Shown here piece by piece: positions 1 to 46,444 of a stretch of 46,444 nucleotides of DNA. Position numbers and translations under genes: made by a program. Positions within the stretch are counted from its first letter, which is position 1. The number at the start of each line of letters is the position of its first letter. Source of the DNA: Ionaspis alba (taxonomy: Eukaryota); the NCBI GenBank assembly GCA_964255285.1, contig CAXUUL010000050.1:1-46444 (forward strand), read 5' to 3'. Under the pieces are notes generated by a model. It searched no databases. It was not told where the DNA came from and saw only the letters and a program-made list of their open reading frames with translations.

Positions 1-272
1 ACCACATCCTTTGATAGCGGTGTCTTCGTGGCCGCCAATCCATGCGAAGCGGCCGCTTAGGCTCCCCCGGCCCTGCTGTGCGCGCTACCAAGGCTTCCCA
101 GTGGCTCATTAGCGTGACCCAGGTCTCCGCTAATCTGCGGGAACTATTTACGTAGCCGCTTGTCCCAGACTCTTATCGCACTTGCCCTAATAAATAAACA
201 TCGTCCTTCGTGCCCAGCTCGATATCGCTCGGGTACATTACCTTGCGATTCGGCTACGATATCCTTGCCACG

Positions 273-1332
273 ATGCCTTCTTTTACTGACTGGCTGCGTC
301 GGAGATTTGCAAAAGCTCGACCTAAGACGAAGGTTATTTTGAGCCCAGGCAACCCTCCAGAAGTAAAACCTATGCCATGTATGCCTACACCTCGACCTCG
401 AGCCCTGACACTACCACTACCCATAATTGATGAGTCCAAAAGCGTGGGATATATTAAACAGCAGAGTCTACCTCAAGACCAATCCATCTTTTTCCGATTA
501 CCACCTGAGATTCGCTTGCGTGTCTACGAAGAGCTCTTTGGATTTCGCAAACTCCATCTAGCCTACGAGTCTTATGGAGACAAGCAGGGATCTCCTTCCC
601 TGGAATGGCGGTGGTGGCATTGTGTTTGTCAACCCACTTTCTTTCATCTCTATTGGAACGATCGATGTCGCAGATATGAGGAAACAATACGTCAGGACCA
701 TGGCAAGAGGAGGTGTTTCAGGTTGGACATTGACCTATTGCGAGTCTGTCGAAGAGTGTAAGGAAGCTTAAAAACCAAAAACGTCGCGAGAATGCTAATA
801 CGCCGCACATAGGTATTCCGAAAGCATTGACATTCTCTACAAGACCAACACCTTTATTCCCTCAGACGAACCTACCTTGTACGCCCTTTCCCAGCTAGTA
901 CTTCCTCAACGATTTTCGAGCATTTCTTCTGTCGAGTTTACAATCACCTTACGCCGTTTTGGTTGGGACGTACGCAGGGCACCTCACGAAAGTTCGGAAG
1001 TCAAGGCTTTCTATATCTCTATATTAGACTTGTTCGGCTCCATGCCAGCATTGTTGAAATTACGCCTTTCTTTCTCCTGCTTTCCGACTCGGTATTACCC
1101 ACTGGAGCATTTCGAGGACACCTGGCTGGTACCTGTTGATCGGCTGGCGGACCTGCGGAAGTTCGAGGCCTTCGACTTCTATATTCCCGAGGATATTTAC
1201 CAGGGCCTAGGACCAAGATCAGACAGTGCTAGATATCGTCTTTTGGGTGGACCCGGCATAGTTGAGCGGAATATAGGCATGGGAAGCTCAATTGTATGCC
1301 AGTGGAGTATGGCTTCGATCATATCTGCATAA
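273..1332 (+). CDS. DUF7730-type / F-box-like fungal protein (2 exons: 273-757, 813-1332)
   Basis: QSIFFRLPPEIRLRVYEELFG motif. Splicing out intron 758-812 (GTAAGG...GCTAAT...CATAG) joins LLRVCRRV to YSESIDILYKTNTF, the characteristic motif of this family, and continues in frame with ORF 877-1332. Confidence 0.75.
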
Positions 1333-1604
1333 TACATTGGCGGTCTAATTTATGTCTCTAGTTCCTACAGATGACTCGCCTTTTCAATTTTTTTGAAGAC
1401 GGGAGGACTCCCGATCAGAACGCGCAGAAATGATATTGTCCACGTTGATCTTGTCTTACTCCTGACATATTCTCTCACCGCCGGGTAGGTGGTCCCGAGA
1501 GTACTCGAAGAGGAACCCAACAGGCTCACAAACTCAATCGCCTTCCTATTTATGATGAGACGTTATGCTAACCATGAACTTTTCCAGAACGAGAGACGTT
1601 TCCC

Positions 1605-3129
1605 CTACATCCACAAACATAGTTTCCCACTTGCACTTCCGCCAGCCACCCAATCATTGGTCGGATGAAACTGCGCAACAGCCGGAACCGCAGTAATGCC
1701 ATCGCCGCCAAGTTGAGCCAACTGCTCACCCTTACCAGTATAGATATCGACGAATCGATTCATGTTCCCTATACAAAAGCGTTGAACAGAGTCACGAGGT
1801 TGCGATTGCCATTGAGCACGAAGTCTGTCGCGCGTAAAGTTAGCAGTGGCCCACAAATAGCACGAGAGCGCCGAAACCCGAAAGGAACACCAAGAACGTA
1901 CATAGTGACCCATCGTCCTGTCTGGTTGTTATGCCTTACAACCGCATTCGGCTCCATTGCCTTCTCATCCAGCTCATGCCCCGGTGTCCACCCTCCCATC
2001 CCCTCAAAGGAATGGATCTTCACCGTATCATCATAGCTGGCTGTTGCAATCTGTCCCACAGAATTGAACGCCGCATGACTGACACTCAGTCTACTCAAGT
2101 GCTCGCCCAAGCACACTGGAGTCCTCGTCTCCCCTTTCCCTCGCATTTTCCGCAGATCCCACACGCGCATGAAGCGGTCTAGACTGGCGGTGGCCANNNN
2201 NNNNNNNNNNNNNNNNNNNNNNNNNNNNNNNNNNNNNNNNNNNNNNNNNNNNNNNNNNNNNNNNNNNNNNNNNNNNNNNNNNNNNNNNNNNNNNNNAGAG
2301 GGGAGAATTGGAAGGACGAGATTGTACGGGTGTGGAGGTGGAATGAGGTTATAGCTGGCGTGGGAAGGTCGTCTTCATCAAGGTCGGAGTCTAGAGCTTC
2401 GGCTTTGATGGGAGATGTTTTCGGAGCTGGGTTCGTGGTTTGTGAGGCATCAAAAATGCCCAAGTTTCCGAGTTTGTCGCCGGCAAAAATGAGGGCTTTG
2501 CTGGGTTCGGGGTGGAAGCCGAGACTGTAGATTCGTTCGGGGACAATCTTGATTCCTGCGACAGTGAGCATCCTCCTGGAATCATGAGGAACACAGCCAC
2601 GCTTACTATTGGGGGGAAAGCCATCATATAGTTCAAGCCCACTCATCTTCTCTCTCAATGCCTTCAGCTCCTTGTTCGAGGTCTCTTTCACCTCCTCTTC
2701 TCCGAATGTTCGCTCATAAGGTTTGGCGCCTCTAGACACCACATCTACCAGGAAGTTCTCGCTCTTGTCCCAATCCTTTCCAGCGACCACTATATCTTTT
2801 AGGTCCAGATTCCCGGATACTCTTTGCCTCTTGGCTCGAGCAGCTTCCTGCACTGCGACGTATTCATCCTCGGCTTTCCGCTTTGCAACTTCGCTGTCTG
2901 CAGTAAGACCTTGGAGTCGCGATGATGTCCTTCGAGGCACCACCTCCTCCTTGACCTTCTTCACTGGGGCTTTTTTCTTGTGTGTGCCATTGGTCGAGGC
3001 TTTCGAGGTCGATTTGGGCGCAATTCCAATACTCGCCGCCTCAAGGGCTAACTGTTTGAGGAAAACATCCCTCTCAGCGATGTTAGCCTGGCGCTGTCTC
3101 TCATATTCGCTGATCTCCTCTTTGACCAT
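1605..3129 (-). CDS. CMR1: WD40 DNA damage-binding protein Cmr1/WDR76 (interrupted by N gap 2197-2296)
   Basis: N-terminus [61 protein letters not shown]-terminus [11 protein letters not shown]. Introns 2606-2556 and 1901-1825 restore the frame. Confidence 0.92.
2197..2296. other. Assembly gap (100 N) inside CMR1
   Basis: Run of N. Confidence 1.
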
Positions 3130-3321
3130 TGTCCTATAATTGCAGACTTTCACTCGGCGAAAATCGAGAACCTGTAGGCAGGAATGTGAATGTCATATCA
3201 GATCGCGCCTCTCTGTCATGGACGCGTTAATTGGCCTCGGCAATCTCCGCGCTATCTCCGTAGGGCTGTCGATGAAATTGATGTTCAAACCCGACGAAAA
3301 CACGAGCTCTGAAGAACAGGA
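3130..3321. promoter_or_regulatory. Compact divergent promoter CMR1/Mtf2-like, with MCB element
   Basis: 192 bp between the two start codons. Perfect ACGCGT at 3222-3227 plus two more CGCG cores. Confidence 0.55.
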
Positions 3322-5382
3322 ATGCCACCAAGAGCTGTCGGAACCCTACTGCGCTGTGCTCACACTATACAGCAAGCGCAATCTACTTTTCTGTTTCCTT
3401 TCCTCTATCAAACGCAGACAATAATCAGAGCATTAATAAGGAACAAAAGCACTCTTCCAGGAATCCCAATTGCACCACCAAGCCTAGGTCCAGGCCGACG
3501 GACGAGAAAGAGGGTTCAGTCGTCACGATTACGCGACAAGACTGGGTATTCTCATAACAATCCAAAGTCTCGTGCGGATCCGAGACGGAATTCTCATCCT
3601 TCACCAGACTCACAGGGCATTGAAGACGTATCATCTAGAGGTTTATTTGGCCGGGATCGTTTGCTCCGAAACCAGCGAAGGAAACGGCGGAGCCACACGG
3701 CAGCCGTTACTGAAGACTTCTCGAAAGAACCCTATTCAAGATTTCGCGCACCACCAACATGGCAAGGAAGCATAGATACTTCCTTCGGCGATTCGCCAGA
3801 CAGAAAGCATTCGGAACGCCTCGGGAAATCGTTGCAAAGACATAAAGGTCTTTTTGTCGAACGGTCACTTGGTAGGAGGGGACCAACAGCACCTGAAGCA
3901 TCGAAGCGGTTTGAATACGAAGAACCAGCATCCGGTCGTGACCACGCCACCCAATATGTGTCTTCGAACAGTGGAATGTATGGAGACATCCCTTTTGAAG
4001 ATCAGCCCCCTGAGAAAGGAACAAGTCAGAGCGAGCGTAGGACGATCGTTTCCGACCCATCTCGTTCTACAATCACAGGATCTGAGCGTGCAGTATTCGA
4101 CAGCATCTTCAAATCCTTAGCCAAACACGCAGCGAAGTCCGACGACTTCTTTGATGACGATCTCACTACTGATGGCCGCCCTGCTGAAACACTTGAGGAC
4201 ATCTTCAATGCCGCCAGAAAGAATATGGAAATAGATGAGAAGCACAGCGGGCTTAAATATTCGAGGTCACAAAAAGACAAATCGACGCCATCTCTCTCCG
4301 AGTCACCAGGAGTCACAAGGAGAGGAAACGCAAGCATTCGAGGCACTTCTACCCGCGACTTTCCTCTCGAGCTCCAACTATCACTGCAGCAGGCCAAGGA
4401 ATTACACAAAGCCCAAACGTTCCGTCGGCTAGAGCTCAGACCACGACCTGAGCAAATCGGTAAAGTGGGTGTAGAGCCGGAAAGAAAGCTCGGCGAACCT
4501 TTGGATGCTTATGAGCAGCTGGTAGAGCGGGTCCGGAAGCGAGACCTGGAGCGAATCACCGCCTCCTTTGCCGCAACGACGAGCGACCTCCAGGTGTGGA
4601 ATATCCTGAACAGAGACGTCTTCCGCCAGATACGAAGACTAAATGGACTTATGGAAGAGCAAAAGACAGCCAAGGAAGCGGCAGCCTCTTCAAAGAAGAA
4701 GCGAGGCACCCACCGACAGCAGGAATCCGGTCTCCTTCCAGAACCTTTTCCAGCAATAGAGACAGCTCCATACCTCAACGCCTCCACACCTGTCACCGAC
4801 ACCACCCTCCCCAAACACTCCGTCCACCCGCTCGCCATCCTCCAAACCAACTACGCCGAGCACCTCCTCACGGCCCTCCAAACCTTCCGAAAATACTATC
4901 CCACCTCCCCATACGCGGTCTCTCTACTCCCCCTCATCAAATCCTACGGCACCATCTCCTACGTCCTCGGCGCCTCCACCGCCCTCTACAACGAGCTCAT
5001 CTACCTGCGCTGGGTGCACTACCGCGACCTGCATTCGTGTGCCGAGCTTGTGGCTGAGATGTTGGCGCAGGGCATCCCGACAGATGGGTATACGCACGCG
5101 GTGTTTGTGGATGCGGATAGAGCGAGGAGGAGGGCCAGGAAGGGAGATGAGAAGGAGGGACCGATTACGAGGGCTTGGTGGGGGTTGCATGGAGTGGTGG
5201 CGGGGATGAAGAAATGGGAAAAGGTGGATGCGGAGGCGAGTAGACGGTGGGTGGAGGAGAAGCAGAGAATGGAGATTGAGAAGAGAGAGCTGTTGGAGAT
5301 GGAGGAGAGAGAGGATGGCGTGGCTGAGAGCAGTGAGATGGGTGAGGAGATAGAGAAGGCACAAGTGGCGGTTGCGGTGTAG
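3322..5382 (+). CDS. Mtf2-like mitochondrial protein (C-terminal Mtf2 domain)
   Basis: 686-aa intronless ORF with a basic presequence-like N-terminus (FLFPFLYQTQTI), STITGSERAVFDSIF, SDLQVWNIL and SYVLGASTALYNELIYLRW...DL motifs typical of fungal Mtf2-family proteins. Confidence 0.75.
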   Translation: MPPRAVGTLLRCAHTIQQAQSTFLFPFLYQTQTIIRALIRNKSTLPGIPIAPPSLGPGRRTRKRVQSSRLRDKTGYSHNNPKSRADPRRNSHPSPDSQGIEDVSSRGLFGRDRLLRNQRRKRRSHTAAVTEDFSKEPYSRFRAPPTWQGSIDTSFGDSPDRKHSERLGKSLQRHKGLFVERSLGRRGPTAPEASKRFEYEEPASGRDHATQYVSSNSGMYGDIPFEDQPPEKGTSQSERRTIVSDPSRSTITGSERAVFDSIFKSLAKHAAKSDDFFDDDLTTDGRPAETLEDIFNAARKNMEIDEKHSGLKYSRSQKDKSTPSLSESPGVTRRGNASIRGTSTRDFPLELQLSLQQAKELHKAQTFRRLELRPRPEQIGKVGVEPERKLGEPLDAYEQLVERVRKRDLERITASFAATTSDLQVWNILNRDVFRQIRRLNGLMEEQKTAKEAAASSKKKRGTHRQQESGLLPEPFPAIETAPYLNASTPVTDTTLPKHSVHPLAILQTNYAEHLLTALQTFRKYYPTSPYAVSLLPLIKSYGTISYVLGASTALYNELIYLRWVHYRDLHSCAELVAEMLAQGIPTDGYTHAVFVDADRARRRARKGDEKEGPITRAWWGLHGVVAGMKKWEKVDAEASRRWVEEKQRMEIEKRELLEMEEREDGVAESSEMGEEIEKAQVAVAV

Positions 5383-5453
5383 GACTTGTTCGTCTTCAAC
5401 CTCGAAATATTGTATATTCCCCTCCCACGAATAATCTTCGTAATCAGGTTTCG

Positions 5454-6237
5454 CTATATCCTTACCCCCTTACTCCTTAACACGTTCACAACCCCAATCC
5501 CCGTGAACCCCAACCACTGTCCCACGCTCCTGACCGCCCCACCCACCACCCTCGACTCCTCGAGCCTGCGATCCAGAAACCTCTCGGTCTCCACAAACCC
5601 CGGCGACTTATCTGTCGTCATGAANNNNNNNNNNNNNNNNNNNNNNNNNNNNNNNNNNNNNNNNNNNNNNNNNNNNNNNNNNNNNNNNNNNNNNNNNNNN
5701 NNNNNNNNNNNNNNNNNNNNNNNNTATCACCCCCTCGTTCGCTCGCAACCTCTCCAGCGCCAGCAATCTGATCTTACCGCCAACGCCCAACCTCTCCTCC
5801 GGAAATTGTACACGCTCCTTCAGCGCGAGGCGCTGCGTTACGAGATGGTAATTCACAAGAGAGTAGGCACCTGCAGGAAAGAGATTTACGGAAGCATCGA
5901 GGTATCCGGCGTCGCGGGCGCCGTGGCGGAGAGTGGTGGTGCTGAAGCCGTGGGTGGGGACGTAGGGAAGGGAGGCACGGAGGATGGCGGATTCGGCTTC
6001 GGGGAAAGGCGGTGGGGTAGGGTGTTCGTGGGAGTGGTAGAAGCGGGTCTGAGGTTTCGATGGGGGCGGAGATGGGAGGGTTGGTCGGTTGTGATTGTGG
6101 GGACAGGAGGACCGTTGGTGGCGGAGGTGTGCGGGGGAGGGTGCTGCTGGAGCGGTCGTCCAGCCGAGGCTGGTCAGACTTCCCAGGTCGGCGCGTGTGA
6201 GCGATAAGGCTACTTTAGTGGTGCGCTGGAGCGCCAT
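5454..6237 (-). CDS. COQ9: Ubiquinone biosynthesis protein Coq9, mitochondrial (interrupted by N gap 5625-5724)
   Basis: AILRASLPYVPTHGFS, GARDAGYLDASVNLFP, LVNYHLVTQRLAL before the gap. After the gap FMTTDKSPGFVETERFLDRRLEE...VLRSKGVRI, with stop TAG at 5456-5454. Confidence 0.92.
5625..5724. other. Assembly gap (100 N) inside COQ9
   Basis: Run of N. Confidence 1.
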
Positions 6238-8646
6238 ACCATTGGGCTTGGTGTCGTCCTTTTCTCTTTCTTGTGATATAAAGATTATCGCGGATGATCA
6301 TTGGAGTCAGGCAAGGCTGAAAATGATCCGAAAACTGCTTAGGCTCGGGCGTCGGATTCGCTGTTCCCACGATCACGCCTCACAAGGCCGCGGGCCATAG
6401 TGCTGACTTGGCTTGCGGAGAGTCGTTCTAGTGCTCCGGGTTGACTTACTCATGCTTACTCGACATTACAGCAGTTGGGATCGTGTAGTTTTTGTTCTTA
6501 GGACGGCGTGGGCTTGGCTCATCGCTGGCCTTGTAGCCTTACGGATTCTTTGGGAGTATTACTGGTAAATGCAAGTACGGCACGGAGTAAGGAGTAGAAA
6601 TACGCGTTGTGGGACAAGAATGGGGGCCAGAAATAAGTCCGTGATCCTTGCGGGGAGGGGAAAGGCCACAGCGGACGCTGCATTCTACATAGGCATTGCC
6701 ATTGGCACGATTAGGTCTATTAATGTCAGCATTAATTTTCTGGACCCTGTTCTGTGCGTCTGATTTCGTAGTAACTCCCAGCATAAATTGTGGCCGGATC
6801 CGATGCACTACTCACTCGTGAATAGCCTCCGCAACGTGACAATGCTTTCGTTGCAGGTGCAGCGGGAGGTTATCCTTGCTCAGCTGCAGGAGAATACGTG
6901 TGAACAGTGGGCCTCAAGCATTGGACGAGAGTCGTTCGTCTCAAAGGAGCCAGCTACTGGAGCAGGGACAAGCGCGATCTATTTTCCTGCCGGTCACCAA
7001 TGCTCGACCGACCAGACCAAAGCAGGGGCGGGATATTCGGGTAGGATATCCTCACTCGCTACCAATACCTCCTCTTGTACGCTCCCATCGGAAGCAAAAT
7101 AGACTTCCGTTCGTCGTTGCGGTCATGGCGGGAGGTTGGCGTCAAGGAAGTGTGCCACGGTCGATGAATTTAGCTGCATCATCGGATGCGACTAGGAAGC
7201 CATCCCATGGTTCGAGTATGGGGGTCGAGCCATTGATCCACGACAGAGTGGACGGAGAAATCATGCTTTCTCGTTTCCATGCAGTAGTCGCAATGCACGG
7301 GACTCGAGGGAGACTTTGGTGACACTAGAATCTTGTTTAGTAGATAGCCAGCGAGCAACGAAACAATTCAAGGGTGGATGATTAGCTGGCGACCTCCCCC
7401 AGACCGACCGAGTCCCGAGTGTCTGTGAATAAACTCTCGGAGGATCAGAGTAGTTGAATCTCAACTGCCGTGATTCCCTCGGACCGCGCCGTTCCTATTC
7501 AATGTATGGGATGGCATTTCTGGTCCCATCAACGAGACGAAGAGGATCTGCAGACCATGCGTGTAAATGGTGGGTTGGACCAGACGATCGAATGCTTGCC
7601 GAGGCAGCCTCAATTGCAACCAGACGGCTAGATCGATGCAGTGGCTGATGAGACTACTGGAGATTCAATATCACTGTCCTCCTCTGCTGCCCCGATGGGG
7701 AAATGAAGATGTATATACATGCATAGACCTCAATATTGTTCGAAGCCAAGAACTGCTCAACACTATTTTTGTGTTGCCCGCCTTTTCCATTCGCTTTCCC
7801 TTTCGCTTTCCCTTTCCCCGTTCCTCCCTCGCGTAATCCTCTGTAGCGTCGACGCTAAAAACTGATGAACGACATCCGGCTCTGCAGTCCTCACAGCAAT
7901 CAAATCCCCCATCTCTAGGAGCCACACACCATTCCGCCGCGCCTTGCATCAAGGTACTCCTGCAGCACATCGTACCCCCTAGTCATCGTGATCGCCCATC
8001 TTACTCTACTATTACGCGTGATTCATTGGCTCGTTGAGCCTTCTTTGGTCACAGCGCAATCTCCTGTCAAAGGTACCAGTCGGCCACTGAGCGAACGCGA
8101 TCCTGTAAGTGCTCGAATCCAGCAAATCCCCTCCCCTTCAGCAGGCAGCCTTAGTGGACGAAGTGAAAGTGGAAGGAGCAAGAGAGGGAGAACGCAAGAG
8201 AACCGGAGAAGAGGGAAAGCCTCTGCATGCTTCCCCATGCACGGTTGCCGCCGTTAGCTTTCTTGGATGCTGACTTGTGGTTCAGAGGCTGAACAGGAGC
8301 GGCCCAACGTTCTCCACCCATTCCGAGGCAAAAGAAGGCAAATCCCTCTGCTGCATCACCTTCCCTGCTTCTCTCACCACCGGGAAACAGGCCTTCCCTA
8401 ATCTGAAACCCAAACGTGGGAAAGATTATTCACCGCTGCACCCATCTGGTTGGTCCGGTCCTCCCTCTTGCACAGTCCAAAGCCATATCTGAGTGGCGAG
8501 CGGTATCGTTGCGCATCACTACCTTCTCCAGCAAGACCCCTGTAGACATCGTGGACTGACTTGCCTTTCCGCTGCAGCAGTCCCATCGTACTCTTTCTGC
8601 TGTGAAAGATTGTCCTCTCGGTAATCGTACCTAAAAAGCTATCACT

Positions 8647-11090
8647 ATGGGTTGGTACTCCTTCTCGAGACTCGTACACTCCCTCCTCTGCATCGGTGCT
8701 AAACTAGCCTCACGGGGGTCGATTTCGTGGTGGAGCTGAATCGCTTGACGATTCTCGCGCCATATCGCTCGGTCATAATTCTTCCTTCGAATGATGACCT
8801 TGAACGCTCACGTCTTTCTTTCCTAGATTCAGCCGACGTATATCGTCCGTACGCTGTAAGTCCCCCGTCGCTGGTGCCGAAATATTCTTTTCGACCGCTC
8901 CAGCAGCATACGTGTGTGCATCTTTTCCCGAGAGGCTGAACTACTTGTGGGGTGACACGAGCTCGTGGTGCCTAGCAAATTACGCTTGCAAAAAAAAGTC
9001 CAGCTTGCACCTTCTTGCAATATCGCTTGCTCGTCCACACATTTGTCCGCGTCTCTCGACAGATTAATTCATTCATCTGGCCTCCGTGTTCTGCCAACAC
9101 ACTCTCTTCGCTAACATTGGACGTGATTTAGCGCGAGAGGTCTCGATCCCCGAGACGCCGCTCCCGAAGCCCTCGCCGAAGCCGTCGCTCTTTCTCACCC
9201 CGAAGCCGTTCTCGAAGCCGCGACGACTACCGCAGGAACGACCGTCGTTCCCGTTCTCCCATGAGCGGAGCACCTGGAGCCAGTGGAGGAAATCCAGGAG
9301 CAAGCTACGGCCGAGGTATTGGTGCTGCGCCTCCTGCCCGGACTTTCGAAGAGCGCGCTCAAGCCAAGGAGCAAATGATGGCCTCCGTACGAGAGTCGTC
9401 TCAGCAAGACCGTCGAGTCTATGTTGGCAACCTATCCTACGATGTCAAATGGCACCATTTGAAGGATTTTATGAGGCAGGGTAAGCGATGTTTTCTTCGC
9501 TCTTTCCAGAATGATCGATAGACTAACGACGATCTCCATCCACCAGCTGGAGAAGTGCTCTTTGCCGATGTGTTACTACTTCCGAATGGAATGTCGAAGG
9601 TGGGCGCCAATGTGTAGAGATGGCTGGTGTTTCTGGTTTTATTTTGGATGGACGTTGGATTGACGGATTGGGACTTTTGTCCGTGGGTTATGTAGGGATG
9701 CGGGTATGTCGCGCCTTTCCTACGGCTTATAGCATCTTCGCTGACCAAATCCAAGGATTGTGGAATACGCAACTAGGGAACAAGCCCAACAAGCGGTCAA
9801 TACCCTCAGCAATCAGAATTTGATGGGCAGACTCGTCTACGTTCGCGAAGTAAGCAACTACGCATCGCAATTGAGCCTTGTGGGCAAGCAGGATCGACTG
9901 GGACTGACCACTTTCGCATTACAGGATAGAGAGGCTGAACCACGCTTTACTGGACCACCTGCCGGTCGTGGTGGCTACGACGGAGGCCCTTCCACTCGTG
10001 GTGGTGGATTCGGTGGAGGCTACGGTGGACCTCCTGCATCTGGAGGAGGGGGAGGACGCCAGATCTTTGTCAACAACGTTTGTATCCCTGATCTGTTGGC
10101 TTCTCTTGCAATTGGAATACGTCGTTGACCACAATCATCTAGCTGCCATACACTGTAGGATGGCAAGACCTGAAGGATTTATTCCGTCAAGCTGGTATGT
10201 TCTACCTCCCTGACTACTAACCCGTGTCGATCCGTCTGTTAGGCAGTCCAGTATTGACTTTACACACTGTCAGCCCAACAAGGTGCCGTCATTCGCGCAG
10301 ACGTCCATATTGGCCACGACGGTCGCCCCAAAGGATCCGGTATTGTCGCTTTCGAAAGCCCAGACGATGCTCGCAACGCCATTGCCCAATTCAACGGCTA
10401 TGACTGGCAGGGCCGTACACTTGAAGTTCGTGAAGATCGTTTCGCTGGTCCTCCTGGAGGCGGTTTCGGTGGTCGCGGTGGCTATGGAGGTGGCTTTGGC
10501 GGCCGCGGAGGTTTTGGCGGCAGGGGAGGCTTTGCTGGCCGTGGAGGATACGGTGGAGGTTTCGGAGGAAGGGGCGGCTATGGTGGCGGTGGTCACGGCG
10601 GTCCTCCTCCGTTCGACGCCGCTGCCGCCGCTGCACCTCCAAATCCTTTCACCGACTTCGCAGGTGCCGGTGGAGAGAGAAGTGAGACAATTTACGTGCG
10701 CAATGTACGTTCGCCCTCAGCAACATCGTCTGCAGGATTTGCTAATACATATAGTTACCATGGTCGACCAGCAATGAAGATCTCGTTGAGCTCTTCTCAA
10801 CGATTGGCAAGGTCGAACGCGCCGAGATCCAGTACGAACCCAATGGTCGCTCCCGCGGCACCGGTGTTGTCCAATTCGATGGGGCAGAAAATGCTGAGAC
10901 TGCCATTGGTACAGTAATCTCACCCAAGCTCAGTTGTGCTACCGCTAAATAAACTTTAGCCAAATTCACTGGATACCAATACGGTGGCCGTCCGCTCGCC
11001 TTGACCTTCGTCAAGTACACAAACATTGGTGGTGGAGATGCGATGGAGGGCGCTGAGCCAACCGGCATGGGCCAAGACCAGATTATGTAG
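8647..11090 (+). CDS. GBP2: SR/RGG three-RRM mRNA-binding protein, Gbp2/Hrb1 (SnxA) family
   Basis: Exons read by eye: 8647-8650, 8827(or 8833)-8855, 9132-9480, 9547-9599, 9696-9703, 9756-9849, 9925-10077, 10143-10194, 10274-10704, 10755-10908, 10960-11090. They encode an RS domain (RERSRSPRRRSRSP), RRM1 (VYVGNLSYDVKWHHLKD, SKGCGIVEY), RRM2 (IFVNNLPYTVGWQDLKDLFR), RGG repeats and RRM3 (IYVRNLPWST). The first two exons are less certain than the rest. Confidence 0.88.
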
Positions 11091-11347
11091 ATGGTCCATT
11101 GTCTGCTCCCTCTACTACGTAGGTATTTGGAGCTTTCAGCCTGTGCTACTCGCTGCAGGTTTCTGCCGGTCATGGTACGGCAAACTTAAACCTTTCTTTG
11201 ATGGAACGATCTACATTCTTACAAAAGGATTATGGAGGAGAACAAAATTGCACTTGGTGAAGAGCATGGAAACCAATCTTGGGAAATTTGGGGAATGTCT
11301 CCTATCTTCCTTCTTCTACTGGAATGTACCTTTAATTCTTTGTGGCT

Positions 11348-11348
<1 letters not shown>

Positions 11349-11379
<31 letters not shown>
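11349..11379. repeat. (TGCG)n tetranucleotide microsatellite, about 7.75 units
   Basis: Perfect run tgcgtgcg...tgc, about 260 nt downstream of the GBP2-like stop codon. Confidence 0.95.
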
Positions 11380-12219
11380 TTGTTAGTTAGATGGAGGAAA
11401 ATGGAAAAGGAAGATTGCTTTGCTTGCTGGAACAGATCGAGGACGGCAGTCCTCAAGGTCGTGTTGGTAGTGGTGATGGTGATGGTGACGGTCGTCGGAA
11501 GCAAGAGCATAACGTGAAAGTGGATGAGTGATATACTTGGCCGCATGGACGAGAACTCGACGCGACGACTATCCGATATCCCTCCTTCGTAACACTCCGA
11601 AGAACGATAGCCTTAGCGGTGGTCCGAAGGCGACGTTGTAGGATGTGATGGACGATACAGTAGGCAGTATATACGGTCGTGGTGTGATGTAGGTGACTTC
11701 TATGGTCGGCAAATGCCATGGCGGTAATGATGCAGGGTCGGGCAACCCAGTGGTCCACCCCAATGTTGCATAGATGCATCAAAGCACGCTCCCATGTCCC
11801 TGAACATTCAGCTCGCCACAGCCCTCGCGAGCTGGGCCATATCTCATGACTTGTCTGGCGATCGTCGATGATGAGGCTCAAAGACACTGTGATTGACCTA
11901 GCTGGCGTCAGCATGCTAGCCAATCGCCGTGCTCCAGGATTGACCAGCCAGGCGCCATGGTGTTGTGGTACTACTGATGGATAACGGTAAATGGTCAACT
12001 GGATAGTCTTCACACCACGCACAGCTTCATTATAAAGAGTTATACCGCAACGTCCAAGAGGAAGCCACTACGTCCTACTGTTGGACCGTTCTGAAAATTT
12101 GTTCGGCAGGCACCCACAACAGCCATAGACCAAGCACCAAAGCTCCTATACCCTTACCTACGCCGTATGTAACCTATACCAAAGTCGTCACTTCAACCCC
12201 CATACCTTTGTCAACACCC

Positions 12220-14850
12220 TCAATGGCTGATATACTGGAAAACCGCACTGACCGCCTGATCCACCGTCTCCTGCCTCAGCAACAAATCCTGGATCTTCCC
12301 CAATGGCCCCTCCGCCCCATCATTGACAAAATGATTCCAACTACTCGTATCTCCATACAACATCGCCGGCGCCTTCATCCACTGTCTCCCATCCGGTTTG
12401 CACCGCTTGCACTTGAACGTATCATGCGTATCGCTCGTCGTCCCCGGCTTGAACTGGAACAACTCCCTCAGCGAATCGAGCGTAAAATGCCTCTCGACGT
12501 CCTCCGCGGAGTCAACCACACACGATGACAGAGACTGCTTATGTGACTGCCGCTGGAAGATCTTCTCCTCGATCGTCCCCGTCGCGATGAAACGGTATAC
12601 AAAACAATCCTTCTTCTGCCCGTCCCGCCAAACACGCGCCAGTGCCTGTTGATCTGCCGCTGGATTCCAATCGGGATCGAAAAGCACGAGTCTGTTTGCG
12701 CCAATGAGATTGAGTCCGCATCCACCAGCTTTGCTGCTCAGCAAAAACACGAACTCAGACCCTTCAGGGTCATTGAACTTGTCGACCAATTTCTGCCGTT
12801 TGTTGACTGCCATGGTACCGTCAAGGCGCAGCACGCCGTAGTTGCGAGCTCTGCACAGCTTGTCGAAGAGATCGAGCGTTTGTGTGAAGTTGGAGATCAG
12901 GACAATCTTGTCATTTGTGTCTTGGCGGATTCGTGCTAGCATTCGATCGAGGACTTGCATCTTGCCCGAGTACCAGGGCTTGGGGTCGCGGTCGCGGCCA
13001 CGTGCGTCCTTGGGTACGTAGTCATCTGGGAAGAGAGATTCGCTGCCGGGTAGGTCGTGGGGCAGATCGAGGAGGTCTGGGTGGTTGCAGAGTTTTTTGA
13101 GGAGGCCAATGGCTTTGAGGGGTTGGGAGCCTTTGCCGCGGAGGAGGGATTTTATCTCGGGTGAGGAGATAAAGTGGTTGTAGAGGTCAAGTTGGAAGGG
13201 AGCGAGGTTACAGAAAACGACGTGCTCGTATTTGACGGGTAGGTATTTCGATAAGATGTCGTTCGTGCGACGAATGATGAATTTGTTGACGATGGAGAGA
13301 AGAGCTGTGACGCATTCGTCGCCTTTCTGCCGGTCTGCGTCTGTGCCTGCGGCATCGCGACCGCGCAGTATGGGGAGTTCGTACTTTTTGCGGAAGTCGT
13401 TACGGGTGCCGAGGAGGTTGGGGTTGGCGAAGTTGAGAAGGGAGAAGTATTCCGAGAGGTCATTTTGGATGGGCGTGCCGGAGAGGATGACGCGGCGGTC
13501 GACGTTGAGGCCATTAAGGGCGACGAAGGTTTGGCTTTCGCCGTTCTTCAGGCGGTGGCCTTCGTCACAGAGGAGAAGACCAATTGGAGTGTCTTTAAGC
13601 TCGTCGACGTTGAGTCGAAGTGTCTCATAGGAGACGATGAGGACGGGGCGAGTAACGGCTCGACCGCTGGCTATGCACCATTGCTTAAGCTGAGAGGTGA
13701 GCTCTGCTTTGGTCGCTTTGCCATCGACGGCGAAGGGCGTTACGGCGTCTTTGCCGAGCCATTTCACTCGCAGATTGTCAGCGAGTGCGTACAAAGACAG
13801 GGCATTTGACCTTACCCAGTTCGTTGGCCCAGTTCCTTACCAGACTTGAAGGACATGCAATGACACATTTCTGGATTGTGCTCTTGCCAGCATCTGGAGA
13901 CTGTTTCAATAGCGTCCACATGAGTGTGATACATTGAAGCTAGAGCCATTAGTTGTGAAGTCGACAGGTGGGACCTGGTCACATACAGTTTTCCCAAGAC
14001 CCATCTCATCGGCCATGATACAACCATTGGCTTTCTCGTCGATCAAGCCTGTAGTACACCTATAAAGAAACTGTACAGCCATAATAAGCTCTTGCGAACC
14101 AAGCAAACAAGATCATGGTTTTGTACCTTTACTCCCTCAACCTGATGCGGTCTCAGCACCTTCGCCAGCCTCGGATCAATGACAACAGGTATCTTTGGCC
14201 TATCCTCGACCTTCTTCTTCAGCCCCAGAATCTCCGCCAAACTCTTATGCATGATCGGTCCATCGACCTTAGGCTTCTCTTCCGCAACCTTTTCCGCCTC
14301 CTCAATAGTAGTAGGCTTGTCATCAATCGTTGGATCGTAGAGTACAATCGCAAACTCTCCACTGGGATCATGCAATGGTTTAGACACAAATACTGCTCCA
14401 GTCCTCATCCCCAGCGTTGGTGCGGGCCGAAAGGGATTGTAGCTCCCTACATCTTTATTGATCAAAGGCACGGCAAAGCGTTGTCGGAACTGTGTTTCCT
14501 TATCCTTAACCTTGAATACCGGGTACTTGTTGACATCGCGGTTGGCCAGTGCAAGACGATCCTCATTCGTCCACGGTTTCTCGCCATCTTCGACGCTGGC
14601 ATCGGCGTCAGCGTAGCTTATCTTTCGCCGCTTCCTGGAAGGTTTTTCGGAGGCTCGAGTTGGTGTTGCAGTTCCGGGACATCTGAAAGGACGGACAAGA
14701 CGATCGACGGATTGGAGGCCGCCGCCATGAAGACGAGAGACTTTAGAGGTCGGAGGTGTGTTTTCCTTTTCGGTGGCGAGGGATAACACTCTGGGTCTGT
14801 GCCTGTTGTTTTGTTAGCCACTAGACTGGATGAGCTTGTGGTACGTACAT
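12220..14850 (-). CDS. RAD54: SNF2-family DNA repair/recombination ATPase Rad54
   Basis: [56 protein letters not shown]-terminal HDTFKCKRC. Introns 14848-14803, 14126-14071, 13986-13940 and 13815-13767. Confidence 0.96.
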
Positions 14851-15108
14851 AATTGAACTTGAGTATTCAAGCGCGTGACTTGGATGAACCCTGAGAGCCT
14901 GACCTGACTAACAATTTCACGCTGTAGAGCATCATAGGGGCACTCAAGAAAGAAATATTATGGATAATAGAATCCTCCACCTTTAGAGTTTACGCGCCGA
15001 GACGCGACGACCACTCCGCCACTTTACGAGGTCATGTGACGATATCTATCTCCGTGGGATCGACCCCACTCACTGAGCAGAAGTGGCGCAGAGAGTGCTC
15101 TGAAAGTT
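14851..15108. promoter_or_regulatory. Divergent promoter RAD54/mitochondrial carrier, with MCB-like cores
   Basis: CGCGT at 14872, ACGCG at 14992 and ACGCGA at 15002. Confidence 0.5.
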
Positions 15109-16325
15109 ATGTCTGCAGATTTCTGGGCCGGCTACATATCAGGAGCTGCAGGTATAGTCATTGGTAACCCATTAGATCTCATCAAGGTCCGATTACAGGC
15201 TGGCGAAAGCGCTACTATTCCTGTTCCTCCTCCATCTGCGTCGTTGAAAACCAGAGCTGGCTCTCTTATTAGAGGTCTGTCTTCTCGAGGAAATGATAAG
15301 AATCTGCTCGTTGACCAATGTCTGAAATTATAAAGGTGTCTCGGCACCAATTCTCGGCTATGGAGCTCTCAATGCTTTGTTGTTCATGACATACAACCGC
15401 ACGCTCAAATTGCTTGATCCAAAAATCACGGATGTTACAAAAGTCCCAAATACAAATCTCTTCGAAATCTGGTGCGCTGGCGCAGCAGGTGGTCTAGCTA
15501 CATGGGTCGTGTCAGCGCCGACCGAACTCATCAAGTGCAGAGCACAACTGAACCAGGAGGGATTGAGCTCATGGACTGTTGCAAAGGATGCATGGCACCA
15601 GGGCGGACTGCGAGATCTTTACTTTGGTGGAGGAGTCACGAGCATACGCGATGCGGTGGGATACGGCTTCTAGTGGGTAGACTGTCGATTACAGCAGTTT
15701 ATGTGACAGGCAGCTGAGAGGTATAAGCTTCTGGTCCTACGAAGTTTGCAAACGTAATTTCCTTACGGAAGACGATACGAACCACCAATCAACCCTCAAG
15801 GTGCTGCTCTGTGGTGGAGTTGCTGGAGTAGTGACCTGGGCTTCAATATTCCCCCTTGATGTAATCAAGACGAGGGTGCAGACGCAGTCCTTGACGAGAT
15901 TGAGGGCAGAACAGCAGTCACTACTGAATGTGTCGTCCGACAGAGCTCAATCCTTTATTCGAGGAGGTGCCGTTGAAACCGCACAGAATATCTACTGTCA
16001 AGAGGGTTGGAGAGGGTTCTTCCGCGGACTCGGTGTGTGCAGTGCCAGAGCATTCGTTGTAAATGCCGTGCAGGTGTGTTCTGTGTGATCCATAAAGACA
16101 AAAGTCAGGGCACTGACCAGACTAGTGGACTNNNNNNNNNNNNNNNNNNNNNNNNNNNNNNNNNNNNNNNNNNNNNNNNNNNNNNNNNNNNNNNNNNNNN
16201 NNNNNNNNNNNNNNNNNNNNNNNNNNNNNNNTGTTCTGTGTGATCCATAAAGACAAAAGTCAGGGCACTGACCAGACTAGTGGACTGTTTATGAATGGAT
16301 CATGCGTGCTCTGAGACCGCCCTGA
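15109..16325 (+). CDS. Mitochondrial carrier (SLC25; carnitine/amino-acid carrier-like)
   Basis: Three PX(D/E)XX(K/R) signatures: PLDLIKVRLQ, PTELIKCRAQ, PLDVIKTRVQ. Introns 15275-15335, 15673-15727 and 16074-16280 (the last spans an artefactual gap). Last exon WTVYEWIMRALRPP*. Substrate not determinable. Confidence 0.9.
16132..16231. other. Assembly gap (100 N) flanked by an identical 55-bp duplication
   Basis: 16077-16131 is identical to 16232-16286. Confidence 0.97.
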
Positions 16326-18282
16326 CACGAGCTAAAGCTTCTCATGAGGAAGAGCATCAAGGTGGTATGGTCTTTAGGTCACTAATGACTGGCTAGAGAA
16401 TTAAAATATCATTGAAGAAGAAGAAGCTGTTTCGATGGCAGAGGTCTTTGAAACTAAGTAGAGGCAGTCCAAAGGAATGATTGTGGCTGCGATATCATGA
16501 GAAAGAAATGGATAGAATGACAAGACATAATACTTAAGGGGATTGCGCTCGGATATCTCCCGAATACGCATGCATAATGCGTGTCTCGATATCGTTTTCT
16601 TCAAACTAAAACACCGTCTTACAGCATCTCACTAACAATTCCCTTCCACATCTCCACACCCGCCAGAATCTCGGTGTATGGGCACTGATTTAGCGCCTTC
16701 CCGTCGTCCCCGTCTTATCACTGCTAGCTGGAGTTTCAGCATGCGTGCCTCTGACACCACTTTTCAGACTCACGATGTTGGCGGAGCATGAGGCTTAGAG
16801 CTCCCTGCGGTGGAGCCACTGGCACATGGTGAGCTATTGGCTGGGAGCCCCTTAGTGGACGCTGAGCCTACCGAGAATTGCTATTGGCTGGGGTTCTGGT
16901 ATCCTCTTTCAGCTTTTGTTGAGTAGACTTCATGTTGTTAGGGGTGGTATCCTGCCCCTCTGTATAGATCAGCCAGAGATCTGCTTTGATATAGAAGCGT
17001 AGAGAACAGTACTGCCAGACGTGTTGTAGCGGCCTATATCAGACATCTTATCGTTTGTGACTCGATTGATATTTTGATTTGTGATTCTCTGGCGAAAGAA
17101 AAGTATGGATTTAGATATAATTGGAATGGGAAAAGGATACGAATGGAGTTGCTTTTCGACCTTTTCCACGGCTAATTCAGGGCAACGACCAAGGCTTGGG
17201 ATCGGGACAGTCAGATGCCTGCTGGTGGTATTCTTCTGTTAAATAGGCTGCTTGACACAAGCCGCACGGAAGTGGGTGAGAAACATCAAAGTCCAATCAC
17301 CATTTAGGCATGATTGCATGTGCTTGAGATATCCCACTGGGAACTTGCTTAAGAGGTATCCTTAGGATGGCGTGGCAGATGGCTGTTGGTTCATATCTCC
17401 AATCGGAACGGAGTAAAGATACGGGCGCATCAAAGAGGGGCACTCTGCATGAACACATGTTCGTCCGAGATATCGATTGCTCTAGATTCTGCACCTAGAC
17501 GGAACTGTACGCAACAATTAATCCACAGACATGGAAGACCGTGAATGTTCGGATCTCGTTGCATGCGCACTGGAGCATTTGGGTAACGAGAGCCGGCCAA
17601 CGTTGTAGCCTAGCATTCTAGCAGGTCCAAGGATTCCATCGGTCTAATGGGTAAATTACGCTCTAGTGATGTAAATAAGATTTATTCACTAGACCTGTCC
17701 TAAAACCGATTAAGAAGACAAAGTAGTCCCACCACATGGGCTAAATGTCGTCGAGAGAGCGTTCAGGACAAATGCAAGATCTACACAAAGGACCGTCCAA
17801 GAGAAGAGCTTTCAATTTCAGACAGCATCAACATCTCCGCCTCCGCAAAACCAGGGGGTAGATTTTCACCGTTGGAAACATGAAAAATGGTTGAGTGACG
17901 AGAACGGTTGATGAGCACAAGCAGCTGCCACAAATATCATGCGGCTCTGCGGCTGATGGAGGTGGTCAATGCGTCGGAAGTGAATCGCCGCCACAATTGT
18001 ATGACGGTTGAAGCCGACCTCTACAATGTCAGTTTCCTCTTTCATACCACGTTCATTCCTAAACCATCGACCTTGCATTCTACCTGTTCACTCCTTTTCC
18101 ATATTCCTGTACAGAATGAACATACTGCACATATCAAACGATCATTTTTTCCTTCTTATCAGCACAATCGTGCAGTTCAGCTGCATGTTTCCCGACCAGT
18201 CATAGCTCCTTCTCATTGGACGTTGAGGTTTGATCAGCTTCACCTCTCGGGGAGCTGCATCAGACCTGGTCTTACCTTGTGA

Positions 18283-19863
18283 ATGCATACGGAAACTCGA
18301 GACAGTGCCTGGGATCTTAGCGCCGTCATCGACCTAATTCATTCTTTGTCTTCCAGCGAAATCAAACACACCGGACATGACTTTCCACGACACGATGACC
18401 CCAAGGCTGTGCCTGACACCACCGACGACAAATTATTAGACGATCACGACTCAAAACTTGGAGATTTCAATGAAATATGGAAGTATCTTGGACAGCCGCT
18501 TGATGTGCCACCACCTATAGTAACTCTGGAACCAGAGGCCAAGGAGATTGAATTCACGAACGGCATTGGCAACGGCGAGGTCACAAATGGAAAGTTGGTC
18601 CGATGGCGAGATGAAGTTGAGGGGGCGGATCTTGAAGACAACGATGAAATAGAAGATGGTCATGCTCTTACAGGTCTTACAAAAGCACAAAGAAAGAAGG
18701 CACGCATGAAGCAACGACGAGAACTTGACGCTGCGAAGCTGGATGAGCCAGTCAAAGCTTCTTCCGCCAGCGACAACGATACTGATGGAGAACCCAACTC
18801 AGCAAAACGGTCTGCTGCGCGAAGTGCTGTCATTCATAATGTCCTCGGTCTTACAAAACCGAAAGAAAAAACAAAAGCATCTGTTTTCGCTGCTCACGAG
18901 GCCTTCACAAAGCAATGCGACAAGCATCAAATCAGAGTCGTGAGAAGCAAATGGCCGATATCGAATCCTTTTATCACTTCAACCACCTTCTTACAGCCAC
19001 CTTCTACACTTTCTGCGCCAACGGAGCAAGACAATTTAGCCGTCGCAGCCGCAAGAAGGGCACGACTACTAATTCTTCTCAACACTCGTTTCGTGGACGA
19101 GCGCCAATTTCTGGCGTCCATAAACCTGCCTCAACCGGCCCAGTACAACGAGTATGGTGATTCACTCGGCATCCACATTTTCGTGGACGCCTCGAACATC
19201 CTCATCGGTTTCCACGATGCCCTAAAGCTCTCTATGGGCCTCAACATCACGACCCGCATCCGTCGCCAACCCCTTTCTTTCCACAACCTCTCCCTGATCC
19301 TCGAGCGCGGCCGCCCTGCAGCCAAGCGCGTCGTCGTCGGCTCCGATAACATCGAATCTATGGCTGAAGCACGATTATTGGGCTACGAAACCTCGATTCT
19401 GGATCGTGTACACAAAGCCAAGGAGCTTACACCTCGCCAAAAGCGATATCGCACTGCCAACAACAACGGCAACACCTCTGCCACGACCGGCACCTCGGGT
19501 CAATCCAGCGGCTCAGAAACGACCGCTGTCCCCCGTGCGCCGGAAAAGTGGGTCGAACAGGCTGTGGATGAAATTTTACACCTGAAGATCTTGGAGAGTG
19601 TGGTTGATGCGAGGGAGCCATCGACGATTGTGCTGGCGACGGGCGATGCGGCTGAGGCGGAGTATTCGGGGGGCTTTTTGAAGATGGTGGAGAGGGCTTT
19701 GGGGAAGGGGTGGATGGTTGAGTTGGTGAGCTTTAGCCATAATATTAGTGGGGCTTATAAGAAGTGGGATTGGAGGGCGAGGTGGGGGGAGAGGTTTAAG
19801 ATCGTGGAGTTGGATGAGTTTGCGGAAGTGCTATTGGGGGTGAATCCGGTTGGTAGGGGCTGA
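18283..19863 (+). CDS. NYN / LabA-like PIN-domain protein with long low-complexity N-terminus
   Basis: 526-aa intronless ORF. IHIFVDASNI, EQAVDEILHLKI, TIVLATGD and GWMVELVSF motifs match the NYN/LabA PIN fold. Confidence 0.8.
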   Translation: MHTETRDSAWDLSAVIDLIHSLSSSEIKHTGHDFPRHDDPKAVPDTTDDKLLDDHDSKLGDFNEIWKYLGQPLDVPPPIVTLEPEAKEIEFTNGIGNGEVTNGKLVRWRDEVEGADLEDNDEIEDGHALTGLTKAQRKKARMKQRRELDAAKLDEPVKASSASDNDTDGEPNSAKRSAARSAVIHNVLGLTKPKEKTKASVFAAHEAFTKQCDKHQIRVVRSKWPISNPFITSTTFLQPPSTLSAPTEQDNLAVAAARRARLLILLNTRFVDERQFLASINLPQPAQYNEYGDSLGIHIFVDASNILIGFHDALKLSMGLNITTRIRRQPLSFHNLSLILERGRPAAKRVVVGSDNIESMAEARLLGYETSILDRVHKAKELTPRQKRYRTANNNGNTSATTGTSGQSSGSETTAVPRAPEKWVEQAVDEILHLKILESVVDAREPSTIVLATGDAAEAEYSGGFLKMVERALGKGWMVELVSFSHNISGAYKKWDWRARWGERFKIVELDEFAEVLLGVNPVGRG

Positions 19864-20701
19864 TGTCAGGTCTGAGATCCCTGAGGATGACATTGATGAA
19901 AGATTATGAAAACGGTATCTTGATGGTCTATGGCCCATGGATTCATCAAGAAGCTGTGGGTGCTGAGCCTATTTGATGAATGGACAAGACATTTGCGATA
20001 CGTATCAAAGTTGTGTTTTACCATGTTCGACGCATGAAACGTCACTTTTCCTTGTGGACGAATAGCCGTGAGCAATGGAGACCCGCGATCGGGGTGGCTC
20101 CAGTTACAGTCATGATAGAGTGGATCGTACTGTTCGCATTCTTAACATGGAGGTTGAGCGACTTGCATATCATGGGAACTGGGGAGGCTGGCATATGTTT
20201 TGGCTGAAAGTCTACCATGATCGTTCGAAAGGACAAGAGGCGAATGGCTGTGGGACATTGCTCAGTTGTGTTCATAGCATGTATTGGTTTTGCGCCCCTA
20301 GTGAAAACACTATGTAAATTGCTGCGAGTAGATACTTCTACTAACAGGGAAGGTTCTTAGTCCTAGGAATACCTCTGGCGAATTTCTGCTCTATTCTATA
20401 AGCATTGTATCCTTGATGCCTTGACTGTTGTCCTCGATCGTTCGATCCTCGTATTCGAACAAGTTCTCCATTCTTCCGTGAATTCAGAATTCGAGAAGCA
20501 AGCTATCTTTTAGTCTCGTCTCAGCTTTATGTCTTCCGAGTTTCTATATCCCCAGCTTTGATGTTTCCCGGAATAAAGATGCCAAATTACTTGGGATGTG
20601 GACTCTGATGTCGGTTCTGACCCATCGATATGGATTCTTGGTAGGGATGTGACATGGTTTGGTGGCAGAATTGCCTGCTCATCAGTGTAATGTATCTTGA
20701 C

Positions 20702-22446
20702 TCAACCGTGGCCAAATTCACCTCTCTCGACTAACGTCTTCTGGCACTGAGCCAAGATAGCAGCTTGCCGACCAACTTCGGCTAATCTACCGATGACTTC
20801 CTTATTGCCATCTACGAAACCATACAGAGCATATGGGATGCTGACTTCTTGGCAAAACTCCTGCACCAGCTTCTGCGTTCGCCGTAAATTGTGTCGTGGT
20901 ATTCTCGGGTATAGATGATGTATAGCCTGGAACTGCAATCCTCCATGAATAAAATCTAGCCACTCGGGACAATCAACATCCATAGTGGTTCGCAGCATCT
21001 TCTGCGGGAATGACTCGTTCACACCTAGATCTGCCGTGCTCATCGCGAAGTGGCTGAGTGTGATCTGGACGTGAAGGGGCGCTGTTATCATGTGGCTGAC
21101 TAGGACAAAAGCAAGACGCTCATATGCTGTGGGAATAGATCTATAAACAATACCGTATCCGAACCAGGCCCAGAAGAAGAATTGCCCGGCTATCTCGAAC
21201 CAGCGGTGCCACCAGGCTGGACCTTTCTTCGGACCAAGCCCAAGGAAGAGGTATTCCCAGCTAAGGCGGTAGAGATTGAAGCGGCCTAGAGTGAGGATTG
21301 GGTAGTAAAGGTATTTCTGATAATGAATTGCGACTTTTGCAAAACGGTCGTATGTCATAATACGGTCGTAATAAGTACTGCGAAGGGAGTCGAAGAAGCG
21401 GTGGGAAATGGCGAAGAAGGGCATGTGCTCAATGTCCGGATCGTGCTCAGGGGAGTTAGTGACAATATGGTGGACATTGTGGTTGCGCTTCCACCAGCCG
21501 AGACTTAGGCCACCGAAGAAATCTGCAATTACGATCCCGATAACGGTATCGACGGTGAAGTTGTGCGTAATGCCCATGTGGCCTGCATCGTGTGCTGTAA
21601 AGACTAATTGATGCCAGAACAATCCCAAGAAGAGTCCACTAGTTGCGTACCAGTGCCAATGCAGGCAGAGAAGACACATAGTAAACAGGAAGACATAACG
21701 GCAGATCTCCACTGCATAAGCGAAATAATTGCACTGATATAGTCCCTCGCTTCGTATACGATCGTTCAACGCTCGATACCGATGGACTATATCCTGCTGG
21801 GTCCTCATGTCTAGCGCAGGGTACTTGGCCAAGTCCAGGTCTATTTCTTGTTGTGTGTAGACATCCATGTGAGATAGTTTAGAATTCGACTTAGGCGTAT
21901 CCAGATCTATGGACGAGACGGAGGAAGCGGAGGAGCTCTGAAAAAAAGCAACATCTCTCTTACTTGCCCTCTTGTGTATTCCAGGCCTGCACTCCGCTGC
22001 AATATCGAATATCGGTGATTGAGATCCTGAGCTACTTTTTGACGAGACAGAATCCGTATCGAGCTCTTCCTCCGCAAGATCCCCCAGGTCTTCGTAGACT
22101 CTGAAATGACCACCTTGTATGGGCGGTAGAAAATTCCTCCATTGACCTTGAATCTTCCCGATCTGGAGAGAGTTCATTCTCCGGAGTGCTTCGGGGGAGT
22201 GCAGTCTAGAATCTGTCTTAGCCTCAGATTACTACGATATTGATTGGGCAACTGCCAAACATACGCGTTGACTTCATCTGTGGCATCACGGCCGACCATG
22301 TGCATGATGGCCTTTTCACCACCAGGGTGATAATGGAGCCATGCATCCGCCTTCAATACCTTGCCGTTCACGATGATAATTTTTCTGCCCTGGGCGATTA
22401 GGCCTTCGATCTCACGTCGAGAAAATACAGTCTCTTTCCGAGACAT
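20702..22446 (-). CDS. SLD1: Cytochrome b5-fused delta(8)-sphingolipid desaturase
   Basis: HPGG haem motif, GRDATDE, and histidine boxes HDAGH, HNVHH and QAIHH. Intron 22264-22206. An alternative in-frame ATG lies at 22476. Confidence 0.9.
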
Positions 22447-22886
22447 TAAAGTGATGTGATTGGCCCTTTGCTCCATCTCAATTGAGGTGCTCGGAGCTCC
22501 GAGACTCCTCAATGGCTTGGAGATGCCAGTCGAGTTATAGATGTTGGAGCTGTCCAAGGTTGTTTGCACTACAAACAAACAGTCTTGGCAGGCAGCCGAC
22601 CTCTGATATAAACACTTGTAGCAGCATTGTGGATACCTCCCCCTTAAGAATCGGCGGTAGGTTTTCTTTGCACAAATACTTAGGTGCGTCAGCTTAGCCT
22701 AAAGCTGAGGTACCCTATAGTAGTGATGTTATGTGTCGGCGGATCTCCTTCATCACTGCTTTTTGCAAGGACTAGTTATTTTGTTATTGTTTATACCTCG
22801 TTCTATGTCTAAAAGCATATGAATATACTAAACTTCATTTGGACAAGACATTTTTCTATACGTCCAATCAGACTGAGATTTTCGAC

Positions 22887-24623
22887 ATGACTATAGAACA
22901 TTTAACGAAAGAATGGCTGAGACTCGATCAAAATTCGTCAACGAGAGCGGAGATAGAAAACCTCTCGAAGGACAATCCCACTGAATTGAGGAGGCGAATG
23001 TCCCCCAGAATTGCGTTTGGTACTGCAGGGCTAAGAGCGCGGATGGAAGCTGGTTTCTCACGCATGAACGATCTCACGGTTATACAAACCTCTCATGGCT
23101 TAGCCCAGTACCTTCTCGACGATGTGCCAGGAGCTGCAAAAGCAGGCATCGTTATAGGCTACGATGGTAGGTACAATTCTAGACGCTTTGCGGAAGTGGC
23201 AGCTGCGACGTTTCATGCCAAAGGTCTCAAGGTCTGGTGGTATGGGAGTCTCGTCCATACACCTATGGTACCCTTCGGAGTAACACACCTCGACGCTGCC
23301 GCTGGGATAATGATCACAGCTAGCCACAACCCCAAGTATGATAATGGTTACAAGGTATATGGACGGAACGGCTGTCAAATCAATACACCAGTTGACGAGA
23401 AGATTGCTACGTCGATTCTAAACTGCCTTGAACCTCTTACATGGGATACTAGTATTGTTGCTACTATGGAGCCATGTGCCAAAAGCCTGGTTCCAAAGTA
23501 TCTGGATGAAGTCTTAGATCTTGTCGCGATACAGAGTGATCGACTTCCAAGATTCGTGTACACGCCTATGCATGGTGTAGGTCTTCAGTTCATGAAGGCT
23601 GCCCTCAACGGTATTCTTGCTAGAAACAGCGTTGGAGGCGCCAGAACATATGATGATTTGATGACTGTCGTTGAATCTCAGGCTCAACCTGATCCTGAGT
23701 TTTCGACCGTGCAGTTTCCAAATCCTGAAGAGAATGGAGCCCTTGATCTTGCTAAAGCACTTGCGGATCAGGATGGAATCACCTTGATTCTTGCGAATGA
23801 CCCTGATGCAGACCGCTTTGCGGTAGCAGAAAAGATTGACAGTGAATGGCACCAGTTCACTGGAGACCAACTTGGTGTGCTTCTAGGCTATTGGATGCTC
23901 ACAAGGAATCGATCCACGAAAGGATTAACCATGCTCACGTCGGCAGTGTCTTCTCAGATGCTGGCAGTCATGGCTAAGAAAGAAGGTTTCAACGTCGAAG
24001 AATGTCTAACTGGATTCAAGTGGCTCGGCAATCGCGCTTTGGAATTAGGGGAGCAGGCGGTATTCGGCTACGAAGAAGCCCTCGGTTACATGCCAACCAG
24101 AATTATACACGACAAGGATGGGATCTCTACGGCTATGTTGTTCCTGGAAGCTTGCTCCCACTGGACACTTTCCCCGTGGTTGACGCTCCAAGGCTTATAT
24201 CGGAAGTACGGCTATTTCGAAACCGTGAACACATATTGGAAGTGTACTGATAAAATCCTGATACTGAGAACATTTGACAACATCCGGAAAAATAAATCTT
24301 TACCGTTAACGAGAGAACTTGTGAGATTTAGAGATGTCACCCAATCTACAGACACAGCGTATGAAGACCACAAACCTCGTCTGCCATGTACACCGGACAC
24401 GCAAATGCTTACGTTCTGGTTCAGCGGTAACGTAAAGGATGACGGCATTCGTTTCACAATTCGAGGCTCAGGTACAGAGCCAAAGGTCAAGATCTACCTT
24501 GAGTGTCGGGGTCATGATCAGGCCACAGCACGGAGTGGAGCCTCGGAAGCGCTCAAGGTGATACGAAGAACCTGGTTTGCCGATCCTCGGCTTGAACTGG
24601 AGAAGAAGTATGAACTTGATTGA
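22887..24623 (+). CDS. PGM2-type alpha-D-phosphohexomutase (phosphoglucomutase/phosphoribomutase)
   Basis: FGTAGLR, catalytic TASHNP, metal loop DPDADR, TGFKW, GYEEALG, DKDG and RGSGTEPK. Intronless; first ATG at 22887. Confidence 0.92.
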   Translation: MTIEHLTKEWLRLDQNSSTRAEIENLSKDNPTELRRRMSPRIAFGTAGLRARMEAGFSRMNDLTVIQTSHGLAQYLLDDVPGAAKAGIVIGYDGRYNSRRFAEVAAATFHAKGLKVWWYGSLVHTPMVPFGVTHLDAAAGIMITASHNPKYDNGYKVYGRNGCQINTPVDEKIATSILNCLEPLTWDTSIVATMEPCAKSLVPKYLDEVLDLVAIQSDRLPRFVYTPMHGVGLQFMKAALNGILARNSVGGARTYDDLMTVVESQAQPDPEFSTVQFPNPEENGALDLAKALADQDGITLILANDPDADRFAVAEKIDSEWHQFTGDQLGVLLGYWMLTRNRSTKGLTMLTSAVSSQMLAVMAKKEGFNVEECLTGFKWLGNRALELGEQAVFGYEEALGYMPTRIIHDKDGISTAMLFLEACSHWTLSPWLTLQGLYRKYGYFETVNTYWKCTDKILILRTFDNIRKNKSLPLTRELVRFRDVTQSTDTAYEDHKPRLPCTPDTQMLTFWFSGNVKDDGIRFTIRGSGTEPKVKIYLECRGHDQATARSGASEALKVIRRTWFADPRLELEKKYELD

Positions 24624-25074
24624 TTGAACCAGTCTTACTCCTCAATACTAGAGCTTCATGGACGTTGGGGAGACCAAACCATTACTTACTTTCACCACTT
24701 CAGGATTGTGGCCGTATCTTGTGGTCCAATACAAGCATATCGATATAGAACTACTGAAAACCTCTGATTGCTTTAACGCAAACGAAGCCGGTTATACGAG
24801 CCTCGAAAGATACGAATCCTTCGCTGAGGGTTGTTGAACGAAGTATTGTGCTGAGTGTGACACGAACAGGGTTGATTGCCACTGTTTGTACGAACTGGTA
24901 GCAAACACGCCGGCGTCCTCTTAACCTCGATCTTTTTCCCAGCAAACGTGAATCCTTTCCACCAGGCTACTTGAAGCCCTTCTGATCAGCTACTATTCTA
25001 GACCAGCTCAATCTCAATCTCTTCAAACTCTACCATCTCGATCTCACATCACAAAGAGGTAACTATTACAGAAA

Positions 25075-25487
25075 ATGTTTGGGCTCCCTCACGGCTACTA
25101 CCCTGAGTCTTATGGCAACCACGATCATAGGCGGAATTTCTATGGCCGTCCAATGCTCCATGCTGACCATGGACTCGCCTCTGGCTACGAAGCTCCCAGA
25201 GTTCCCTACGTCGAACTCCCTCGACCGAAGCTTGGAGGTGGTAGGCTAGCTGGGGACAGATAGTAAGATTTCTCTGGATAGAGCAACAAGAGACCTAATA
25301 CTGATCGGACCATAGTGGTCAGCCTCGGATAGGTGGCTTTGCTACAGGACCTAGGGACTATGTTTTGGGAAGTCATGGGCATTATTCACCGGGATATGGA
25401 TATGCGGGCGGAATGATGCAGGGCGGAGGGTACATGAACCCTCCATGGGCACGCTTTCACGGACATTATGGGCGTGCCAGATACTAG
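25075..25487 (+). CDS. Small Gly/Tyr/His-rich hypothetical protein, 119 aa (exons 25075-25262, 25316-25487)
   Basis: The apparent stop TAG at 25261-25263 overlaps a GTAAGA donor. Intron 25263-25315 has CTAAT/CTGAT branch candidates and a CATAG acceptor. The spliced frame stays open to TAG at 25485-25487 with the same G/Y/H composition. Start context GAAAATG. Confidence 0.7.
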
Positions 25488-25710
25488 AGAGATGGCTGAG
25501 CGCTTCCTCTGCTTGTAGACCTTAGAGCTAGACGATAGAGAATCACTGTTCATTTGAGGCCTTAGTCCGGTCGGCTGTCAAATCTGCAGGTGACAGACTA
25601 AGATCAAGCAAAACTTTGAGACACTCCCCTGAACTCCTTCGCTATGCTGACAAGCCTGAAGCTAGCAAGTCACCCTGTCTACCCTTTGCGCTCCTGGGGT
25701 ATCATGACTG

Positions 25711-26742
25711 TCACGACTGCTGCAACCCTCCACTCAACGTAGACCAGCTCACGCCATGAATGCTTTTCTTCTCGTGAATCGACCTTGCCAAGTTGGCCGC
25801 CTCCTGTGACCGCCCGGTAGCAATCTTCCTCATCATAAGTGTGTCCTTCGCACCAAACAGTCCGGTCCCTTTGCCTTCCGCTAAGTACTCTTCGAGCCAC
25901 CTCTCCTCTTTGTCGTCAAGCGGCAGACCAATCAATTCCACGCCTCTTGCTGCTCGAATCTCCCCGCCCGCATTCCCATGTATGAAGTCGATTAGCCGCT
26001 CGAAAAGATGCTGGTGTATCAACTCGCCATGGCTGCGCGAAAAGTAGAATGCTTCGGTAATGCTCGCTTGGCACATAGTTGCGAAGAACACGTCTAGGAC
26101 TTTGGAGGATGTGAGAACGGGTTGGACTGTGTGGTAATAGGCGAGGGGGAGGGTCGGATCATGCTTGGAGTGTGTGCAAAGCGTATAGAGAATTTCCTGG
26201 GGGAAGGTGGGAATGAGGCAGGGTTCGGTCAGATAGTCAAGAGCTTTCTATTGAGCTGTTAGTAAGTTTGTGGCCCACGTTTGGAGGCATTGGTGGGGTA
26301 TTTACCTCAAATTGGAGCCTGTCGAGATACCAGATTCCCTCGACAAAGATCTGGTATTTGCTTGGGAGAAAACAATCTTTGGCATATTTATCGGCACTTC
26401 GTGACCTGTGGGAGAGGTCTTTCAGGATATAGTAGATGAGAGACTGTTTATGGTGGTCTGGAGAAGGGCTGTTGGCAATTCCATCATAGAGACCTTGCAG
26501 GTCTTGGTTTGAGCGTGGAGGGTAGAGTTTTGAAGCTGCAGCAATACTCAGCATCTAACGACGGTAGGCATAAATTTGCGCCGATATACCTTGATCAATG
26601 CCTACAGCTTTCAGCAGTCTGTCGAAGAAGAGCTCGTGTTCCAACGACCGGCGGTGTTTGTTGATGTCCTCGATTGTCTTGCCGTTGTAGGCAAGACCTG
26701 GGTCAGAACCGAATATTGTATGAAAGTTTTCTGAGTCCCCCA
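25711..26742 (-). CDS. ELYS-like nuclear pore assembly protein (short fungal form)
   Basis: LFFDRLLKAVGI, YPPRSNQDL, HHKQSLIYYILKD, GIWYLDRLQFEKALDYLTEP, LALAY-like LPLAYYHTVQP, SITEAFYFSR, LPLDDKEERWLEEYL. Introns 26589-26536 and 26305-26248. Confidence 0.82.
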
Positions 26743-26940
26743 TGACAAACACTGAAATGTCCACACTTAAACGTCTGGATGTGGAATGTCTGGAGCTTCT
26801 GCGACTTTCATTAGCAGAACACGATGGATCCTTAGCGCGGGGCCACGAGTCGCATAAGGCTGATAAAGTCCGAAGTAAACAAAGCGCTCCCTTTTCCAAC
26901 AAACTCGATACTCATCACTAGAACTGCGCCTCGCCCAGGA

Positions 26941-29900
26941 ATGGCTTCCATATCACCCACGCGACCGTCGCGCCGAGCTGCCACAAAGAAGAAAATAATT
27001 GTTGACGAGTCAGACGAGGAAGACGTTGGGGCCACACAACGAACGCGGGACGAGGACGAGGGGGACTTTACACCAGCACCACAGCGGAGTCCGCGGCGAC
27101 AGAGCCGGCGTAAAACCACAGATGTACCACCTACCCCGAGTACCGCTGCGCGCAATCGGCGGGCCAGGACGGGAGAGAGTATCGAGCCATCTCAGATATT
27201 CGATCCAGAAGAAAGCATTCCGCCAGTGCCCGTGTCACCTACAAAGCGAGCTTCCCCGAGAAAACGCAAAAGCACGGCTCCCGCGAGGAAAAGCCGTGCT
27301 TCTTTCTCCGCAGAGGCCCCCCAGCTTCCCACTCCTCAGGCTTCGGCTACTCCAGAACCCTCACAACTACATGGCACACCTCTAGGGGACATCACAACTG
27401 CTACGATCAATGAGCGACCTGCAACTGCAGAGTCTCAGAGGGAAGTGGTCAAGATTAAACCATTAGACACTGTCTTGGAGAAACCCATGGACATTGTTAT
27501 AAGGACAAGAGCGCTGGGAGGACCTCAAACACAAGAACCAGCAGGGTCTAGATCAAGGACGGTAATCCAATACCTTGTCCTCAACAACTTCAAAAGTTAT
27601 GCTGGACGACAAGAAGTCGGCCCCTTCCATGCCTCGTTTTCATCCGTCGTTGGACCCAATGGATCGGGGAAGTCGAACGTCATTGATTCTCTGCTATTTG
27701 TCTTCGGGTTTCGTGCCAGTAAAATGCGGCAGGGCAAAATATCAGCGCTAATCCACAACTCAGCCGGATTTCCGGATCTAGAATTTTGCGAAGTTGAAGT
27801 CCATTTTCAGGAAGTCGTCGATCTGGTAGGATTTACTCGAATGTGTCTTGATCTGTATCTGACGTTATCTAGCCCGGTGGAGGACATGAGATGGTTCCTG
27901 AGTCGACCTTGATAATATCCCGCAAAGCTTTCAAGAACAATTCGAGCAAATACTACATAAATACGCGGGAGTCAAACTTTACTGCCGTAACGACGCTTCT
28001 AAAGGACAGAGGTGTAGACCTCGATCACAAGAGGTTTCTTATTCTGCAAGGTGAAGTCGAATCGATTGCTCAAATGAAACCAAAAGCCGCGACTGAGCAC
28101 GACGATGGACTATTAGAGTACCTGGAGGATATTATTGGGACATCCAAGTACAAGACACCAATCGAGGAGTCTGCCACTGAGGTCGAGACGTTGAACGAGG
28201 TGTGCGTTGAGAAAAGCTCTCGAGTACAGCATGTAGAGAAAGAGAAGAACAGTCTTGAAGACAAGAAGAATAAGGCGCTGGCATACATCAAGGACGAGAA
28301 CGAGCTTGCTTACAAACAATCAGCTCTGTATCAAGTGTACATTGATGAGTGCAACGACAATCTCAAAGTCACGGAGGAGGCAATTGGACAGATGCAGGGC
28401 CAACTTGACGAGGAACTTTCGAAACATCAAGGCAACGAGGATGGTATCAAACAGTTGCAGTCATCCTACAAGCGTGGCTTGAAGGACTATGAGAGCCTCG
28501 AAAAGACCACGCAAGCAATAATCAAAGAGGTGGCTAAGTACGACAAGGAGCGGGTCAAATTCGAGGAGAAAAGAAAGTTTCTGTCAGGCAAACAGAAGAA
28601 GCTCGAGAAGGCTTTGCAATCAAGTCGATTGGCTGGTTCCGAGGCCAATAGTCTGGTAGGAAAGCACTCAGATGATATTGAACGAAATACGGCCGAGATT
28701 ACAGCATTAGAGAAAAGCATGAAGGCCGAAGCTAAGGAGTTGGACATTATCCGAGAAAGCCTCAAAGGAAAAACGCAAGCATTCTCAGACGAGATCGCGA
28801 TCAAGCAAAAGTCGCTCGAGCCCTGGAACGAGAAGATCAACCAGAAACAGTCTGCCATTGCTGTAGCACAGAGTGAGCTCGATATCTTGCGAGAGCGAGC
28901 TTCAGCCGGGGAAGTTGCTCTCGAGGAAGCCAGAAACAAGATGGGAGCTGTAGAAGAAAGCCGGAACACGAAGATCGAAGGACTCGATGCTATCAAGGCT
29001 CAGCGGGTTCAGCTCGAGAAGGAATGCAAAAAGGTTCAGATCGAACTTGCAAAGCTTGCTCAAAATGAGCCAGAGATGCGGTCGCAGCTATCTGGTGCTC
29101 GACAAAAAGCTGATGAAGCTCGAGCCAGCCTCTCGAACACTCAGAGTCAGGGCAACGTCCTAAGTGGACTCATGAGATTGAAAGATTCGGGACGCATCGA
29201 AGGGTTTCATGGTCGACTTGGAAACCTGGGTACCATCGATCAGAAATACGACGTTGCCATATCGACGGCCTGTCCTTCGCTGGAGAACCTGGTTGTCGAC
29301 TCCGTCGAAGTTGGTCAACAATGCATCGACTATCTTCGAAAGAACAACCTAGGGCGTGCTAACATCATCCTTCTCGATCGCCTAGCTAGACGCGATCTGG
29401 CCACACTGGATACTCCTGAAGGTGTTCCCAGGCTATTTGACCTCGTCGAGTCCAAGGACGAGAGGTTCCGGCCGGCATTCTTCAGCGTATTGCAGAACAC
29501 CTTGGTCGCCAAAGATCTAGAGCAAGCTAATCGCATTGCCTATGGTGCTCGAAGGTGGAGAGTGGTCACTTTGGACGGTCAACTGATCGATGTCTCTGGC
29601 ACAATGAGTGGTGGCGGAACTCGAGTAGCTAGAGGAGGTATGTCCTCAAAGCTTGTTGCAGAGACTAGCAAGGAGCAGGTCGCGAAGCTGGAGGTCGATC
29701 GTGATGAGCTGGAGCAGAAATTCCAAGCTTTTCAAGAGAAGCAGCGAGAACTCGAAAGGAGCTCGAAGGAGCTCAGTCAGCAAATACCGCAACTAGAGAC
29801 ACAGATCCAGAAGCTGACCTTGGAAATCGAGAGCTCGAATCGCAATCTTGCGGATGCACAGCGACGTATCACTGAGCTGACTGGTGAGCAGCAGCCTTCG

Positions 29901-31490
29901 AAGTCCGACGAGTCTCGCGTAGCTACGCTCGAGAAACAAATAGTCCAATTGGAGAAAGAGCTTTCCAAACTCCATGCACAATCCGAAGGGTTGGAAACAG
30001 AGATCAGAGAGCTGCAGGATAAGATCATGGAAGTTGGGGGAGTTAGACTGCGAGGACAGAAGGCGAAGGTCGATGGTCTCAAAGAACAGATAGACTCCCT
30101 AGGAGACGAGATCTCCAACGCCGAAGTTTCGAGGTCGAAGGCAGAAAAAGACAAGGCAAAGCACGAGAAAGTCCATGCTCAAGCGGAGCAGGATCTTGTC
30201 ACAGCTGCCGAAGAGTTTGAAGAGCTGGAGGCTGAAGCTACCAACCACGCGAACGATGCCTCCGGATCAAGACAAAGAGCAGAGGAAGCTCAAGAGGTAA
30301 CATTAACTCCATTTCGCCGCACCAGTATGAAACTACTAACGTTCAAATGAACAGGGCCTCGATACTAAGAAAGAAGAACTAGATAATATCAAACGAGAAC
30401 TGGACGAGAGGACCACGGCTCTCAATGAGATCCGTGCCATCGAGATCGAGATGAAGAACAAATTGGAGGAAAATCAAAAGGTTCTGACCGAGAACCAGAA
30501 ACGACTCCGATACTGGTCAGAAAAGCTCGGCAAGCTTAACATTCAGTGCATCAGGCAAGACTTTCCAGTGCAGTGATAATACCCTGTTACTGACCAGACG
30601 ACCTAGCGATCTCGGCGAAGAGCAAGAAGCTCAGGATCTGCCGCAGTACACCAAAGACGAGCTGCTAGATATGGACAAAGCCAGCCTCAAAGCTGAGATC
30701 GCTGCTCTAGAAGAGAAGACTCAAAATGTCAATGTCGAACTAGGCGTCCTCGCTGAATACCGCCGACGGGTTGAGGAACACACGTCCAGAACGAGCGATC
30801 TTCAATCTGCCATCACATCTCGCGACACAGCCAAGAAGCGTTGCGATGACCTGCGTAAGCTCCGTCTGGAAGGTTTCATGGAGGGTTTCAGTATGATATC
30901 CCTTCGTCTGAAGGAGATGTACCAAATGATCACCATGGGCGGGAACGCAGAACTGGAGCTTGTCGACTCGTTAGATCCGTTCTCCGAGGGGATACTGTTC
31001 AGTGTCATGCCACCTAAAAAGTCGTGGAAAAATATCTCTAATCTTTCGGGTGGCGAGAAGACGCTGAGTAGTTTGGCATTGGTGTTTGCGTTGCATCATT
31101 ACAAGCCAACGCCGTTGTACGTCATGGATGAGATTGATGCGGCGTTGGATTTCAGAAATGTGGGTCTGCTCCGGAGTGTCAGGTGTAAGATCGAAAGCCA
31201 GGCTGATGGATCATAGGTTTCAATTGTGGCAAGCTACATCAAGGAGAGAACGAAGAACGCGCAATTCATTGTGATTTCATTGAGAAACAACATGGTAAAT
31301 TATCCTCAAATCAGTGGATCAGAATATTGGACTGATAGAAATAGTTTGAACTTGCATCACGGTTGGTTGGGGTGTACAAGGTCAATCACATGGTGCGTGA
31401 TCTCCGTACATCTTGCATTGTCCAGGTACTAATGTAGATCAGACGAAGAGTGTCACCATCGAGAATATTGATTACATCAATCGCCGGTAA
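26941..31490 (+). CDS. SMC4: Condensin subunit Smc4 (Cut3)
   Basis: NFKSYAG, Walker A GPNGSGKSN, RFLILQGEVESIAQMK, hinge GRLGNLG...SGTMSGGG, signature LSGGEKT, Walker B YVMDEIDAALD. Introns 27826-27872, 30297-30354, 30555-30606 (GC-AG), 31160-31216, 31295-31344 and 31393-31442. Confidence 0.97.
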
Positions 31491-31747
31491 TGGGCAATGA
31501 TGTGATCAGCATACAGACGTCGTAATCAAGGATCATCAATTTGGAGTATTGGTTAATGGGAATGGTCATCAATCTAGGATGCGGTCTTGGCAGAATGTGT
31601 GTCCTGTTGTATATTTTGGGAGTGGTGTCCTCCATTGGATTCGAACACTGCTCGACGGCGAGTCCTTGACAGAACAGGAGTAAATATAGTGTTGCCACCT
31701 CGCAGTATGGGTATTATGAATGTGGTCCTCGACGAAAAAATCTGCAC

Positions 31748-32283
31748 CTAAGTTTTCTTCTCCGAATCAGCACCACCGACTTTCCTCTTCTTCGCCTTTG
31801 CTTTCTTTCTCCCACTTCGATCACGTTTTCTTAGACCTTGCATACCCGATTTGCAGACGTCGGCATATCGTGTGTAGAAGGCCTCTAGCGAATCTGGTTG
31901 GACGATAGTAGCCAGCTTGATCTTGTCTTTGAGCTTATCCTTAGATTTCCCATTGGTCGCCCTCATTATGACAGGCAGTGGTGAAGCTGGGTGAAGATCC
32001 GCGAAGGGGTCATCGAGCACTTTTGTTGCCAGTGGTGGACTGGAAGTGGGAGATATATCGCTGCCATATGTCACTGCAGCGGCTTCAGTAAGAGGAGCTT
32101 CCATGTATAACATGGGAAGACACAGACTCCGCTTCTGCTCTAGGAAAATCGACCCATGGTCAGCCTTCCTCGTTGTATCAAATAACTCTGCTAGTCGAAC
32201 GAAGAACTGCTGGCAGTGAGCTTATGTCTGATCGACCAGAGTCGCTTGTCTACCTCATCGGTGTCCAAATGACGACCGACCAT
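31748..32283 (-). CDS. SRP14: Signal recognition particle 14 kDa subunit
   Basis: HLDTDEFFVRLAELF, HGSIFLEQKR, IMRATNGK, KIKLATIVQPDSLEAFYTRYADVCKSGM, LRKRDR plus a Lys-rich tail. Introns 32253-32207 and 32127-32074. Confidence 0.92.
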
Positions 32284-32494
32284 TATGCTCAATTCTAGAC
32301 ATATATCTTGACAGCGACTGCAGCGTAGATACCAGTTTAGCAGCAATGTAATCCGCAAGCAGTCGACAAAACAGTTAGCCGGCCTCCACTATGGTGTTGG
32401 GTGGTTGGCGCGGTGGGATGGGTCCCTGCGCCAAGCCTCTCCCCTCCACCCACATCGAGCCCCGCGAACTTTTTCTTCGGGCACAATCAACAGG

Positions 32495-35167
32495 ATGCGC
32501 CAACCTGCTCACAAAACCACAAAGCTTCCGCGACAGCTTTTAGATGAGCTTGGTCTCAACGGTGTGTTGAGCCCTTATCGAATATGGTAGCGTCGAGTCT
32601 CATGGCTTACTTTAGCAGATGTCGGCACCACCCGGGGAAAGCGCATAGGTCCTAAAGACCGTAAGGAGCGACGAAAGGCCTGGAGGATAGAGAAGAAGAC
32701 AAAAAGGGCCCGACCGACTTCTGAGCGTCATGATAGAGATAGACAAGTGTCAGTGAGGTCCAAAAGTCACCACTCATTGGAAGATTCGGCTGGTTCCGAG
32801 GATTTAACTTCCAATGAATCGACCATTGAAAGTGTACCTCGACCAAAATCGATATTAAAGGCTGCGAAGCCTCATCTACCAAGTGTGTCTACCCTCCAAG
32901 GTAGCGATAGCGAAGCTGTGCAACCGCGTATCTCGAAGGGTTTGAGGGACAGGCTTGCTGCAGATGACGCAGAAATTGAAGCTTTGGAACGGGCGCTGGG
33001 GGTGAAAGGGAAGGACTTGACCAAAACTTTTGAGGATGATGGACTCGGTGACTTGCTGGATAATCTAGATGGTGAATGGCCGGCACCTGGGAAGCGAAAA
33101 CGGACCGGAGAGGACGAATGGTTGGAACAGAAGCGGAGAAAAGCTCGTCAGCTCCACGCTGCCCCCGGTCAAGATGAGAATCACCCTGGCGTTCGCTCAG
33201 AAGGAACAGAAAGCTACGGCAATGCTTCTCAGAATGAAGAGGTTTTAGATTCTGGTGAATATCAGGGAACTGAACAAGCATCCTTCGATGGATTCGAATC
33301 AGAATCCGAGGTCGTGGACAAGAGGCCGTCGAGAACAAGAGAGAACCCTTACGTAGCACCTTTGACAACAGGTACGCACAACGCTTCAACGTCCACAAAA
33401 TATGTTCCACCCTCGATGCGGGTAGCACAAATCGGGGAGACCGAAAATCTCAGTCGACTACGTCGCCAGATACAGGGACTACTCAATCGTCTTTCAGAAG
33501 CCAACATACTTTCTATACTTAACGATGTCGAGAAGCTGTATCGAGAACACCCTCGCCAGCATGTAGCCACTACGCTGATTGATCTCCTGGTGGGACTCTT
33601 GAATGATCCTACGAGTCTGCAGGATACCTTCATTATCCTACACGCTGGATTTATAGCTGCAATATACAAGGTCGTGGGAACCGATTTCGGTGCTCAGGTT
33701 GTGCAGAGAGTGGTAGAAGAGTTTGACAATATCCATACGACGAAGATCACTGGAGATAGTAAAGGAAAGAACTCGACAAATCTCATCTCTCTACTTGCAG
33801 AACTGTACAACTTTCAAGTCATAGGCAGTGGCTTGGTTTATGACTTTATTCGAATCTTTCTTCAAGACCTCTCCGAGTCGAATACAGAGCTGTTGCTCAA
33901 AGTCATCCGGAGTAGACTCCCCCGTCGGCTTTCAAGAATTGTACTTACCATCTGTTAGATTCTGGTCCTCAATTGAGGCATGACGATCCATCTTCATTGA
34001 AAGACATTGTGCTTTTATTACATCCCTCGATAGCAAAGCTTGGTTTGGAGAATCTCTCGGTCAGGACAAAATTCATGATTGAGACTATCAATAACCTCAA
34101 GAACAATCGCATGAAGACTGGGCTTGCAGCGTCTAGTATTGCTTCTGAACACACGATTCGTATGAAAAAGACATTGGGCTCATTGAGTTCCCGCAGCATT
34201 AAAGCAAGCGAACCTTTACGCATCAATCTCAAGGACATCAGAGAGACCGAGAAAAGGGGTAAATGGTGGTTAGTGGGTGCTAGCTACAGAGATGATGACA
34301 TGGGAGACAAGCACGACCCCTACGAGATTGAAGTCCCAAATCCCCCCGTGAGCGATGAGGAAAATGGTGACACAACCTCGGGCGTTCCCGATCTTGTTCA
34401 ACTCGCCAAGGCACACCGCATGAACACTGATATTCGCCGCTCCATCTTTATCACTATCATGTCATCCACTGACTACCGAGATGCTCATATGCGGCTCTTG
34501 AAACTCCGCCTCAAGAAGTCCCAAGAGCTGGAGATCCCGAAAGTCGTAATTCACTGCGCTGGTGCGGAGAGAGTGTACAACCCATTCTATACTCTCATCT
34601 CTAGGCGATTGTGCTCAGATCGGAAGCTGAAGATGGCATTGCAGTTCTCGCTTTGGGATCTGTTCAAAAGGATGGGTGAGGGAGAAGACGGGGTGGAAGT
34701 ATATGAAAAGGATGAGGAAAGGGATGGCCTGGGCATGAGAGAGATCGTGAATCTAGCCAAGATGTTTGGAGTGCTGGTTGCAGACGGAGGGCTGGGGCTT
34801 GGAATACTGAAGGTAGGTTGTGTTTGTTTCTTCCGACAGCCGAATTGCTAATCGTTCTCAGACGTTGAATCTCGCCTATCTGCAACCCAAGACCCGAACA
34901 TTCGTGGAGCTCTTTCTTATCACCGTCCTTGTACAATCTCAGCTAGGAGCAGAGGGTAAGAGGAATGAGAAGGCCGTCATGGACATCTTCTTGACATTGA
35001 AGGACGTTCCCGAGCTGACAACGGGCCTACAATTCTTTATGAAGAAGGTGGTAAGGAAGACGGATGTAGCTGGGAGCAAGCAGGATCAGGCTACTGTGAA
35101 ATGGGGCTGTAAGGTAGCAGATGATGCTCTGACTGCACTCGCTTCTACAACTATCGCTGAGGAGTGA
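32495..35167 (+). CDS. SGD1: Nucleolar MIF4G/MA3 protein Sgd1 (NOM1)
   Basis: KLPRQLLDELG, KYVPPSMR, QGLLNRLSEAN, LAELYNFQV, GKWWLVGAS, MNTDIRRSIF, YNPFY. Introns 32562-32618, 33912-33958 and 34813-34861. Confidence 0.92.
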
Positions 35168-35566
35168 AATACATTTAATGCAGCATGATTTATGATTGAA
35201 TGAAATTTCAATTGGTGCTGAGAAAACGGGTCTGACAGCGGTGTGGTGCAAGACGGTTTATCTATAACTACGAGGAAGGTCTTTCCATCCCTCCGGACTA
35301 AATTATTCCCGGTTCATTTCACTGGGCGTTCTTGCCCGTTATCCCTCCTACACAGTGCGTATACTTACTCGTAGAGCCTCGATTAAAATAAGCGCGAAAA
35401 GTTTCTCGTGGGGATGCTAGTGCGCAATCAAGCGCCAAGCCTCTCCTACAATGCTCGAGGGTTGAAGAGCGGAGCTATCCCAAACACGCCGAACTTCCAC
35501 AACTGATCTGTCACCTTCCTTTATTGACTCTTGGACATTCTTGTCCAGCTAGAGTTATCCTCAAAT

Positions 35567-37327
35567 ATGTTACATCAACTTATACTCAGATCGACTGTAA
35601 GGACTATTGCGAGATCACCGAAATCCATTCCCTCAATACCGTTCGCCCCTCCTAGCTTCCAGCTTGTCCAGCAATTACGGCGAGGATATGCAACTGAAGC
35701 CCGTGAGTGAATAGAGAAGTCTCCTGGTATGAGCCAGCTTCCTGACTGGTCTTTTGCAGAGGAACACGATCTTGTCATAATTGGTGGCGGTGTCGCCGGT
35801 TATGTCTCTGCCATCAAGGCTGGACAGGAAGGCATGAAGGCACGTCTCTACTTCGCCCCCATGTGTTTATGAGCGTTGGCTGAGTGCGATACAGGTGGCG
35901 TGTATAGAAAAGCGTGGCGCGCTGGGAGGGACCTGTTTGAATGTTGGCTGCATACCCTCAAAATCTCTCCTCAACAACTCCCATCTCTACCACCAAATCC
36001 TCCACGACACTAAGAAGCGCGGTATCGAGGTTGGCGACGTCAAACTCAATCTCAAACAGATGATGCAAGCGAAGACCACCTCGGTTGATGGCCTGACGAA
36101 GGGAGTGGAGTTCCTGTTCAAGAAAAACAACGTCGAATACATACCTGGTACTGGAGCATTCTCGGGCGAGCATGAGATCAAGGTCAATAGAATAGACGGG
36201 AACGAGCAGACTCTGAGGGCAAAGAATATCATTATTGCAACGGGCAGCGAGGCTACGCCATTCCCTGGCTTAAATATTGATGAGAAAAAGGTCGTCACAA
36301 GTACAGGTGCCATCGCGCTGGAGCAGGTGCCCAGGAAGATGGTCGTCATTGGAGGAGGTATCATTGGATTGGAGATGGTATGTTCCGCCACTTTTCAGAT
36401 ATGTCCAGCTGTATGCTCACAGTGCCGAACTTAGGGTTCGGTATGGTCCCGTCTCGGAGCCGATGTCACTGTTGTAGAGTTTCTGGGTCAAATCGGTGGA
36501 CCGGGCATGGATGCCGAGATTTCCAAGATGACGCAGAAGATCCTGACGAAGCAGGGCATGAAGTTCAAGCTTGGCACGAAAGTCTTAAGCGGAGACGATA
36601 GCGGCGAAGGTGTCAAGCTCGAGGTCGAAGCTGCCAAAGGTGGGAAGAAAGAGACAGTAAGTCCTCCATTTTGGCATTGCAGGAAATTGAATGCTAAATA
36701 AACTGCTAGCTTGACGCAGACGTCGTCCTTGTTGCCATCGGCCGTCGGCCATACACCTCTGGACTAGGTCTCGAGAACATCGGTCTTGAGGTCGATGAGA
36801 AGGGCCGTCTCGTTATTGACCAAGAGTATCGCACTAAGCTTCCCCACATTCGAGTCATTGGCGACTGCACATTTGGACCTATGCTGGCTCACAAGGCGGA
36901 AGAGGAAGCCGTAGCAGCGATCGAGTATATCAAAAAGGGCTACGGCCACGTCAACTACAACGCTATCCCCTCAGTCATGTACACGCATCCAGAAGTCGCT
37001 TGGGTAGGTCAGAACGAGGCTGAGCTCAAGAAGGCAGGCGTCAAATTCAAGACTGGAAGTTTTCCCTTCAGCGCGAATTCAAGAGCGAAGACAAACCAGG
37101 AGACCGAAGGCATGGTCAAATTCTTCGCTGATGCCGAGACGGACCGGATACTGGGCATTCACATTGTGGGACCGAATGCAGGGGAGATGATCGCCGAAGG
37201 TGTGCTCGCACTGGAGTATGGTGCCAGCACGGAGGACGTCGGGCGGACGAGTCACGCTCATCCTACATTAGCGGAGGCTTTCAAGGAGGCTGCGATGGCG
37301 ACGTATGGGAAGGCGATTCACTACTAA
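35567..37327 (+). CDS. LPD1: Dihydrolipoyl dehydrogenase, mitochondrial
   Basis: FAD motif IIGGGVAG, redox disulfide [16 protein letters not shown] motif [10 protein letters not shown]-terminal HAHPTLAEA. Introns 35703-35759, 35840-35894 (GC-AG), 36378-36434 and 36657-36709. Confidence 0.97.
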
Positions 37328-38450
37328 GGTGCTGAGTGATGGTGGTGGAAACCAGAACCCCCTGTGAATAGTGGTTTGTACAGTACTTTTCATGATTTCA
37401 TGGTGGTAGCGTAACTCAAGCATTTACTAAAAGAGAACTTTGGATTTGTGATGATTTCCATATTCATATCTATTCATGAGCTTGAGAGGCACTTTGTTTC
37501 CCACCACACGCACCCTACCTCTTTTCAGCCTATTGTGCCGCGTCCAGTAACAGCACATGATGAAGGCAGTGAATTCTGACAACCGAAATAGACAGCAGCC
37601 ACGTGTATGGATTTTGCCTTTCTACGAAACTTTCCTCAGTCGGCTGACACGACAACGATCTGAGCCTACCCGTGCGCAACATACTTCTACTTCTGAAGCT
37701 CAAGATTATTCTAAAAATGTACCGAGAGATTCACAAACACAGATTGATATAGCCACAGGCGTGCGTGTTCAAGCGATTCGAGCTACCATGGTAGTGATCT
37801 TAGAGCCCAGCTGTAAAACGCGAACGTTGCTCATGTGGCATCAACTAGCCAAGATCTCATTATCGGCGATCACGCCGAATGAGCTTTTACGTATGAGTCT
37901 ACCTGGCTATCAGGACCCTTCGGTACAGCAATTAATTCATCAATAGGTAAAATTCAAACACGTTCAATACAGCGTTATAGGACCAGCTGATTCACCAGTC
38001 GTCATGCTTGCTAAGGTACAGCGATGAAGACGTGTTCATCAAAAGATGTTCAATAGAATGCCGCCGCTAAAATAGTAAAGACACCTTCTGAAGCCTTTAT
38101 AAGTAGTCCTTCAGGGCCGCTCGCCTCAATCGAAAGCCATTCCCTCTTCTGTTTGAGTCACGTTTCTTCGTTGTGTGTGTATAATTCGCATCCCGAGGTT
38201 ACTCACATCCAGTAGCCAAAGTCTCAACACTCACCTCAACCAAGCTCTGCTAAGTCAATCTCCACATCTGTTCTGACCCTTTGAACAACGCACTGTAAAG
38301 CTCTGAGACCAGTCATCACCATCAGCAGGAACTCCATATCTGCGCCGTTCACTCCAATCGACATCTCAATTAAATTGAAAAAGGCCAGAATCGACGTCGT
38401 GCAGCTCGCTCCAACAATCCAGCTCTCGTTCTGACCCGTATCCCAGAACG

Positions 38451-39020
38451 ATGTGCGACTACCACCGCTACCGCTGTCGCTCATGCGGAGCCGAGTGCCG
38501 CATTTTCAAGGCCCTCTGCAGATCTGCCAAAAGGCAGAACCAATCGACAAGATGCGCGACGCCATACTGTATCACCATCGAAATGTTGGAGCAGGGGTGG
38601 CTCTGTATGAAGTGCGAAGGAACTGACTCGGATGGCGGTCTGGTGAAGGAGCTTCCAGGCATTGATGGAGACGAGGGAGCGGACAATGAGCCACTTGCGA
38701 AGAAGCAAAGGATAGATGTGAAGGGAAAAGGGATTTCGAATGAGGGAACTGCGGAGAAGGTGGAGACGCTCGATAACGATGATAAGAAGGGTCAGCAGAT
38801 GGAGCTGGCTGATAACGGTGCATTGGCGAAGGATGGGAAGAAGATCGAGAGGGTCGAGAAGAAGGTGGACTGTGAGGGGAAGGAGAAGGAGAAGGAGAAG
38901 GAGAGAGTCAAGGATGGCCGAGTTAAAAAGGTGACCAAGATAGAGCGTGGTAAGAGGGGTGAGAGAAGGAAGAGCAAGCGCAGAACGGCTGGTGCCAGAA
39001 AGGTCGTGACAGAGGACTAG
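38451..39020 (+). CDS. Hypothetical protein with Cys-rich N-terminus and Lys/Glu-rich tail
   Basis: 189-aa ATG-started ORF. Nine Cys in the first 55 aa, including CRSC and CMKC. NLS-like PLAKKQRID, an EK repeat and a basic C-terminus. TATA-like TTTATAAG near 38096. Confidence 0.6.
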   Translation: MCDYHRYRCRSCGAECRIFKALCRSAKRQNQSTRCATPYCITIEMLEQGWLCMKCEGTDSDGGLVKELPGIDGDEGADNEPLAKKQRIDVKGKGISNEGTAEKVETLDNDDKKGQQMELADNGALAKDGKKIERVEKKVDCEGKEKEKEKERVKDGRVKKVTKIERGKRGERRKSKRRTAGARKVVTED

Positions 39021-40245
39021 ATAATGAATCGACCGTGGACATGGAAGCAGACTTGAAGAGGGCATGAGCGTATCTTATTGGTCTTTCTGAATACACTGGT
39101 AGTGGAGTTTTTGCTTGTATGATAGATGAGCGGATTTGCTTGGGGAGTTTCTGGTGAAGGCGGTATGAATACAAGTGGTCAGGTCTGTAAACGATTGTAG
39201 CGTTGTGGAGAGAGATATTGTGGCCAGAGTGTGTGATACATATTGAATTCGCGCAATCCTGTCCACCAACTCGGTCCTAGGGACTGCTAATCTTTATCGT
39301 GTCTATCATAGTAAATACGTTGAATGTGCTTTACAGTGATTTTGTCGAACGGTACGAAATTAGCGGCGATATCGCCGACCGTACGTGCCACCTTTCAGGA
39401 GAGGATTAAGCGCCGTTCCTTGGTTGTACTTGGGGGCGGGAGAAACTGGTTTCGGTGCCGCGACACATTGAACGTAGCAAACCGAGGACCTTTTGAGGGC
39501 ATGCCCCCTATATTGGAACTCCCCAATCAGGCGAGCCCCCAAGCTTTTGTCGCTAGAGATTGTCCTCAGTGTGCAACGACAACGAAACCTGTCCTTCCGC
39601 CTCGACTTATATAGCGCATGGGCATGGCTGGTCCCCTATTCTGAATGGTTGGTGCCAACCCTACATATCAGCTTCATCTGCGCTAATGTGGAATCTCTGG
39701 ATTGAGTTCTTGTATATCGAGCACTAAGGAAAAGATGGACCAACCGAAGAGCTTCTAGACAAGGCACTTATGCCGTCAATGATCGTTGCCCAAATCACCG
39801 CGTGTTTTTGATGCGCTTCGGAGCACAGCCTTGTTGTCGACGAATACAGATTCATCTTTCTGCATTTTGTTTCATATCCGCTCATGAGGATCTTTTCGTA
39901 CTCAAGACTGACGCGGCAAGCGGGGTATCACAGCATCGGTTGGCGCGGTTGATGTCTCTCTTCTGCCACAGGGAGAATCATTGATTCCCAACTCCGATGC
40001 AGTCCAGACCTTCTGCCAGGTAGGGGCCGCCTTGATCGTACACTCGTCACAATGATGAAGTTTTTGTGGCCGCATGTGCGGGAAAATCCACCTTTGCTTC
40101 GTTGTCCCCTTCAGGATGGAGAAGCTGTCGTGCTAGGCTGGTATCAGCATTTATAGCTTCTTATTTCCTTGAAAAGTTTCTTTTCTACTGTTTGTCCGTC
40201 GGAGCGTTGCTTGTCATTGCCTATGGATATTCAATAATCATTCTA

Positions 40246-41314
40246 ATGCCTACCAATCCATCCGAGAGCATCTCAGCCGGCTCTATCGAGAAAAGCCCTG
40301 TAAGGAATATCCGATCAGCATCGTTATACAATCCCACGCTGCATGCTGGTCACCCGGAGCTTGAAGCTATCGAAGCTCGCATAGAAAGTGATCAATCGCA
40401 ATCACGCCGAGCCACGATTCCTCAGCTTTCATCCTCTTCTGCTAGACAAGCTGGACCACATCGTGCTACCAATCGTCCACTACCAGAGGATCTACGACCT
40501 GATCCTAGTCACGAAATGCAAATCGCAGAACTTCCGTCGGGCAGTCCTCCAGCTTACAGGTGTGAAGAGAGACTCTATGGACTAGCTCCGAGAACTTTCT
40601 GGATAGCTGTGCTCCTCATCGTCTTTTTCCTGGCAGCTGGAATTGCAGTCGGTCTAGGAGTTGGCCTTGGACTACTCATGAAATCCAACAAACAGTACGT
40701 GACACTCGCTTCTGATACCCGACATGCCTGGACCTTGCAAATGTGCACACTTGCTGACTCGAGCAACTTCAAGAGGTGAAGCAGCATCCTCACCCACAAG
40801 GACCGTTTATATCGGTACCGCTAGTCAAGGAACACCGACGGATGCACCAGGTTGGAACACGGCTCTTACTACCCCGACAGCTGCACCTGGAGCAGTCTTC
40901 ATCAACCCCGGGACAACGAACAGTACACATTATAACTATGCCAGTCCTATCGTTGCATGTCCCGACGCCAACAACGACAACATCACCTTCCCATACTATA
41001 TAAATGGATCTGCCTTCACATATACCATTCAATGCGATACCGATTACGGAATTTGGGGTAGTGTCAGAGACATTCAGATAAGCGCTGGGCCGAAGACACT
41101 GACAGAGTGTATTGATCTATGCTCGACTTTCAATATTCAGTTACCCCAAGGGTCTACTTCAGGTGGAGCCGTTGGGTTTTCGGGGTTTTGTTCAGGGATC
41201 TATTTTGGGTCTAAGGCTTGCCATCTTAAGAGCGGACTTGTATCTGGCTACCAAGGGCACAGTGGTGAAGGGCATGGAGCCAGGCTTAATAAAGCACCCG
41301 AGTGGCTTCCATAA
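40246..41314 (+). CDS. Single-pass membrane protein with C-terminal PAN/apple-like Cys domain (exons 40246-40694, 40774-41314)
   Basis: TM segment RTFWIAVLLIVFFLAAGIAVGLGVGL. Intron 40695-40773 (GTACGT...GCTGAC...AAG) fuses two ORFs of the track. Cys pattern CP...FTYTIQCDTDY...ECIDLC...FCSGIYF...CHLK. Confidence 0.75.
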
Positions 41315-41635
41315 TCCTTAGCTATAGAGTTTAGAAGGCCTCAAATTTCATTTCTTGACGATAAACATTGAGACAGAAAAGTTTGTTCCTTGATTGAATG
41401 ACCTAGTCAAAGTTCTTCACATCTTCAGTCCTTTCTGGGATGGAGCAAAGTAGTGTAAGAATACTGTAATATTATTTCATTCCTGTCGACGATAACTAGA
41501 CAAGGCTTGGCATCAACTCCTAAGTTCGGGCTTTCGATCTCGAAACGGCCTGACTTTGTTCAAGCTCAAATACAATACAACCGCTACAATATGTGAGTAT
41601 CTTGCAAGCATCGATAAGTTACAACAGGCTTCAAC

Positions 41636-43456
41636 ATGCCTGTCTGTGCATTCTATCAACGAGGGACTTGCAGATATGGAGGTAAAGTTCTGGTCGTCAC
41701 CCCAGACGCTTGCCTAGTATTGATTGTCTTCGTAGATAATTGTCGTTACGAGCACCCCGGTGCGAACAGAAGACCAATAACGTCTCAGAACCGCTTTGGA
41801 GTCCTGAATTCAGAAAGTCCAGGACATGGCAGTAGAGGTAAGAATGATCGACTTTTTAAATTCATTCAGTGCACGAACGAGTCCTTTTGTTGATTATAAT
41901 ATGCAACAATCAGTTCTTGGGCAAAAGCGTGTATGATTTATGCGAGACCTTTGGAGTTCTGTCATCTGTTCTCTTATGGCAGTTTCTCCTTTCCGATTCA
42001 GCTCGATGTTATAAACATAGCGTAATTGCATCCTGACGCTTATAGGAACATCTTCTTACGATAGGAACACACCGTAAGCTCGCCCTGCCACTTACGCCAA
42101 GTCACACTTAACCTTGACTTTAGCCCATATCAGTTGGACAAAGACATCATCAGAACGGATCTTGCGAAGGAGCGGCCCATCTGGATACTTTCCGCTTATG
42201 GACCGGGAAAGCAGCCGCCAATACAGCTCTTTGGCGGTCTTCCGCGAGAACAGAGCTTTGAGGAACTAAGACTTCGACACTATGAACTAGCCGCTCAAGG
42301 ACACCAGCAGCAAGCCATTCAGGAAACTCAGACTCTTGTGAACAATGCCGAACAACAGATGCGAAGTACTTTGAACGACATCGATGGCGCCATTAGATAC
42401 ATCGTCGAAGGCGAGAATCAGCATCCGAATCGGATAGACATCTGTAACGCCAAAGGAGTCGGCCCATCATCTGGCATTGCAAAGCCTCCCCCAGCACCTT
42501 TCAACCAGTCCTCAACGTTTGGGCAGCCTTCAGCGCCTGTGATGTCAGGAACTACCTTCGGACAGCCATCCATTTCTACATTTGGCAAGCCTTCGTCATC
42601 GTTTGGTCAAGTTCCGACGCTCGGGAAACCAACAAACCCTTTCGGGACTGCAGCAGGACCAGCTTTCGGTCAACCGCCGACTCTTGGTGCGCCTCAGACT
42701 TCTACATTCGGTCAAGCATCAACATTTGGCAAGCCTTCGACAGCGACGTCGATATTCGGTCAACCGTCGACCACGCCCTCTCCTTTCGGTCAGCCATCCA
42801 ACCTTACCTCTACATTCGGTCAGCCGTCAAACCCTTCTACTTTCGGCAAGCCAAGTAACCCCTTCATTCAAAACGCCCTTCAGACGTCAACTCCCGGTCA
42901 ACCGTCCCAAACCAGTGGATTCACGAACCAGCCCGTCTCAGCTTTCACAACGGGTATCGCCTCCTCGAACATCCCCGCACAATCCAATCCTTTCGGTCAA
43001 CCTCCCGCTTCACAACCAAGCACCTTCGGCCAACCCACCGCGGCCACAACCACAGCTCCCTTCAGCAGACCCGCCAATAGCGCAACCGGCTTCGAAATAA
43101 CCCATCACACCTCCTCGATCCCGTTCGGTGTTGGAAGTTCCGGATCCAACACCTTACCCTCTATTAAGAATGGCAGCACCCGCAAGGATGCTCGCGGCAA
43201 GCTTATAGAATGGAAAGGGCAGCGCATATCCTACATCGACAACGAACCTTGTTTCAAGCGTCCGGACGGGCAATGGGAGAAGGTGTGGTTCCCAGATGGG
43301 TCTCCGGCATTTACTAAAGAGCCGAATCCGCCGGCGGACGCTTATAATGAGGAAATGAAGGGCAGATATACGTATTTGAGGGAGCATGGGACGTTCAAGG
43401 ATGGGGTTATGCCAGAATTGCCGCCAATGAAGGATTGGTGTTCTTGGGACTTTTGA
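41636..43456 (+). CDS. AMO1: CCCH zinc-finger FG nucleoporin Amo1/Nup42-like
   Basis: N-terminal CAFYQRGTCRYGDNCRYEH finger after splicing, PIWILSAYGP, EQSFEELRL and many FGQP/FGKP repeats. Exons 41636-41681, 41736-41837, 42046-42073 and 42124-43456. Confidence 0.85.
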
Positions 43457-43751
43457 GCAATGGGCGAGGTACAAGTCGGGCTCTTAGGGCATGATTGGGA
43501 ACAGGCGCGGAGCGGTGTGACTTAGGACTAGAGAAGCTCGCTGCACTATAAGCAGAGCGCGGAGTTGTTCAGGTTGAGTACATTAACGATGGTCCTCAGG
43601 AGAAGGCGTGGATCTGCATCTGGAGAAGTCTTTGGGCTGAAGCAAACTTTGTGCTTGAGTGTTGCTTCGAATCCCGGGAACTACTCGCTAGCTACGAGAT
43701 ATTGTTTGTCCGCATAGCAATCACACCTCTTAGCGACATGCAGAACCACGC

Positions 43752-44272
43752 TTAAGACCCGGCAATTGTAACCTCCACCTCGACACCAGCCTCAATGTTG
43801 ATGATGATCTGCTTCACGACCTCAGTCGGAGCATTCAGACTGCGCAAACCAGCATTAGCCTTTTTTCATAAACATGGCTCTCTCCAGAAAAGCAATCCCC
43901 CCATTTCTGCAGAAAAGACCATCAAACTCACTCAATCAACCGCTTATGGATCCTCATCTCAAACGTATCCCATGTCTTACTTCCCTCACCACAAGGCGTC
44001 TTCCTCGTCGTAACCTTCAAGCTCTTGGTCGGCAGACGGACTGGTCCCTTGACACGCAGGTCCTTTGATTTGGCACGCTCGATCAGCTCTTGGCAGACCT
44101 TTTCGAGGGATTGCACTTTGCGCGAGGTAAGAGTGATACGGATTTTGTGAATTTTCTGGTTCCAGGAAAATGAGTTAGTATAGAATCGGTGGAGGTATGT
44201 AAGAATCTAAGACGATGGAACAGTACGTACAGGACCTTCGCCGAAGTCTTTCTCGGGCTTTTGGTAGGACAT
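43752..44272 (-). CDS. RPS20: 40S ribosomal protein S20 (uS10)
   Basis: [67 protein letters not shown]. Introns 44230-44156 and 43931-43840. Confidence 0.98.
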
Positions 44273-44701
44273 CGTTGCGGTTGCGTGGGTTTGACTCTTG
44301 GAGGCAAGGATTCAGATGCTGTGGAATGTGACGAGTCTATTGAACGGTATCTTAGGTATGCGACACGCCAATCAAGACCTGAACAGCTGGGTTCGGTAAA
44401 GTGATGAAAGGCTGGTGAGATACGGATGTCGAGGTCGTAGCGTGAATATGGGAAATTCAATGTGCGCGGAGGAATGCTTGGCGTGGAATGCACCTCGTTT
44501 AACCATATCAACATTGTTGTTTGCTCCAGTGACCAGTCAGCGTCGTCATGAGCCAAGACCTTCAGAAGTATTGATGGTTATTTATTTTGTAGTTTAATCA
44601 CCGAGATTCTCAATAATTTAAGATGGACAGAGAGGACTCTCCAAACTTCAATTTTACTGATATTTCGATTCCTAGCAATATCTTTGCTTCCACGACCAGA
44701 G
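44273..44701. promoter_or_regulatory. Divergent promoter region RPS20/CUE3
   Basis: 429 bp between head-to-head start codons, with an AT-rich core at about 44570-44670. Confidence 0.55.
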
Positions 44702-46444
44702 ATGAATTTACCACCTTTTGCACCTTTTCCTGCGGCCAATTTCCGTAAAGAGATTGTGCCAGAAGAGTGGGAAGCGTGCCTAGAAGCATGGATATTGCTA
44801 GCTCAGGGTTGCCTCCTTCTACCTCCCAAAGCCTTTACTTCGAAAGCTAGAACGGACAAGTCATTATCCGATTTTTTGATTTCGTATGCAAGAGAGGTTG
44901 CGGTCGAGAATAGTGTGTATATGGAAACTCCCAAAGACAAGGACCTGAAGCGTTATTGTTTCCTACTGACCCATCGAACTCTCATGGAGGAGAATCCGGC
45001 GCCATCTCCTTTACTCAATTGGGCGTTTCTCTGCGACTTTTCTACTGTCTATGTTAAGAGTACGAGTCTTCGCTCCCTCATGGATACTCTATGGCAGCAG
45101 AAGAAGCTTGAGCAGAAGGTTACAATGCTGGAGAATAAGAAGTCGCTAGTTAGGCTTCTTGATGGCCCTAAGTCAACGACGTCAGAGGACCTTGACCAGC
45201 ATCTACGGCGGACAGGAGCTCTGCTCAAAGCATCACATCACTATGGACAATTTCTGATGGTTGGCTCAGACCTGCTGGATTCCTTAGCATCAGCGTGGTC
45301 TGTTGCAGCCAAAGACTTACAACGGAAATTAGTCGCCATTACCTATCTATGTCTGACATCTCTGCTAGAGGGCGAAAAAGCAAACACGTCTCTTCTCATA
45401 GATCACCTCTATTCTCTTAGATCCGCTGCAGACAAGCAGTCATCCAATTCGAACTCCTCCACACTCCTCTCCCAGATCGTCTCAACTACTCCTTTCCTCC
45501 GCAAGTTACAAGACCGCATCATAGGACGCGATGCCAGCCGCGCCAAATCTCTACTCACCCACCTCGAGCACCTCAAATCCACCAGCGGCACCAAATCAAG
45601 AACCCGCATCCGCCGCAGAATCGACAAAGGCAAGAACGCAGACCGCGATTTCCACCACCTCCCTGCAGACCCGATTCTTATCTCCCAGCTCCAAGACCTC
45701 TTTCCCCACCATAGCACCTCCTACCTCTCTACCCTCCTCACCTACTACTCCAACAACTCAGACCTCCTAACCGCTCACCTCCTCGACAATAATCTCCCTC
45801 CACATCTGCAATCCCTCGACCAAGTATCCGACCTTTCCACCCCAAGTCACCCCAGCCACTACTCCGATCTCGCCCCTCACCTAGCCCCAGGAACCACCCC
45901 GTCCACCTCAATCCCAGAACGGCACAACATCTTCTCCAACGACGCCTTCGACAACCTCGCCATCTCCCCCTCCCAGCTCCACCAAGGCCGGCGCAACCAA
46001 ACGCAAACGGCCTCCGACCTCCTCGCAGATACATCGACCCGCCCCGCCAAAAGCGCTATCTACGCCGCGCTGGCCGCCTTTGACTCCGACGATGACGAGC
46101 GGGACGACACCTACGATGTCGAAGATGTCGGCGGGACAGTGGACACGAGCCTTGCGCTCCCGGGCGGGGAGGCGAACAATGACAAGGCCGGTGCTGAGAG
46201 TGATAGGAACGAGGAAGTACTGTTCAAGGCCTGGAAGAGCCGGCCGGAGGATTTTGCAAGGGATGCGGCGACTAGGAGGGGGGAGCAGAGGGGTGTTTTG
46301 AAGAGGGAGACGGGGATGAGCGATGAGGCTATTGAGGGGTGGGCGGTTATGCTTGGGAGAGAGCCTGGGAGGGTGAGGAGGTTAGAGAGGAGGTTTGCCA
46401 GTGAGGTTGGGAGGCAGAGGGTGTTGCCTGGGACGGCGTGGAGG
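44702..46444 (+). CDS. CUE3: CUE-domain protein Cue3/Rqt3/ASCC2-like, 3'-truncated by window end
   Basis: Missing from the ORF track because no stop falls in the window. The frame from ATG 44702 reads MNLPPFAPFP...IVPEEWEACLEAW, LIDHLYSL, CUE-like ISQLQDLFP...LTAHLLDNNLPPHL, RHNIFSND, FDSDDDERDDTYD and GMSDEAIEGWAVML. Confidence 0.82.
   Translation, partial: MNLPPFAPFPAANFRKEIVPEEWEACLEAWILLAQGCLLLPPKAFTSKARTDKSLSDFLISYAREVAVENSVYMETPKDKDLKRYCFLLTHRTLMEENPAPSPLLNWAFLCDFSTVYVKSTSLRSLMDTLWQQKKLEQKVTMLENKKSLVRLLDGPKSTTSEDLDQHLRRTGALLKASHHYGQFLMVGSDLLDSLASAWSVAAKDLQRKLVAITYLCLTSLLEGEKANTSLLIDHLYSLRSAADKQSSNSNSSTLLSQIVSTTPFLRKLQDRIIGRDASRAKSLLTHLEHLKSTSGTKSRTRIRRRIDKGKNADRDFHHLPADPILISQLQDLFPHHSTSYLSTLLTYYSNNSDLLTAHLLDNNLPPHLQSLDQVSDLSTPSHPSHYSDLAPHLAPGTTPSTSIPERHNIFSNDAFDNLAISPSQLHQGRRNQTQTASDLLADTSTRPAKSAIYAALAAFDSDDDERDDTYDVEDVGGTVDTSLALPGGEANNDKAGAESDRNEEVLFKAWKSRPEDFARDAATRRGEQRGVLKRETGMSDEAIEGWAVMLGREPGRVRRLERRFASEVGRQRVLPGTAWR

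What the first reader, a model, noticed from the sequence alone, without database searches (positions are those of the whole stretch)
43752..46444. RPS20 (uS10) is head-to-head with CUE3/ASCC2, the reader of ubiquitinated uS10
Seen: the two start codons (44272 minus, 44702 plus) are separated by 429 bp, and the uS10 N-tail MSYQKPEK carries Lys5 and Lys8. Established: on collided ribosomes Hel2/ZNF598 ubiquitinates N-terminal lysines of uS10, and the CUE domain of Cue3/Rqt3 (ASCC2) in the RQT complex binds that K63-linked chain. Inference: a substrate and its quality-control reader may share a bidirectional promoter, tying RQT supply to 40S synthesis. The CUE3 gene is absent from the supplied ORF track and so is easy to miss.
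Basis: partly seen in the sequence, partly recalled or inferred. Interest (0 to 1): 0.7.

Follow-up and report, generated by a model that had tools for sequence, protein, structure and literature searches.

The report
Conserved RPS20–CUE3 pair with RNA hairpin
A ribosomal protein gene and the gene for the factor that recognises that protein on jammed ribosomes sit back to back in most filamentous fungi examined, but they were not switched on together in the one dataset checked, and the more interesting part is a small conserved RNA structure in the ribosomal protein gene's leader that may let it control its own production.

Summary
RPS20 (uS10; Lys5, Lys8) and a single-copy Cue3/ASCC2 orthologue start 429 bp apart, head to head. 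The fold matches human ASCC2 (Z 20.1) and yeast Cue3. The pair is kept in 31 of 35 informative metagenome clusters and in 23 of 25 named genomes, with several independent losses.

The co-regulation idea is not supported. On Aspergillus germination RPS20 rises 13-20-fold, while CUE3 falls to 0.67 and 0.45 in the two species that keep the pair. Three functionally unrelated divergent pairs of this window are also adjacent in Aspergillus. The best reading is a shared housekeeping promoter region that resists breakage. No genome-wide null could be computed.

The spacer also holds a 46-nt RNA structure in the RPS20 leader (44367-44412, minus strand). It was present in all 30 species-level spacers examined and shows compensatory changes. 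In 8 loci a predicted intron splits it and splicing restores it. It is absent from CUE3 loci that lost RPS20, and I found it neither in Rfam nor in two fungal RNA screens. It is probably an RPL30-type feedback site; its ligand is untested.

The parts
43752..44272 (-). RPS20/uS10 coding region, three exons (44272-44231, 44155-43932, 43839-43752), 117 aa, N-tail Lys5/Lys8
   Evidence: two lysines in the first 10 residues in 120 of 121 full-length fungal uS10 proteins examined
44273..44701 (.). 429-bp spacer between the divergent start codons (RPS20 leader plus the shared promoter region)
   Evidence: spacer 289-856 bp, median 398.5, in 30 species-level representatives
44367..44412 (-). Conserved structured RNA element in the RPS20 5' leader: outer stem, U-G or U.U pair plus C.C mismatch, short stem, 4-nt bulge, variable inner stem-loop; ends 94 nt before the ATG
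   Evidence: single copy in G000 by pattern
44477..44482 (.). GCCAAG promoter motif, RPS20-proximal copy, about 76 nt upstream of the TCATCAC core of the RNA element
   Evidence: motif in 26 of 30 spacers (shuffle mean 4.9, 0 of 150 reach it); 24 of 26 lie 60-130 nt upstream of the element
44552..44558 (.). Second copy, GCCAAGA, 144-150 nt upstream of the CUE3 ATG
44702..46444 (+). CUE3/ASCC2 orthologue, first 581 aa, cut by the contig end: helical N-terminal domain 1-297, CUE 327-363, acidic DDDERDDTYD motif, C-terminal four-helix region about 495-568
   Evidence: same domain order as yeast Cue3 (1-297, 298-360, 468-541) in PMC9938168
42065..43456 (+). FG-repeat ORF (Nup42-like; my label, no Pfam hit), tail to tail with RPS20; used as the control neighbour
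   Evidence: found on the RPS20 3' side in only 4 of 19 clusters with enough flank

Best explanation
RPS20 and CUE3 form an old head-to-head housekeeping pair of filamentous ascomycetes. It is kept mainly because the two promoters overlap in about 400 bp, so a break between them is costly, as for many functionally unrelated divergent pairs in these fungi (inferred). The shared region carries one GCCAAG-type site positioned relative to the RPS20 5' end (shown). RPS20 follows the ribosomal-protein growth programme while CUE3 is expressed at a low, roughly constant level (shown for Aspergillus only). The strongest constraint in the spacer belongs to RPS20 alone: a conserved RNA structure in its 5' leader (conservation and pairing shown; transcription inferred). 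It most likely binds a protein, most simply free uS10, to dampen translation, and splicing in lineages where an intron interrupts it, in the manner of yeast RPL30 (inferred, untested).
For: Pair retention is 31 of 35 clusters against 4 of 19 for the tail-to-tail neighbour. SRP14/SGD1, desaturase/phosphoglucomutase and ELYS-like/SMC4 are also adjacent in three Aspergillus species; the ELYS identity of Afu2g02165 is inferred from gene order. PMC2871058 reports that divergent, short-spaced pairs are the best conserved in fungi and lists many with unrelated functions. RPS3 of G000 is also head to head with an unrelated myotubularin-like gene. Expression is uncoupled. The pair was lost in a Lecanorales-type clade, in L054, in A. 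niger and apparently in Letrouitia transgressa. In L052 CUE3 has a new divergent partner, Inp1. RNA element: 0 of 500 shuffles reach the paired fraction, the both-sided changes or the covariation score, and slid controls fall to 27-42% paired. 50 of 51 model hits in 1.01 Mb are at the RPS20 leader and none is upstream of CUE3 genes that lost RPS20. In-silico splicing restores the fold in 8 intron-bearing loci.
Against: There is no genome-wide null, and 31 of 35 may be above average: SRP14/SGD1 is broken in all 4 metagenome clusters where SRP14 is seen. A substrate sitting beside its own reader is a priori unlikely by chance. Expression rests on one study with three conditions, and I did not see its replicate design. 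The window's own element has U.U mismatches at the two covarying positions and is not unusually stable alone (z -0.76). Only 3 of 12 pairs show both-sided change, and the count of such pairs did not beat shuffles (277 of 500). No resemblance to 18S rRNA above chance was found. Start sites were not mapped.
Confidence: 0.6

Rival explanations
1. One reading: a bidirectional promoter co-induces RPS20 and CUE3, so that RQT supply scales with 40S synthesis.
For: True orthologues of a substrate and its reader. Short conserved spacer. GCCAAG motif in both orientations, 17 versus 9. A GCCAAGA remains 189-207 nt upstream of CUE3 in one lineage that lost RPS20 (L024, L036, L044). A spliced, RNA-derived contig carries both genes and the spacer (L021 versus L078).
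Against: CUE3 falls while RPS20 rises 13-16-fold in both paired Aspergillus species. A. fumigatus CUE3 was not significantly up-regulated in any stress condition examined in bioRxiv 2020.08.31.275297. The motif's spacing is fixed to the RPS20 side (interquartile range 77-101 nt) and loose to CUE3 (168-245 nt). The pair was lost repeatedly.
Confidence: 0.1
2. The link is functional but reciprocal: the shared promoter favours RPS20 in growth and CUE3 in dormancy or stress, when stalled ribosomes need rescue.
For: In the two paired species CUE3 is 3.8x and 2.3x higher in conidia than in hyphae and drops at germination. In A. niger, where the pair is broken, it is flat (10.7, 8.5, 12.5).
Against: Three species in one study, and FPKM is compositional. 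A Gcn4/AP-1-like site is in only 6 of 30 spacers against 1.7 expected, one of nine motifs tested. No stress induction was reported.
Confidence: 0.15
3. The conserved leader element is not a regulatory RNA but a DNA feature, such as an initiator or a palindromic protein site at the RPS20 start. (TCATCANC as a Neurospora start-site consensus is recalled, not looked up.)
For: The invariant TCATCAC core lies at a fixed distance downstream of the GCCAAG motif, where a start site would be expected. Several central pairs never vary.
Against: Flanking pairs change on both sides, and G-U wobble variants fit only the RPS20-sense strand. An intron lengthens the DNA by 54-79 bp in 8 loci and its removal restores the RNA fold.
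Confidence: 0.1

Closest known systems
Yeast Cue3/Rqt3 and human ASCC2 (RQT/ASCC complex)
   Same: Helical N-terminal domain, CUE domain and C-terminal helical bundle in the same order and at similar positions. The CUE hydrophobic FP and LL motifs are kept. G000 also has a C2HC5 zinc-finger gene and two double-Sec63 helicase genes, the expected Rqt4 and Slh1/Brr2 types (not assigned further).
   Different: 13-17% identity only. This lineage's CUE departs from 12 of 31 well-conserved family columns and lacks the family segment aligned with ASCC2 E467/S470, the K63-specific second site in PMC8800115. Ubiquitin binding is untested. That the genes are unlinked in S. cerevisiae, S. pombe and human is recalled, not checked.
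Conserved divergent gene pairs of Pezizomycotina (Davila Lopez et al. 2010, PMC2871058)
   Same: Head-to-head orientation, spacer of a few hundred bases, retention across classes; ribosomal-protein genes paired with other housekeeping genes are common in their Table 1.
   Different: RPS20/CUE was not among the rows shown when the readable supplements were searched (first two places per term; Table S4 was too large to read). Here the two products are linked biochemically.
Yeast RPL30 (L32) autoregulatory RNA; fungal rpl30 and RPL12 5' UTR motifs (Li and Breaker 2017, PMC5640933; Gao et al. 2021, PMC8216456)
   Same: A short hairpin with a conserved internal loop in a ribosomal-protein leader. 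In 3 of 8 intron-bearing loci the unspliced form is predicted to pair the 5' splice site, and the spliced form refolds, as described for RPL30.
   Different: A different gene and sequence, with a pyrimidine-rich loop rather than a purine-rich one; no ligand shown. The published rps20 motif is in 3' UTRs of Saccharomycotina, and Gao et al. list no RPS20 structure.

Membership tests
Cue3/ASCC2 | N-terminal helical domain with the ASCC2/Cue3 fold | tested here: met
   6yxq_B Z 20.1, rmsd 4.3, 280 aligned; next rows Z 10.0 (yeast 7zpq_CB) and 9.9
Cue3/ASCC2 | Central CUE domain of the ASCC2 type | tested here: met
   Pfam CUE over its cut-off; family profile versus ASCC2 CUE 2di0, E 2.8e-13
Cue3/ASCC2 | Single orthologous copy in the genome | tested here: met
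   One gene split over contigs C50 and C830; four other CUE genes do not match the family query. The assembly is fragmentary.
Cue3/ASCC2 | K63-chain-specific second site (ASCC2 E467/S470 region) | tested here: inconclusive
   The family keeps a Ser at the S470-like place and the window's protein does not; sequence comparison only
Cue3/ASCC2 | Binds Slh1/ASCC3 and K63-ubiquitinated uS10 | not tested
   No complex prediction or assay was run
Co-regulated bidirectional gene pair | Head-to-head starts under 1 kb, conserved | tested here: met
   429 bp; 31 of 35 clusters; 23 of 25 named genomes by consecutive identifiers, which do not show orientation
Co-regulated bidirectional gene pair | Positively correlated expression | tested here: not met
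   Germination/conidia ratios: RPS20 15.5 and 12.7, CUE3 0.67 and 0.45 in the paired species; one study
Co-regulated bidirectional gene pair | One element drives both directions | not testable with these tools
   Needs start-site mapping and a dual reporter; no RNA run listed for this organism
Ribosomal-protein autoregulatory mRNA structure (RPL30 type) | Conserved secondary structure with compensatory changes in the gene's own leader or intron | tested here: met
Ribosomal-protein autoregulatory mRNA structure (RPL30 type) | Mimics the protein's rRNA site | tested here: inconclusive
   Longest words shared with one 18S-containing contig were no longer than for shuffles; sequence-level test on a partial, unplaced 18S only
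Ribosomal-protein autoregulatory mRNA structure (RPL30 type) | Bound by the cognate protein, with feedback on splicing or translation | not testable with these tools
   Needs binding and reporter assays

The most novel reading that the evidence does not exclude
Filamentous ascomycetes carry an undescribed structured RNA in the RPS20 leader through which excess uS10, or another 40S-head factor, feeds back on RPS20 translation, and on splicing in lineages where an intron interrupts the structure. The locus would then be a small control unit for the ribosome-collision signal: the substrate is held in check after transcription while its reader is driven, flat or reciprocally, from the same promoter.
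Probability: 0.35. Interest if true: 0.7.

Novelty: new member of a known kind. Interest (0 to 1): 0.5.

Why it matters
The pair alone is a tidy example of a known phenomenon and does not show the proposed coupling. The leader structure matters more. It is small, single-copy and conserved across at least four fungal classes. It has natural variants with and without an interrupting intron, so feedback on splicing and on translation can be tested directly in Aspergillus nidulans or Neurospora crassa. If uS10 binds it, it adds an autoregulatory circuit for the protein that carries the ribosome-collision ubiquitin mark. The lineages that broke the pair are ready-made controls for asking why divergent gene pairs persist in fungi.

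Tried and rejected
Sequence searches of the PDB did not reach yeast Cue3; only the fold comparison did. No RNA holder was listed for this organism, so expression here is unknown. Rfam gave only two chance-level hits over the spacer. A search for rRNA mimicry found nothing above shuffles, and G000 gave no 18S match under a reduced search. A Gcn4/AP-1-like site on the CUE3 side was considered and is weak (6 of 30). A C/D-snoRNA reading of the plus strand was considered because of its GTGATGA and rejected: the window's CTGA is not conserved, and wobble pairs and introns point to the minus strand. A recalled Neurospora locus tag found no paper. A paper search for the GCCAAGA motif gave nothing relevant, so its factor is unassigned; its likeness to the PacC site GCCARG is recalled only. 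Slh1 could not be found by name in the Aspergillus table. PMC10940619 gave nothing on this pair. Three look-ups of earlier scan findings gave nothing that bears on it. My first RPS20 query had an exon boundary off by one and was redone. No complex prediction was run.

Full report
Observation. The window is a whole contig of a fragmentary 18.3-Mb fungal assembly. The CUE-protein tree places the organism among Lecanoromycetes (class labels of the named rows are mine, recalled). RPS20 lies on the minus strand with three exons and encodes 117 aa starting MSYQKPEK. The plus-strand ORF starts at 44702, 429 bp away, and runs off the contig. Its last 49 residues are on contig C830, and no second copy was found. 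A public contig spans 43400-46434 without a difference, though it is probably the source sample.

Orthology. The protein has 1283 relatives among 8000 candidates scored, several named CUE3 or ASCC2 by their sources. A 64-sequence profile hits the ASCC2 CUE domain at E 2.8e-13 but does not reach yeast Cue3 by sequence. The predicted model (mean pLDDT 81.2) ranks the yeast RQT chain 7zpq_CB and human ASCC2 first and second in Foldseek, at weak E-values. It aligns to ASCC2 at Z 20.1, well above the helical-repeat background near 10; the yeast chain, at Z 10.0, is tied with that background. PMC9938168 (passages) gives yeast Cue3 a helical domain 1-297, a CUE domain 298-360 and a four-helix bundle 468-541, the same order as in the model. 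PMC9831982 (passages) confirms that the Cue3 CUE domain and the Rqt4 N-terminus each bind K63 chains, and that uS10 K6/8R abolishes RQC. One caveat: the window's CUE domain and that of its nearest relative depart from 12 of 31 well-conserved family columns, the most of the 64. They also lack the segment that aligns with ASCC2 E467/S470, the K63-specific site in PMC8800115 (passages).

Conservation of the pair. The metagenome scan kept the best 80 of 187 loci, which fall into 43 clusters at 80% identity. Eight clusters were too short to judge. Of the other 35, 31 have RPS20 head to head with CUE3 (3 of them scored by the RNA element alone) and 4 do not; at 65% identity the count is 20 of 24. 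The tail-to-tail neighbour is found in only 4 of 19. Consecutive locus tags or accessions show adjacency, but not orientation, in 21 of 22 further genomes where I could see both identifiers: 12 Teloschistales-type lichens, six Leotiomycetes, Glonium, Dothideomycetes NU457 and Trichoglossum. The exception is Letrouitia transgressa. A. fumigatus and A. oryzae keep the genes adjacent and A. niger does not. Three of the four negative clusters lie in one clade with Usnea and Alectoria and the fourth is separate, so there are about four independent losses. The sample leans to close relatives and has no identified Pezizomycetes, Orbiliomycetes or yeasts.

Is that more than background? I could not compute a genome-wide null. 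PMC2871058 (parts 1-3 of 7 read, supplements searched; Table S4 too large) reports that short divergent pairs are the best conserved class in fungi and tabulates many without an evident functional link. RPS20/CUE was not among the supplement rows shown. Three other divergent pairs of this window are adjacent in all three Aspergillus species: SRP14/SGD1, desaturase/phosphoglucomutase and ELYS-like/SMC4, the last inferred from gene order. In the metagenome loci ELYS/SMC4 is intact in 3 of 3 clusters and desaturase/phosphoglucomutase in 1 of 1, but SRP14/SGD1 in 0 of 4. Of three other ribosomal-protein genes of G000, RPS3 is head to head with a myotubularin-like gene, RPS22 faces an unidentified ORF, and RPS5 is in tandem. 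The pair is therefore well conserved but not shown to be exceptional.

Expression. [quoted passage not shown] In A. oryzae they are 612/599/7617 and 10.7/24.3/10.9. In unpaired A. niger they are 1017/253/5050 and 10.7/8.5/12.5. SRP14 and SGD1 rise together 3.6-69-fold in all three species, so the dataset can show co-induction of a divergent pair. A preprint (passages) found A. fumigatus CUE3 not significantly up-regulated in any condition it examined. The proposed coupling to 40S synthesis is thus not met. A reciprocal pattern in the paired species is a weak possibility.

The spacer. In 30 species-level spacers (289-856 bp), GCCAAG occurs in 26 against 4.9 in shuffles. It is found in both orientations, and 24 of 26 copies lie 60-130 nt upstream of the leader element. 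GCCAAGAYT is three times as common in G000 as its reversed control (487 versus 154), so it is probably a general promoter word. One lineage that lost RPS20 still has it about 200 nt upstream of CUE3, and two others do not. Spliced contigs identical to genomic locus L078 show both genes expressed in that species. Two of them begin 53 and 71 nt before the CUE3 ATG, and one covers the whole spacer; contig ends do not map start sites.

The RNA element. The strongest signal is TCATCAC, in 28 of 30 spacers against 1.8 expected, with TCATCA in 30 of 30. It is the 5' strand of a hairpin on the RPS20 strand, at window 44412-44367. I aligned 25 uninterrupted examples, chosen by hand from those found. 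RNAalifold predicts the outer stems. For my 12-pair structure, derived from these same sequences, 91% of cells pair, and three pairs change on both sides: 26-70 (AU 11, CG 10, GC 1), 27-69 (GC 8, UA 7, AU 3, UG 3, GU 1) and 35-61. No shuffle of 500 reaches the paired fraction, the both-sided cells or the covariation score. The count of covarying pairs (277 of 500) and of pair types (86 of 500) did not beat shuffles, and related sequences inflate such tests. A model-fitted alignment adds both-sided changes in the inner stem.

Where the element occurs. A covariance model gave 51 hits in 1.01 Mb. Fifty are at RPS20 leaders, 25 of them training sequences, and one weak hit lies elsewhere. None lies upstream of CUE3 genes that lost RPS20, and three intron-bearing loci were missed by the model but found by pattern. 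The pattern occurs once in G000. In 8 loci from 7 clusters, six in one Dothideomycete clade and one Sordariomycete-like, a predicted 54-79-nt intron with GT, branch site and AG splits the 3' strand at the same place. Removing it in silico restores the fold, and in 3 of the 8 the unspliced form pairs the 5' strand with the 5' splice site. Splicing there is predicted, not observed. Against the element: the window's copy has U.U mismatches at the two best-covarying positions and folds no better than shuffles (z -0.76), and no rRNA mimicry was detected.

Comparison with what is known. Rfam has no match. The rps20 motif of Li and Breaker lies in 3' UTRs of Saccharomycotina (passages and outline). 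Gao et al. list RPL12 and RPS13 structures but do not mention RPS20 in the main text (passages; supplements not read). My claim that neither the pair nor the element is in print rests on the paper searches in an open-access library, and subscription papers were not searchable. The closest mechanism is RPL30 autoregulation as summarised.

Verdict. The pair is real, orthologous and widely conserved. It is best read as an overlapping housekeeping promoter pair without co-induction (0.6), with reciprocal control (0.15) and co-induction (0.1) as rivals. The leader structure is well supported as a conserved RNA, apparently unreported, and probably a feedback site, with its ligand unknown. Novelty: new member of a known kind. 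Interest 0.5.

Noticed in passing
window:45653-45810 (CUE3 residues about 318-369): This lineage's CUE domain differs from the family at 12 of 31 conserved columns and lacks the segment matching ASCC2's K63-specific site, so it may bind ubiquitin chains differently or rely on Rqt4.
   Followed up: partly
window:20702-37327 and 42065-46444: Desaturase/phosphoglucomutase, ELYS-like/SMC4, SRP14/SGD1, dihydrolipoamide dehydrogenase, the Nup42-like gene, RPS20 and CUE3 form a reshuffled block. It is also clustered in Aspergillus (Afu2g01980-02170) and in loci L004, L067 and L069; divergent pairs tend to move as units.
   Followed up: partly
window:22581-22589: A GCCAAGACT copy lies in the 5' region between the divergent desaturase and phosphoglucomutase genes; the word is threefold enriched genome-wide over its reversed control. 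Its factor is unknown.
   Followed up: partly
L043, L051, L060, L074, L075, L076, L080, L070 (RPS20 leaders): An intron sits at the same position inside the RNA element in a Dothideomycete clade and in one Sordariomycete-like locus: either two gains at one site or many losses. L046, L057 and L067 have a leader intron just downstream of the element instead.
   Followed up: partly
L052:7806-9661; L053:8157-8843; L054:2399-3142: Where RPS20 is gone, CUE3's upstream neighbours are Inp1 (divergent), a GDSL lipase or an acyl-CoA dehydrogenase (both in tandem).
   Followed up: partly
L091:2027-3021 (G000 contig C20): RPS3 is head to head with a myotubularin-like phosphatase gene in this genome.
   Followed up: no
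window:18283-19863: A 526-aa ORF with no Pfam hit at E 0.001 whose C-terminal part has a motif pattern like a NYN/PIN-type nuclease (my impression, untested).
   Followed up: no
L090:1300-1500: The 18S-containing viral-collection contig has an AT-rich non-rRNA stretch inside the rRNA match, an insertion or a chimera.
   Followed up: no
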